Positions 1-48,288 of a stretch of DNA of 48,288 bases are shown piece by piece. Position 1 is the stretch's first letter. The number at the start of each line of letters is the position of its first letter. The notes under the pieces are model-generated. The model searched no databases. It was not told the origin of the DNA and worked only from the letters and a program-made list of their open reading frames with translations. The translations under genes and the position numbers were made by a program. The stretch is from positions 1-48,288 of the forward strand of contig JAZDEX010000039.1 in NCBI GenBank assembly GCA_043808405.1. The letters run 5' to 3'. Source of the DNA: Candidatus Omnitrophota bacterium. Lineage in GTDB: Bacteria; Omnitrophota; Gorgyraeia; Gygaellales; Profunditerraquicolaceae.

Positions 1-1
1 T

Positions 2-196
2 ACGGATTTGACCAAAGAGAAGGCGGCGATGGAAAAACTTTGGTCCAAGCGAGAGCAGCAGATTAAGAAGGTAATTACAAGCACGGCGAGAATGTACGGA
101 GATATGCAGGGGATAATCGGTGCGTCTTTGCCGGAGATAAAAAGTTTAGAGTTAAAAGATTCTACCGATGGGATAGAGGTGATAAGGACTGAGTAA
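2..196 (+). CDS. DUF2130-family coiled-coil protein, 3' end only (starts before the window)
   Basis: Frame open from base 2; C-terminus EKAAMEKLWSKREQQIKKVITSTARMYGDMQGIIGASLPEI matches my recollection of DUF2130 C-termini. Confidence 0.7.
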   Translation, partial: TDLTKEKAAMEKLWSKREQQIKKVITSTARMYGDMQGIIGASLPEIKSLELKDSTDGIEVIRTE

Positions 197-230
197 AGAA
201 TAGGTTGAGCTTTTAGCGGGAGGATGATCG

Positions 231-258
231 ATCGTTTTGTTGACACCAACAAAACGAT
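231..258. terminator. Perfect 12-bp hairpin between convergent ORFs
   Basis: ATCGTTTTGTTG-ACAC-CAACAAAACGAT; no long U-tract, so terminator role is uncertain. Confidence 0.35.
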
Positions 259-305
259 ACCTATGCTTAAGGGAGCTAAAAAAGAAGATAAGCTTGTTCC
301 TCGAG

Positions 306-542
306 TTAATTTTTTAACCTGCCATTGAATTTAAGGGCTCTTCTAACAGTTTGTCTGTTTATCTTCAAGCTTTTAGAAATAGCCCTTAAAGACATCTTTA
401 ACAAATACAATTCTTCTATCTTTTGGGCTAATTTTTGATATAATGGGGTTCGTTCTAGAGGTTTAATTATAATTTTTATTGGGATCTCGCCTGCGGTGCG
501 AATTGGTCGCAGACGGGTTCGTTTTATTTTAGTTCGAACCAA
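306..542 (-). CDS. Small basic helix-turn-helix protein (start uncertain, possibly a remnant)
   Basis: C-terminal MSLRAISKSLKINRQTVRRAL is a typical HTH; TTG start without a clear RBS. Confidence 0.45.
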   Translation of the reverse strand: MVRTKIKRTRLRPIRTAGEIPIKIIIKPLERTPLYQKLAQKIEELYLLKMSLRAISKSLKINRQTVRRALKFNGRLKN

Positions 543-584
543 AATTTATCAGAAATTCCTTTCCCGTCCCGCTATCCCAGATTA

Positions 585-607
585 GGCGGGATCCCGCCAG
601 AGGCGGG
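585..607. repeat. Overlapping CCCGCC/GGCGGG mini-palindromes
   Basis: GGCGGGATCCCGCC (585-598) and CCCGCCAGAGGCGGG (593-607); the same core recurs inside the repeats at 8174 and 13156. Confidence 0.55.
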
Positions 608-637
608 GCTGAGATTCTAAATTTTCCTTCTTAGCAA

Positions 638-1978
638 TTGTTGATTAATTTTAAGGATATGAGAAAAAGAAATAGGCTTTTTAGTGAAGCAAATGTTTTG
701 CCTAGAGACTTGGAATTAAATGATGAATTCGTAGGCGTTTTTAATTTAATCGAAAATACACAGGAAAGCATTTTTATTACTGGTAAGGCTGGTACGGGTA
801 AGTCAACTCTGCTTAAATATTTCAAAGAGAACACCGCGAAAAATATCGCTGTTTTGGCGCCGACTGGTGTGGCGGCGGTAAACATTGGCGGCCAGACTAT
901 ACATTCTTTTTTTAGATTCCCTCCGCGTTTAATCCAAAGAGATAATATTCATAAAAGGCGTAATAGTGAAATCATGCAAAAACTCGATGTAATAATTATC
1001 GATGAAGTTTCTATGGTGCGCGCTGACCTGATGGATGGGATTGATTACGCGCTCAAGATTAATCGGGGCCAGATGAATTTACCATTTGGTGGCGCGCAAA
1101 TGGTATTTTTTGGGGATTTGTTTCAACTCTCTCCTGTGGTAGAAAGCCAGGCGCGGGATATTTTGGAAGAGCGTTACGGCAGCCCGTATTTTTTTAGTGC
1201 CCGGGTTTTTAATAAATTGCAACTGCGTTACGTAGAGCTAAATAAAAATTACCGTCAATCCGATGCTCAATTCATTGATTTATTGAATAAGATTAGGAAT
1301 AAGGCTCAAAGGGCGGATGATTTGGAGTTGTTAAATGAGAGGGTCAGAAGAATCATTCCCCAAGGTTCTAAGCATTGCGTTATTTTGACGGCGACTAATG
1401 ACCGCGCCAATGCTATAAACGCGCAAAAACTAGCCGGCCTACCAGGCAAAGAATATGAATATGAAGCCGCGATTACTAAAGAATTTAATGAGTCTGCCTA
1501 TCCGGCGGAGTATTGTTTAAGGCTAAAAGAAGGGGCGCAGATTATTTTGATCAGAAATGACCCAGACAAAAGATGGGTCAATGGCACTATTGCCCAGATT
1601 GTTCATTTATCTCTAGATACGATAAAGGTTTCTGTAGAGGGGAACATTTATGAGGTGTTAAAATCAAGTTGGGAAAAGATTGAATATGAATATAATCGAG
1701 CCGAAGACAAAATTGAAGAAAAGGTAATCGGCACTTTTGAGCAATATCCGATAAAACTCGCTTGGGCGATTACAATTCACAAGAGCCAGGGCCAGACTTT
1801 TGATAATGTGATTATAGATTTAGGCGCGGGAGCTTTTACGCATGGGCAGGTTTATGTGGGCTTAAGCCGCTGCACTTCACTAGAAGGCATTATTTTAAAA
1901 AAGCCGGTAACTGCCAGTGATATTATTTTTGATGAGAGAGTGCGTGAGTTTAGAAATAGATTTATGAACTTAATATAG
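638..1978 (+). CDS. Pif1/RecD-like SF1B DNA helicase
   Basis: Walker A TGKAGTGKS, LAPTGVAA, GQTIHSFF, IIDEVSMV, FGDLFQL, YRQ, AWAITIHKSQGQT, QVYVGLSR; alternative ATG at 659. Confidence 0.92.
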   Translation: MLINFKDMRKRNRLFSEANVLPRDLELNDEFVGVFNLIENTQESIFITGKAGTGKSTLLKYFKENTAKNIAVLAPTGVAAVNIGGQTIHSFFRFPPRLIQRDNIHKRRNSEIMQKLDVIIIDEVSMVRADLMDGIDYALKINRGQMNLPFGGAQMVFFGDLFQLSPVVESQARDILEERYGSPYFFSARVFNKLQLRYVELNKNYRQSDAQFIDLLNKIRNKAQRADDLELLNERVRRIIPQGSKHCVILTATNDRANAINAQKLAGLPGKEYEYEAAITKEFNESAYPAEYCLRLKEGAQIILIRNDPDKRWVNGTIAQIVHLSLDTIKVSVEGNIYEVLKSSWEKIEYEYNRAEDKIEEKVIGTFEQYPIKLAWAITIHKSQGQTFDNVIIDLGAGAFTHGQVYVGLSRCTSLEGIILKKPVTASDIIFDERVREFRNRFMNLI

Positions 1979-2064
1979 TAATACGAAACTAGTCGCTGTC
2001 CCTAGTTTCTCCCTAGTTTCTCCGAGCTTTTTTGAAAGCGCTTTCCCGAAATGTTCAAATTGCC

Positions 2065-2093
2065 TTGAAAATATCATTTTTATCGGTTAAACT
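2065..2093 (+). promoter_or_regulatory. Putative sigma70 promoter of the glycosidase gene
   Basis: TTGAAA-17 nt-TAAACT, followed by the 16-bp palindrome CTTAAGTTAACTTAAG (2097-2112). Confidence 0.4.
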
Positions 2094-2133
2094 TGGCTTA
2101 AGTTAACTTAAGGTAGATAAGCCAGGAGAAAAA

Positions 2134-5100
2134 ATGAAAAAAAAGTTATTATTGTTATCGGTTATTGTCTTTTTTATAATGTTAAGTTTTTTAGGATGGC
2201 AAAAATGTTTTGCCGGTGAAGGCAGTGTGTTGTTAAAAAACTGCCAATACCCTCAGGAGGTAAGGGCGGGAGAAGATTTTGATGTTACTTTTGAAATGGA
2301 AGTCACCGAGGATCTTAAAAAAGATTGTGGTTTATTTTTGCATGTTTCTTTAAGAAGGCCTAAGGCAGATATAAAAACAACTTTAATGATTAACGCGGAT
2401 TCAGCTGTTGCGTTTCCCACTTCAAGATGCAAGGTAGGGGATATTATAAAATTAGGGCCTTATAAAGTAAATATTCCGCTTGATGCTCCGCCGGGAGAGT
2501 ATTCTATGGAAGCTGGCCTGTTTTGGACGCAAGAATACCCGGATGGAAGCGCGACTTATGAAAAGATTCCTTATGTTAATCCCACTCGGGAAATGCAGGC
2601 GCTGCGGTATTATTGGCAGGTTGTTCCTAAGATAACGGTTAGCGAGCCGCGGGATGAGAATTTTACCCGCGGCAGTACAGACCGCGCCCGTGTTTATATC
2701 CAGAACTCCTTAACGAAAGTTTTTCCAGTAAATCCTTTTTTTCTTGGCGAAGTTAAGAATGAAATTAATTTAAGCGCGGCCAAGAATGAATTTGAGTCGG
2801 TTCAGATCAGTGTTGCCGCGCCGACCGTGGATTTAAAGGGAGTAAAGTTTGTGGCCAGCGATTTTATGCAAAATGAAAGGCAAGGGGTTATTTCCAAAGA
2901 TAATATTAAACTCTTTTTAGTAAAGTATGTAAATACCAGTAAACCATATTATAATACCTCGAGGGTGGGGGCCTGGCCAGATCCTTTAGTACCTCTTTCA
3001 GAGCCCATGGATATAGCGCAGGGAAAATTTAATACGGTTTGGTTTCAGGTTTATGTCCCCAAAAATGCACTTGCCGGCAGGTATGAAGGGAATATAGATA
3101 TTATTAGCAAGGAGCAAACTTTAGCTACGCTAAAGGTTTATTTAACCGTGCGGAATTTTGCTTTACCCACCGCGTCGCATTTAAAAACTGCGTTTGACCT
3201 TAAAGAAAGCATATTTTTCACATTCTATCCCAAGGATAAGCGCGAGACTCCTGAGAATTATAAATTACGCCTTGAAAGCATCAAGCGGGCCTACAATATG
3301 GATATGCTGCGGCATCGCCTTGACCCGGTGCATAATATGGATACGCCAAAACTTTTAAAGAGGGAAGGCGGGGTGTTTAATTTAGATTTTTCGGATTTTG
3401 ATAGAAAGGCGGATTTTTATTTAAAAAATGGGCAGAAGACATTTTCTATCGGAGAATATTGGTCTTGGCAGAGTAAGGATATGTGGGGCAAGTGGTATGG
3501 TTTTCGCGATGAGGAATCTATAGTTGGTGTTTTTGGCGCTTACGGCAAACATTTAAAGGAGAAAGGTTGGTCCGCAAATGCGTATGCCTATATATTCGAT
3601 GAGACTTTTTATCGGGTTAAAGAGGTAACCGCTTTGATTCATAAGGCGGATCCGGGGATTAAAAATTTACTCACTATGCCCCCGGATCCAGAATATAAAG
3701 ATATCGATATTTGGTGCCCGAGGATAAATAATTTTGATCCGGCTAGCGTTGAACCACTTAAGGCCAAAGGCAAAGAAGTCTGGACCTATATTGCCGGCAC
3801 CACCCGGCCTTATCCAAATTTAAATTTAGATGTTGCGGCTATTGAGCCGAGGATTTTACCGTGGATATGCTGGAAATTTAATATCGGCGGGCTTTTGTAT
3901 TGGTCGATGAATTGGTGGTCAACCAATGTTAATCCTTGGGAAAACGCGATGACTTATCCGAGACAAAACGGAAACGGCTGCCTTTATTATCCGGATAAGT
4001 TTCGGCCGGTGGGCTCTATCCGGCTAGAGGTATTAAGGGATGGGATGGAAGATTATGAATTATTTTATTTACTAAGAAAGAGAGTAGACGGCCTTAAGAA
4101 ATTAAACAATCCCGGGCGGGATTACAGTTTGATCTCCAGAAGCGAAGCCGCCTTAAAATTAGATGAAGAGATCGGAGAATTTCCCGCTTATTACACGCAT
4201 ACCCCTAATGATATATATCAAAAAAGAAATCTCGTGGCGGGGTTGATAGAAGAGGTGGATGCCTTGGGATTAATTGCAAGTGACGCGGAGGATAATAATG
4301 ACAGCTCTTTAGGGCCTGAAGAATATTCTGCCTTTTTACCGATGGATGTGCGTCCGGTTGCGGTTACTCAAGTTGTCACGACTAATAAAGGCGTAAGCAA
4401 GGCGATTACTTTAAGCGCGGTTAATTTGGGGGGTGAAGCTCTTGCCTATGCCGTTACTAATCCAGCGCACGGAATTTTATCTGGCAGCGGGCCTAAATAT
4501 ATTTATACATCGAATGCGGGTTATTCCGGCCCGGATACTTTTACTTTTACTGTATCTGACAGTACGGGTGTTTCTGATCTGGCGGCGGTAAAAATTACGG
4601 TCGTTAATCGTAAGCCCATGGCCTTGCCCCATCCGGTGGCAACTTATAGAGGCGTAAGTAAAGCGGCTACCTTAGCGGGTATTGATCCCGATAGGGATAG
4701 CCTTACTTATGTAGTTACGACTAATCCCATTTATGGAACTTTATCCGGCACTAGCCCCAATTTTATTTATGTGCCGAATCCTGGTTATGTGGGGCCGGAC
4801 GCCTTTACTTTTACTGTATCCGACGGCACTGATGTTTCTAGCCCGGCTACGGTAAATATTAATGTCGTTAATCATAAGCCGGTTGCTCTGGCTCGTCCGG
4901 TAGTTACTTATAGAGGTGTAAGTAAAGCCGCTACTTTAGCGGGCGTGGATTCTGATAAAGACACGCTTACTTATATTATTGTAACTAATCCTGCGCACGG
5001 AACTTTATCCGGCACTAGCCCCAATTTTATTTATGTGCCTAATCCTGGTTATGTGGGCCCGGATGCTTTTACTTTTACCGTATCGGATGGCACAGATGTT

Positions 5101-5928
5101 TCCAGCCCGGCTACGGTAAATATTAATGTCGTTAATCATAAGCCGGCCGCTCTGGCTCGGCCGGTAGTTACGAATAAAAATGTAAGTAAAGCCGCTACTT
5201 TAGCGGGCGTGGATTCTGATAACGACACGCTTACTTATATTATTGTAACTAATCCTGCGCACGGAACTTTATCCGGCACTAAACCTAATCTTACTTATGT
5301 GCCTAATCCCGGTTATGTGGGAGCGGATGCCTTTATTTTTACTGTATCCGATGGTACAGATATTTCTAGTCCCGCCACAATAAATATTAATGTAATTAAC
5401 CATAAGCCTATTGCTTTGGCGCATCCGGTTGCGACTTATCGAGGTATAAGCAAGGCCGCTACTTTAGCGGGTGTTGATTCCGATAATGATGTTCTGATTT
5501 ATGCAAACACTAATCCTGCGCACGGAACTTTATCCGGCACTAGCCCCAATTTTATTTATGTGCCTAATCCTGGTTATGTGGGCCCGGATGCTTTTACTTT
5601 TACCGTATCGGATGGGGTAGCTGTTTCTAACTCAGCCACGATAAATATTAATGTAATTAATCATAAGCCTAATGCTTTTACCCAATCGGTTACCACTAAT
5701 AAGGGTATAAGTAAAGCTATTACTTTAACTAGTGCTGATTCCGACGGAGATAGCCTTATTTATGCAACGACTAATCCTGCGCATGGAACTTTATTCGGTA
5801 GTGGGCCGAGCCGCATTTATGTGCCTAGTGCCGGTTATTCTGGATCAGATGCTTTTACTTTTACCGTGTCTGATGGGGTGGATATTTCTAATTCCGCCAA
5901 GGTGAATATTACGGTAGTGAATAAGTAA
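2134..5928 (+). CDS. Secreted GH123/DUF4091-like glycoside hydrolase with six C-terminal Ig-like (Big_9/tandem-95 type) repeats
   Basis: N-terminal signal peptide; AAKNEFESVQI, WPDPLVP, adjacent acidic pair YIFDE, GLLYW, GNGCLYYP, SIRLEVLRDGMEDYE; repeats NPAHGTLSG...Y.GPDAFTFTVSDG. Confidence 0.8.
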   Translation: MKKKLLLLSVIVFFIMLSFLGWQKCFAGEGSVLLKNCQYPQEVRAGEDFDVTFEMEVTEDLKKDCGLFLHVSLRRPKADIKTTLMINADSAVAFPTSRCKVGDIIKLGPYKVNIPLDAPPGEYSMEAGLFWTQEYPDGSATYEKIPYVNPTREMQALRYYWQVVPKITVSEPRDENFTRGSTDRARVYIQNSLTKVFPVNPFFLGEVKNEINLSAAKNEFESVQISVAAPTVDLKGVKFVASDFMQNERQGVISKDNIKLFLVKYVNTSKPYYNTSRVGAWPDPLVPLSEPMDIAQGKFNTVWFQVYVPKNALAGRYEGNIDIISKEQTLATLKVYLTVRNFALPTASHLKTAFDLKESIFFTFYPKDKRETPENYKLRLESIKRAYNMDMLRHRLDPVHNMDTPKLLKREGGVFNLDFSDFDRKADFYLKNGQKTFSIGEYWSWQSKDMWGKWYGFRDEESIVGVFGAYGKHLKEKGWSANAYAYIFDETFYRVKEVTALIHKADPGIKNLLTMPPDPEYKDIDIWCPRINNFDPASVEPLKAKGKEVWTYIAGTTRPYPNLNLDVAAIEPRILPWICWKFNIGGLLYWSMNWWSTNVNPWENAMTYPRQNGNGCLYYPDKFRPVGSIRLEVLRDGMEDYELFYLLRKRVDGLKKLNNPGRDYSLISRSEAALKLDEEIGEFPAYYTHTPNDIYQKRNLVAGLIEEVDALGLIASDAEDNNDSSLGPEEYSAFLPMDVRPVAVTQVVTTNKGVSKAITLSAVNLGGEALAYAVTNPAHGILSGSGPKYIYTSNAGYSGPDTFTFTVSDSTGVSDLAAVKITVVNRKPMALPHPVATYRGVSKAATLAGIDPDRDSLTYVVTTNPIYGTLSGTSPNFIYVPNPGYVGPDAFTFTVSDGTDVSSPATVNINVVNHKPVALARPVVTYRGVSKAATLAGVDSDKDTLTYIIVTNPAHGTLSGTSPNFIYVPNPGYVGPDAFTFTVSDGTDVSSPATVNINVVNHKPAALARPVVTNKNVSKAATLAGVDSDNDTLTYIIVTNPAHGTLSGTKPNLTYVPNPGYVGADAFIFTVSDGTDISSPATININVINHKPIALAHPVATYRGISKAATLAGVDSDNDVLIYANTNPAHGTLSGTSPNFIYVPNPGYVGPDAFTFTVSDGVAVSNSATININVINHKPNAFTQSVTTNKGISKAITLTSADSDGDSLIYATTNPAHGTLFGSGPSRIYVPSAGYSGSDAFTFTVSDGVDISNSAKVNITVVNK
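4351..5925 (+). repeat. Six tandem ~264-bp intragenic repeats encoding Ig-like domains
   Basis: Units of ~87-88 aa starting RPVA/RKPMA/HKPVA/HKPAA/HKPIA/HKPNA; the central units are near-identical at DNA level. Confidence 0.9.
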
Positions 5929-5952
5929 AAAATATTTACAAGTTTTGTTTTT

Positions 5953-5994
5953 AAAACGGATGTATGCGCTTAATGCGCGTGCATCCGTTTTTTT
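5953..5994 (+). terminator. Rho-independent terminator
   Basis: AAAACGGATGTATGCGC-TTAAT-GCGCGTGCATCCG followed by a T run. Confidence 0.85.
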
Positions 5995-6014
5995 AAATGG
6001 AGTTTTAGTTTAGC

Positions 6015-6043
6015 TTGCAAAGGGAGGGCATTTGCAGTATTAT
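6015..6043 (+). promoter_or_regulatory. Putative sigma70 promoter of glgP
   Basis: TTGCAA-17 nt-TATTAT. Confidence 0.45.
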
Positions 6044-6087
6044 AGATTTTGCAAAGTAATGTTTTTTTAGCCAGAAGGGAGCTTAGA

Positions 6088-8106
6088 ATGAGTGAGGATA
6101 AATTAACCCGCGAATTCCTGTCTTTAGTTTCAGTTGACGGCTATGAAACAGCCTACCAAGAAGATATTTCCGGCGGAAAATATTTTGGCATGCCCTTAGA
6201 AGCTATAATTGCCTGTGAGAAAAGGCTGCTTTCTAAAGAGGAAAGCGGCATAAGTTATTTTTCTATGGAGTTTGGCCTGGCCACTAGTTTCTACAATAAA
6301 TTTACTTCTCGCCGGCTGGTAGAAAGTATGAATCAGGCTCCGGAAAGCGAAGTATTTTCTAATTTTCGGCTCGCGGATTATTTCTTTACTTTATCGACAA
6401 ATAATATAATTGATATGCCAATTTATAGCGGCGGCTTAGGCGTTTTAGCCGGTGATACCATGAAGACTATGGCGGATTATAAATTGCCAGCTGTCGGCGT
6501 AGGCATATTGTGGCACTCCGGTTATTTTCGGCAGAAGTTTTGGTTTAAATATGGGCAGGCCCCGGAGAAAATGTTGTGGGACCCGGCTTCGTATCCGGGT
6601 TTGGTGCCTTTAAAAAATAAAATAAAAGTATATTTAAGGAATGAAGAAATAACTTTAAGGCTGTGGAAATATTATGTTTATAGTTATAAGCATGATTATG
6701 CTATTCCTTTAGTGTTGATGGATGCTTACGTCGAAGAAAATAGCCCGCACGCGAAGGAACTGACTGATCAGCTTTACCGGGCGGATAACGCGCGGATTAA
6801 AATATTACAGAGGGCTCTTTTAGGTTTAGGCGGGATGGCGGCCTTAAAAGAGTTAGGCTATAGCATAGAAAAATACCATCTTAATGAGGGGCACGCGATT
6901 TTTGCTTTTGTGGAAAAGGCGCGCGGGCTGACCGATGCCCAGATCAAAGATTTAAAAGAAAATTTCTTTTATACTTGCCATACTCCGGTAGAAGCCGGCC
7001 ATGACCGTTTTTCGGCTTATGACCTGCAGGATATATTAAAAAGGGAAGATTTTGAGCTGGCGGAAAAATTCGGCCGGGAAAAAAGCGGGGCGATTAATTT
7101 GACGCTTTTATCTATGAATATCGCTTCTTCGGTCAACGCGGTTTCCAAGAATCATCAGGCAGTTATGCATTTACAGTTTCCCGAATATAAAGAGCTGATT
7201 AAATATGTTACCAATGGAGTACATCCTTATACGTGGATTTCTCAGCGGTTTATGCAGCTTTATAAACAGTTTCCTGCTGTCTTCGCGGATATCCAGGAAA
7301 ATCCCATGGCCTTGACCCGGGCGGTAGAGCTTAAAGGGAATCCTGAATTTCGCAGTGAGGTGTTTAAAGCGCATCAGGATAATAAGATAAAGCTCTGCCA
7401 GTTGTTGGAAAAATGGAAATTAGATAAAGATATTTTTACGGTTTGTTGGGCAAGACGAGTTGCGGCTTACAAAAGGCCTAGTCTTATATTGCAGGATGTG
7501 AAACGGCTGATCAATATTGCCCAGGATGTCGGGCCGATACAGGTGATCTGGGCGGGTAAGGCGCATCCCAGCGATAATTTAGGCCGCACTTATATAAATG
7601 ATATGTTAGGCCGGATAGACGCGCTTACCGGTTCGTACGATTCGCTTAAAATAATTGCTCTCGAGAATTACGATATTTCCATCGCTAGGACTTTGACTAG
7701 TGGGGTGGATGTTTGGCTGAATAATCCTCTGCCTCCCTTTGAGGCTTCGGGGACTAGTGGGATGAAGGCGATTCTCAACGGGGTTATTCAAGTCAGTACT
7801 TTCGACGGATGGGTTGTTGAGGCGGCGGATAAAGGCATCGGCAATATTTTTGGATATCGCAACAAAGCCGGGGATATGGGTAGCGAGTCGGATTTACGGT
7901 TGGAAGAAGATTCGAAGAATTTATACGCCGTTATGGAAGAAATGAGTAAGCTTTATTATAAAACTAATCAGCAGGGTAAAGTTGATGTTACTTCCGGATG
8001 GATTGATATGATGATTAATTGTATTGCTACCGGAGGGTATTTTAATACTTACAGAATGCTTGATGAATATAAGAGTATTGTCTGGAGAGAACAAGTTACT
8101 GCATAG
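6088..8106 (+). CDS. glgP: Alpha-glucan (glycogen/starch) phosphorylase
   Basis: YFSMEFG, YSGGLGVLAGD, HLNEGH, TNGVH, ARRVAAYKR, AGKAHP, PLP-site EASGTSGMKA; ATG 6088 preceded by AAGGGAG (track start 6049). Confidence 0.93.
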   Translation: MSEDKLTREFLSLVSVDGYETAYQEDISGGKYFGMPLEAIIACEKRLLSKEESGISYFSMEFGLATSFYNKFTSRRLVESMNQAPESEVFSNFRLADYFFTLSTNNIIDMPIYSGGLGVLAGDTMKTMADYKLPAVGVGILWHSGYFRQKFWFKYGQAPEKMLWDPASYPGLVPLKNKIKVYLRNEEITLRLWKYYVYSYKHDYAIPLVLMDAYVEENSPHAKELTDQLYRADNARIKILQRALLGLGGMAALKELGYSIEKYHLNEGHAIFAFVEKARGLTDAQIKDLKENFFYTCHTPVEAGHDRFSAYDLQDILKREDFELAEKFGREKSGAINLTLLSMNIASSVNAVSKNHQAVMHLQFPEYKELIKYVTNGVHPYTWISQRFMQLYKQFPAVFADIQENPMALTRAVELKGNPEFRSEVFKAHQDNKIKLCQLLEKWKLDKDIFTVCWARRVAAYKRPSLILQDVKRLINIAQDVGPIQVIWAGKAHPSDNLGRTYINDMLGRIDALTGSYDSLKIIALENYDISIARTLTSGVDVWLNNPLPPFEASGTSGMKAILNGVIQVSTFDGWVVEAADKGIGNIFGYRNKAGDMGSESDLRLEEDSKNLYAVMEEMSKLYYKTNQQGKVDVTSGWIDMMINCIATGGYFNTYRMLDEYKSIVWREQVTA

Positions 8107-8173
8107 GCCGATAAGGGGCAGCAATAATTTTCTTTAGAAAATATTTCGTCTCTAGTTTATCTAATTTATTAAA

Positions 8174-8214
8174 AGATTGCTTCGCCCCGCCATGGCGGGG
8201 CTCGCAATGACACT
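8174..8214. repeat. REP/RPE-like palindromic element, single unit (family A)
   Basis: AGATTGCTTCGCCCCGCCATGGCGGGGCTCGCAATGACACT; related copies at 13156 and 43442-43527. Confidence 0.85.
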
Positions 8215-8258
8215 TCTGGAAGTTCTCACCGATTGACGCATTACTTCTAAAATATATA

Positions 8259-8287
8259 TTGACTTATATTATGTAATAGTATATACT
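8259..8287 (+). promoter_or_regulatory. Putative sigma70 promoter of the ATPase gene
   Basis: TTGACT-17 nt-TATACT. Confidence 0.6.
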
Positions 8288-8328
8288 ATAAATGTAGTAT
8301 TATTTTAGCAAGTATAGAGGGTCATTTT

Positions 8329-9558
8329 ATGGGAAATAAACCTATTAAACGTGATATTATAGATGAAATCGTTAAATATATAGATACCGATAATATCATT
8401 GTTTTGCATGGCGCCAGGCAAGTCGGGAAAACTCATATACTTTATTATCTCGAAGGCTTGTTAAAATCACAGGACAAATCGACATTCTTTTTTGATCTTG
8501 AGGATTCCCGGCTGGTTAGTGTGTTGGACGCTGGTGTAGATTCATTTTTGACCTATTTAAAAAATGAGGGCCTTGACCTGGATAAGGTTAAAAATGGCAA
8601 TGGCCGATTTTATGTATTTATTGACGAAGTACAGTATCTCGATGATCCATCTCCGTTGTTAAAATTACTCGCCGACCATCATAAATATATCCAGCTTATC
8701 GTTTCCGGATCGTCAAGTTTTAACATTAAATCCAAATTTTCCGATTCGTTGGTTGGCCGGACTGTCGATTTTGAGGTATTTAATCTTTCTTTTAGGGAAT
8801 TCATAAGGTTTAAGGACCTGCGTTATGAATTGGAAAATATCTCGCCGGGCATTCATTTTGATAGAATTATAGAGTTGTATCATGAATATGTTTTCTTTGG
8901 AGGATACCCGAAGATCGCGCTGGAAAATTCCGTGGAGAAAAAGGAAAAATACCTTCAGCAGATTATAGATACTTACATAAAAAAAGATATCAGGGACTTG
9001 GCCCATGTCAAGGATATAAGAAAATTCAATAATCTTCTCAAGGTTCTTGCTTCTCAGAGCGGGCAATTATTAAATATAGCCGGGTTGGCAAATACCTGTT
9101 CTCTTGCCAAGCAGACAATCGAAAGTTATCTTTTTATTTTGGAAAATACTTATGTGCTTAGACTTATTACTCCTTTTAGCTCTAGTTCAAAAGTGGAAGT
9201 GGTTAAGGCGCCTAAAATATTTTTTTATGATACCGGCCTTTTAGGGATGTTATGGCTGGGCAACCTGCAGAAGAATTTGATCGGTAATATATTTGAGACT
9301 AGTGTTTTTGCCGAGCTGGTCAAAAAATACGGCGCGCAAAATATTCATTATTGGAGAAATCGCAACCAGAACGAAATCGATTTTATATTGGATTTAAAAG
9401 GTAAGATATTGCCTATCGAGGTAAAAGTGAGTTTTAGGAGCTTTAGGAAGCTGTCGATGTCATCATTCTGCCGGCGATATAATCTTAATGAATATAAAGT
9501 AGTGGGTTTGACCGGGCAGAAAGAGGGCAGAAATTATAATTATCCTTGGGAAGTATGA
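8329..9558 (+). CDS. AAA_14/DUF4143 ATP-binding protein with C-terminal PD-(D/E)XK-like motif
   Basis: GARQVGKT, FIDEVQ, SGSSS, SLVGR, GGYP, PKIFFYDTG, EIDFIL...PIEVK. Confidence 0.88.
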   Translation: MGNKPIKRDIIDEIVKYIDTDNIIVLHGARQVGKTHILYYLEGLLKSQDKSTFFFDLEDSRLVSVLDAGVDSFLTYLKNEGLDLDKVKNGNGRFYVFIDEVQYLDDPSPLLKLLADHHKYIQLIVSGSSSFNIKSKFSDSLVGRTVDFEVFNLSFREFIRFKDLRYELENISPGIHFDRIIELYHEYVFFGGYPKIALENSVEKKEKYLQQIIDTYIKKDIRDLAHVKDIRKFNNLLKVLASQSGQLLNIAGLANTCSLAKQTIESYLFILENTYVLRLITPFSSSSKVEVVKAPKIFFYDTGLLGMLWLGNLQKNLIGNIFETSVFAELVKKYGAQNIHYWRNRNQNEIDFILDLKGKILPIEVKVSFRSFRKLSMSSFCRRYNLNEYKVVGLTGQKEGRNYNYPWEV

Positions 9559-9597
9559 AATAAGCTACCAGCTGTCAGCTAAAAATGGAGGGGGCTT

Positions 9598-11226
9598 TTG
9601 AAGAGTAGGTTAGTAACACAATTAATTCTTGTTTTTGTGAGTGTTATTATTGCGTTTTTCGTGGTTTATTTCCCGCCGCAGTTAGCTTATGCGCAGCCAG
9701 CGCATCTTCCTCAGGCTATTATTTTATATGATGAAAATAAGGATTTAGATGAAGGGCCGATTTATGCCGCGGTCTTAGCCAGCCTTTTGGGGCATTTTAA
9801 ATTGGATTATGAGATTAAGCCTGTTGCCCAATATTTGCCGGGTGAATTAAATAAATTTGATTTTATATTTTATTTAGGTTATATCAGAAATGGCTATATT
9901 CCGCAGGCATTCTTTGAAGATGTTAGCAAGACAGCTAAGACAGTGGTTTGGTTTGGGCACAATCTTAATCAGTTGCAGGCTTATGTGGGAAGAGAGTTTT
10001 TAAAAAAATATGGTTTTTGTTTTTTGCGCTCTATTTCCTCGCAAGCCACGCAAGAGGGCGCTCCTGCGGATTTCTTCAGCGTTTTTAAGTATAAAGATAA
10101 AGTTTTATCCCGCAAAGAAATTACCGGCATCCCAGATACTTTAATATATCTTACTATAACAAAAGCTAAAATTACGGATGGCTCTTTGGCTAAGGCTAAG
10201 GCTTGGGCTTTAGACTCTCAGTCAAAAGAGGAACTACCTTATATAATCCAATCCAAGAATTTTTGGTTTGTTGCCAACATACCCTTTTCCTTTTTGGAAT
10301 TAAGAGACCGCTACCTGATTTTTTGTGACATCTTGCATGATATTTTGAAAATTAATCATCCCGCGAAATTAAAAGCATTAGTGAGGATAGAGGATATTAG
10401 CCCGGATACTGATCCTAGCCAATTAAAAAAGGTAGTAGATTTTTTTGAAGAAGAAGAGATTCCGTTTTCTATCGCGGTGATTCCGGTTTTTAAAGATACT
10501 TCTAAGAAGCAGGGCCCGAAAAAAGGAGAATTGCATTTTTCCGATGCCCAAGAGACTCTAGAGTTATTAAAAAAAGAACAAGCGGCAGGGGTGCCTTTGG
10601 TGATGCATGGATTTACGCATCAGTTGGATTATGCTAAAAATCCTTCTTTGAGGGTAACCAGCGTGGGTTATGAATTTTGGGATTCTGAAAATAATTCTCC
10701 GGTTCAAGGTGATTCCGTGGAATATGTTAAGGGGCGCATTGAAAAAGGCAAGCAGGAATTAGCGCAGAATGGTTTAAAGCCTTTTGCCTTTGAAGTGCCG
10801 CACTACACTGCTTCGGCTTTAGATTACCGGGTTTTTGCGCAGGAATTTCCGATTAATTATCATGACCCGGTATATTATAGGCAATCAGCTGGCAGCCAAG
10901 GCATGCGCCAGTCGCCGCCGTATATAATTTATAAAGATTTTTACGGCCAATTTCTCATTCCAGCTTCTACCTTGGATAATATTGAGTATGAAGACGCCAA
11001 AGATAGAAATGAGTTAGATAAAAAAATAGCGATGATTATAAAACAGGCCGAGGCAGTATCTATTGTGCGCGACGGCATTGCTTCTTTTTATATTCATCCT
11101 TTTGTTATAAAAGCCATGCAGCAGAATAGGATAAATGGGTTGGCCGAGTTAAAGAAGATTACTGATGCCTTAAAGGCAATGGGGTATGAATTTGTGAGTT
11201 TAAAATCAATTGCTCTGGATAAATGA
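9598..11226 (+). CDS. DUF2334 polysaccharide deacetylase-like protein (YdaL-like)
   Basis: GGAGG RBS and TTG start, signal peptide; VRIEDISP, IPFSIAVIP, MHGFTHQ, YEFWD, AFEVPHY, ASFYIHP. Confidence 0.8.
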   Translation: MKSRLVTQLILVFVSVIIAFFVVYFPPQLAYAQPAHLPQAIILYDENKDLDEGPIYAAVLASLLGHFKLDYEIKPVAQYLPGELNKFDFIFYLGYIRNGYIPQAFFEDVSKTAKTVVWFGHNLNQLQAYVGREFLKKYGFCFLRSISSQATQEGAPADFFSVFKYKDKVLSRKEITGIPDTLIYLTITKAKITDGSLAKAKAWALDSQSKEELPYIIQSKNFWFVANIPFSFLELRDRYLIFCDILHDILKINHPAKLKALVRIEDISPDTDPSQLKKVVDFFEEEEIPFSIAVIPVFKDTSKKQGPKKGELHFSDAQETLELLKKEQAAGVPLVMHGFTHQLDYAKNPSLRVTSVGYEFWDSENNSPVQGDSVEYVKGRIEKGKQELAQNGLKPFAFEVPHYTASALDYRVFAQEFPINYHDPVYYRQSAGSQGMRQSPPYIIYKDFYGQFLIPASTLDNIEYEDAKDRNELDKKIAMIIKQAEAVSIVRDGIASFYIHPFVIKAMQQNRINGLAELKKITDALKAMGYEFVSLKSIALDK

Positions 11227-12305
11227 GTTATAAAAATAAATTTATTATTATTGGGGTAGTTGCGGCGCTAATTTTGACCGCGGGGAAATTACTTTATGCC
11301 GAGCAAGAGGATAGTAGTGCGGCAGTGTTTAATTTTATTAATAAGAATTTTGTTTTAGAAAATGGCGCGGTTTTAATTCGCAGTACGGATAAAAATACCG
11401 TGCTTTCGGAATCTGTGGGGCTGTATCTGATTGCTTGCGTGCGGCTCAACGAGAGAAAATTATTTGATCGCGCTTATGCTTTTGCTCAGGAGAATCTTTT
11501 AAGCGATAAAGGTATTTTTTATTGGAGGATTAATTTAAAGTCCGGTAAGAAAGATTGCTCTAGCGCTTCGATTGATGATTTAAGAATTGCGGAGGCTTTA
11601 TGTTTGGCGGGGGAGGCTTGGCGGGACGTAAGCTATCGTGATGAGGCATTAAAGATTTCTCGGGCCATCTTAAATTTAGAGTGTAAAGACGGCTATATGG
11701 TTGATTCTTTTAGCTGGGATAAAACCGGGCAGCATACATCAAGCGTAGTGAATATTTCTTATTTAGACCTTGCGGCGATGCAGAGGCTGGCTAAGTATGA
11801 CCCGGTATGGCGCGTGGTTTATGAGAATTCTAAAAAGATTATTTTAGATTCGCCAATAAAGAGCGGCTTGTTCGCGGAAAATTATGATTTAAGCACAAAA
11901 AAGTTTTCGCATAAAGACGGCAATATGATTAATCAGTTGTTAACCGCTTTATATTTAAGCCAGATTGGTGTTCCGAAGGAAGAAATTAGGCTGTATGATT
12001 TTTTGAAGGCTGAATTTTTAAAGAGAGGGAAAATTTGTAATTCTTATAATGCTTCCGGGAAGCCTAAAAATAACTATGAAACTAGCGCGGTTTATGCCTT
12101 GGCTAGCCGGATGTTTTATTATTTTCAAGATACGAAATATACGCAGAAAACATTAGACAGAATGTATTTATTTGAAATCAAAGATAAAGAGGATCCATTT
12201 TTCGGCGGTTTTGGAATGTTTAATCCTAAAGAGGAAAAAGTATTTAATTCTTTTGATAGCCTGAATGCCTTATTAGCAATAACGGAGGATAAGAGTGATG
12301 GTTAA
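11223..12305 (+). CDS. Glycoside hydrolase family 8-like protein (YdaJ-like)
   Basis: Signal peptide; VLSESVGLYL, SASIDDLRIAEAL, YETSAVYAL, SFDSLNALL; overlaps the upstream stop. Confidence 0.75.
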   Translation: MSYKNKFIIIGVVAALILTAGKLLYAEQEDSSAAVFNFINKNFVLENGAVLIRSTDKNTVLSESVGLYLIACVRLNERKLFDRAYAFAQENLLSDKGIFYWRINLKSGKKDCSSASIDDLRIAEALCLAGEAWRDVSYRDEALKISRAILNLECKDGYMVDSFSWDKTGQHTSSVVNISYLDLAAMQRLAKYDPVWRVVYENSKKIILDSPIKSGLFAENYDLSTKKFSHKDGNMINQLLTALYLSQIGVPKEEIRLYDFLKAEFLKRGKICNSYNASGKPKNNYETSAVYALASRMFYYFQDTKYTQKTLDRMYLFEIKDKEDPFFGGFGMFNPKEEKVFNSFDSLNALLAITEDKSDG

Positions 12306-13152
12306 ATTTATTAAAATAGCGCGTATCATGCTGGCAATATTTTTTGTAGTATTTTTAGCTGCTGGGCTGTATGGTTTGGTTAAAAATAGGGCTGAAGGCT
12401 GTGATTATATTTATTACTGCGTATTTTTTGCGATAGGGCTTTGCGCTTTAGCTGGCGGGGTGGTTCTGGGCCTACTTACAACTTTAGTGGCGGTGTTTGC
12501 TTATGTATCATTTTCCATTATGCAGGCGGTATTTTTTGGGGAGGCGGTATATTTTAATCTTGAGCATTTGTGGTGGGTAACATTGTTTATCCTGGCCGGG
12601 TTTACAGCCGGGCAGGCAGGGGATAAGCTAAAGCATGTGAGCAAGGTTTTTAAAAAGCATGGCGAAGAAATAGAAGAGTTGATGGTGGCAGGCAGAGCAA
12701 GCCTATTTTCCAGCCTTAGCCGTTTTCGCGGCGATATTGAATATGAGATTTCCCGCGCCAAGCGTTCGCAGTCGCTTTTTTTGGTTTTTTATATTGAGCT
12801 GATTAATTTAGAGGATGTAATGAAAAGATTTGGCAAAGACGGGCAGCATAAGATTATGGATCAGGTGGGGATAGTTTTGCTGCGCATTTTCAGGGATACT
12901 GATAAAAAAGCCAAGGTGGATGAAAATACTTATGGCGTGCTTATGCCTGAAACCCCGGCTGCATCCGCAGAGGTAATTACTAAAAAAATAATGGGCGCGT
13001 TAAAGGCGGTTAAAATAGATTATAAGGGCGAGTTAATAAAATATGCTCCGTTGATTAAAGTCGGTTACGCGTCTTTTCCTAAGGACGGGAATAATTTGGC
13101 GGGTTTAGAAGAGAAGGCGCGCGCTGGGATGTTGGAAATTGTAGGTATATAA
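12295..13152 (+). CDS. Membrane-anchored degenerate GGDEF protein, probable c-di-GMP receptor (YdaK/PelD-like)
   Basis: About 4 TM helices; EISRAKR, I-site RDTD intact, GGDEF position reads DENTY, GYASFPKDG. Confidence 0.8.
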   Translation: MMVKFIKIARIMLAIFFVVFLAAGLYGLVKNRAEGCDYIYYCVFFAIGLCALAGGVVLGLLTTLVAVFAYVSFSIMQAVFFGEAVYFNLEHLWWVTLFILAGFTAGQAGDKLKHVSKVFKKHGEEIEELMVAGRASLFSSLSRFRGDIEYEISRAKRSQSLFLVFYIELINLEDVMKRFGKDGQHKIMDQVGIVLLRIFRDTDKKAKVDENTYGVLMPETPAASAEVITKKIMGALKAVKIDYKGELIKYAPLIKVGYASFPKDGNNLAGLEEKARAGMLEIVGI

Positions 13153-13155
13153 AAA

Positions 13156-13203
13156 AGATTGCTTCGTCGTCCCGCCGTTGGCGGGACTCCTCGCAATGAC
13201 ACT
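13156..13203. repeat. REP/RPE-like palindromic element, single unit (family A), inside the EPS operon
   Basis: AGATTGCTTCGTCGTCCCGCCGTTGGCGGGACTCCTCGCAATGACACT, 3 nt after the stop codon. Confidence 0.85.
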
Positions 13204-13224
13204 GTTTTGGGTAGAAATGATAAA

Positions 13225-14361
13225 ATGAATCGCGTAAAGGTTTTAATATTAGCTGTTTTGCTAACAATTTTCTTAGGGCAGAGTTTTGCCTGGGCCGGCG
13301 TAAATAAGAAGTCGGTTTTTTTGATTGTCCAGGGGATAGATTCGGGGACTTCAGCGAAAAAATTAGACAATGTTATATTTTCTTTAACTAAGGCTAAGAT
13401 TCCCTTTTGCCTGGCAGTTAATGTAGGTAATGGCTTTGCGGCGAATCCGTATTTGGCTAAGAATATTAATGCCAGCTTATCTTTAGGCGGGGCAGTTTTA
13501 TTGGACGCCGGGACATTAGCTGATGGTAATCAAGTGGCTGTGGCTATAGATAAATTGATTGATAATAATATTATTCCTTTTGGGGTTATTTGCGGTAAAG
13601 CTGCTCGGGATGTTGTAAATAACAGCTCACTTAATCAGTATTGCTCTACATTAATTACCGAAGGTGATATTCCTTTTAAATCCAGCGACGATAAATTCCA
13701 GACGGTATTATCTAGCAGTTTTAAATTAGGCAAAAAAAGCGATTTTTATGAGAATACTGTTTTTTACCAGCAGATAAATAAAATGAGCCTTCTAAAGGAT
13801 CCTTTTTTCGGGATAAGCGTGGATTTGGATTTTGACAGCGCAGCCTTGCTTAAGCTGGCGCATAATCTTAAGAAACAGGGGTATGTTTTTCAGGATCTAA
13901 AATCTTTGCCGAGCTATGTTCGTTCCAGAAACGCGGCAATATTTTTTAAGCCGGAATATTATGCCAATATTCCAGCCAGGGAAATAGTTTACGCGGATAT
14001 TTTAAAATTGAGCCTGCTTAAGTTTGAGGCCAAGAATAATTATGTTGAGGAGAGTTTGTTTGACCAGGCGTTTAAGCTTATCTCTAGAAAGACATCAGGC
14101 GCATTAGTTAATGGGACAGTGCTTATTGACCTTATTGGTAAAAACGGGATATTCGTTGTCCGGCAGCTGCCTTTAGGCTCGGGGCAGCTTAAGGAAGTTA
14201 AGCAATCTTTATGGGCTTTTATATTTGGCAAGACGTCTGCCGGAATAATTGAAGATGCCTACCGCCTGGTCGCGGCAAGCGTATTCTTGATGACGTTTTT
14301 TATGATGCTTTATCTCATATTTATATTATTTTCTAGCCGAAGCAAAAGCAGGGGATTATAG
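13225..14361 (+). CDS. Degenerate DUF2334-like periplasmic protein with C-terminal membrane anchor
   Basis: Signal peptide from ATG 13225 (the track start 13159 lies in the repeat); segments align by eye with the 9598 protein; C-terminal TM helix. Confidence 0.6.
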   Translation: MNRVKVLILAVLLTIFLGQSFAWAGVNKKSVFLIVQGIDSGTSAKKLDNVIFSLTKAKIPFCLAVNVGNGFAANPYLAKNINASLSLGGAVLLDAGTLADGNQVAVAIDKLIDNNIIPFGVICGKAARDVVNNSSLNQYCSTLITEGDIPFKSSDDKFQTVLSSSFKLGKKSDFYENTVFYQQINKMSLLKDPFFGISVDLDFDSAALLKLAHNLKKQGYVFQDLKSLPSYVRSRNAAIFFKPEYYANIPAREIVYADILKLSLLKFEAKNNYVEESLFDQAFKLISRKTSGALVNGTVLIDLIGKNGIFVVRQLPLGSGQLKEVKQSLWAFIFGKTSAGIIEDAYRLVAASVFLMTFFMMLYLIFILFSSRSKSRGL

Positions 14362-14365
14362 AAAA

Positions 14366-15610
14366 ATGTTTTCGCATATTGCCTTAGATACAATTTTTCT
14401 TCTAGCTTTTATTTCTATGTGGCTAACCCTGTTTTATCATGGGATTTTAACTATTAAGGGTTATGGTTTTTTTAGGTTTATTAATGATGAAGGTGAAAAG
14501 CTGATGGATAATATAGTTAATTTGCCCGGGGTATCGGTGATGGTCCCGGCTAAGAATGAAGGCAAGGTAATAGAGGATACTTTAGATACTTTGCTAGATT
14601 TGAATTATCCCTTGGATAAAATAGAGTTGGTAATTATTAACGATGGCTCAACCGATAATACTAAAGAAGTATTAGATGAATATGCTTTTCGGTATAAGAG
14701 AATCAAACCGGTGCATATTCCAGAAGATAGCGCCTGCCATGGCAAATCCGCGGCTTTAAATGAAGGGCTTAAACATTGTTCGTATAACTATATCGTAGTA
14801 TTTGACGGGGATAACCGCCCGGAAAAGGATTCCGTGCAGTATCTGGTTAGGGCAATCATAAAAGATGAAAAATTAGCTGCGGTCTGCGGCAAAATCCGCA
14901 CCTTTAACCGCAGTAAAAATCTCCTAACCCGTTTTGCCAATATAGAATTCATTTCTCATCAGTGGCTGATACAGGCGGGAAATTGGCGCACGCGCAGTAC
15001 CGCGCTTTTGCCGGGGACAAATTATATTATCCGTAAAGATATACTGCTTAGTGTCGGCGGGTGGAATGTTAATGCCTTAGCAGAAGATACAGAGCTAAGC
15101 TTTCGTTTATTTTCTTTAGGCTATATTATTTCTTTTTTTCCCTTAGCGGTTAGTTGGGAGCAGGAACCGGAGAATTGGAAGGCTTGGAGAAAACAGCGCC
15201 TGCGTTGGGTGCAGGGGAATAAATATATTATAAAAAGATATATTAAAGATAAGAATTTCAGGCGGGCGAATTTCATTAATTTTTTTCATATGCTGATGAT
15301 TTATTATTTGTTGCTTTTATCCATTGTTTTTTCTGATATAATTTTCATATTAGGCCTAGCCGGAATAATTCGTTTATCTATAAGCGGGCCGCTGATTGCG
15401 CTCTGGGGTTTTACTTTTATAGTTTTTATCCTGGAGATTGCTATCGCGCTTACTTGCGAAGTAGGAGAGGCAACCCTGGCTAATGTAGCGCTGGCGGGGT
15501 TGATGTATTTTACTTATTGCCAGCAGTGGTTGTATATTGTAATAAAAAGTTTTTTTGCCCGGCCTGGGTATAACAATGGAGCTTTTTGGGCGAAGACAGA
15601 AAGATTTTAA
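14366..15610 (+). CDS. Processive GT2 polysaccharide synthase (YdaM/IcaA/PgaC-like)
   Basis: VPAKNE, NDGSTD, GKSAALN, FDGD, LAEDTEL, QRLRWVQG; N- and C-terminal TM helices; no PilZ domain. Confidence 0.9.
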   Translation: MFSHIALDTIFLLAFISMWLTLFYHGILTIKGYGFFRFINDEGEKLMDNIVNLPGVSVMVPAKNEGKVIEDTLDTLLDLNYPLDKIELVIINDGSTDNTKEVLDEYAFRYKRIKPVHIPEDSACHGKSAALNEGLKHCSYNYIVVFDGDNRPEKDSVQYLVRAIIKDEKLAAVCGKIRTFNRSKNLLTRFANIEFISHQWLIQAGNWRTRSTALLPGTNYIIRKDILLSVGGWNVNALAEDTELSFRLFSLGYIISFFPLAVSWEQEPENWKAWRKQRLRWVQGNKYIIKRYIKDKNFRRANFINFFHMLMIYYLLLLSIVFSDIIFILGLAGIIRLSISGPLIALWGFTFIVFILEIAIALTCEVGEATLANVALAGLMYFTYCQQWLYIVIKSFFARPGYNNGAFWAKTERF

Positions 15611-15627
15611 AAATTAAGGAGAGAATA

Positions 15628-17646
15628 GTGAAGAGAATAATACTTTCATTTTTTTTATGCATTTTATGTTTACCGGTTGGATTATTAGCGCAAGGAAGCG
15701 TTATTGAAAAGGAAATTCCTGTTATCGGCAAGGATGATATAGCCATCCGCGGGACATTTAATGATTATGATGCTTTAGTAAATATTCCGGAATTTATCAT
15801 CGTGGAAGAAGCGGTTTTATCGATTAATTTAAGCCATGCTAAAGAATTGACTCCTAATCTATCCAGCCTGACGGTTTATTTAAATGGCGCGCCTTTAAAA
15901 AGTATTTTTCTTACCCCGGAGAATTCTGATAATTATCAACTCTTAATCAGTTTGCCTGGGAAGCAGTTATTAGCCGGGGCAAATCAATTAAGGTTGTCTT
16001 TTTTTATGCGCTCATTAGATGCGCCTTGTGTTGATTTAGATAATCCGATTAATTGGGCGCTTATTCATAGCGATTCTTCGCTTAACTTTAAATTTAAGAT
16101 AGACGATCGGCTTTCCGTGGGTAGTTTCGAAGATATTTTTGTTAAATCCCAAAGTTTCTTATCTTCAGGCACGGCTTTTGTCTTAGGTAATTTAAATAGC
16201 GATACTTTGGAAGCAGCAGCGCTAATCGCCCGGTATTTGGGAGCGAATACAGGCACAGCGCAGGATATCAAAGTATTTAAGGGGAGTGTCCCGCTCGAGG
16301 ATGTAGGTAAGTATAATTTGATCTTATTAGGCGGACTTAATGATTTTCCTGATCTGCCGGAATTGCGCAAGCCTGACGCGTTAAATGCTACAATATTTTT
16401 ATCCCGGCCGCAATGGGCTAAAGAGAAGTTTGTTTTTGGGGTGATTAGCCCTGAAGCAGGCAGCCTTAAGAAATGCGCTTTTTATATTACGAATATTAAT
16501 ATAAGCAAGTTTGATAATGCTATAGAGGCAATTAAATTAAGTAAGATTAATGCCTTTAAGCCTAAACGCAGCAGCCCTAAGCCGGCCCAGGGGCGATTTG
16601 GGGCATTGGGCTATCCGGATATTACGGTAAGTGGTATTGCTTCTAGAAAAACATCATTTAATTTTATCCGTCCGGCTAATTGGCTGCTTAAAGGCGGGGA
16701 TATTGATTTTGCGATACAGTATTCTTCGTTTCTGGTGCGCGATACTTCCGGGGTAACTATAGAAATTAATGGCGTGCCGGTTACATCTCGGAAATTTTCT
16801 GGCAATCCTGATCTGCCGATGTTAATTAATGCTAAAATACCTAAACATATGTTAGGGGCAAAGAATTATTTTGTGGCGGCTAATTTCTTTTTTGATATTG
16901 GGCATAAAGATTGCAGTAATCAATTTAAAGATAAGGCTTGGGCGGTGATTAAGAATAGCTCGCGCCTGAGCCTGGCGCATTGGTATAAAAATAATAAGGA
17001 CTTATCGGATTTTCCGTCTTTGTTTATGGCCGCGGATAAGCTTGCGCCCACGGCTATTTTTATTCCGGATAATCCCAGCGAGGATATATTATCTTTGGCG
17101 ATGATTCTATCTTCGGCTATTGGTTCGGCAGCGCAGGTAGATTACGGAGCTGCGTTAATTAAATGGCCTGCCCAAATTAAAGAATCTCTTGGGAAAGAAA
17201 ATATTATTATGTTAGGCAGCCCAAGAGATTTTCCTTGGTATTATCAGGTAAATAAGTTTATGCCGCTTAAGTTTGACCTGCAGAAAGGCGTTTTTATCTC
17301 CGATGATAATGTTGGGAATCTTAGCCCGGAAGACGATTACGGGATAATACAGGTGTGTAGATCTCCTTGGAATAGCGCGCGCACGGTTAGCTTGTTTACT
17401 GGTATTAGCCGCGCAGGATACCAGTTATTAGGAAAAAGCCTTGCCGATAGCCGGTTATATAGTAAGATGTCCGGGAATCTTGTTTATATCCCCTCAGAGA
17501 ATAATATTTTTTCTTTTGGCCGCCAGATGAAAGAAGAGAATCGGATTGCCTTAGGCTGGTATTTTATAGGATGGTTGGTTGTGGTAGCGGCTTTTGCCGC
17601 GGCAATATTTGCCGCGTATAGCTTTATCTTTAGAAAGAAAAAATGA
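15628..17646 (+). CDS. BcsB/YdaN-like periplasmic co-polymerase subunit
   Basis: AAGGAG and GTG 15628 (track start 15586); two repeats of S.LTV.LNG.P..S / C...WA.I...S, SPWN motif, C-terminal TM followed by RKKK. Confidence 0.8.
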   Translation: MKRIILSFFLCILCLPVGLLAQGSVIEKEIPVIGKDDIAIRGTFNDYDALVNIPEFIIVEEAVLSINLSHAKELTPNLSSLTVYLNGAPLKSIFLTPENSDNYQLLISLPGKQLLAGANQLRLSFFMRSLDAPCVDLDNPINWALIHSDSSLNFKFKIDDRLSVGSFEDIFVKSQSFLSSGTAFVLGNLNSDTLEAAALIARYLGANTGTAQDIKVFKGSVPLEDVGKYNLILLGGLNDFPDLPELRKPDALNATIFLSRPQWAKEKFVFGVISPEAGSLKKCAFYITNINISKFDNAIEAIKLSKINAFKPKRSSPKPAQGRFGALGYPDITVSGIASRKTSFNFIRPANWLLKGGDIDFAIQYSSFLVRDTSGVTIEINGVPVTSRKFSGNPDLPMLINAKIPKHMLGAKNYFVAANFFFDIGHKDCSNQFKDKAWAVIKNSSRLSLAHWYKNNKDLSDFPSLFMAADKLAPTAIFIPDNPSEDILSLAMILSSAIGSAAQVDYGAALIKWPAQIKESLGKENIIMLGSPRDFPWYYQVNKFMPLKFDLQKGVFISDDNVGNLSPEDDYGIIQVCRSPWNSARTVSLFTGISRAGYQLLGKSLADSRLYSKMSGNLVYIPSENNIFSFGRQMKEENRIALGWYFIGWLVVVAAFAAAIFAAYSFIFRKKK

Positions 17647-18842
17647 TAAAGTTTTTAGAGGATAGGCGCTTTGTACTGGTTATTCTGTGTGTTGGTATTT
17701 TTTTACTTTCCGGGTATTCTTATGATACCAGCCAAGAGGATGTTGAGATTTTATCCCGGGCCAGGAGTTCTAGCATTAAGGGCAGCTGGAAACAGGGGAT
17801 TGCCGAATATAATGAGTATTTGGCAAAACATCCGGATAGCCATGTAACCAAAAAAGAGCTGGGCATTCTTTATGCCTGGGATGGGAATTGGGCCAAGGCC
17901 AGGGAATTTTTAGAAAAATATATTGAACGTGTCCCTACTGATGTAGAGGCGCTGGAAATTTTAGGTGACGCTTATCTGTATGATAATAAATATCAGCAGG
18001 CAGAGGCGATATATAAAAAAATAATTGAGATCGACTCGGTATTTGAGCCGGCGTTACGTAAGAAAATAAAACAGGCGAAAATAGCAATGGCTTCGTATCC
18101 GGCTTACGCCTTTAGCTATTATCAGGAAAGAAATACCAAGACCCCGTATAAATCTACATCCCGTGATCATGAGTGGAGTTGGAATCAGCATGTTCAGAAT
18201 AATTTTTATCTTGCCCCGAGCTATGGCATTAGAATAGATGAGATTTTGCAGAAGGTTATGCCAATTTATGGCTTGGGGTGTTCTTCTAAAGTGTTTGATA
18301 ACAGTTATTTTAGTTTCAATGCTAAATACGAAAAGAACCGCTATGTAAACCGTAAATGGCGCACTCGGGCGCTGTTTTCCACTGTGCCTAAGGATAGTTA
18401 TACTATAAGTTTAAGCCAGGATACGGCATATTATTGGGATGGTAATGCTTCTTATTCCGGGACTGTTAATGCCTCTAAGGCATTATTAAAGGATAAAAGT
18501 TTTATTGTTTTGTTAAGTTTTTTCTATGATCAGATAAAAAAGACATCTGCATATTTTGTCAGGATCAAGCCGCCTCTTGATGGGAATATGAGTAAGCCGT
18601 TAAATTTGATGACTGCGGGCTTGACTTTGGATAAAAGTTTTAAAATTAATGATGCTTTAAGTTTTAATGTGGGCAGTTCTGCCAAGGTAAATACCGATAG
18701 CAATAAGATCTTTAATTTTTTCTGCGGCAGTACGTTTAAATTGTTTGACAATGTTAATTTAAATCTGTATTCTTCTTATGGTTACGATAAAGAGCATTAC
18801 GAATATTATTCATTACAGACTTACACAAGTTTTTTCTTTTAA
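17643..18842 (+). CDS. TPR plus probable outer-membrane beta-barrel protein (EPS export candidate)
   Basis: Signal peptide, about 3 TPRs (LGILYAWDGNWAKA, LGDAYLYDNKYQQA), aromatic alternating beta-strands, terminal Phe (YTSFFF). Confidence 0.7.
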   Translation: MIKFLEDRRFVLVILCVGIFLLSGYSYDTSQEDVEILSRARSSSIKGSWKQGIAEYNEYLAKHPDSHVTKKELGILYAWDGNWAKAREFLEKYIERVPTDVEALEILGDAYLYDNKYQQAEAIYKKIIEIDSVFEPALRKKIKQAKIAMASYPAYAFSYYQERNTKTPYKSTSRDHEWSWNQHVQNNFYLAPSYGIRIDEILQKVMPIYGLGCSSKVFDNSYFSFNAKYEKNRYVNRKWRTRALFSTVPKDSYTISLSQDTAYYWDGNASYSGTVNASKALLKDKSFIVLLSFFYDQIKKTSAYFVRIKPPLDGNMSKPLNLMTAGLTLDKSFKINDALSFNVGSSAKVNTDSNKIFNFFCGSTFKLFDNVNLNLYSSYGYDKEHYEYYSLQTYTSFFF

Positions 18843-18866
18843 GCGGCAATCATACGGGAGGCGGCT

Positions 18867-19235
18867 ATGGCTAAAAGGATTTTAATTGTTGAAGACGAGC
18901 CGGATCAGCGCGAGGTGCTTAAATTCCGCCTTGAGCAGAATGGTTATGAGGTAATTCTTGCTTGCGATGGAGAGGAGGGCTTGTTAAAGGCTCAAACAGA
19001 ACATCCTGATTTGGTGCTTTTGGATATTATGCTGCCGAAGATGGACGGTTTTGAAGTCTGCCGGCGCCTGAAACAGGATAAAAACACCGCGGCTATCCCG
19101 ATAATGGGGCTGACTGCTTTTAGCCAAAAGAGCACGGAAGAAAAGGTGCGCGCCGCAGGCTCTAATGATTTTATGAGCAAACTTTCGGATTCAAGCGAGC
19201 TCTTAGCGAGGATAAAAAGGCTTATCGGCGGATAG
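18867..19235 (+). CDS. Single-domain response regulator (receiver only)
   Basis: ILIVEDE, PDLVLLDIMLPKMDG, conserved T and K; GGAGG RBS. Confidence 0.9.
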   Translation: MAKRILIVEDEPDQREVLKFRLEQNGYEVILACDGEEGLLKAQTEHPDLVLLDIMLPKMDGFEVCRRLKQDKNTAAIPIMGLTAFSQKSTEEKVRAAGSNDFMSKLSDSSELLARIKRLIGG

Positions 19236-19250
19236 TAAGGTAATTGTAAA

Positions 19251-20231
19251 ATGTTAAATAATAGAGTAGTAATTACGGGCTTAGGTATTGTTAGCCCAAA
19301 CGCAATAGGAAGAAGTGCTTTTTTTAAGGCGGTTATGGAAGGTGTTTCTGGAATTAAGTTAATTTCGCTCTTTGACACAGCAGAGTTTGAAGTGAAGCTT
19401 GCCGGTGAAGTTGCGGACTTTAAGCCGCAGGAAATTTTGGCTGGCAAGAGCCTGCGTAATTTAGATCGCAGCACTAAACTCTTGAGCTCTGCCGCAAAGC
19501 TCGGCTTAGATGATGCGCAGCTTTCTATCGATGATAATAATACGCGCGATACTGGGGTAGTTACCGGCTCGACTTTAGGCAGTTTAAAAAGTATTATGGA
19601 TTTTGATACTGATGCCTTAAAAGATGGAGCACGTTTTGTGAATCCGGCATTTTTTCCCAATACTGTAATTAATTCTCCGTCTAGCCAGGTTTCGATAATG
19701 TTTAATATCAAGGGTTTAAATATTACTATTTCAACCGGCTCGACTGCGGGGTTGGATGCGATTAATTACGCCGCGGACTTTATTAGATTGGGGCGTTTAA
19801 AATTCGCGCTTGCGGCAGGGGTAGAAGAGTTATGCCTACAGACTTTTGCTGGATTTTATAAATCGTCGTGCGTGGAAAAAAAGATTTTAGGCGAAGGGGC
19901 TTGTGTTTTTATTCTAGAGGATTTAGATATGGCGCGCTCGCGTGGGGCAAATATTTATGCTGAGGTTAAAGGGTATAGCCAGAATTTCGGTGAAGGTGGA
20001 TTAAGTAAATCCCAGGATAGAGCTTTAGAGAAATCTTCTTTGAGCAGTGAAGATATAGATGTGAATAATTATTCAATTGAGCTTTTGATCGGAAATTGTT
20101 TTAGCGCGATGAGCATTTTTGAGGCGGCCGCGGGAATAGTTAGGTTAAAAGAAAATGGTGGAAAGAATATTCTAGTTAGCGCTTCAAACTATGATGGTAG
20201 AAGTTCGAGCCTGGTGATTTCTAATGTTTAA
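19251..20231 (+). CDS. Catalytically inactive ketosynthase homologue (chain-length-factor-like)
   Basis: RVVITGLG, FPNTVINSP, GEGA; catalytic Cys position is Ser (STGSTAG), HGTGT absent, KxxxGH reads ELLIGN. Confidence 0.8.
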   Translation: MLNNRVVITGLGIVSPNAIGRSAFFKAVMEGVSGIKLISLFDTAEFEVKLAGEVADFKPQEILAGKSLRNLDRSTKLLSSAAKLGLDDAQLSIDDNNTRDTGVVTGSTLGSLKSIMDFDTDALKDGARFVNPAFFPNTVINSPSSQVSIMFNIKGLNITISTGSTAGLDAINYAADFIRLGRLKFALAAGVEELCLQTFAGFYKSSCVEKKILGEGACVFILEDLDMARSRGANIYAEVKGYSQNFGEGGLSKSQDRALEKSSLSSEDIDVNNYSIELLIGNCFSAMSIFEAAAGIVRLKENGGKNILVSASNYDGRSSSLVISNV

Positions 20232-20967
20232 AGATAAAATAGCGATAGTAAGCGGGGCGACGCGCGGGATAGGCCGGGCAATTGCATTGATGTTGGCGCA
20301 AAACGGCGCGGATGTTGTGTTTACCTATTTAAAAAGCGCTGAGGCTGCGGAGAGTTTAAAAAGTGAAATTGAAAAGTTAGGGCGCAGGTGTTTGGCTGTG
20401 CAGATGGATGCGGCAGATTTTGATCAGGCAAAGTTACTCATTGAGAAAACCAAAGAATTATTCGGCCGCTTAGATATTTTAGTTAACAACGCCGGGATTA
20501 CCAAGGATAAGGCATTGATGATGATGACTAAAGACGAGTGGCTCGAGGTTATTAATACGAATTTAGGCGGGGTATTTAATTTGACTAAGGGAGCGATTGT
20601 AACGTTTTTAAAGCAAAAAAGCGGGCAGATTATTAATATAACTTCGATTACCGGGATGATTGGCATGGCTCGGCAAACTAATTACGCTGCTTCTAAAGCT
20701 GGGATAATTGGTTTTACTAAGGCGTTGGCGAAAGAAGTTGCTCCTTATGGTATAAACGTTAATGCGGTGGCTCCGGGGTTTATTGAAACTGACATGGTGG
20801 CTGGATTAAAAGAAGAATATTTGGCCCAGATGAAAGAAAATATTCCTTTATCTAGATTGGGAAAACCCGAAGAGGTGGCGAATGCGGTTAAATTTTTGTT
20901 GAGTGAAGGAGCGCGTTATATTACCGGGCAGGTTATTGTGGTGGATGGCGGTTTATCGATAAAATAA
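20224..20967 (+). CDS. fabG: 3-oxoacyl-ACP reductase
   Basis: SGATRGIG, NNAGITKD, YAASKAG, VAPGFIETDM, VDGG. Confidence 0.93.
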   Translation: MFKDKIAIVSGATRGIGRAIALMLAQNGADVVFTYLKSAEAAESLKSEIEKLGRRCLAVQMDAADFDQAKLLIEKTKELFGRLDILVNNAGITKDKALMMMTKDEWLEVINTNLGGVFNLTKGAIVTFLKQKSGQIINITSITGMIGMARQTNYAASKAGIIGFTKALAKEVAPYGINVNAVAPGFIETDMVAGLKEEYLAQMKENIPLSRLGKPEEVANAVKFLLSEGARYITGQVIVVDGGLSIK

Positions 20968-20979
20968 AGAGGGAGATAA

Positions 20980-21234
20980 ATGGAAAATATTGAGAATGAA
21001 ATTAGGGATTTGATTGCCGGGATTATTGAGAAAAATCCGGAAGAAATAAAACCCGAATCTCGGTTTTTTGAGGATCTGGGCGTAGATTCAATGATGGCCT
21101 TAGAGATTCTGGCGGGGATTGAAAAAAAGTATAAGATTATGATTCCCGAGGATAAATTGCCTGAGATAAGGACGCTAGCTGCGACAATTGCAATCGCTAG
21201 AGAATATTTAGCTAAAAAAGAGACGAATGCTTAA
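20980..21234 (+). CDS. Acyl carrier protein
   Basis: 84 aa, acidic, EDLGVDSMMALEI phosphopantetheine site. Confidence 0.9.
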   Translation: MENIENEIRDLIAGIIEKNPEEIKPESRFFEDLGVDSMMALEILAGIEKKYKIMIPEDKLPEIRTLAATIAIAREYLAKKETNA

Positions 21235-21655
21235 TATAGAAGAAATTTATAAAATATTGCCGCAAAGATACCCGTTTGTGATGATTGACCGGGTGGTGAG
21301 CTTAGAACCGGGTAAAAAAATTACGGCAATAAAAAATGTAAGTTATAATGAATGGTTTTTCCAAGGGCATTTTCCTGAGCAGCCGATTCTCCCCGGGGTT
21401 TTAATTATTGAAGCTTTTGCCCAGGCTGCAATAATTCTTTTTGCTGCGGAAAAAACCATCGAATCTGATAAAAAATTGACTTATTATTTGGGCAATACTA
21501 AGGTAAGATTTCTGCAACCGGTTACTCCGGGCGACCAATTGATAATAACTATTGAGCCATTAAAGGTTGTAGCGCATGCGGCGATAGTTAAGGCCCAGGC
21601 AAAGGTGAAAGAGTTGCTAGTCGCCGAAGGCGAAATAGGTTTTGTGGCGAAATGA
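21227..21655 (+). CDS. fabZ: 3-hydroxyacyl-ACP dehydratase
   Basis: LPQRYPFVMIDRV, FFQGHFP, PGVLIIEAFAQ, VTPGDQL. Confidence 0.9.
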   Translation: MLNIEEIYKILPQRYPFVMIDRVVSLEPGKKITAIKNVSYNEWFFQGHFPEQPILPGVLIIEAFAQAAIILFAAEKTIESDKKLTYYLGNTKVRFLQPVTPGDQLIITIEPLKVVAHAAIVKAQAKVKELLVAEGEIGFVAK

Positions 21656-22887
21656 CGAGGCGCGTTGTTGTTACGGGGCTGGGGGTTGTTTCTTCTATTG
21701 GAATCGGTAAAGATGATTTCTGGCCAAATCTAATTGCCGGGAAATCCGGAATTTCGGCTATCACTTCTTTTAACACCTCAGAATTTTCTACTCACAACGG
21801 CGGGGAAATAAAGAATTTAGATCACCGTATTTTTCTGGATAAATCTAGCGGCCAGAAAATTGGGCGCGCTTCTTGCCTTGCTATTGGCGCAGCGAAGCTT
21901 GGGGTCAAAGATGCCGGATTAGATTTAGAAAAGCTAGATAAAGATAGGATTGGTGTTTGTGTAGGCACGACCATGGGCGAGTCACAAGTGGTTGAAGAGA
22001 TAAATTTAGCTTGGGTCTTTAAGGGGTTAGATGCGATAGACGTAGAGTTGATACCTAAATATCCGGCGAATGTTTTAGCGGCGAATGTGGCTAAAGAATT
22101 AGATTTGTCCGGGCCTAATATGGTTATCCCTAATGCTTGTGCCGCGGGAAATTATGCTATAGGATGGGCTTATGATTTAATCCGCTCAGGCGACGCGGAT
22201 TTTATGTTTGCCGGCGGCACAGATGCTTTTTCTAAAATTGCTTTTATTGGATTTAATCGTTTACTTGCAGTTGCCCCGCAAATATGCCAGCCGTTTGATA
22301 AAAATAGGCGGGGCATGATGGTTGGTGAAGGCGCAGGTATTTTGGTTTTAGAATCCTACGATAGCGCTTTAAAAAGAGGCGCGCAAATTTATGCTGAAGT
22401 TTTAGGATATGGCTTAAGCTGTGATGCGCATCATATGACTGCGCCGCAAGCCGAAGGGATTAAAGAGGCAATTGAGAAGTCTTTGAAATTTAGCGGAATT
22501 TCCCCCGAGGATGTTAGTTATTTAAATGCGCATGGCACTGGTACTGCGGCTAATGATAGAGAAGAGTGTGCGGCAATAAAAAAAGTTTTTGGCGAGCGAT
22601 ATAAAAAATTACCAGTGAGTTCTATTAAGTCTATGCTTGGGCATACTATGGGGGCGGCTTCGGCGATTGAAGCAATTGCTTGCTGTCTGGCAATAAAAAA
22701 TAATATTATTCCGCCCACAATTAATTATGAAACGCCGAACCCGGATTGCGATATTGATTGTGTCCCAAATGTAGCGCGTAAAATAAAAGTTAATATTGCT
22801 TTAAATAGCTCATCGGCTTTTGGCGGGAATAACGCCTGTTTGGTCTTAAAGAAAGTAAATGATGGAAAACAATTCTCAAAAATATAA
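21652..22887 (+). CDS. fabF: Beta-ketoacyl-ACP synthase (FabF-type, active)
   Basis: Cys-His-His triad intact: NACAAG, NAHGTGT, KSMLGHT; AFGGNNA. Confidence 0.88.
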   Translation: MTRRVVVTGLGVVSSIGIGKDDFWPNLIAGKSGISAITSFNTSEFSTHNGGEIKNLDHRIFLDKSSGQKIGRASCLAIGAAKLGVKDAGLDLEKLDKDRIGVCVGTTMGESQVVEEINLAWVFKGLDAIDVELIPKYPANVLAANVAKELDLSGPNMVIPNACAAGNYAIGWAYDLIRSGDADFMFAGGTDAFSKIAFIGFNRLLAVAPQICQPFDKNRRGMMVGEGAGILVLESYDSALKRGAQIYAEVLGYGLSCDAHHMTAPQAEGIKEAIEKSLKFSGISPEDVSYLNAHGTGTAANDREECAAIKKVFGERYKKLPVSSIKSMLGHTMGAASAIEAIACCLAIKNNIIPPTINYETPNPDCDIDCVPNVARKIKVNIALNSSSAFGGNNACLVLKKVNDGKQFSKI

Positions 22888-23695
22888 TTTTTTACTTGAG
22901 GGGACAAATAAAAGAGGCGTGCTTTTGATTCATGGGATTACCGGCACGCCTTCGGAGATGAATTTTCTAGGTAGAAAATTAAATAAAGCCGGCTTTACGG
23001 TTATGTGTAATACTTTGCCGCGGCATTGCGCAAGCTTAGGGGAATTAAAAAAAGTTACTTGGGAAGAAATTGCAGATTTTTGCGCCCAGGATTTGATACG
23101 TTTACAAGAAAAGTGTCCAGAAGTATTTGTGGGCGGGCTTTCCATGGGCGCTTTGATGGCGATTCATTTGGCTTACAAATCGCCTCAAGATGTGAAAGGC
23201 ATTATTGCCCTTGCCCCGACATTATTTTATGATGGCTGGGCTCTGTCTAAGGGTAAGGTTTTGCTGGATTTAGCTTGGGCTGTCCCTTTATTGCGAAATA
23301 ATATTAATATTCGTGAGAGTCCGCCCTATGGCCTAAAAGACGAATATATGCGCCGGCATATCGAAAGATTTTATAAAGGCGCTAAGTCTAGCGAATTTGA
23401 TGATAAAGTGGTGATGTTTGGCAGCCCGTTTTTTCCTTTAGCCTGCCTTTATCAGCACCAGCTTTTTGTGAAAGTGGTGAAAAAAGAAATTCCATTTGTG
23501 AAAACCCCGGTTCTTCTGTTACATGCCAAAGAAGATGACATGGCCAGCCCCAAGAATTCTCTATATGTATTAAATAATATCGCCTCCCGGGATAAAATTT
23601 TAATTATGCTCGAAAATAGTTATCACATGATTACTATCGACCAGGAAAAAGAAAAAGTTGTCCAAGAGGTTATCAAGTTTTTAAATAAATTCTGA
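22859..23695 (+). CDS. Alpha/beta hydrolase (carboxylesterase/thioesterase-like)
   Basis: LIHGITG, GLSMG nucleophile, EDD, SYHMIT. Confidence 0.85.
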   Translation: MMENNSQKYNFLLEGTNKRGVLLIHGITGTPSEMNFLGRKLNKAGFTVMCNTLPRHCASLGELKKVTWEEIADFCAQDLIRLQEKCPEVFVGGLSMGALMAIHLAYKSPQDVKGIIALAPTLFYDGWALSKGKVLLDLAWAVPLLRNNINIRESPPYGLKDEYMRRHIERFYKGAKSSEFDDKVVMFGSPFFPLACLYQHQLFVKVVKKEIPFVKTPVLLLHAKEDDMASPKNSLYVLNNIASRDKILIMLENSYHMITIDQEKEKVVQEVIKFLNKF

Positions 23696-23699
23696 AATT

Positions 23700-25196
23700 A
23701 TGGATTACGACGCAATTATTATTGGCGCAGGTATTGGAGGATTAACCGCGGCTTTCCGGCTTTCGGAAGCAGGCAAAAAAGTTTTACTTCTGGAGAAACA
23801 GCTTGTGCCCGGCGGTTTTGCTACTGTTTTTAAAAGAAAAGGATTTACTTTCGAATCTAGCGTTCATTGCGTTGATGGTTTGGGCAAAGGCGGTGATATT
23901 AGGAATTTTCTTGAGAGTTCTGGATTAGATAAAAAAGTAGAGCTTATTGAGTTAGATAATTTTGCCCGGGTAATTTATCCGGAGCATGATTTTGTATTGG
24001 ATTTCGAGCCGGAGCATTTTATTGAATATCTAAAAAATCAGTTTCCTCAAGATAAAAAAGGCATAATCCTCCTTTTTTCGATAATAGACAAATTCTATGC
24101 AGAATTTTATCATTACGCATATTCAAAAATTCCTGAATGGCTGAAGATGGCATTAACGCCATTTATTTATCCGCATATATTGGAGTTTTCCGGAATTACT
24201 GTGCAGGACTTTTTGGAAAAACATATTAAAGACGAGAAATGCATTACTTTGATTACAGATATATGGCGTTTTGCGGGTTTGCCGCCAGAGAGGCTGTCTC
24301 TTTTTTATTTTCTTTTGATTTTTAAAGGCTATTATTATGAGCGTACTGCGTATGTTAAAGGCGGATTTGCTAAGTTATTTGAAGCGATGGCTAATAAAAT
24401 TAAAGAAAATGGTTCAGAGGTTAGATTTGATATTAAGGCCGAGAAAATAATTTCTAAAGAGGGAAGAGTTCAGGCGGTTATAACGGATAAAGGCGAGAGG
24501 ATTAACGCCAAAGTAGTAATATCGAATGGCAATGCTATTGATGCACTTACTAATCTGATAGATGATGATAAGTTAAAAATTGAATACAATACGCAGCTAT
24601 CGACTCTCGAGAAATCTATTTCTGCGGTCCAAGTTTATTTGGGGCTTAGTTGTCCGGCTAAAGAATTAGGGATGACGCACCATATTTTTTCGGTAAATAC
24701 AGCTTACAATCAAAATGGCCATTTTGAGCAATCTTTAGCCGGGGATTATGATAATTGTTCTTTGGAGTTAGTGGATCATTCTCAGATTGACCAAACTCTT
24801 GTCCCGCAAGGAAAGGGAAGCCTTTTAATTATGACTTTGGATAGTTATTTTAATTGGGATAAGTTAAGCGAGGCAGAATATAAGGTTAAGAAAGAAGAAT
24901 TGGCCGAGAAATTTATTAGCCGGGCGGAAAAATATTTACCTGGGCTTTCAAAATATGTTGAAGTGGTGGAGGTGGCTACTCCGTTGACTATCGAGCGTTA
25001 TGGCTCGTCGCCTGAAGGCGCGATATACGGTTTTGCGCAGACAGTTAAACAATCGGGAATAAACCGCCTGCCGCAAAAAACTAGAATTAAGGGGTTTTTT
25101 CTGGCCGGGGGTTGGACTTGGCCGGGCGCGGGGCTGCACCCCTGTTTTATTTCCGGGCTTACTAGCGCAGATTTAGCTTTGAAATTCCTTAAATGA
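23700..25196 (+). CDS. FAD-dependent phytoene desaturase/retinol saturase-family oxidoreductase
   Basis: IIIGAGIGGL, F.RKGFTFESSVH, ATPLTIERY...GAIYG, GWTWPGAG. Confidence 0.85.
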   Translation: MDYDAIIIGAGIGGLTAAFRLSEAGKKVLLLEKQLVPGGFATVFKRKGFTFESSVHCVDGLGKGGDIRNFLESSGLDKKVELIELDNFARVIYPEHDFVLDFEPEHFIEYLKNQFPQDKKGIILLFSIIDKFYAEFYHYAYSKIPEWLKMALTPFIYPHILEFSGITVQDFLEKHIKDEKCITLITDIWRFAGLPPERLSLFYFLLIFKGYYYERTAYVKGGFAKLFEAMANKIKENGSEVRFDIKAEKIISKEGRVQAVITDKGERINAKVVISNGNAIDALTNLIDDDKLKIEYNTQLSTLEKSISAVQVYLGLSCPAKELGMTHHIFSVNTAYNQNGHFEQSLAGDYDNCSLELVDHSQIDQTLVPQGKGSLLIMTLDSYFNWDKLSEAEYKVKKEELAEKFISRAEKYLPGLSKYVEVVEVATPLTIERYGSSPEGAIYGFAQTVKQSGINRLPQKTRIKGFFLAGGWTWPGAGLHPCFISGLTSADLALKFLK

Positions 25197-25256
25197 TGCT
25201 ATACTTTTGTTAAAGCGGTTAGAGAAGATCCCGCCGTAAAACCATTCGTTATAAAA

Positions 25257-26858
25257 ATGTCATATACAGTTTTTGCTTTGAAGTGGCGGCCGAATAATTT
25301 TGATGAAATCGTCGGCCAGAACCATATTGTTACTACTTTAAAAAACGCGGTTGGTAATAACCGCCTGGCGCATGCTTATATTTTTGCCGGGCCGCGTGGC
25401 GTGGGCAAGACTTCGACTGCTAGGATTTTAGCTAAGGCTTTGAATTGTAAAGATGGCCCGACGCTAAGCCCTTGTGGAAAATGCCCGGCTTGTGTTGATA
25501 TTGCCGCAGGGCGTAGTTTTGATGTGATTGAAATCGATGGCGCCTCCAATCGCGGTATTGATGAAATCCGCACTTTGCGCGAAAATGTAAAATTCCCGCC
25601 TACTAACGGTAAATTCAAGGTCTATATTATTGATGAAGTGCATATGTTGACTACTGAGGCTTTTAATGCCCTGCTTAAAACTTTAGAAGAGCCGCCGGAT
25701 TTTGTAAAATTTATTTTTGCCACTACACATGCGCATAAAGTGCCGCCGACGGTATTATCGCGCTGCCAGCGCCTTGATTTTAGGCGGATTCCGGTGGTTG
25801 AGATTATTAAGCAGCTTGAGCAAATTAGCGTTAAAGAAAAAATACAGATAGATAAAGAAGCCCTATTTACTATTGCCCGTTCAAGTGACGGGGCGTTGAG
25901 GGATGCGGAGTCGCTGCTCGATCAGCTATCGTCATTTGCTAAAGGGAAAATTTCTTTAGAAGATGTTATCGCGGTATTAGGGATTGTGGAGCAAGACGCG
26001 CTTTTTGAAATAACCAATAAAATGATGCAGAAAGATTCTAAAGGGGCGCTGGAATTATTTAACCGGGTTATTGATGAAGGTAAGGATATTGGAGTATTTT
26101 TAAGCAGCTTGATTGAGCATTTTCGTAATCTGATGGTGGCCAAAGTTTCAAGGGCGGATGTGAAATTGATTGATTTGCCGGCGGAGATTTGTGAAAAATT
26201 ATTGGCACAGTCGCGGATTTTAAGTTTAGAAGAAATATTTGCGGCTTTTAATATTTTAGTCAATGCCCAGGAAATGGCCAAAAGGCTTGAATCTTTGCGT
26301 ATTCCTCTAGAGATAGCATTGATTAAACTTTCACATGATAAAAAAGCCGCGGTAGTTATTCCGGCGCCGCCTGTTTCTAGTAAACCTGAATATCGCGAAC
26401 CGCCAAAATCACCTTTTGTTAAAGAAATAAAAGTAGAAAAAGAAATTAAGCCTATTGCGCAAGAGAGAAAGGTTGAGCCTATAATTGCTGCAGAAGATGA
26501 TGTGAACATAGCTACTACTTTAGACGCGGTAAAATCCGGATGGCAGGGGATTATTGATGCTGTATCGCGGGTTAAAATGTCGTTGGCTACTTATTTAAAT
26601 GAAGGTAGCCCTGTGGGCCTGGATAAAAATATAATTACAGTGGCGTTTCCGAAAAATTATGCTTTTCATAAGGAGTCGCTGGAGGTAAAAGACAATCGCG
26701 ATTTGATTGAAAAGATATTATGTGATTCTTTAAACGCCAATCTGCGCCTAAATTTTATTTTATCCCAAGAGGCAATACACAAAGAAACCGACGCAGAGCA
26801 CCCATTTATTAAATCCGCGATTGCCGCATTTGGCGGCAGGATTATTAAGAAAGAATAA
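25257..26858 (+). CDS. dnaX: DNA polymerase III subunit gamma/tau
   Basis: KWRPNNFDEIVGQ, GPRGVGKT, Zn cysteines, EIDGASNRG, IDEVHML, NALLKTLEEPP, SRC. Confidence 0.97.
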   Translation: MSYTVFALKWRPNNFDEIVGQNHIVTTLKNAVGNNRLAHAYIFAGPRGVGKTSTARILAKALNCKDGPTLSPCGKCPACVDIAAGRSFDVIEIDGASNRGIDEIRTLRENVKFPPTNGKFKVYIIDEVHMLTTEAFNALLKTLEEPPDFVKFIFATTHAHKVPPTVLSRCQRLDFRRIPVVEIIKQLEQISVKEKIQIDKEALFTIARSSDGALRDAESLLDQLSSFAKGKISLEDVIAVLGIVEQDALFEITNKMMQKDSKGALELFNRVIDEGKDIGVFLSSLIEHFRNLMVAKVSRADVKLIDLPAEICEKLLAQSRILSLEEIFAAFNILVNAQEMAKRLESLRIPLEIALIKLSHDKKAAVVIPAPPVSSKPEYREPPKSPFVKEIKVEKEIKPIAQERKVEPIIAAEDDVNIATTLDAVKSGWQGIIDAVSRVKMSLATYLNEGSPVGLDKNIITVAFPKNYAFHKESLEVKDNRDLIEKILCDSLNANLRLNFILSQEAIHKETDAEHPFIKSAIAAFGGRIIKKE

Positions 26859-27457
26859 TGTCAAATTATACTGAATCCATAGATAAATTAATTGAAAGAT
26901 TGGTTAAATTGCCTGGTATCGGCCGCAGAAGCGCTGAGCGCATGATTACCTATATTTTAAATGCCCCCCGCGACGATATAAAAAATCTAGCGGAGGCGAT
27001 TTTAAAGGTTAAAGAAAATGTGCATCTTTGCCGCATCTGTAATAATTTAAGCGAAGAGGAATTTTGTAAAATTTGTTCGGATGTGCGCCGGTATAAAGAC
27101 ATAGTTTGTGTCGTAGAAAAACCCAGTGATGTAATTGCTATAGAGAAAGCCGGAGGTTTCCAGGGCGTGTATCATGTCCTTTTAGGGTCAATATCTCCGC
27201 TTGAAGGTAAGGGCCCAACGGATTTAAAAATAAATGAATTGCTGGAGAGAATTAAAAAAGATAATATAAAAGAAATAATTATTGCGACCGACGCAGATAC
27301 TGAAGGCGAAACTACTGCAATGTATCTTACCAAATTAATTAAGCCGTTTGGTATACATATTAGCCGCATTGGCCTGGGCCTTCCTTTAGGTTCCAATGTA
27401 GAATATGCGGATTCAGCTACGCTTTCTATGGCATTAGAATCCCGCCGGACAATTTAA
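26858..27457 (+). CDS. recR: Recombination mediator RecR
   Basis: LPGIGRRSAER, C4 zinc finger, YHVLLG.ISP, EGETTA; TAATG overlap with dnaX. Confidence 0.96.
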   Translation: MSNYTESIDKLIERLVKLPGIGRRSAERMITYILNAPRDDIKNLAEAILKVKENVHLCRICNNLSEEEFCKICSDVRRYKDIVCVVEKPSDVIAIEKAGGFQGVYHVLLGSISPLEGKGPTDLKINELLERIKKDNIKEIIIATDADTEGETTAMYLTKLIKPFGIHISRIGLGLPLGSNVEYADSATLSMALESRRTI

Positions 27458-27463
27458 AATTCC

Positions 27464-29392
27464 ATGATTACCATAACCAATCTTTCGAAAAATTACGGTA
27501 AGAAGGTTTTATTTCAGGACATTTCTTTGACCATTAACCGCGGTGAAAGAATCGGCCTTATCGGCCCCAACGGCGCAGGGAAAACTACGCTTTTTTCTTT
27601 GATTCTAGGCGAACTTGAATCAACCTCAGGCGATGTGCAGGTACATAAAAATGTGCATATTGGCTATCTTGCGCAGGAATCAAGTTTCAAATCTGAGCAG
27701 ACGGTTTTAGGCGAATTGACTCAAGGCGACGAAAGAATTAGAAAGTTGTTAAAAATTAAAGAAGAGCTGGAGGCAAAAAATGATGCTGGCTCTAAGGGTT
27801 ATGGCGAGGCACTGCATAATTTAGAAATCTTGGGGTATTTTGAATTAGAGCATAAGGCTAAAGAAATATTAATGGGCTTAGGTTTTAAGGAAAAAGATTT
27901 CCATCGTTTAATTTCTCAAATGAGCGGCGGTTGGCAGATGCGCACGCTTTTGGCGAAACTCCTTACCTATCAATATGATTTGTTGCTCCTAGATGAGCCG
28001 ACAAATTATTTAGATTTAAACGCCGCGCTTTGGCTTAAAGATTATTTGGCGGGTTTTCGCGGCACATTTATTATGATTTCTCATGACCGGGCGTTTTTAA
28101 CCGATGTTACTAATTATACTTTAATTTTAGAAAATGGCCAGATTGCTAAGGTGCATGGTAATTACGAGCATTATGAGCAAATAAAGGCTGAAAGGCGGAT
28201 GCATTTAGAAAAACAATTTAAAGAGCAGGAGAAAAAGCGTGAACAGCTAGAAACTTTTGTTTCGCGTTTTCATGCTCAGCCCAATAAAGCCGCGGCAGTC
28301 AGGTCTAAGCGTACAGCTTTAGAGAGATTAGAAAAAGAGGCAGTGCAATTACCGCCGGACACACGTGAGAGTATTCACAATTTTCGTTTTCCGGCGACGC
28401 GCCGCAGCGGGCATAAGATCATGACCTTAGATAAGATTTCTAAATCTTACGGAGATATTGAAGTATATAAAAATCTAGATTTTGAGATTAATCAAGGTGA
28501 AAAAGCGGTTCTAGCTGGTGAAAATGGCGCGGGTAAGTCGACATTATTAAAAATGTTGGCCGGGGTGGTTAATATTGATAGCGGCAGCCGGGTTGTGGGG
28601 CATAATGTGGACGCGGGATATTTTTCTCAGACGCGTTTGGACGTATTAAATCCGGAAAATACGGTTTTGCGCGAAGCTTATACTGCCGCGCCCGGGTTTA
28701 TGTCAGAAGAAGTGATTCGTACAATCTTGGGCGCATTTTTATTTACCGGCGATGATGCGGATAAAAAAGTAAAAGTATTGTCTGGGGGTGAAAAAAGCCG
28801 TTTAATTTTGGCCAAGCTTCTTATTGATCCGCCGAATTTTTTGCTGCTGGATGAACCAACTACCCATTTGGATGTGGATGCGGTTGAGGCGTTAGGCCGG
28901 GCGCTTAATCAATACGAAGGGACGATTGTTTTTATTAGCCACGATATTTATTTTGTACGCTCGGTTGCCAATACAGTTTATGAAGTAAAAAGCGGGCATA
29001 TCCGTAAGTTTCCCGGGGCATTTGATTATTATTTAGAAAAAAAAGATGAGCCGGAATTTGTTGGTGAACAGAAAAAACTAAAAGCTGATCCGGCTAAGCA
29101 AAAACTAGAAGAAGATAAGTTTAAGGTAAAAGAAGAAGAAAAGCGGCGTAAAGAAGAAGAAAAACAACGTAAAAACCACAACGCCCAGGTTCGCGCTGAA
29201 ATTATAAAGCTTCAGAAGAAAAATGAAGCTTTAGAGTTGGAAAGTTACGCCAAATCGCGGGCATTGTCAGATCCGCGTATTTTTCGCGAGGAAGATACGG
29301 CAAAAGACTATGGCAGGCGCTTGAAAGAAATAGAAAAACTGGTTTTCGAGCTGAGTGTGGAGATAAAAAAGCTTGAGGAGCGGATTATTTAA
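27464..29392 (+). CDS. ABC-F family ATPase
   Basis: Two ABC domains (GPNGAGKT/MSGGW/LDEPTNYLD and GENGAGKS/LSGGE/LDEPTTHLD), no TM segments, C-terminal coiled coil. Confidence 0.93.
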   Translation: MITITNLSKNYGKKVLFQDISLTINRGERIGLIGPNGAGKTTLFSLILGELESTSGDVQVHKNVHIGYLAQESSFKSEQTVLGELTQGDERIRKLLKIKEELEAKNDAGSKGYGEALHNLEILGYFELEHKAKEILMGLGFKEKDFHRLISQMSGGWQMRTLLAKLLTYQYDLLLLDEPTNYLDLNAALWLKDYLAGFRGTFIMISHDRAFLTDVTNYTLILENGQIAKVHGNYEHYEQIKAERRMHLEKQFKEQEKKREQLETFVSRFHAQPNKAAAVRSKRTALERLEKEAVQLPPDTRESIHNFRFPATRRSGHKIMTLDKISKSYGDIEVYKNLDFEINQGEKAVLAGENGAGKSTLLKMLAGVVNIDSGSRVVGHNVDAGYFSQTRLDVLNPENTVLREAYTAAPGFMSEEVIRTILGAFLFTGDDADKKVKVLSGGEKSRLILAKLLIDPPNFLLLDEPTTHLDVDAVEALGRALNQYEGTIVFISHDIYFVRSVANTVYEVKSGHIRKFPGAFDYYLEKKDEPEFVGEQKKLKADPAKQKLEEDKFKVKEEEKRRKEEEKQRKNHNAQVRAEIIKLQKKNEALELESYAKSRALSDPRIFREEDTAKDYGRRLKEIEKLVFELSVEIKKLEERII

Positions 29393-29473
29393 CGCTTGAT
29401 TTAGCCTTTTTTTTCATATAAAATAAGTTCTACAATTTTGCATTTTTACTTTTGAATTTTAAATTTTCTTTAT

Positions 29474-29549
29474 TCCCCCTTAGCTCAGTTGGTAGAGCAG
29501 GAGACTGTTAATCTCTTTGTCCTAGGTCCGAGTCCTAGAGGGGGAGCCA
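29474..29549 (+). tRNA. tRNA-Asn (GTT)
   Basis: 76-nt cloverleaf: acceptor TCCCCCT/AGGGGGA, D-arm GCTC/GAGC, anticodon loop CTGTTAA, T-arm CTAGG-TCCGAGT-CCTAG, G73 and encoded CCA. Confidence 0.95.
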
Positions 29550-29558
29550 TCTTTCGAG

Positions 29559-29588
29559 AGGCGTTACGGCTAGCCGTAACGCCTTTTT
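29559..29588 (+). terminator. Terminator after the tRNA
   Basis: Perfect palindrome AGGCGTTACGGCTAGCCGTAACGCCT followed by TTTT. Confidence 0.8.
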
Positions 29589-29668
29589 CATTGGGATTAA
29601 ACTTGTGCTTTTAAGGGGAGTCAGAAATATTTATTGCATAACATATTAGCAGAGCTATAATTTGTATT

Positions 29669-30415
29669 ATGGCTGTATTCCAAATAAACAGAAAAGCTGT
29701 TATTTTATTTTTGATATTTTTATTTCTGGGGATTTTTTTAAGCTTCGCAGCGCATGCGCCAAAATTCCTATATTACCTTAGTTTCTTTCGCAGCCGCGGT
29801 TTCCAAATAACAATTAAGATAGCTATTGTCCTGGCATTTTGCCTTTTAATATTCCGCTGGTTTACTAAGCGGGTATTACCTCAAAACGCGCTAAAATTAG
29901 TTTACGGGGTTATATTTTTACCGCTTATTCTTTTGCCGGTTTTTAGGTGTTATTTTAAAGTGCCTTATGTATTTTGCCGCGCCTGCCCTAATAAATGCCC
30001 TTGGGGAATATCAAGGGCATTTATCTTGAGCGCTTTCTTTGCGCTAAATTTATCAGGAAAGTTTTGGTGCTTCTTTCTTTGCCCCTTGGGCACTTTTCAG
30101 GAATCTCAGGCGCAGATCTCAAAACAAAATATTAAATTATCATTCCATAGCGGCTGGTTGGCTTATTTGGTTCTGATAATTGTAGCCTGGATGTATTTTC
30201 TGGCCTTAGCCGGGCCCCATGTTGTAAGTTATTTTTTTGCTGGGCAATATGATTGGATGAAAATAACCGTAGGCATTGCTATTTTAATTCTTGCCATAGC
30301 ATTTTTTATCCCAAGGTTTTGGTGCAGGTATTTTTGTCCGGTTAGCACTATTGCGGATTTAGTTTTAGATCTGCGCAGTTACTTATATAAAATCTTCTTT
30401 AAGTCTAAACAATGA
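29669..30415 (+). CDS. Membrane protein with Fe-S binding Cys motifs (Fer4_5/NapH-like)
   Basis: Multiple TM helices; CRACPNKCPWG, KFWCFFLCPLG, RFWCRYFCP. Confidence 0.75.
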   Translation: MAVFQINRKAVILFLIFLFLGIFLSFAAHAPKFLYYLSFFRSRGFQITIKIAIVLAFCLLIFRWFTKRVLPQNALKLVYGVIFLPLILLPVFRCYFKVPYVFCRACPNKCPWGISRAFILSAFFALNLSGKFWCFFLCPLGTFQESQAQISKQNIKLSFHSGWLAYLVLIIVAWMYFLALAGPHVVSYFFAGQYDWMKITVGIAILILAIAFFIPRFWCRYFCPVSTIADLVLDLRSYLYKIFFKSKQ

Positions 30416-31254
30416 AGGGGCTAAGAATGGGAAAAATATGGTTGGTAATTACCGTTGCATTTCTTTTATCCGGCTGTGCCGCAAAAATGGCTTTTTTGAA
30501 TACGCAAAAGACAGCTGAGGATGTTCAAAGGGATAGAGCTAATTGCCAGTCAATAGTCGATGCCTCTGATTTTAAAGATTCTGATTTAAAGCAAAAAAAA
30601 TTCAACCAGTGCATGAAAGATAAAGGGTATAATGTTGTTTCAGAAGGCCAGGCCGAGAAAATTCAAGGGTTCAAGGGGCTCTGGGTAAAGCCGGAAGTTG
30701 ATTTTAAAGCCTATGATGCAATTTTTATCGGTAAAGTGGATTTAAGCCAGGCGAAAATAAAAAATACCAATATTCCTGATACTAAAGTAAGCGATGAGGA
30801 TATAAATAATTTGGGCGAAGAGATGTTAAAGCGTTTCTCCAAGGCTTTGAGCGTTGTAATGCCGATTATTACGGATAGGGAGGCCGCGGCAGGAGAAAAA
30901 TTTCTTTATATCAACTTAAAATTGGATAATATTTCTCAGACTAATATCGGCCTTAACGCAGCATTAGAGGTAGCAGGTAAGTTTACGCCTGTGCCTTTGC
31001 CTGATGGCCCGGAAGGCGTATTTTCTTTCGAAGGGGCAATCGTTGATTATTCCAATAAAGAAAAATTGATGACTATTTCAGATGAAGTTAAATCAGGTAA
31101 AAATTCTTCTCTTGCGGGATTTGAGAAATTTTCGCATTGGCAGTGCGCCTATAATATTATGGATTATTGGGCAGACCATTTGGCAGCGTTGCTTGCCAAA
31201 GAGCGCGGCCAGAAATACAAATCACAGCTGGGGTTTAAATTAATTAATTTCTAG
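30412..31254 (+). CDS. Lipoprotein, DUF3313-like C-terminal region
   Basis: Lipobox FLLSGC (probable start ATG 30427); CMKDKGY motif; WVKPEVDFKAYD...YWADHL. Confidence 0.55.
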   Translation: MKGLRMGKIWLVITVAFLLSGCAAKMAFLNTQKTAEDVQRDRANCQSIVDASDFKDSDLKQKKFNQCMKDKGYNVVSEGQAEKIQGFKGLWVKPEVDFKAYDAIFIGKVDLSQAKIKNTNIPDTKVSDEDINNLGEEMLKRFSKALSVVMPIITDREAAAGEKFLYINLKLDNISQTNIGLNAALEVAGKFTPVPLPDGPEGVFSFEGAIVDYSNKEKLMTISDEVKSGKNSSLAGFEKFSHWQCAYNIMDYWADHLAALLAKERGQKYKSQLGFKLINF

Positions 31255-31311
31255 CGAGCGAGAAAGGTTTACGTAATTAAATTATAGTGACTTTTAACCA
31301 AGGAGGTTAGT

Positions 31312-32097
31312 ATGCCTTTAGCTCAACAATTAATATTTAGTATTCCGTCGGTTATTTTATGCGTTTTGATAATAATAATTGCGGTTGTTCTTTCCGTAGG
31401 CGGGACGCTTTTGGCACATCGCTTTATTCCTCTTCGTAAACTTAAAGTTCACAATGATATTGCCGGGCCGATTTTTGGCACCTTAGGGGTTATTTATGCG
31501 GTGCTGCTTGCGTTTATGGTAGTGGTTATTTGGCAAAAATTCGACCGGGCAAATACGAATGTCGAGATGGAGGTAAATTGCCTGGTGAATCTTTATGCTG
31601 ATGCCGAGCCTCTTGAGCAGGCTTTTAAGCAAAACGTGCGCAGCTCAATCATTAACTATACGAAAACAATAATTAATGAATGGGATATCTTAGCTAAGGG
31701 TGACCATAGTCCTGAGGGCCACAAGGCCATATTGAAGCTTGTTACGCTCTACAGTAGTTATTCTCCAAAGACTGAGACGGAAAAGATATTTTTTCAGGAG
31801 GCTGTGGGTAAACTTAATGATTTACTTGATTTGCGTATTTTGCGCTTTTTAGATGCCCGTACCGGGATTCATCCTTTGCTTTGGTTTGTGTTGATATTCG
31901 CGGGAGTAATTACTATTGCCTTTACGATTTTCTTTGGTTCAGAAAGTTTAAGCGCTAAGATTCTTATGTCTGTGCTTCTGGCGGTAGTGATAGCGCTGGT
32001 TTTATTTATCATATTAGAGTTTAGTTTTCCTTTTACCGGAAGCGCTAGGATATCCTGCGAGCCGTTTCAAAAATTAATTATGTATTTAGGGATATAA
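31312..32097 (+). CDS. DUF4239 (bestrophin-like) membrane protein
   Basis: HNDIAG, LGVIYAVLLAFMVVVIW, LWFVL, FPFTG; AGGAGG RBS. Confidence 0.75.
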   Translation: MPLAQQLIFSIPSVILCVLIIIIAVVLSVGGTLLAHRFIPLRKLKVHNDIAGPIFGTLGVIYAVLLAFMVVVIWQKFDRANTNVEMEVNCLVNLYADAEPLEQAFKQNVRSSIINYTKTIINEWDILAKGDHSPEGHKAILKLVTLYSSYSPKTETEKIFFQEAVGKLNDLLDLRILRFLDARTGIHPLLWFVLIFAGVITIAFTIFFGSESLSAKILMSVLLAVVIALVLFIILEFSFPFTGSARISCEPFQKLIMYLGI

Positions 32098-32106
32098 AAG
32101 GCAACT

Positions 32107-32994
32107 ATGAGAAAAATAAGATTTTCTGTTCTAATATTATTTTCATCTATTTTTTTATTGGCGGGCTGCACTTGCAAGATACTTGATTTAGAAAAGATAA
32201 AAACGCAGCTTGTTAAAGTGGATGACTGTACTCTAGGCTATAAAACTTTCGGCCAAGGGTATCCGTTGGTGATGATTACGGGTTATAGCGCAACAATGGA
32301 TATGTGGGATGCGAGGGTTTTAAGTAAGCTTGCCAGGCGTTATAAAGTAATTATCTTTGATAACCGCGGAATGGGCGCATCAACAGCATCGAATAAAGAG
32401 TTTAGCATTAAATTATTTGCCGATGATACCGCAGGTTTGTTTAAGGCGTTAAATATAAAACAGGCAAATGTGCTGGGTTATTCTATGGGGGCGAGTATTG
32501 CTTTGGAGTTTACGCTTAAATATCCTGAAATGGCGAATAAGCTTATTCTTTATGCTGGCAATTGTGGAGGAAAAGAACCTGTAAGCCCTACGCCTGAAAA
32601 TATGCAGAAATTAATTGATACTTCAGGCACGCCTGAGGAAAGAGGGAAAAGGCTGCTTAGGCTTTTATTACCTGAGCAATGGCTAAAAGATAATCCTGAT
32701 CCAGCTAAATATTTGCCTAAGATTACGGAAACCTCTTCCATGGTAATTATTGATCGCCAAACTAAAGCCTTAACTACCTGGGAGGGCTGCTATAGCAGGT
32801 TGCCTGATATTATTCAACCGGTCTTATTGATAACTGGGACAGAAGATGTAGTTACGCCAGCTGAAAATTCACTGATTCTTGCGAATCGTATTCCTTTGGC
32901 CTGGCTTGCGCAAATTAAAGGTGGAGGACATGGCCTGATGTATCAAAGCCCTCGAAAATTCAGCAAGGTTATACTGGCGTTCCTCGAAGATTAG
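32107..32994 (+). CDS. Alpha/beta hydrolase, putative lipoprotein
   Basis: LLAGC lipobox, FDNRGMG, GYSMG, GTED, GGHG. Confidence 0.85.
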   Translation: MRKIRFSVLILFSSIFLLAGCTCKILDLEKIKTQLVKVDDCTLGYKTFGQGYPLVMITGYSATMDMWDARVLSKLARRYKVIIFDNRGMGASTASNKEFSIKLFADDTAGLFKALNIKQANVLGYSMGASIALEFTLKYPEMANKLILYAGNCGGKEPVSPTPENMQKLIDTSGTPEERGKRLLRLLLPEQWLKDNPDPAKYLPKITETSSMVIIDRQTKALTTWEGCYSRLPDIIQPVLLITGTEDVVTPAENSLILANRIPLAWLAQIKGGGHGLMYQSPRKFSKVILAFLED

Positions 32995-33062
32995 CTTAAC
33001 TAAAATAGGGGAGTTTATGCATTGGTCCATAAATAATAAAAAAATAATAAAAAAATAAAATA

Positions 33063-33090
33063 TTGACAAACTCCGGAAAAGTGTTATACT
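33063..33090 (+). promoter_or_regulatory. Strong sigma70 promoter of the cold-shock gene
   Basis: TTGACA-16 nt-TATACT with extended -10 TG and upstream A-tracts; implies a leader of about 160 nt. Confidence 0.75.
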
Positions 33091-33255
33091 TCGTTCTAGT
33101 AAAAGTTTAGAGGTCTTGACCGTAAGGCGGAATATCTAACCTTGCGGTTTTTTTGCTTGTCATTGTTTGTCCTGTTAGGAATCCAATGTAGACAGGTAAA
33201 GATGAGGCGGATTTCTAATAGTTTACTAAATTTAAGAAAAAGGAGGTAACAAGCA

Positions 33256-33456
33256 ATGGCAAAAGGATCAGTAAAGTGGTTTAGCGATCAAAAAGGCTAT
33301 GGTTTTATCACCCCGGAAAACGGAAAGGATGTATTCGTACATCATTCTTCGATCAAGGGTGAAGGTTTTAAAACTTTAGCTGAAGGTCAGCAAGTCGAGT
33401 TCGACATCGAACAAGGCGCTAAAGGTGAACAAGCTACTAATGTAGTCAAGATATAA
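33256..33456 (+). CDS. cspA: Cold-shock protein (CspA family)
   Basis: [28 protein letters not shown]; AGGAGG RBS. Confidence 0.95.
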
Positions 33457-33471
33457 TCTTGGTTCAAATAT

Positions 33472-33505
33472 GGCCCGGGTCTTTTAAGAGATCCGGGCCT
33501 TTTTT
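33472..33505 (+). terminator. Rho-independent terminator
   Basis: GGCCCGGGTCTTT-TA-AGAGATCCGGGCC followed by T6. Confidence 0.85.
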
Positions 33506-33554
33506 ATGGTATAATAAAATAATTCATTAAAAAGCTTCATGAAAGATTAGGATA

Positions 33555-34241
33555 ATGGGTAATAAGAAAGCGAAAAAACGAACTAAAGCAGTGATTATCG
33601 CCTCTGGCGGTATGGATAGCACAACGCTGCTTTATGATATTATCGCCCAAGGTTATGAAGTTTACGCCTTGAGCATTAATTACAATCAGAAACATTTTAA
33701 AGAATTAGATTTTATCCGTAAAACCTGCAAGAAGCTTAAAATTCCGCATAAAATAATCGATTTATCTAGGGTAGGAAAAGAATTATTATTTGCTAGCGCG
33801 CTTACTTCTAATAAAATAAATATCCCTGAGGGAAATTATAAAGAAAAAAATATGAGATTTACAGTTGTGCCTAACCGGAATATGATTTTTTTATCTTTGG
33901 CCTCCGGATATGCTATAAGCCTGGGCGCAAAAAAAGTTTTCTATGGCGCCCATGCCGGAGATCACGCTTTATATCCTGATTGCCGAAAAAAATTTGTCCA
34001 GGCCATGCGCAAGGCTATTTCTTTAGCACATTGGGGGCCTTTAGAATTAGAAGCGCCGTATCTTAATTTAAGTAAAAGTGATATTACTAAGAAGGGTAAA
34101 ACGCTTGGGGTTGATTATGCGCTTACCTGGTCATGTTATCAGGGCAGAGAAAAAGCTTGCGGCAAATGCGGAACCTGCCAAGAGCGCCTCGCAGCATTCA
34201 AAAAAATAAGCATTAAAGACCCGCTTGAATACGAGAGTTGA
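33555..34241 (+). CDS. queC: 7-cyano-7-deazaguanine synthase
   Basis: SGGMDS, YNQKH, VPNRNMIFLS, YPDCR, TWSCY, CGKCGTC. Confidence 0.95.
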   Translation: MGNKKAKKRTKAVIIASGGMDSTTLLYDIIAQGYEVYALSINYNQKHFKELDFIRKTCKKLKIPHKIIDLSRVGKELLFASALTSNKINIPEGNYKEKNMRFTVVPNRNMIFLSLASGYAISLGAKKVFYGAHAGDHALYPDCRKKFVQAMRKAISLAHWGPLELEAPYLNLSKSDITKKGKTLGVDYALTWSCYQGREKACGKCGTCQERLAAFKKISIKDPLEYES

Positions 34242-34312
34242 TTTATTGTTATCCGCAGCTTATTTGTAATCCGAAAGCATAATCTCCAGGCTTTTTATTT
34301 ATTAAATAATAC

Positions 34313-34342
34313 TTGACATACCCCCTGGGGGTATGTTATATT
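34313..34342 (+). promoter_or_regulatory. csoR promoter with overlapping CsoR-type operator
   Basis: TTGACA (34313) and extended -10 TGtTATATT; inverted repeat ACATACCCCC-T-GGGGGTATGT (34316-34336), resembling the ATACCC...GGGTAT CsoR operators of Firmicutes. Confidence 0.85.
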
Positions 34343-34364
34343 TTAACTAGGAAAGGAGGCTAAT

Positions 34365-34646
34365 GTGAATAAATATCCTAGCTATGATGCGAATATGGTG
34401 GCGTTAAGAAGAATAGAGGGGCAGGTCCGCGGGTTACAGCGGATGATTGAGGATAGGCAGTACTGTGTGGATATTTTAACCCAGATTCATGCAGTGATTG
34501 CTGCTTTGGCGCGGGTGGAGGATAAAGTTTTAGAAGCGCATTTTGCGCATTGTGTTACCAAGGCGGTAAATGGAAGTTCTGCGAGCGACAAAAAGAAAAA
34601 ACTGGATGAAATACTTAAACTCATCCATCGGTTCCGTAAAATTTAA
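34365..34646 (+). CDS. csoR: Cu(I)-sensing repressor, CsoR/RcnR family
   Basis: LRRIEGQVRGLQRMIE, YCVDILTQI, HFAHCV (C-H-C ligand fingerprint); AAAGGAGG RBS. Confidence 0.9.
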   Translation: MNKYPSYDANMVALRRIEGQVRGLQRMIEDRQYCVDILTQIHAVIAALARVEDKVLEAHFAHCVTKAVNGSSASDKKKKLDEILKLIHRFRKI

Positions 34647-34663
34647 CAAGAAAGGAGATTCTC

Positions 34664-34867
34664 GTGAAGAATTTTATTATTATGTTAGTTATAGGTTTAG
34701 CTTTATTGTCCCAAGGTTCTGCTTTTGCCGGGCAATGCTGCGCTAAAGGGCAGTGCAAGGTTGGCAGCGTTGCTTGTTGTAAAGATGGCGTATGCAATTG
34801 CGCTGATAAGTCTTGTTGCGCAAACGGCGCTTGTAAATGTACTAAGGATTGTTGTAAAGCTAAATAG
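34664..34867 (+). CDS. Secreted cysteine-rich metallothionein-like peptide
   Basis: AAAGGAG RBS and GTG; 22-aa signal peptide ending AFA; 45-aa mature part with 13 Cys. Confidence 0.75.
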   Translation: MKNFIIMLVIGLALLSQGSAFAGQCCAKGQCKVGSVACCKDGVCNCADKSCCANGACKCTKDCCKAK

Positions 34868-34887
34868 GTAGTTTAGGTGTAAACTTT

Positions 34888-34930
34888 AACCCTCTACAAT
34901 AGGACTTTTGTTGCAGAGGGTTTTTGTTTT
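34888..34930 (+). terminator. Terminator closing the csoR two-gene operon
   Basis: AACCCTCTACAATAGG-AC-TTTTGTTGCAGAGGGTT followed by a T-rich run. Confidence 0.8.
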
Positions 34931-35080
34931 ATATTTATATTTTATGGTGTTCGTAGTTTTATGTACAGCTTATGGAATATATTATGTTGTAAAATTAAAG
35001 GCAAAGAGAAAGGTAAAGGTATAATTTTCTTGCTAAGTAAGCGGCTTTGTGATATAAAAAATACTAAGGAGGGACAAGCT

Positions 35081-35512
35081 ATGTTGAAGAAAGGTGTATT
35101 AGTTGTAGTAGCAGTTTTGGCTTTTGCCTCTGCTTATGCCCAAGATGGCACAGAGCAGGCGAAGGAAGTTTCTCAGGATCAAGTTATTAGCGTAGCAGTT
35201 GCGCCGCCGGCTACGCCGGCTCAGGGTGTTGCCAAAGACCAAGTTATAAGCATCGCGACTGCGGCAGTTAAGGAAAAAGGATTTGCCGCTGAAGAAGCGC
35301 AGATAATTTACGATGATGGCAACAAGCTATGGCTTGAGCAAATAGGTAAAATCGCCGGGGTGGACAATTCTCCTAATTACGGTGTGCTTAAGAGAGGATT
35401 TCTTAAGAATTATTATACCGTATATTTTGATTTTAAAGAGCCGCTTAAAGATGTCTGGGTTTTTATAGACAAAGATACTGGCGAGGTGTCGGAAGTATAT
35501 CAGGAGCAATAA
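35081..35512 (+). CDS. Exported protein of unknown function
   Basis: AAGGAGG and ATG 35081 (track start 34961); signal peptide ending AYA; short internal duplication DQVIS; C-terminal WVFIDKDTGEV. Confidence 0.65.
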   Translation: MLKKGVLVVVAVLAFASAYAQDGTEQAKEVSQDQVISVAVAPPATPAQGVAKDQVISIATAAVKEKGFAAEEAQIIYDDGNKLWLEQIGKIAGVDNSPNYGVLKRGFLKNYYTVYFDFKEPLKDVWVFIDKDTGEVSEVYQEQ

Positions 35513-35524
35513 TTTATTTTTTTA

Positions 35525-35566
35525 AAGAGCCCTCTGTCATTTTTTTAAGACAGAGGGCTCTTGTTT
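35525..35566 (+). terminator. Hairpin/terminator
   Basis: 14-bp stem AAGAGCCCTCTGTC/GACAGAGGGCTCTT. Confidence 0.7.
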
Positions 35567-35580
35567 ATCGGAGGGGGGCA

Positions 35581-35970
35581 ATGTTTAAGAAAATCGGATT
35601 TTTTATATTTGGTTTAATTTTAATGGTAAATATTTCTGGCTGCTTAGCGGTGGCTGCCGGAGCAGCAGGCGGGGCAGGCACAGCAACTTGGCTTGCAGGT
35701 AAAATTACTAAAGAGGTGGCAGCTACATTTGATCATTCTGTAAAGGCGGCTGAGTCGGGATTAAAATCATTAAACTTTCCAATCGTTAAACAGACAGTTA
35801 AATATGATGTTGCTCAATTTATTAGTAAATATACCGATGGAAAGACAATTTGGGTTGATGTTAAGCGTGTAAGCCAGAAACATACTACTATAGAGGTGCG
35901 TGTGGGCGCAGTTAAAAGCGATAATGAAGCAGAGCGTAAGATTATGGATAGGATTTTAAGATATTTATAA
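35581..35970 (+). CDS. DUF3568-family lipoprotein
   Basis: ISGC lipobox, AAGAAGGAG, TTIEVRVG. Confidence 0.75.
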   Translation: MFKKIGFFIFGLILMVNISGCLAVAAGAAGGAGTATWLAGKITKEVAATFDHSVKAAESGLKSLNFPIVKQTVKYDVAQFISKYTDGKTIWVDVKRVSQKHTTIEVRVGAVKSDNEAERKIMDRILRYL

Positions 35971-37005
35971 ATTTAGAATTTTCTGGCAGTAGCTGTAGAG
36001 TAGTTTTTTAGAGCGCTGGGATATTTTAGAGCGATCAAGCATAGAAGCCGCTTCTTGAATTAGGGATGCGACTTCTTTTTTTGCGTATTCCAGAGCGCCT
36101 GAAGTTTTGGCAATCTTACGCATGGAAGCCAGGTCGGTTTTGGTGACGGCCTTTTTATTTAGGATATGATTTATTTTAGTTCTATCTTTCTTTTTAGAGT
36201 TATTATAGGCATACCAGATAATTATAGTTTTCTTAGCTTCTTGCAAATCCGCTAATACAGATTTTCCGATCTTCTCCTGGGCGCTAAACATACTGATTAT
36301 GTCGTCTTTAATCTGAAATGCCCGGCCTAAATAAGCCCCGTATTGGAAAAGAGTGGTTATTTCAGATTCTTTTGCCCCGGATAAACTAGCGCCTATAGTT
36401 AAAGGGAAAGAAAATGTATAATAGGCGGTTTTAAGATCGTAGATTTTATAGATATCGCGTTGGGTAATTTTATTTATATCTTTTGCGCCGTATAAAAGCT
36501 CAATAAATTCGCCGCTTCCGGTATAAATTAGCGCGTCAATTAATTTACGCAAAGCCAATTCTTTACGTTCTTTTTTTTCATTGATACTTAAAAATGCTTG
36601 AAGGCCTAGCGCATACATTATATCTCCGGCAACTATTGTTAGGTCCTCACCGCTAAACTTAGCTTTTTTAAACTTTTTAAGATATTTGTTAAACATGGTG
36701 TGCATGGCAGGTTTACCGCGGCGAAGTTCGGATTTATCAATGATATCGTCGTGTACGAGCATGAAATCGTGTAGGAACTCTAAAGAAAGCGCGCTTCGAT
36801 AAAGGTTAGCCGGCTTATTTTTCGAGAATCCTAGGTAACCAATGATAAAAAGCGTGGGGCGCACGCGCTTGCCTTTTCTTAGAACGAATTCTTTGATGTT
36901 TTGGAAGAGAATGGGCGAAAGTTTGCTTAAAGAATAGCTTTTATCTAAATCAGTAATGAATTTGGGAAGCTCTTTCTCAATCCTATTTTTTATTTTATCA
37001 AGCAT
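35965..37005 (-). CDS. Polyprenyl diphosphate synthase
   Basis: GKRVRP, HDDIID..ELRRG, KTAYY, AFQIKDD; the only long minus-strand gene here. Confidence 0.92.
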   Translation of the reverse strand: MLDKIKNRIEKELPKFITDLDKSYSLSKLSPILFQNIKEFVLRKGKRVRPTLFIIGYLGFSKNKPANLYRSALSLEFLHDFMLVHDDIIDKSELRRGKPAMHTMFNKYLKKFKKAKFSGEDLTIVAGDIMYALGLQAFLSINEKKERKELALRKLIDALIYTGSGEFIELLYGAKDINKITQRDIYKIYDLKTAYYTFSFPLTIGASLSGAKESEITTLFQYGAYLGRAFQIKDDIISMFSAQEKIGKSVLADLQEAKKTIIIWYAYNNSKKKDRTKINHILNKKAVTKTDLASMRKIAKTSGALEYAKKEVASLIQEAASMLDRSKISQRSKKLLYSYCQKILNL

Positions 37006-37094
37006 GTTTTTATGTTAACATAGAGGGGTTATTTAGGCAAATAGAATCTAATATATTTTGTTAATCAGGTGTTGGTTAAAGAAGGAGAGGCGCA

Positions 37095-37844
37095 ATGAAG
37101 AAGTTAGTTTTAATCAGACATGGGGAAAGTGTTTGGAATAAAGAAAATCGTTTTACTGGCTGGACTGATGTGGATCTTTCGGAGAAGGGGCTTGTTGAAG
37201 CAAGAAAAGCAGCGGAGGTTTTAAAAAAAGAAGGTTTTACGTTTGACGTAGCTTATACTTCGGTTTTAAAAAGAGCGATTCGCACATTGTGGTTTGTTTT
37301 AGATGGAATGGATTTAATGTGGATTCCGGTTTATCGCTCCTGGCGGTTGAATGAAAGGCATTATGGCGCGCTGCAGGGATTAAATAAAGCGGAAATGGCG
37401 GCTAAATATGGTGATGATCAGGTTCTAATTTGGAGGAGGAGTTATGATGTGCGTCCGCCGGAATTAGAAAAAACTGATGAGCGTTTTCCCGGTAAAGACC
37501 GCCGTTATAGCGAGCTATCTGAAAAAGAACTTCCTACAACTGAATGTTTAAAAGATACCGTGGCAAGATTCTTGCCTTATTGGCATGGGATACTTGCCCC
37601 GGCAATCAAATCCGGCAAAAGAGTTTTAGTCGCCGCTCACGGAAATAGTTTAAGGGCATTAGTGAAATATCTGGATAATGTTTCCGATGAAGCGATTGTG
37701 AGTATGAATATTCCTACCGGTATGCCTTTAGTTTATGAATTAGATGACGATTTAAAACCATTGAAGAGTTATTATCTAGGCGATCCGGAAGAAGTTAAAA
37801 AAGCCATGGAAGCGGTGGCTAATCAAGGTAAGGCGAAAAAATAA
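37095..37844 (+). CDS. gpmA: 2,3-bisphosphoglycerate-dependent phosphoglycerate mutase
   Basis: [33 protein letters not shown]. Confidence 0.97.
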
Positions 37845-37881
37845 TTTTTTAAAGATGGCAAGCTATGAATAAAGAATAAGT

Positions 37882-38832
37882 ATGATTAAGCTTATAATTG
37901 ATTGGTTGGTGTATGATATTTTTAAAATGAAGCAAGGGGCTCTTTTTTCCGAAGCCCTGAATTTTTTTCTTTACGACACAATTAAAATTTTTCTGCTGCT
38001 TACTGTTATTATTTTTATTGTATCTTTTATCCGAACTTTCTTTTCTCCTGAAAGAACACGGGCCATTCTAAGCCACAAACATAAATTTACAGGTAATGTT
38101 TTAGCCGCTCTTTTAGGGATTGTGACGCCGTTTTGTTCGTGTAGCGCGGTGCCTTTATTTCTGGGTTTTATTGAAGCCGGGGTTCCTTTGGGCGCGACAT
38201 TCTCTTTTTTAGTCAGTTCTCCCATGATTAACGAGGTCGCTTTAATTATGCTCTGGGGGCTTTTTGGTTGGAAAATTGCTTTGATGTACATCGGAAGCGG
38301 GCTTATGATTGCAATTTTATCCGGTATAGTCATCGGTAAATTAAAAGTAGAAGATTTAGTCGAGAAATTCAGTCATAAAAAACCCTCGTGTTGTACCCAA
38401 GAAATAAAGCAGACATTTAATGATCGGATTGCTTTTTCCCGTGATTATACTAAGGATATTCTTAAGACGGTTTGGCTTTATGTAATTATCGGTATCGGCC
38501 TCGGGGCATGGATACACGGTTATGTTCCCGCAGACCTCTTGGCTAAATATGCCGGCAGGGGTAATTGGTTAGCGGTGCCTTTTGCGACATTGGTAGGAAT
38601 ACCTCTTTATTCAAATGCTGCTGGCGTTATTCCGTTAGTCAGCGCGCTTACTGAAAAAGGTGTGGCTATGGGCACAGCCTTAGCATTCATGATGGCCGTG
38701 ACCGGGCTTTCTCTTCCCGAATTCATAATTTTGCGCAAGGTTATGAAGCTTAAATTGCTTATTATTTTTATTAGTGTTGTTGGGGTTGGGATTATCATTA
38801 CAGGATATTTATTTAATTTTGTTCTGAGGTAG
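37882..38832 (+). CDS. arsP: ArsP/DUF318-family permease
   Basis: FFLYDTIKIF, TPFCSCSAVP, SSPMINE, GIPLYSNAAG, LSLPE. Confidence 0.85.
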   Translation: MIKLIIDWLVYDIFKMKQGALFSEALNFFLYDTIKIFLLLTVIIFIVSFIRTFFSPERTRAILSHKHKFTGNVLAALLGIVTPFCSCSAVPLFLGFIEAGVPLGATFSFLVSSPMINEVALIMLWGLFGWKIALMYIGSGLMIAILSGIVIGKLKVEDLVEKFSHKKPSCCTQEIKQTFNDRIAFSRDYTKDILKTVWLYVIIGIGLGAWIHGYVPADLLAKYAGRGNWLAVPFATLVGIPLYSNAAGVIPLVSALTEKGVAMGTALAFMMAVTGLSLPEFIILRKVMKLKLLIIFISVVGVGIIITGYLFNFVLR

Positions 38833-38835
38833 AGC

Positions 38836-39633
38836 ATGCATATTAAAGGTATGAAAAGCAAAGCGAAAGAAATCAAAAAAATTGTTAGAGAGGGTTATGC
38901 TAAGGCAATTACGCAGAATACTTCCTGTTGCTCTACAGATTCCTGCTGTGGAAGTACAAATAAAGCTAAAAATATAAGTAAAACGGTTGGATATAGTGAT
39001 GCGGAAATGAACACCGTTCCTGAAGGTGCGAATTTAGGTTTCGGGTGCGGCAATCCGGTAGCCGTCGCATCATTAAAAGAAGGCGATGTGGTGCTTGACT
39101 TGGGCAGTGGCGCAGGGTTTGATGCGTTTCTGGCTTCATCGAAAGTTGGCAAGACCGGCCGCGTTATTGGTGTTGATATGACGTCAGAGATGATTGAAAA
39201 AGCTAAGGCGAATGCTAAAAAAGGCAATTATACGAATGTAGAATTTAGGTTTGGCGAGATTGAAAAGTTGCCGGTTGATAATAGCTCTATCGATGTGATT
39301 ATTTCAAACTGTGTTATCAATCTTTCGCCTGATAAGAAAGCGGTATTTAAAGAGGCGCATAGGGTTTTGAAATCCGGCGGCAGGTTGATGGTCTCAGATT
39401 TAGTGCTGGTTAAAGACTTGTCGGATGCGCTTAAAAGTTCTGTTGAGGCGTATGTAGGTTGCCTTGCCGGAACAATTAAAAAAGATGATTATCTAAAATT
39501 TATAATAATGGCTGGATTTCAGAATGTTGAAATAATCAGTGAGTTGCCTTATCTAGTTGATGCGATATTTGACAATCTTGAGAGCGCTCAAGATGCGGTA
39601 GTTAGTATAAAAGTTTCTGCCGTAAAGAAATAA
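38836..39633 (+). CDS. arsM: Arsenite S-adenosylmethionine methyltransferase
   Basis: N-terminal CC pairs, LGFGCGNP, LDLGSGAGFD, ISNCVINL, YVGCLAG. Confidence 0.92.
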   Translation: MHIKGMKSKAKEIKKIVREGYAKAITQNTSCCSTDSCCGSTNKAKNISKTVGYSDAEMNTVPEGANLGFGCGNPVAVASLKEGDVVLDLGSGAGFDAFLASSKVGKTGRVIGVDMTSEMIEKAKANAKKGNYTNVEFRFGEIEKLPVDNSSIDVIISNCVINLSPDKKAVFKEAHRVLKSGGRLMVSDLVLVKDLSDALKSSVEAYVGCLAGTIKKDDYLKFIIMAGFQNVEIISELPYLVDAIFDNLESAQDAVVSIKVSAVKK

Positions 39634-39645
39634 AATAACGGAGGC

Positions 39646-39882
39646 ATGATGAAAATTGAGATTTTAGGTGTCGGTTGCCTTAAGTGCAAACAGCTTATTG
39701 CTAATACTGAGGTGGCGGTTAAAGAATTAAATATCCAAGCTGAAATCGGTAAGGTCACGGATATTGATAAAATTATCGAATACGGCGTAATGATGACTCC
39801 GGCTTTAGCAATTGATGGTACTGTTGTGTCAGCAGGGAAAGTTTTAAGTAAAGACGAGATTAAAAAGATTATTTTAAAATAG
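39646..39882 (+). CDS. Small thioredoxin/glutaredoxin-like protein (MTH895 type)
   Basis: ILGVGCLKC, YGVMMTPALAIDG. Confidence 0.88.
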   Translation: MMKIEILGVGCLKCKQLIANTEVAVKELNIQAEIGKVTDIDKIIEYGVMMTPALAIDGTVVSAGKVLSKDEIKKIILK

Positions 39883-39892
39883 GGAGGAAAAG

Positions 39893-40318
39893 TTGAAGAA
39901 ATTAAGCGTAATATTTCTAGCGGCTGTTGCGATAATTAGTGCGAGTTTTTTAGCTTTTGCCGCAGAGGATAAGCCTGTAGGAAAGGTTATCGTATATTAT
40001 TTTCATGGAGCAATGCGCTGTCCGACCTGTCATAAGTTGGAGCAGTATTCCAAGGAAGCGATAGAAGTTAACTTTAAAGATGCGCTTGCATCAGGGAAGT
40101 TGGAGTTTAAAGTTGTAAATGTAGAAGATCGAGGTAATGAGCACTATAATAACGATTATCAGCTTTATACAAAATCGCTTATTTTGTCTTTAGTTAAAGA
40201 TGGCAAAGAAATTAAATGGAAGAATATGGATAAAATTTGGGAGCACGTCGGCAATAAGCAGAAATTTATTGATTATGTAAAGAGCGGGGTTGCCGATTTT
40301 CTAGAGGCAGCTAAATGA
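39893..40318 (+). CDS. Exported thioredoxin-fold protein, ArsF-like
   Basis: Signal peptide, VYYFHGAMRCPTC, WKNMDKIWE; GGAGG and TTG start. Confidence 0.75.
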   Translation: MKKLSVIFLAAVAIISASFLAFAAEDKPVGKVIVYYFHGAMRCPTCHKLEQYSKEAIEVNFKDALASGKLEFKVVNVEDRGNEHYNNDYQLYTKSLILSLVKDGKEIKWKNMDKIWEHVGNKQKFIDYVKSGVADFLEAAK

Positions 40319-41004
40319 CAGAGGTATTTATGGGTATGCTTGGAGCGTTGTGGCTGGGCATTTTGACATCGATTAGTCCATGCCCTTTGGCCAGTAATGT
40401 GGCGGCTATTTCGTTTCTCTCTAAAAAAATAGCACATCCAGCACTGGTGTTTATTTCAGGGTTAGCGTATACATTCGGCCGGATGGTTTCTTATGCTCTT
40501 CTGGGATGGATTATTATTAGCTCTCTTTTAAGCGTTCCTCAAGTTGCTCAGTTTTTACAGAAATACATGGGTAAGGCTTTGGGCCCGTTATTAATTATTA
40601 CCGGGTTAGTTTTGTTAGAGATAATTACTATTGGTCTTCCAGGATTGTCGCTTTCGCAAAAGCATCATAATAAACTTGCTGATTCTGGCGCGCCGGGTGC
40701 ATTTTTGCTGGGTTTTATCTTTGCCCTGGCATTTTGCCCAATTTCAGCGGCGTTATACTTTGGGAGCCTTATTCCTTTAGCTGTTAATAGTAAAAGCGGC
40801 ATTGTTTTACCATTTATTTACGGAATTGGCACAGGGTTACCGGTTCTTGCATTTGCTGTTGCCATTGCTTTGGGGGTGGCGTCTTTAAGCCATTGGTTTA
40901 ATAAAATAACGCGGCTTGAATTTTATACTCGAAAGATTACGGGAGTTATATTTATTCTTGTTGGCTTATATTACACAGGGATATATATTTTGAAATTATT
41001 TTAA
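40315..41004 (+). CDS. ArsG-like / DsbD-CcdA family membrane protein
   Basis: [26 protein letters not shown]; about 6 TM helices. Confidence 0.8.
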
Positions 41005-41015
41005 GGAGAAATACA

Positions 41016-42056
41016 ATGCCAGATAATATAATTAAAAAATTAAGTTTTTTAGATCGCTTTCTAACCTTATGGATATTTTTAGCTATGGGGCTGGGAGTTT
41101 TATCTGGGTATCTATATCCAGGGATAGCGGATTTCTGGAACCGTTTTCAGGTTGGCACAACCAATATTCCTATAGCCGTAGGTTTGATTTTAATGATGTA
41201 CCCGCCGCTGGCTAAAGTTAAGTATGAAGAATTGGGTACACTCTTACGCGATGCCCGGGTTCTTTTTCTGTCTTTAGTACAGAATTGGATTATTGGCCCG
41301 GTGTTAATGTTTATTTTGGCGATTGTTTTTTTGCGCGGCTATCCAGAATATATGGCGGGGTTGATTTTAATTGGCCTGGCGCGTTGTATTGCCATGGTTA
41401 TTGTTTGGAATGATTTAGCTAAAGGCGATACAGAGTATTGCGCGGGCCTTGTGGCATTTAATTCATTTTTTCAGGTTTTATTTTATTCAGCTTATGCCTG
41501 GTTTTTTATAGGCGTTGCCCCCGGATGGTTCGGCTTGAAAACAATGTCGGCAAATATTTCTATGGGCCAGATTGCCCAAAGCGTATTTATTTATTTAGGT
41601 ATTCCGTTTTTAGCTGGAATGCTTACGCGTTTTGCTATTATTAAAATTAAAGGTAAGGCCTGGCATCATGAGAAATTTATTCCTAGAATTAGCCCGCTAA
41701 CTTTGATTTCTTTATTATTTACTATTTTTGTGATGTTTTCTTTGAAAGGTGAGTATATCGTTAGGATTCCGATGGATGTGTTAAGAATTGCTATTCCGTT
41801 ATTGATTTATTTTTTAGTTATGTTTTTGTTATCTTTCTATATGGGCAAGCGCTCTGGAGCCGGCTACGCCAAATCAGCAACGCTTTCTTTTACTGCCGCC
41901 AGCAATAATTTTGAATTGGCAATTGCCGTGGCAGTTGCGGTTTTTGGGATTAACTCTGCTCAAGCCTTTACCGCAGTTATTGGCCCGCTGGTCGAGGTAC
42001 CGGTTTTAATTGGGTTGGTTAATGTGTCATTGTATTTTAAGAAGAGGTATTTTTAA
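41016..42056 (+). CDS. acr3: Acr3 arsenite efflux transporter
   Basis: [47 protein letters not shown]. Confidence 0.95.
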
Positions 42057-42078
42057 TGAGTAGTGGTAAGGAAAGATA

Positions 42079-42750
42079 ATGCATATTCCTGATGGGTATT
42101 TAAGCCCGCAAACAGGTGGGTTGTTTTATTTAGTAATGCTGCCGATTTGGATTATGGCTTCAAAGATCGTTAAGAAGGCTTTGAAAGCGCGGCAGGTGCC
42201 GCTTTTGGCAATTGGCGCGGCATTTAGTTTTGTAATTATGATGTTTAATGTGCCGATACCCGGAGGGACTACCGGCCATGCAGTGGGTGCGGTGTTGGTT
42301 GCGATATTGCTGGGGCCATGGGCAGCTTGTATTGCCGTAACAATAGCTTTAGTAATTCAGGCTTTGCTTTTTGGTGATGGAGGGATTATTGCTATCGGAG
42401 CAAATTGTTTTAATATGGCATTTTTGGAAGTGTTTGCCGGCTATTACATATATAGGATTATTAGTATACGTTCGAGTACTACTTCAGGCAGGCGGGTTGC
42501 TGCCGCTTTTATTGCCGGATATGTGGGGATAAATATCGCCGCACTTTCTGCGGCAATAATGTTTGGAGTTCAACCATTATTTTATAAAACTGCCAGTGGC
42601 CAAGCGTTATATTGCCCCTATGGCTTAAATGTGGCAGTGCCGGTGATGCTAGGCGAGCATTTGTTGATATTTGGCTGGGTTGAGGCATTGGTTACGGCGC
42701 TGGTAATTAAATATTTGCAAAAGCAGGATCCGGATTTGTTGAATATATGA
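42079..42750 (+). CDS. cbiM: Ni/Co ECF transporter S component (CbiM/NikM)
   Basis: N-terminal MHIPDGYL, PGGTTGH, QALLFGDGG, GANCFNM. Confidence 0.9.
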   Translation: MHIPDGYLSPQTGGLFYLVMLPIWIMASKIVKKALKARQVPLLAIGAAFSFVIMMFNVPIPGGTTGHAVGAVLVAILLGPWAACIAVTIALVIQALLFGDGGIIAIGANCFNMAFLEVFAGYYIYRIISIRSSTTSGRRVAAAFIAGYVGINIAALSAAIMFGVQPLFYKTASGQALYCPYGLNVAVPVMLGEHLLIFGWVEALVTALVIKYLQKQDPDLLNI

Positions 42751-43079
42751 AAACTACGCAGAAACTATGGTTGGGGATTCTGATTCTAGTAATATTATCT
42801 CCTTTGGGTTTGATTTTGCCGCATTATTTTAAAGCTGGCAGCGCTTGGGGTGAGTGGGGTAGTGAAGAGGTTGGTGGCCTGGTAGGCTATATTCCAAAAG
42901 GTTTAGCCAAGTTATCTACTATTTGGAACGCGCTTATTCCGGATTATGCCTTTAAAGGTTGGGAAGAAAAAGGCTTGGGAAGTTTAAGCCTTGCTTATAT
43001 CGCCTCGGCGATAATCGGAATCTTCGTTATTATCTGCGTAGTCTTACTAATCGGTAAATTTCTACACAAAAAAGATTAA
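42747..43079 (+). CDS. NikN/PDGLE-type accessory membrane protein
   Basis: Two TM helices, AWGEWG, ALIPDY; overlaps the cbiM stop. Confidence 0.8.
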   Translation: MKTTQKLWLGILILVILSPLGLILPHYFKAGSAWGEWGSEEVGGLVGYIPKGLAKLSTIWNALIPDYAFKGWEEKGLGSLSLAYIASAIIGIFVIICVVLLIGKFLHKKD

Positions 43080-43167
43080 GAAACCGCTTTCTTTTGAGCC
43101 CCTTTTAGCCTTGCCTTTTACCTATATATAAGGCATACTTTATCCACAGAATATTATTATTAACAAA

Positions 43168-43211
43168 GTGGCTATCGTTTAAATGGTAGCTACGCTTGTG
43201 GGTAACTTTAA
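43168..43211 (+). repeat. Hairpin plus DnaA-box-like composite element (family B), copy 1
   Basis: GTGGCTATCGTTTAAATGGTAGCTAC-GCT-TGTGGGTAACTTTAA; a perfect TTATCCACA also lies at 43140-43148. Confidence 0.7.
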
Positions 43212-43214
43212 TTT

Positions 43215-46200
43215 ATGCCTAGCAAAACCCTATTTAAGATACTCTCATTATTTATTTGCTTCCTGCTTATTTTTGATCAATCAGGTTTAGCTCAGACTGC
43301 GGCTCAGTTGAATATAGCTGGCTATTTGAGCGGGCTGAATAATGCTGCTATCCAAAATAAATTCCGCCCTTTGCATTTAAGGTTTCTGCAGTATATTGCA
43401 GAGAATAATAGCTTTAAGCTATTAATAGACAAGGGGAGCGGCAGTGTCATTGCGAGCGAGGCTGAAGGCCGAGCGAAGCAATCTTTCAAGATTGCTTCGT
43501 CGCCTGCGGCTCCTCGCAATGACACTGAGTTAGAAGCGGCCACTAAAAATCTCCTAAATTACTTCTTCATCGGTTTAACCCTTCCTAATGATAGCTTTTG
43601 GGTAAATCTCCGCCCTGACTCGCCTGACAATATTATTGATGACGCTTTAGCCAAAACCGATGTGGGTAAAATTCTTCTTGAAGCGGATGTTCAGTTAAAG
43701 AAAGACACCGCTAAATTCACCTCGCCCGATACCCCTGAAGGGAAAGTTTATTGGAGTAAGCTTTATAAAAAAGCAGGGGAGCTTTTTGGCTCTGAGAATA
43801 TTACTATTCCTACTTTAACCCGGCCTTGGATTGTCCCGGGTGAAATTATTATTTATGAATCTAAAGGCAGCGCCTACGTCTATAAGGCCAGCTTGAAAGT
43901 AATGCTGGAGGAAGACTATCTTAGGGATGCCTCTAGTAGTCGACGTTTAAACGTCGACTACTCTGTGGATAACTTTAAGGATGAGAGATTAAAGCAACTT
44001 AATAAATACTCCACAGAATTAATTAAAGAATCTATTATCCCAAAACTTACCAAAGAAATAAATACCTCTAAGCGTTACGCCGCCCTTCGACAGGTATATT
44101 ATTCGTTAATTCTCGCGCAGTGGTTTAAAACGCGTTTTAATGTAGGGGCACCCCTTGTGGGTGCCATAAACGATAGGGCGGGCACAAGGCCCGCCCCTAC
44201 AAATATGATTAATCTTATTGATTCCAAAAATCTCACCAACCTTACCTCCAAAACCGCTTGGTCCAAAGATACCTATTTCCAAGAATACCAAAAATCTTTT
44301 AAAGATGGCGAGTATAATTATCAAGAGCCAGTTTATACTATGCAGGGTAAAAATATTAGGAGTTATTTCTCTGGTGGGCTTACACTGGGTAAGGCTGTAG
44401 CTGGTGCTGTTTCATCTGATCCAGCTGGTTTAGCCGGCGCAGGCACCGCGAGAATAGAACATTCTCTGAAAGCATCACCTGATACTGTGGCTAATCTTGC
44501 GGTTACCGCTGAATTAAATCCAAATAACCCTTCTGAAGTTACAAGAGTTACAGCAGGAATCCCAGAAGAGGCGTCCTTGCCCGAGGTTCCTCAAGCCCAA
44601 GGCCAATCAATAGGCGCCTCTTCTTCAAATATTGATTTAGATGATAGTACATCTTTAACTGATTTAGGCCAATCAACCGGTAAATCCGGTTTAATAGGGA
44701 AATATGAGGTTATAGACGGACCGGTATTCAATGAAACCCTAGGGATACTTGTAGTAAGGTTAAGAGATATCGAAACTCAAAAAGAAAGAACCGTTAATCT
44801 AAAATTAGCAAAAAGAATTTCGCTTAAAGATACAAAAAGAAAATTGCAGGATAATCAAATTTTAATGAACAATAAAATAGCAGGAAAGATTGTTAAATGG
44901 TTTTTAGATATATTTCATGGTGATATATTAGCCATAGAGGATAACGAATATGGTATTTTTGGTGCTTCAGGCAGCACGATCATTGTAACAGATAAGCTTT
45001 CAGCCAACCCTATAGTATTATTTCATGAAGTAGGGCATAGTGCTATAGATTCGGGGGCTGTAAGTGTTGATGAAATAATAGATTTCTTATCACCGGAAGC
45101 GAAGTCGTGGTTTGATGCACATATATCTAAGGGAGGGCGAGCAAATCTACGTGTACATTATGCTTTAAGGGCTTTGCAAAGGGATATATTTGGCGAAGAC
45201 GACAAAGAGTTAACCGAAGTAATTAAACATAGCTTAGAAGGACAAGCCAGCGAACATCTAACGCCCAGAAAATCCGTTGTTAATATATGGCAGGCAATTA
45301 AGGGTCGAACTGCTATTTTAATTGGTAATGACAGACAAATAAGAAATTATTTAGCTTTAGAGTTGGAAGATTTTAGACAGACGTTTAATCCTGAAAGGTT
45401 AAAAAGAATTATTTTTCAATTAATTGATGCAAGGCGGCTCGAGTATCTCGATCCATTGTTAAGCGTTTTATGCAGTTTTAAATATATGAGCTATATGGAT
45501 ACACTTGCTCTGCAAGGCGAATCAATGGTACATGCCATTAATAGATCTATTGCTGATATAGAGCATAAACTGGTGCAAGCAGGGAATTGGAGTTTTTCGG
45601 AAAAAATGTCACGTTGGGGACGCGATGCCATAGTTAAAGCAGACTATATGAGAATAGATACAGATTTTAAGGAACAGGTTTTTAAAACAGGTAAGCGTGT
45701 TGATACAATTGAAGCAGTATTAGCCCAAATTGATGCCGCAAAATTTGGCGATGCCTATGTCCTTGAGAGAGTATTAACTTATGCTGAATATCTTACTTTA
45801 TTTAAAGGTAAGACCTATGAATTAGGTATTTCCATTGTAGAGCATGAGGGAAAATATTATACGGTTATTATTAGGGGCAATAAAACATCTTGTTATATTT
45901 TAGATGGGCTATTAGGTATTCATATCCATCCTGGAAATGGAATATATACTGTTTTTGCCTCGTGGGGCGATATTGAATCACTAAGGGCATCTTCTAGTAA
46001 CGATAATTATATCTACCACGAAGCATCTAAAAGCCTTCTTAAATATAGCATAATGGGAAATTATAAGCAGGATTATATTTTGATTAAGTTAGATGATGGC
46101 AGGGAATATAAATTTTCGATTAAGCATGATGATTTTAAAAATGTTCTAATCTATGGTCCAATGGTTGGCTTGGGAGAAAAGAATGCTGTTGTAATAGATA

Positions 46201-48288
46201 CAGCTTGTAAGAAAATGTTGGAGTTATTACGACAGAAAGCGAATGCGTTTACAGTTTATTATCCGATTGGAGTAAGTATTAATTTTGATCCTACTATTAC
46301 TATGGAGGGAGAGTTGCAAGAAGTAGGTAGTCGGATTTCTACTTTCTTACAAGCTGTTGAGGCCGCGACTGCTATAACTAGCAATGAAGTAATAGGCGAA
46401 TCATCTAAACAAGCCATCTTGACGCCAATAGATGAATTGTTAGCGAGAAAAAATGCGGAAATTATTTTTTCTACTCCGCAAAGCCCTGAGAAGAGATATC
46501 ATCTTAAGATACAAGAAGACTTTATGAGCCCTGGATTAGGGGAGAAAAAAACAGAGTCGATGTTTTCAGTAGAAACTGTTTCTCAAGAAGGAGAAAACGG
46601 GTATCCAGTAGCAATGCTGACAGGAATTACTATGGATAATGATGGTATTGTAACTTTTAATTGGATTATTACTTTAGATTATCAAAAAGTATTTAAAGAA
46701 ATTCAGGGATTACGTTCAGCCTGTGAGCCAGGAGATATGACTTTAATCGATACCATGGCTCTTTATTTCGTAATCGGTTCTCCTGAATATGCTGCGCAGG
46801 CGAAATTTCTATGGAAGCATCTCACATCGTTACAGATTAAAACTGATGAAGATGTAACAAAATTTTTTCAGAATGCTCCTAAGAATTTGCGAGGTGAAGG
46901 TGTGGGTAGCGCTTGCCTTGAATTTCTGACTAGTTTTATGCCGATCGGAAGTAGAATAAAATCTGCTTTGGCAAATAAAGAATCTTTGGATGCGTTAGAT
47001 AAGGGAGAGAGGCCTGAAAATACTTTAATTGGTAAAATGTTCCAAAGGTTAGGGTATGAAGTAAATCAGAAAAGTGATGATGGGTTTAGTATGTTCCCCG
47101 GCTATATTTTGGAGAAAAGAAGATTACCATATTTTAAAATAGTCTGGTGGAATAAAGATATACTCGGAAAACATTTTTTGCCATCCAACTCTACTCCCTC
47201 AGCCGCCGCTAAGGCTTCGAGCGCAGTGGTTAGCAATGAACAAGCTGGGTTATATATAGAGGATCAAATTAGAGCAATAGGAATGTATGCGGATACGCTT
47301 GAGGGCCGGCAGGGTAAATTAAAAGAAATGCTGGCAAAGGGCTTTGCCTACATAAAAGATGGTATTGTATTTATTAGAATACAGGGTTTATTAAATAAGG
47401 GGCAATTTGGACATATAGGCTTAGGGCAAACTTATGGCCAGTCAGTTGTATATATCGATCAAGATTACGCCGAGAATGCTACTATTCAAGGCCATGAATT
47501 AGAAGAAATTAGATTATGGAATCAGGCTTTAGATAATGAACTTAGAGGAGAGGTAAAGTCCCTCGGCGAAGTCCGCGCCTGGATGCGGGAAAATTTACAA
47601 GAAGCTGTAGATTTAACCGAGAAACTCCACGCCCAAGCAAATCAGAAATTTAATGTTGATGTATTCGCTAAAAGCTCAGGCATTATCACACAGCGCGATG
47701 GGGTAGAGGAATTAAGGTCCGGCGAGACTCCGAGCGTGGCGGCTTTTCCGCCACTTCAACAGAATGAAATGTCTGCTATAGTGGGCTCAAGCGTAAAGAT
47801 AGCTGATGATCGAGTCTTACCTGGTAATAAATTAACTATTGATGCGTTGCAACAGATGCTTGATGAGATTTATCCTGGAGAGAAAAAAGAAGAAACCTTC
47901 TGGCAGTATCGAGGTAAGAATTATCTTTTATTGTCGACGCAACATTACGTAAGAGTCGGTAGTTTTGTTTTTCTACCATATGGTATTTGGCGCCAAGAAA
48001 AAGAAAAATTATTACCATATCGAGATTTTATAATTGTATCTGAATTACGTAGAGGCAATGAAGTAGGTATTTTAAATTTTCCATATGGAAATCAAACCCG
48101 ATTATCAATTTTAATGCTTCAGGCTTATGCTATCCTAATTAAGGAACAAGTTATTTTAGATGTAGGTAGTGGTAGTGACGCGATTCTTTCTATAGTTGCA
48201 AGTCGCTTGGGAGCAAAAAAAATTATTGGCGTTGAACTAAACCGTGAATCAGTAATATTGTCACATGTGTTTTTAAAAATAAATGGAG
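43215..48288 (+). CDS. Large secreted multidomain protein, 5' part (at least 1691 aa; runs off the window)
   Basis: Hand-translated with no stop from ATG 43215 to the end: MPSKTLFKILSLFICFLLIFDQSGLA signal; FWVNLRPDSP...RPWIVPG...LKVMLEEDYL...RSYFSGG domain; HEVGH, HIHP..S..D, RGEGVG, HELEE and LDVGSG motifs. Confidence 0.9.
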   Translation, partial: MPSKTLFKILSLFICFLLIFDQSGLAQTAAQLNIAGYLSGLNNAAIQNKFRPLHLRFLQYIAENNSFKLLIDKGSGSVIASEAEGRAKQSFKIASSPAAPRNDTELEAATKNLLNYFFIGLTLPNDSFWVNLRPDSPDNIIDDALAKTDVGKILLEADVQLKKDTAKFTSPDTPEGKVYWSKLYKKAGELFGSENITIPTLTRPWIVPGEIIIYESKGSAYVYKASLKVMLEEDYLRDASSSRRLNVDYSVDNFKDERLKQLNKYSTELIKESIIPKLTKEINTSKRYAALRQVYYSLILAQWFKTRFNVGAPLVGAINDRAGTRPAPTNMINLIDSKNLTNLTSKTAWSKDTYFQEYQKSFKDGEYNYQEPVYTMQGKNIRSYFSGGLTLGKAVAGAVSSDPAGLAGAGTARIEHSLKASPDTVANLAVTAELNPNNPSEVTRVTAGIPEEASLPEVPQAQGQSIGASSSNIDLDDSTSLTDLGQSTGKSGLIGKYEVIDGPVFNETLGILVVRLRDIETQKERTVNLKLAKRISLKDTKRKLQDNQILMNNKIAGKIVKWFLDIFHGDILAIEDNEYGIFGASGSTIIVTDKLSANPIVLFHEVGHSAIDSGAVSVDEIIDFLSPEAKSWFDAHISKGGRANLRVHYALRALQRDIFGEDDKELTEVIKHSLEGQASEHLTPRKSVVNIWQAIKGRTAILIGNDRQIRNYLALELEDFRQTFNPERLKRIIFQLIDARRLEYLDPLLSVLCSFKYMSYMDTLALQGESMVHAINRSIADIEHKLVQAGNWSFSEKMSRWGRDAIVKADYMRIDTDFKEQVFKTGKRVDTIEAVLAQIDAAKFGDAYVLERVLTYAEYLTLFKGKTYELGISIVEHEGKYYTVIIRGNKTSCYILDGLLGIHIHPGNGIYTVFASWGDIESLRASSSNDNYIYHEASKSLLKYSIMGNYKQDYILIKLDDGREYKFSIKHDDFKNVLIYGPMVGLGEKNAVVIDTACKKMLELLRQKANAFTVYYPIGVSINFDPTITMEGELQEVGSRISTFLQAVEAATAITSNEVIGESSKQAILTPIDELLARKNAEIIFSTPQSPEKRYHLKIQEDFMSPGLGEKKTESMFSVETVSQEGENGYPVAMLTGITMDNDGIVTFNWIITLDYQKVFKEIQGLRSACEPGDMTLIDTMALYFVIGSPEYAAQAKFLWKHLTSLQIKTDEDVTKFFQNAPKNLRGEGVGSACLEFLTSFMPIGSRIKSALANKESLDALDKGERPENTLIGKMFQRLGYEVNQKSDDGFSMFPGYILEKRRLPYFKIVWWNKDILGKHFLPSNSTPSAAAKASSAVVSNEQAGLYIEDQIRAIGMYADTLEGRQGKLKEMLAKGFAYIKDGIVFIRIQGLLNKGQFGHIGLGQTYGQSVVYIDQDYAENATIQGHELEEIRLWNQALDNELRGEVKSLGEVRAWMRENLQEAVDLTEKLHAQANQKFNVDVFAKSSGIITQRDGVEELRSGETPSVAAFPPLQQNEMSAIVGSSVKIADDRVLPGNKLTIDALQQMLDEIYPGEKKEETFWQYRGKNYLLLSTQHYVRVGSFVFLPYGIWRQEKEKLLPYRDFIIVSELRRGNEVGILNFPYGNQTRLSILMLQAYAILIKEQVILDVGSGSDAILSIVASRLGAKKIIGVELNRESVILSHVFLKING
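43442..43527. repeat. Family A palindromic doublet, in frame within the large ORF
   Basis: 15-bp terminal IR CAGTGTCATTGCGAG/CTCGCAATGACACTG and 12-bp central IR CGAAGCAATCTT-TC-AAGATTGCTTCG. Confidence 0.9.
43935..43978 (+). repeat. Family B element, copy 2, in frame within the large ORF
   Basis: Perfect 28-bp palindrome AGTAGTCGACGTTTAAACGTCGACTACT, then C-TGTGGATAACTTTAA. Confidence 0.85.
44141..44201. repeat. GTAG-type REP doublet (family C), in frame within the large ORF
   Basis: TGTAGGGGC...GCCCCTACA ends; hairpins GGCACCC-CTTGT-GGGTGCC and GGGCGGGC-ACAAG-GCCCGCCC with complementary loops. Confidence 0.9.

Follow-up and report, generated by a model that had tools for sequence, protein, structure and literature searches.

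What purpose is served by a repressor of the copper-sensing type whose operon carries a single further gene, for a very small peptide that appears to be exported and is packed with cysteine? The question is raised by a two-gene unit at positions 34313-34931 of a DNA stretch of 48,288 nucleotides (the whole stretch analysed here, referred to as the window) from an uncultured groundwater Omnitrophota bacterium, the assembly of which (G000) amounts to 907 kb and is 64.75% complete. An earlier note on this DNA had described the unit as a self-contained csoR operon with an exported metallothionein-like peptide as its only cargo. The anatomy was confirmed: a promoter with its operator, csoR, a 67-aa ORF and a terminator are read from the sequence, csoR and the peptide gene are the only genes, and all of the listed elements lie where the note had placed them. 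The reading that we prefer, with a probability of about 0.55, is an autoregulated operon in which csoR controls a Sec-exported, Cu(I)-derepressed periplasmic thiolate sponge resembling a metallothionein. Among the neighbors of the operon, QueC is encoded upstream, a cold-shock protein, an unknown secreted protein and DUF3568 also adjoin it according to Pfam, and unknown secreted proteins are found downstream.

The sigma-70-type promoter (34313-34342, forward strand) is composed of the -35 hexamer TTGACA (34313-34318) and a -10 hexamer TATATT preceded by TG (34337-34342) with an 18-nt spacer, and the hexamers agree with the sigma-70 consensus at 11 of 12 positions. The spacer is occupied by a perfect 21-bp palindrome, ACATACCCCC-T-GGGGGTATGT (34316-34336, no strand assigned), which is the predicted CsoR operator and corresponds to the palindrome claimed previously. 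Its core, TAC-CCCCTGGGG-GTA with G-tracts (34319-34333), lies between the -35 and -10 elements and fits the motif reported for CsoR operators, 5'-TAC-X9-GTA-3' with G-tracts (PMC3902906). The same TTGACA-operator-TAxxxT arrangement is found upstream of csoR in all seven csoR-linked loci, with the operator between -35 and -10 in every one. Allowing up to one mismatch, the operator core occurs at a single site, that of the csoR-peptide operon, in each of the genomes G000, G228, G116, and G079; G229 has one additional site at one mismatch. At the other end of the unit, an intrinsic terminator (34888-34931, forward strand) is formed by a 14-pair hairpin (34888-34922) followed by the U-run UUUUUGUUUU. 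The hairpin has a stability of -20 kcal/mol and a z-score of -3.07, which was equalled by 0 of 200 shuffles, in agreement with the terminator noted after the 67-aa ORF.

The csoR gene (34365-34646, forward strand; GTG start, AGGAGG ribosome-binding site) encodes a protein of 93 aa that matches PF02583 with 92.7 bits (cut-off 22.8, E = 1.9e-26). Its ligand residues are Tyr33-Cys34, His59, and Cys63, the C-H-C set named earlier, and Tyr-Cys...His...Cys occupies the X-Y-Z columns in the window CsoR and in all 29 aligned CsoRs from the order and class of the window. The spacings of 25 and 4 residues are the same as those of Cys36/His61/Cys65 in MtCsoR, and there is no N-terminal W ligand, residues 1-11 being free of His and Cys. 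Cu(I)-sensing CsoRs are described as x-C-H-C, the persulfide sensor CstR as x-C-N-C, and RcnR as H-C-H-H (PMC11672702). By its residues, the window CsoR is of the x-C-H-C ligand type of Cu(I) sensors, from which we infer a response to copper. The reading of this protein as a RicR orthologue was rejected, since it scores 79.3 bits against the RicR model NF052430, below the NCBIfam cut-off of 175. A groundwater metatranscriptome RNA contig of 302 nt with 100% identity spans 34348-34649 and covers csoR only; the peptide gene had no RNA contig in three runs, which at a contig depth of 4 is uninformative either way.

In fold family, ligands, G-tract TAC/GTA operator, and autoregulation, the window resembles the copZA-type CsoRs of B. 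subtilis, S. lividans, and G. thermodenitrificans. Unlike copZA operons, the cargo here is a single exported peptide, with neither a P1B ATPase nor a CopZ chaperone. The general statement in the earlier note that CsoR usually controls copA/copZ fails in this lineage, where the other annotated csoR genes precede TolC-like or porin-like outer-membrane genes. When 80 csoR loci of other phyla were scanned for small ORFs dense in Cys, no member of the peptide family appeared, only GC-rich frame noise and a single four-helix protein of DUF326-like type.

The peptide gene starts 17 nt after the csoR stop codon, and this terminator-free spacer carries the ribosome-binding site GAAAGGAGA (34651-34659, forward strand, read from the sequence); the remaining five csoR-peptide loci likewise have short spacers carrying an SD. 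The 67-aa ORF (34664-34867, forward strand) has a GTG start with AAGGAG 5 nt upstream, so the strong ribosome-binding site of the earlier description is also present. A Sec-type signal peptide, MKNFIIMLVIGLALLSQGSAFA (34664-34729, forward strand), is predicted, with a K-containing n-region, a hydrophobic core of 12 residues, and an A-x-A site; neither a twin-arginine nor a lipobox is read in it. Predicted cleavage after AFA at residue 22 would leave a mature part of 45 residues (34730-34867 including the stop codon, forward strand) with 13 Cys (29%), arranged as CCxxGxCx[V/C] three times and then CC. Phe, Trp, Tyr, His, and Met are all absent from it, as the note had said of the aromatic residues and His. 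The proposed 13-residue period is only approximate: the CC repeats are there, beginning at residues 25, 38, 51, and 63, but their spacing is 13, 13, and 12. The ORF is the most Cys-dense stop-to-stop frame of the 907-kb assembly, with 13 Cys in a 40-aa window, and the runner-up, within a 361-aa protein, has 10 per 40-aa window.

Metallothioneins are operationally defined as proteins of low mass with some 30% Cys, set in CC and CxC motifs, in which aromatic and His residues are scarce or absent. The window peptide fits this definition in its small size, its Cys content and motifs, and its lack of aromatic and His residues, and would presumably hold its metal in clusters. It matches no characterized family, in line with the expectation of the earlier note: Pfam and NCBIfam gave 0 families at E ≤ 1, and the family profile searched against PDB returned one spurious match only (E = 1.4). 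No neighbor in ESM Atlas reached 0.9, and the only naming hint is one called "putative Metallothionein" with a score of 0.84, below that bar. The prediction that annotation would easily miss the peptide also proved right, all source-named matches in a collection of 5.8 billion proteins being "hypothetical protein". The AlphaFold2 model of the peptide has an overall pLDDT of 54.7, its sole helix is at residues 3-15, and from residue 11 onward the pLDDT is 44-58 in 10-residue blocks, with no autonomous fold found for the mature part; obtained from a 30-sequence alignment, this low confidence offers weak grounds for assuming a metal-dependent fold.

A word-index search with the window peptide found nothing beyond the window's own protein, and an exhaustive phmmer search over 1.84 billion representatives found two relatives. 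As single-sequence searches reached so few, profiles were needed for further relatives. Profile searches place the family in 39 genomes (27 of the order's 234 and 21 of the 401 in a phylum sample, counted in union), all within the window's class of Omnitrophota. Scans of metagenome contigs with two metagenome proteins gave no confirmed match for P0003 and one match, L171, confined to the signal peptide, for P0004. Across the family alignment the Cys columns are invariant and the Cys spacing is conserved; the extreme Cys density together with conservation in 39 genomes marks the peptide as more than a chance ORF. All 42 aligned sequences (41 members plus the copy of G116, its stop entered as X) share a Sec-like N-terminus of one kind, with n-h-c structure and an A-x-A site. 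The G116 copy contains an in-frame TAG, so the peptide gene can decay. The pooled composition is 30% C, 14% K, 11.5% G, and 10% A, with F+W+Y at about 0.5%, and the number of Cys per sequence ranges from 10 to 16 with a mode of 15 (24 of 41), compared to 13 in the window. Homologues beside csoR, for which the earlier note had suggested searching, were found with these profiles but are a minority of the family: of 38 loci, the 7 that have csoR directly upstream of the peptide gene span 7 genera and 2 families. A one-residue insertion is common to the six csoR-only peptides, which make up a subfamily of their own in the alignment. Upstream regions of members away from csoR contain no CsoR box, and one locus (L022) has a MerR-family regulator upstream instead of csoR.

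In the sister subfamily the peptide has a different companion. Directly upstream of it in 30 of 38 loci is a gene for a second small exported Cys-motif protein, a feature of that subfamily which is absent from the window. In the partner alignment CC, C, CxC, and FHPP are invariant, with K, R, or N as the residue next to FHPP; the protein has a Sec signal and a CxxxC motif and ends in FHPP[K/R]. CutF of Rhodobacter capsulatus is a nascent-chain periplasmic copper sensor with a Sec signal, CxxxC, and, at the C terminus, a proline-rich motif that has basic residues close by, and is encoded upstream of its cargo (PMC9973294). The partner is CutF-like in its Sec signal, its CxxxC, its C-terminal Pro-Pro with a basic residue, and its position immediately upstream of an exported cargo, although the cargo of CutF is a multicopper oxidase and that of the partner is the Cys-rich peptide. 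The four partners scanned have no match to DUF2946, the family of CutF, or any other Pfam family at E ≤ 1, and AlphaFold2 gave a pLDDT of 51.5 for the partner. Pairing between the SD and upstream sequence was seen in 23 of 29 partner loci compared to 16.9 expected from shuffles, the loci being interrelated, which weakly supports SD masking. The partner profile had no match in five csoR-peptide genomes, in a search without a positive control of its own. By its resemblance to CutF, the partner architecture may be a second link of the peptide family to copper.

We also looked at the copper and redox genes of the carriers. No P-type ATPase, or one of non-copper type only, was found in four of the six csoR-peptide genomes, including the window's own; none at all was found in G000, G228, and G229 (65, 88, and 94% complete), although at 64.75% completeness the missing copA and HMA genes of G000 prove little. 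Of the six csoR-linked genomes searched within the order, G079 alone has a CPC-type CopA. Neither COX1 nor a multicopper oxidase was found in five of these genomes, so copper is apparently a toxin and not a nutrient for the carriers. Neither DsbB nor VKOR was found in any of five carrier genomes (92-95% complete).

Building on the observed anatomy of the operon, the family and ligand set of its regulator, its motif-matching operator, and the conservation and csoR linkage of the peptide family, we propose that it may work as follows. At low copper, tetrameric apo-CsoR would sit on the palindrome between -35 and -10 and block RNA polymerase. A rise in cytoplasmic Cu(I) would lead to its binding by Cys34, His59, and Cys63 and to the release of CsoR from the DNA, and both genes would then be transcribed on one mRNA ending at the hairpin of 34888-34931. 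The 67-aa product would be exported unfolded by Sec and cleaved after AFA, and the mature 45-aa, 13-Cys peptide, kept reduced in the periplasm of an anaerobe, would bind Cu(I) in thiolate clusters, as it probably would further thiophilic ions. Copper held in this way would leave less free copper able to enter the cytoplasm, the peptide acting as a stoichiometric sponge and not as a pump. A periplasmic Cu(I)-sequestering class, as put forward in the earlier note, is partly supported by the regulator type, the operator, the Sec signal, the composition, and the unnamed family, while copper induction, export, cleavage, reduced thiols, metal binding, and its stoichiometry are what we infer.

Several other explanations have to be weighed. 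The peptide could be a disulfide-rich secreted mini-protein with a non-metal role (antimicrobial, toxin-like, signaling, or structural), its control by CsoR being incidental. Disulfide knots are common among small, secreted, Cys-rich peptides, a 13-residue repeat could give a small solenoid, no metallothionein model matched the family, and some Omnitrophota are considered to be host-dependent. However, the number of Cys (10-16) is odd in most members, which makes full intramolecular disulfide pairing impossible for those members, DsbB/VKOR was found in none of the five near-complete carrier genomes, and AlphaFold2 gave no confident fold. The terminator directly follows the peptide gene, the operon is without an immunity, transporter, or maturase gene, and this explanation accounts neither for the linkage to x-C-H-C CsoRs in 7 genomes nor for that to the CutF-like protein at 30 loci; we regard it as improbable. 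A RiPP precursor whose leader merely mimics a signal peptide seems far less credible still. Short Cys-rich RiPP precursors do exist, for example of the six-Cys-in-45 type, and a radical SAM gene lies upstream of csoR in L030, but that is just one of the six csoR-linked loci scanned for their upstream gene. The window operon and its flanks lack a maturase, protease, or exporter, and all members have the canonical n-h-c N-terminus with an A-x-A site.

The regulator, on the other hand, could sense reactive sulfur species or a thiol-reactive electrophile, with the peptide buffering or carrying thiols or persulfides in the periplasm. Persulfide and formaldehyde sensors using the same Cys are reported in the CsoR family, as is an inducer that ligand motifs do not fully predict (PMC11672702, PMC10318464). 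By clustering, Thi4 is beside the family in nine loci and CysK in five (5 and 1 as Pfam-confirmed ORFs), and DsrE and a NifU-like gene are beside it in single loci. Yet these sulfur-related neighbors vary by locus and are inconsistent in orientation, genes for a sulfurtransferase and sulfide:quinone reductase are absent from the operon, the Y-position is His in 29 of 29 aligned CsoRs whereas the characterized CstR is described with Asn (PMC11672702), and the operator is of the reported copper-CsoR type (PMC3902906). Sulfur sensing is for us a rather poor prospect. An unlikely possibility is that the peptide does bind metal for another purpose, as a Csp1-like copper store or chaperone or as a sponge for Zn, Cd, Hg, or Ag. 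Thiolate clusters are promiscuous, the regulator upstream in L022 is of the MerR family, and Csp1 is described as a Cu(I) store that is exported and lined with Cys (PMC7558416). Against this, neither heme-copper nor multicopper oxidases were found in five carrier genomes, so that an evident client for stored copper is missing, the type of the regulator indicates Cu(I), and the peptide lacks both a Tat signal and a helical bundle.

The reading of a Cu(I)-derepressed, Sec-exported thiolate sponge also has precedents in kind. MymT of the RicR regulon of Mycobacterium tuberculosis is reported as a Cys-rich Cu(I) peptide, initially unannotated, under an autoregulated CsoR-family repressor with a promoter palindrome (PMC3944814, PMC7558416). 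The likeness lies in a small Cys-rich peptide controlled by such a repressor through such a palindrome; MymT differs in being cytoplasmic, with 4.9 kDa and no signal peptide, in not sharing an operon with its repressor, and in having no sequence similarity to the window peptide. Csp1 of Methylosinus trichosporium is described as exported and Cys-rich, with 13 Cu(I) per monomer held outside the cytoplasm (PMC7558416). It is a pre-folded four-helix-bundle tetramer that uses Tat export and serves copper supply in methanotrophs, whereas the window peptide has a mature part of 45 aa without predicted helices, a Sec signal, and hosts without detectable cuproenzymes. Membership in the Csp1 type was rejected because there is no twin-arginine, no helix after residue 15, and a mature part of only 45 aa. 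SmtA and BmtA are likewise small, Cys-rich, and paired with a metal-sensing repressor, which for SmtA is SmtB of the ArsR family. SmtA is described as cytoplasmic, with a zinc-finger-like fold and His ligands (PMC7558416). The Pfam family of SmtA has no match in the window peptide. In kind, then, such systems are already known from MymT/RicR and Csp1, and the exported, csoR-operon form seen here is a variant.

Textbook accounts of bacterial copper defense combine sensing with efflux or oxidation, and to our knowledge Cys-rich buffers are known only as cytoplasmic proteins (MymT, SmtA, Csp3) or as a Tat-exported, pre-folded bundle (Csp1). A literature search found no bacterial metallothionein described as periplasmic, secreted, exported, or extracytoplasmic. 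The window peptide is most likely an extracytoplasmic metallothionein, a kind for which we know of no earlier description in bacteria. A broader claim, which we offer tentatively and hold to be somewhat doubtful as a whole, is that the Sec-exported metallothioneins of Omnitrophota are the first extracytoplasmic ones in bacteria, that this one cargo has been wired, in different lineages, to the cytoplasmic CsoR at the level of transcription (the case of the window) or to a CutF-like nascent-chain sensor that works from the periplasm at the level of translation, and that, as a sacrificial sponge in place of efflux, it is the main or only copper defense of reduced genomes without any P1B-type ATPase. 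The unnamed family would be a searchable addition to surveys of metal resistance in groundwater and sediment metagenomes, and the 21-bp operator, 93-aa sensor, and 45-aa binder form a compact natural part that is a candidate copper-responsive module. The pairing of a CutF-like protein with the same cargo elsewhere would be a second natural case of metal sensing by a nascent chain. A metallothionein that is exported by Sec, folds around its metal, and is controlled by CsoR would place this class of protein in a new compartment, where copper is bound outside and not pumped out, and would show how very small anaerobic genomes may cope without a copper ATPase.

The csoR-peptide unit is compact (34313-34931, + strand) and contains every element the earlier note had claimed for it, namely a promoter with a palindromic operator, a C-H-C type csoR, a 67-aa ORF with its ribosome binding site and a terminator. 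The promoter is composed of TTGACA, an 18-nt spacer and TATATT with a TG extension, matching consensus at 11 of 12 positions, and a perfect 21-bp palindrome (34316-34336) starts three bases before the end of the -35 hexamer and runs through the spacer. csoR (34365-34646, 93 aa) has a GTG start and a strong Shine-Dalgarno sequence (SD); 17 bases past its stop the peptide ORF (34664-34867) follows with its own AAGGAG and GTG start. The spacer between the two genes lacks any terminator-like structure, and the unit is closed by a 14-pair hairpin with a U-run (34888-34931), whose stability of -20 kcal/mol (z = -3.07) was equalled by 0 of 200 shuffles. Over 34348-34649 the window is matched at 100% identity by a 302-nt groundwater metatranscriptome contig, which starts 6 nt past the -10 hexamer and ends 3 nt past the csoR stop, contig ends not being RNA ends; it shows only that an RNA library, in which DNA carry-over is possible, contains csoR sequence. 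3′ of the terminator lie genes for a 143-aa protein of no family with a signal-like hydrophobic N-terminal segment (35081-35512) and for a DUF3568 protein (PF12092, E = 1.5e-20) with a lipoprotein-like N-terminus (35581-35970), neither of which is conserved beside the operon at other csoR-peptide loci. An ORF of >1691 aa (43215-48287) continues beyond the 3′ end of the window.

The regulator scores 92.7 bits against PF02583 (cut-off 22.8) and falls far under the NCBIfam cut-offs of RicR, FrmR and RcnR. Its ligands are Tyr33-Cys34, His59 and Cys63, a C-H-C set with the spacing of Cys36/His61/Cys65 in the M. tuberculosis protein, and the N-terminal ligand is absent. According to PMC11672702, x-C-H-C marks Cu(I) sensors, x-C-N-C the persulfide sensor CstR and H-C-H-H RcnR, the inducer being not fully predictable from the motif. 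The palindrome core, TAC-CCCCTGGGG-GTA, fits the 5′-TAC-X9-GTA-3′ G-tract motif reported by Tan et al. to be needed for CsoR binding and is near the streptomycete consensus quoted there (PMC3902906). Judged from its position between -35 and -10, this operator is the classic layout of a putative RNA polymerase-occluding repressor.

The earlier note had proposed looking for homologues beside csoR, and these exist: among 38 loci with genomic context, csoR lies directly 5′ of a family member at seven, in the window's genome (G000) and in genomes G228, G229, G116, G079, G112 and G544, in which seven genera and two families are represented. At every one of these loci the promoter has TTGACA followed immediately by the operator and then by a -10 element; the TACCCC-N-GGGGTA core is kept in six, the G112 variant being ATACCATACCCCCCTATGGTAT. 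Six of the seven operons consist of csoR and the peptide gene only, separated by an SD-bearing spacer of 12-20 nt. The peptides of these six operons also have one residue more between the second CxC and the third CC, an insertion missing in all 31 others and found again in four metagenome proteins. In the G116 copy (L020 1501-1722; G116:C33:68751-68972) codon 43 is an in-frame TAG and the remaining frame is conserved; a pseudogene, an assembly error or read-through may explain this.

When one mismatch is allowed, G000, G228, G116 and G079 each have a single operator core, at the csoR-peptide operon, while G229 has one further 1-mismatch site. Across the window's order 58 of 234 genomes have a csoR, and 22 of 22 further aligned CsoR sequences keep Y-C...H...C. 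The simple TAC...GTA pattern was not found upstream of csoR at these other loci (L142-L170). Of seven downstream neighbours scanned there, three are TolC-like OEP proteins (L142, L153, L156), three are porin-like (L145 under the Pfam cut-off, L146 and L148 above it) and one has no match. Given OEP, porin-like protein and peptide as cargo, CsoR-type sensors here appear, on gene order, to control proteins of the envelope, with the peptide as one of three kinds of CsoR cargo in the lineage.

The peptide begins with MKNFIIMLVIGLALLSQGSAFA, in which, read by eye, a basic n-region leads into a hydrophobic core of 12 residues and then an A-x-A site; this N-terminus has neither twin-arginine nor lipobox. 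The composition claimed for the mature peptide is borne out: 13 Cys in 45 residues and zero Phe, Trp, Tyr, His or Met. The 13-residue period held in part, since the CC pairs do repeat, but at spacings of 13, 13 and 12 and not strictly 13. The ORF is the most Cys-dense frame in the whole 907-kb assembly. Membership of an already characterised family, which would have told against a new class, was not detected: the peptide matches nothing in Pfam or NCBIfam at E ≤ 1, and the family profile has no meaningful match in the PDB. A single-sequence search returned almost no matches, and a five-sequence profile found 10 proteins out of 5.8 billion, without Pfam domains and, where named at all, called "hypothetical protein". 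In six-frame profile searches the family turned up in 27 of the order's 234 genomes and in 21 of 401 of a phylum-wide sample; the 39 carriers in the union are each labelled as the same family, order or class. All members share a like signal peptide and the scaffold CC-x4/5-C-x-C-x4-CC-x4-C-x-C-x3/4-CC-x4-C-x-C, then usually C-x3-C-x-C, with a pooled composition from the first Cys onward of 30% C, 14% K, 11.5% G, 10% A, 7% S and ~0.5% aromatics.

So many cysteines could be held either as disulfides or as free thiolates. Of 41 sequences, 24 have 15 Cys (range 10-16, 13 in the window), so most members cannot pair all their cysteines intramolecularly; six sequences have an extra Cys within the signal peptide. 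DsbB and VKOR, which are tied to oxidative folding of exported proteins, were not found in five carrier genomes (92-95% complete), both searches being positive in control genomes. AlphaFold2, run on a 30-sequence alignment, produced the signal helix only, with pLDDT of 44-58 in 10-residue blocks from residue 11; such low values would be expected for a chain folding around metal and are weak evidence of it. The odd count, the missing DsbB and VKOR and the lack of a fold favour free thiolates over disulfides. As to what a thiolate peptide would serve, a Csp1-like store is the other possibility. Heme-copper oxidase (PF00115) and multicopper oxidase (PF07732) were found in none of G000, G228, G229, G116 and G544, and for want of an obvious copper client a defensive sponge is likelier than a store. 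P-type ATPases were not found in G000 (64.75% complete), G228 (88%) or G229 (94%), nor an HMA domain in G000 at that completeness; G116 and G112 have one P-type ATPase each, without CPC motif and in G112 of PEGL type, and a CPC/HMA enzyme of CopA type was found in just one of six csoR-linked genomes searched, G079.

We infer the following course of induction, export and metal binding. Apo-CsoR would cover the promoter until cytoplasmic Cu(I), bound by Cys34, His59 and Cys63, releases it, and the derepressed promoter would yield a bicistronic mRNA. The peptide would be exported unfolded via Sec, cut after AFA, and would trap Cu(I) as thiolate clusters in an anoxic periplasm with no disulfide formation; by analogy with copper-thionein, its 13 Cys might presumably hold ~6-8 Cu(I). 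We consider this Cu(I)-derepressed, periplasmic copper sponge somewhat more probable than its opposite (about 0.55). The exported Cu(I)-sequestering metallothionein of the earlier note is supported in every testable part, from the layout of the unit, the sensor's family and ligands and the operator fit to the conservation and csoR linkage of the cargo; its core, metal binding, is a prediction. The nearest system in logic is MymT, described as a Cu(I) metallothionein controlled by the CsoR paralogue RicR (PMC3944814); MymT works in the cytoplasm, has no sequence relationship to the window peptide and is encoded outside its repressor's operon, whereas the window peptide is predicted to be exported and is co-operonic with csoR. 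Nearest in location is Csp1, described as an exported Cu(I) store (PMC7558416), a Tat-exported, pre-folded four-helix bundle in contrast to the Sec-type signal here. The literature searched, subscription journals aside, held no bacterial "periplasmic", "secreted", "exported" or "extracytoplasmic metallothionein", and no description of this family via CsoR/metallothionein or Omnitrophota copper.

At 30 of the 38 loci the peptide gene is preceded instead by one for an exported partner of ~105 aa (L007-L033, L124-L141; e.g. L024 1148-1465, L018 1133-1441); two of the loci examined are fragmentary. The partner has invariant CC, C and CxC within H-x-x-C-x-C-C-x3-C-x5-C-H-x5-C-x-C and a C-terminal FHPP with K, R or N as the next residue. 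It belongs to no Pfam or NCBIfam family, and a large protein collection contains 26 relatives, two of which are named as hypothetical proteins of Candidatus Omnitrophica. Flanking genes differ by locus (MetW/tautomerase, Thi4, CysK, MacB-type permease, NuoB), which argues that the cassette travels as a unit. Thi4 (thiazole synthase) recurs at L012, L015, L018, L021, L024, L026, L027, L033 and L137, and CysK (cysteine synthase) at L011, L022, L135, L136 and L138; this may reflect synteny or a cysteine-supply link, the M. tuberculosis RicR regulon being reported to include cysK2 (PMC3944814; PMC13712938, PMC13712839). Upstream of many partner genes (e.g. L019, L016, L023, L026) a -10-like GGTATAAT or GGTATACT stands ~5-9 nt before the ATG, which suggests leaderless or near-leaderless mRNAs; the CsoR box is absent there. 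At L022 (genome G063) a 102-aa MerR-family regulator with the C-terminal Cys motif CWEIKKCKPAERQGC (837-1145) lies directly 5′ of the cassette. A profile search, run without an internal positive control, found no partner gene in five csoR-peptide genomes. The G112 operon runs csoR-partner-peptide and so connects the two arrangements.

With Rhodobacter capsulatus CutF, as described in PMC9973294, the partner shares three protein features: a Sec signal, a CxxxC motif and a proline-rich C-terminal motif with basic residues nearby. In CutF, copper slows export during translation, and this opens a stem-loop hiding the SD of the downstream gene. The partner has no match to DUF2946 at E ≤ 1. Among 29 folded partner-peptide junctions, 23 have the peptide SD paired with upstream sequence, 17 of them with the eight final codons of the partner ORF, Pro-Pro codons included. 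With the upstream part shuffled, 16.9 of the 29 still had a paired SD, and the loci are mutually related, so that CutF-like masking is weakly supported. If the CutF analogy holds, the same cargo would be under copper control in either arrangement, by cytoplasmic CsoR or by a periplasmic partner.

Follow-up and report, generated by a model that had tools for sequence, protein, structure and literature searches.

The window analysed here is a 48,288-nt stretch of DNA from a Candidatus Omnitrophota bacterium (contig JAZDEX010000039.1, assembly GCA_043808405.1), and it ends in the 5' part of a large gene on the plus strand (43215..48287), for which the ORF list and its translation give 1691 codons that are still open at the contig end. 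The product is laid out as a hydrophobic N-terminal leader, a conserved head domain, a low-complexity linker and a cargo, whose terminus is a PrmA-like methyltransferase stretch interrupted by the contig end; PF06325 (residues 1628-1684) is the sole Pfam match of the protein. Judging by a signal peptide read by eye in the sequence, this large modular gene product is a secreted protein.

The head domain (43215..44390, plus strand; residues 1-392, ~390 aa) is common to paralogues and to other Omnitrophota proteins. A search of the source genome, a fragmented MAG of 55 contigs and 65% completeness, revealed at least 7 paralogous head domains at 54-75% identity. These paralogues are also the nearest database relatives of the gene (~62% identity), and no close orthologue was found in a collection of 5.8 billion proteins. 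Beyond this genome, 7354 cluster representatives match the head domain (E<=1e-3), and a search of genome contigs found relatives encoded in 403 of 412 candidate stretches, the best 80 of which are mostly titled Omnitrophota or Omnitrophica and the remainder 'uncultured Planctomycetales' or 'bacterium'. The relatives of the gene are mostly 1,000-5,700 aa in size, and the cargo of the homologues covers very diverse Pfam families. The head domain has no match in Pfam, and an ESM Atlas search with it returned Omnitrophota hypotheticals only, with scores below 0.85. An attempt to identify its fold by Foldseek against the PDB with two models gave nothing at E<=0.001; the best E values, 0.38 and 0.13 (respiratory-complex subunits, then NheA), came with TM scores of ~0.1 and are meaningless.

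Three palindromes in one open reading frame

The original prediction placed three different palindromic elements in frame within the head domain, and their coordinates, reading and folding were all confirmed. At site 1 (43442..43527, plus strand) lies an 86-nt head-to-head doublet of family A, a repeat whose unit consists of GTGTCATTGCGAG, a variable GC hairpin and CGAAGCAATCTT. The outer arms of the doublet are perfect over 15 nt and the inner arms over 12 nt, its translation in the open frame is SVIASEAEGRAKQSFKIASSPAAPRNDT (SVIAS...PRNDT), and its predicted RNA fold has an energy of -58.2 kcal/mol (z -10.3). Site 2 (43935..43962, plus strand) is a 28-nt perfect palindrome, a hairpin of the form GTAG-stem-TTTAAA-stem-CTAC, which encodes SSRRLNVDY and folds at ~-18 kcal/mol (z -5.3). 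Site 3 (44141..44201, plus strand) is a REPIN-like inverted doublet of two GTAGGGGC-type REP hairpins (GTAG...CTAC); it encodes VGAPLVGAINDRAGTRPAPT, and its predicted fold (~-35 kcal/mol, z -3.9) comprises two hairpins inside one closing outer stem. For each of the three elements, 0 of 200 shuffles folded as well. GTAG/CTAC ends are present at 43936-43961 and 44142-44200, while the family A doublet ends instead in GTGTCATTGCGAG. The frame of 1691 codons is intact through all three palindromes, whose longest perfect stems of 15, 14 and 12 nt compare with a mean of 6.3 nt in 200 codon shuffles of 43215-44474. A possible decayed hairpin of the GTAG-TTTAAA-CTAC kind, with one tag mismatch and four of six stem pairs, lies in the 5' leader (43168..43193, plus strand). 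At the matching position, 18-22 nt before the ATG, four paralogues have an intact REP of 28 nt (27 nt in the one on contig C8), and the element at 43168..43193 may perhaps be the remnant of such a leader REP hairpin.

It had also been claimed that two of the repeat families occur intergenically in the window. For family A this holds, with two single units on the minus strand (8173..8213 and 13155..13204, the latter overlapping only the mechanical TTG start of an ORF at 13159-14361), but neither the 28-nt palindrome nor the GTAGGGGC doublet is found a second time in the window. The exact palindrome of 43935-43962 likewise has no second copy in the genome, its only partner being a paralogue hairpin with a different stem. 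Genome-wide, 143 matches to the family A end motif resolve into 55 doublets and about 30 (33) singles. In all 53 strict family A doublets the ends are fixed as GT...AC, and in none of these 53 copies do the flanks contain a target-site duplication. A MITE combines terminal inverted repeats with such a duplication; family A has perfect inverted ends, no duplication, and single half-units. The GTAGGGGC doublets number 8, all in the inverted-dimer layout, with 4 in head domains and 4 outside ORFs of at least 80 aa. The 28-nt REP GTAGGGAACGGTCGCGACCGTTCCCTAC and its close variants have 28 genomic copies, and AGACCNN heptamer arrays occur 57 times. REPs inserted in head domains match the genome consensus exactly. 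The 28-nt REP is used in two frames (VGNGRDRSL and RERSRPFPT), and its third frame has a TAG. A TTTAAA-like motif common to the three sites was considered and dropped as unconvincing in an AT-rich genome.

Occupancy of the three loops in paralogues and homologues

Seven paralogues hold differing repeats at the identical three sites. Site 1 is occupied by the family A doublet, by a GTAG doublet (three copies), by the 28-nt REP (in two frames) or by none; site 2 by GTAG-TTTAAA hairpins or heptamer arrays; and site 3 by a GTAG doublet, by 28/29-nt REPs or by none. Even the closest paralogue pairs, C43-C24 (80-93% identity) and C39-C16 (76-88%), C39 being the gene described here, differ at all three sites, and on these comparisons site occupancy changes faster than the paralogues diverge. 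The residues flanking the sites are invariant across the head-domain family. Recombination at the sites, first suggested as a consequence of the inserts beside peptide diversification and translational pausing, was considered with per-segment identity matrices of six paralogues, which gave no sign of exchange. C43 and C24 stay nearest neighbours throughout the four segments, C39 and C16 do so in segments II and III, and because the same nearest neighbours recur across segments there is no mosaic signal.

The same three places stand out among more distant relatives. In the top 150 homologues, aligned over residues 30-392, insertions of at least 5 aa (in at least 2 sequences) occur only at the three sites. 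A short basal loop is the commonest state, with the modal length found in 83, 91 and 101 of the 150 homologues at sites 1-3, respectively. Among 108 domain copies for which DNA was available, expansions of at least 6 aa were counted 45, 43 and 29 times at sites 1, 2 and 3, and 51 copies had no insert at any site; these counts are not independent, because the 108 copies include same-gene duplicates fetched twice as well as kin. Many of the inserts in these copies are visible hairpins or tandem repeats of 7-8 nt. The DNA of the sites (16.3 kb) contains 38 hairpins of at least 10 pairs, compared with 32 in the rest of the domain (129.5 kb) and 15 in the downstream ORF (145.5 kb); only 2 of those 32 look insert-like when read by eye. 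The suggestion that loops of the head domain form an insertion hot spot is thus supported, since length differences among both paralogues and homologues are confined to three places.

The predicted structures agree with a location in loops. In the AlphaFold model, pLDDT drops below 50 at residues 76-97, 244-246 and 315-328, each stretch placed between secondary-structure elements. The C1 paralogue has no insert at sites 1 and 3, and its two loops there are predicted with confidence (10-residue block means of 83-90), while its repeat-coded site 2 again falls below 50. As had been expected of inserts in surface loops, the sites separate predicted helices and strands, and confidence is low for the inserts themselves. 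The further expectation of clean indels was borne out only in part: the loops do differ by length indels, but an insert is often accompanied by replacement of adjoining loop residues and is then no clean addition. Insertion points shift by 6-22 nt inside a loop and the basal loop residues are frequently substituted, and the alignments present the sites as zones, not precise targets. Insertion events are inferred rather than seen, since no filled/empty pair of near-identical orthologues was found, the best flank identity being 77-87%.

A test for enrichment of coding REPs in the gene family had also been proposed, and in this genome the head domains are enriched: at 7,946 nt, or 0.88% of the genome, they contain 11 of its 42 GTAG-type repeat loci. 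Of the remaining 31 loci, 3 are in other genes and 28 are non-genic, so that the non-genic density is 28 loci per ~64 kb uncovered by long ORFs, versus 11 in 7.9 kb. Outside the head domains, the 7 genes comprise another ~27 kb, length-variable linkers included, in which there is no GTAG-type locus. Family A is without head-domain enrichment in this genome, with 1 of about 85 loci. The claim that no such inserts occur in the other ~40 genes is correct for the window, but it does not extend to the genome, where in-frame repeats of the same families are present in 12 housekeeping genes on other contigs (GyrB, PolA, MnmG, CoaX, ProC, PrmC and FolC among them). In 10 of the 12, a Pfam match spans the insert or matches flank it on both sides; for PrmC and FolC the best Pfam matches lie only downstream of the insert. 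Given these 12 hosts, the in-frame repeat habit is genome-wide, resembling that of RPEs and intragenic REPs, and in-frame insertion as such is not special to the head-domain gene.

A probable explanation: selfish repeats in tolerant loops

We favor, at a probability of roughly 70%, the explanation that the palindromes are dispersed selfish repeats of the REP type that landed in three surface loops and persist there as frame-neutral passengers. Two kinds of repeat, the GTAG-tagged hairpins (single or as inverted doublets) and a GTCATTGCGAG family, would have settled in three short loops at the surface of the conserved head domain. The three loops would be recurrent landing sites for selfish DNA, because relatives hold other repeats there, and the inserts would persist because the frame is kept, no in-frame stop is introduced and just 9-28 disordered residues are added. 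Mobilization may be due to a Y1/RAYT-type transposase. A RAYT/Y1 gene (PF01797) was not found in this 65%-complete genome and is present in 29 of 40 relatives; near the 12 Y1 loci inspected in relatives, a single weak palindrome with GTAG was seen, and no hairpin of this type was convincing. The hot spots themselves might result from the tolerance of the loops combined with new repeats preferring DNA in which a hairpin or repeat remnant is already present. Such a tendency of repeat to beget repeat is suggested because the repeat density of the loops exceeds both that of non-coding DNA and that of the variable linkers in the same genes.

The same two density differences could also be read adaptively. 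According to this alternative, which we regard as unlikely, the loops are a repeat-fed hypervariable surface for recognition or evasion, where hairpins and slippery repeats are drawn in and kept for diversifying an exposed face, and where insertion together with slippage of 7-8-nt repeats is selected as an inexpensive means of varying the length and sequence of the loops, or of turning genes off and on through frameshifts. A Y1 transposase recognizing GTAG/CTAC could perhaps swap hairpins at the same ends. If this were true, the system would be a diversity generator made of REPs, not of a retroelement, and the diversified face would be that of a head domain carrying cargo out of host-dependent bacteria. 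The family-wide occupancy of 27-42% per site is consistent with this idea, as is the presence within coding sequence of repeats whose period is not a multiple of three. All three sites are expanded together in 23 of 108 copies, as compared with ~5 expected from the marginals, although kinship or a genome-wide repeat load can yield correlated occupancy as well. However, the same repeats also reside in the 12 housekeeping enzymes, where variation is without obvious use. Moreover, no frameshift was found at any repeat array examined; split matches of relatives share one open frame, and in C8, the single paralogue with a frameshift, the break lies elsewhere than at the repeats.

Less probable still is the possibility that the DNA or RNA hairpins are the functional entity, serving in mRNA stabilization, in ribosome pausing between domains during export or in recombination between paralogues, with the peptides as by-products. 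The predicted folds are very stable, none of the shuffles described above being as good, and in four paralogues the conserved 5' leader has a REP at a fixed position. In addition, complementarity is kept despite changes in the stems. At site 2, the C8 paralogue has the same frame and ends as the C39 gene and differs at every stem position, and two relatives, L099 and L112, have a same-position hairpin with compensated changes at three stem pairs. These compensated stems could reflect selection acting on the hairpin. Quasi-palindromes, however, undergo arm-to-arm templated correction, a known mutational process that can preserve complementary stems without selection. A function of the hairpins is further difficult to reconcile with the insert-free state of about half of the homologues (51/108), with the occupation of a single site by unrelated families that include non-palindromic tandem repeats, and with the lack of a mosaic signal in the segment-wise identities. 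Finally, misassembly at repeats or an untranslated pseudogene is highly improbable as the source of the pattern: although the genome is a MAG in 55 contigs, the gene is truncated by a contig end and the C8 paralogue has a 1-nt frameshift, six paralogues keep frames of 712-2431 codons open across the inserts, the same pattern recurs in ~100 copies from many independent assemblies, the residues at the flanks are invariant family-wide, and the inserts are in stop-free frames only.

Selfish repeats at defined loops would be of use beyond this gene. Each of the three defined loops lacks an insert in roughly 45-70% of copies and is otherwise filled by differing repeat families, and as the domain is multi-copy and found in thousands of Omnitrophota proteins, it constitutes a natural replicated experiment on the insertion rules of in-frame palindromes and their effects on proteins. 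Target choice versus selective filtering, the speed of turnover, and the use of repeats as raw material for loop evolution can all be asked of it. Annotators and structure predictors should expect disordered repeat-coded peptides (such as VGAPLVGA..RAGTRPAPT and VIAS..KQS) in real Omnitrophota proteins.

Relation to known palindromic repeats

REPINs and their RAYT transposases were reportedly described by Bertels and Rainey in 2011. Like REPINs, the element at 44141-44201 pairs two related REP hairpins, one inverted relative to the other, between GTAG/CTAC ends; no RAYT turned up in the genome, which is 65% complete.

The host proteins have a counterpart in the very long modular proteins of Omnitrophota, which, in the portions of the sources available, are described as secreted or membrane-associated and as having N-terminal regions without known domains (West-Roberts et al. 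2023, 10.1101/2023.11.21.568195; 2026 preprint, 10.64898/2026.06.07.730766). The proteins studied here resemble them, as far as those portions describe them, in being large, in the unknown N-terminal region and in the diverse enzyme-like cargo, and differ in that the relatives are mostly below the giant size, at 1,000-5,700 aa. The word stem 'palindrom' is absent from both of these texts. Among the matches listed in a literature search for Omnitrophota and palindromes, nothing was relevant by title or start of abstract, and the repeat motifs searched as text matched unrelated primers only.

For the repeats, two precedents are close. The accessible part of Di Nocera et al. 2013 (PMC3733652) describes GTAG- and CGTC-tagged REPs as dispersed, mostly extragenic elements occurring as singles and inverted dimers, a minority of which lie in frame within genes of known proteins, where they encode 20-30 aa; differing REPs were noted at about the same recB site in two Xanthomonas species. 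The GTAG-type repeats described here resemble these GTAG-tagged REPs in being short palindromic stem-loops with GTAG at one end, present as singles and inverted dimers. Unlike the intragenic REPs in that part of PMC3733652, however, they are concentrated, with one multi-copy protein family taking a quarter of the GTAG-type loci in three fixed loops. The pattern recurs across the phylum-wide protein family and also involves a second family of repeats and tandem repeats of 7-8 nt.

RPEs, as summarized in parts of PMC10969869 and PMC3733652 (after Ogata et al. 2000, 2002), are selfish palindromes inserted in frame into unrelated, functional-looking genes at places compatible with the fold. What is shared with these accounts is the in-frame insertion into host genes that stay open and conserved, both in this gene and in the 12 housekeeping genes. 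The elements here are 26-86 nt as compared with about 150 bp for RPEs (PMC10969869), they belong to another phylum, and where RPEs in these accounts are scattered over unrelated genes, the repeats here cluster in the same loops of a single paralogous family. We treat them as an analogue of RPEs and not as a member, because the organism belongs to the Omnitrophota. In-frame palindromic repeats are already known in the form of RPEs and intragenic REPs, and it is in scale and regularity that the repeats of the Omnitrophota head domain differ.

In-frame palindromes in the window gene and across the genome

The window gene (ORF 43215-48287; 1691 codons, with no stop before the contig end) reads uninterrupted across three palindromic elements. 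Element 1 (43442-43527) has outer arms that are perfect over 15 nt and inner arms that are perfect over 12 nt, element 2 (43935-43962) is a perfect 28-nt palindrome, and element 3 (44141-44201) is a pair of hairpins closed by GTAG and CTAC ends. Their predicted folds reach -58.2, -18.0 and -35.3 kcal/mol (z -10.3, -5.3 and -3.9, respectively), with 0 of 200 shuffles as good in each case, while the longest perfect stem averages 6.3 nt in codon-shuffled versions of the element-bearing region. The original prediction of three palindromes at these coordinates, in frame and with the peptides it gave, was matched by the arms, the open frame and the translation; they are genuine and far exceed chance. 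Another three strong hairpins in the window fall outside the three families studied here: one with a 13-nt perfect stem (29991-30024) within ORF 29669-30415, an intergenic 26-nt perfect palindrome (29559-29584, AGGCGTTACGGCTAGCCGTAACGCCT), and a terminator-like stem of 14 nt with Ts after it (35525-35562) past ORF 34961-35512.

The window is all of contig C39 (48,288 nt), and the genome to which it belongs (G000; 907 kb, 55 contigs, ~65% complete) holds further copies of these repeats. Element 1 consists of two head-to-head family A units, each made of GTGTCATTGCGAG, a variable GC-rich hairpin and CGAAGCAATCTT, and matches to the end motifs (n=143) resolve into 55 doublets and 33 singles, 3 of the latter resembling chance matches. 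The ends are invariant in 53 of 53 strict doublets, at which no target-site duplication was seen. Element 3 is one of 8 inverted doublets of the form GTAGGGGC...GCCCCTAC. The sequence of element 2 occurs once, in the window and in the genome alike, but its architecture, GTAG-stem-TTTAAA-stem-CTAC, is that of the other GTAG hairpins of the genome, in which 34 GTAG palindromes were counted, 28 being one 28-nt REP (short dispersed palindromic repeat) or its near variants. Arrays of the heptamer AGACCNN number 57. Families A and B had both been placed between genes in the window as well; this holds for family A only, with two single units that are both intergenic.

Twelve housekeeping genes on other contigs carry the same repeats in frame. 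They encode GyrB (with the repeat inside an intein), PolA, PrmC, a family-9 glycosyltransferase (GT9 heptosyltransferase), MnmG, type III pantothenate kinase (CoaX), CbiB, CobT, a PNP-like phosphorylase, ProC, a YggS-like protein (three inserts) and a FolC-like ligase, the hosts from PolA to the FolC-like ligase (loci L119-L129) lying on contigs C8, C16, C26, C30, C46, C49, C7 and C35. In 10 of the 12 hosts a single Pfam match spans the insert or matches flank it on both sides; the exceptions are PrmC and FolC, whose best matches are confined to the downstream side. In-frame insertion is not peculiar to the window gene, and given these 12 hosts the whole genome resembles that of Rickettsia, with its palindromic elements (RPEs). 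In gyrB (C1:10989-14036, L118), one family A unit is in frame at residues 572-586, within the intein (Pfam Intein_splicing, residues 469-646). AGACCNN arrays are also found within the PrmC, YggS, FolC and GT9 genes.

Three loops of the head domain

The elements of the window gene all lie in its head domain (residues 1-392), for which no Pfam match was found over the first ~390 residues and no PDB fold match with AlphaFold models of two copies. The genome encodes 7 paralogues, named here by their contigs (the window gene being C39), and the domain was found in 32 of 41 genomes (this one and 40 relatives), with a maximum of 17 matches per genome. At E<=1e-3 it is matched by 7,354 cluster representatives among 1.84 billion, and of 412 candidate stretches in public genomes 403 code for relatives; the best 80 stretches are mostly titled Omnitrophota or Omnitrophica, the others 'uncultured Planctomycetales' or 'bacterium'. 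Homologues are 410-5,745 aa long, with highly diverse cargo domains. The C8 paralogue has a 1-nt frameshift (C8:40100-40130) within a conserved KKDTAK stretch, not near any repeat, and is either a pseudogene or affected by an assembly error.

At site 1, after LLxDKG, the window gene has the family A doublet, C15, C43 and C16 have a GTAG doublet, C24 and C8 have the 28-nt REP, each in a different frame (VGNGRDRSL and RERSRPFPT, respectively), and C1 is empty. Site 2, after MLEEDY, is occupied by a GTAG-TTTAAA hairpin in the window gene and C8, and by arrays of AGACCNN or TCAGCNN heptamers in C15, C1, C43, C16 and C24. Site 3, after WFK, carries a GTAG doublet in the window gene and a 28/29-nt REP in C15, C43 and C16, and is empty in C1, C24 and C8. 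When the 150 best homologues were aligned over their first 470 residues, insertions of at least 5 aa shared by at least 2 sequences were confined, within residues 30-392, to these three sites, where 83, 91 and 101 of the 150 homologues, respectively, have the modal basal loop. Clean loop indels had been expected from such alignments; the length differences do fall at the three sites, but the insertion points of the paralogues shift by 6-22 nt inside one loop and adjacent loop residues are often substituted.

In the AlphaFold model of the window protein's domain (mean pLDDT 70.5, pTM 0.65), confidence is low at 76-97, 244-246 and 315-328, the positions of the three inserts. The first is predicted to separate strand 66-72 from helix 103-122 and the second helix 232-240 from helix 257-284, with the third beyond helix 286-308. 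In the C1 model, the insert-free sites 1 and 3 are short confident loops (10-residue block means 83-90), and low confidence falls at 216-241, the repeat-coded site 2.

Among 108 domain copies with DNA, a sample that is not independent (6 are from this genome and some genes were fetched twice), expansions of at least 6 aa occur in 45 at site 1, 43 at site 2 and 29 at site 3; none, one, two and three sites are expanded in 51, 20, 14 and 23 copies, respectively. Many inserts are recognisable as palindromes or 7-8-nt tandem repeats. Site DNA (16.3 kb) contains 38 hairpins of at least 10 pairs, compared with 32 in the other domain DNA (129.5 kb) and 15 in the downstream ORF (145.5 kb); on inspection, the 32 off-site hairpins are mostly ordinary conserved coding DNA or extra-domain, and only 2 resemble inserts elsewhere in the fold. 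With different occupants at the same three sites and insertions confined there, the reading of these loops as an insertion hot spot is supported. Peptide diversification, recombination handles and translational pausing are putative consequences of the inserts. Occupancy is also correlated between sites: from the marginal frequencies ~5 copies with all three expanded and ~28 with none would be expected, against 23 and 51 observed, a correlation that kinship or genome repeat load could produce.

Density, turnover and stem compensation

The genome has 42 GTAG-type loci (33 single palindromes resembling repeat copies, one C24 variant and 8 doublets), of which 11 lie in head domains that amount to 7,946 nt, or 0.88% of the genome, 3 inside other genes and 28 outside verified genes. 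Since ~64 kb of the genome is uncovered by ORFs of at least 100 aa, head domains carry ~3x as many GTAG-type loci per kb as non-coding DNA, and the rest of the seven paralogue ORFs (~27 kb, long length-variable linkers included) has 0 copies of the three repeat families. This density, together with the empty linkers, argues that loop tolerance is not the whole story. New repeats may prefer DNA that already carries a hairpin or repeat remnant; alternatively, occupied loops could be favoured. Family A is without such enrichment (1 of ~85 loci in head domains).

Four GTAG REPs among the 28 non-genic loci are located 18-22 nt 5' of a paralogue ATG (C1:21924-21951, C15:22580-22607 and C16:24811-24838, 28 nt; C8:39611-39637, 27 nt), a position that is possibly a fourth hot spot, or else one with a regulatory role. 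In the window gene the hairpin there is degenerate. A conserved leader, AAGAAACCGCTTTCTTTT ... TATATAAGG ..., is common to C15, C1, C8 and the window gene (43080-43214), and the upstream region of C16 differs. Upstream of C43, C24 and C16 is another conserved block, GGATGGAGG(T/C)C(T/C)TTAAGGCTG ... AAACCGGGTCGACTTTTTAAGTCA(A/G)(T/C)(C/T)CGGTT, which terminates in a T run in C43 and C24, diverges in C16, and looks like a terminator or structured leader.

Of the paralogues, C43 is closest to C24 (80-93% identity per segment) and C39 to C16 (76-88%); within each pair the occupants differ at all three sites, and the 28-nt REPs inside loops match the genome-wide consensus exactly. C43 and C24 are nearest to each other in four of four segments and C39 and C16 in segments II and III, a pattern that does not point to the sites as junctions of recombination. 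The collections searched yielded no close orthologue in which a site is empty.

At site 2, the stems of the window gene (TCGACG/CGTCGA) and C8 (CGGAGG/CCTCCG) differ at every position and yet keep complementarity. At site 3, the GTAG hairpins of two loci (L099 and L112) coincide in position and differ by 3 compensated pairs, with almost identical flanks, and a third locus (L117), at 87% flank identity, is empty. The compensated stems fit selection on the hairpin, exchange of one REP for another at the common GTAG/CTAC ends, or templated correction from arm to arm, which is a known process. At its site 2, a locus in another genome (L040) shows yet another stem, the third, and then the same ..VDN tail as the window gene. 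A Y1 transposase gene (PF01797) was not found in this ~65% complete genome and is present in 29 of 40 relatives, but no convincing GTAG hairpin was seen next to the 12 of these Y1 genes that were inspected.

Comparison with known palindromic repeats

Two texts on very long Omnitrophota proteins do not contain the stem 'palindrom', and nothing relevant was among the matches listed for literature joining Omnitrophota and palindromes. Di Nocera et al. (2013, PMC3733652) describe in-frame intragenic GTAG and CGTC REPs, which are most numerous in Opitutus terrae and Rickettsia conorii, and include one instance, in recB, of differing REPs at about one position. Like the RPEs of Rickettsia, as outlined in PMC10969869, the palindromic repeats of this genome lie in frame across unrelated genes. 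Selfish palindromes within coding sequence are already known; what is unusual here is their regularity over a very large protein family.
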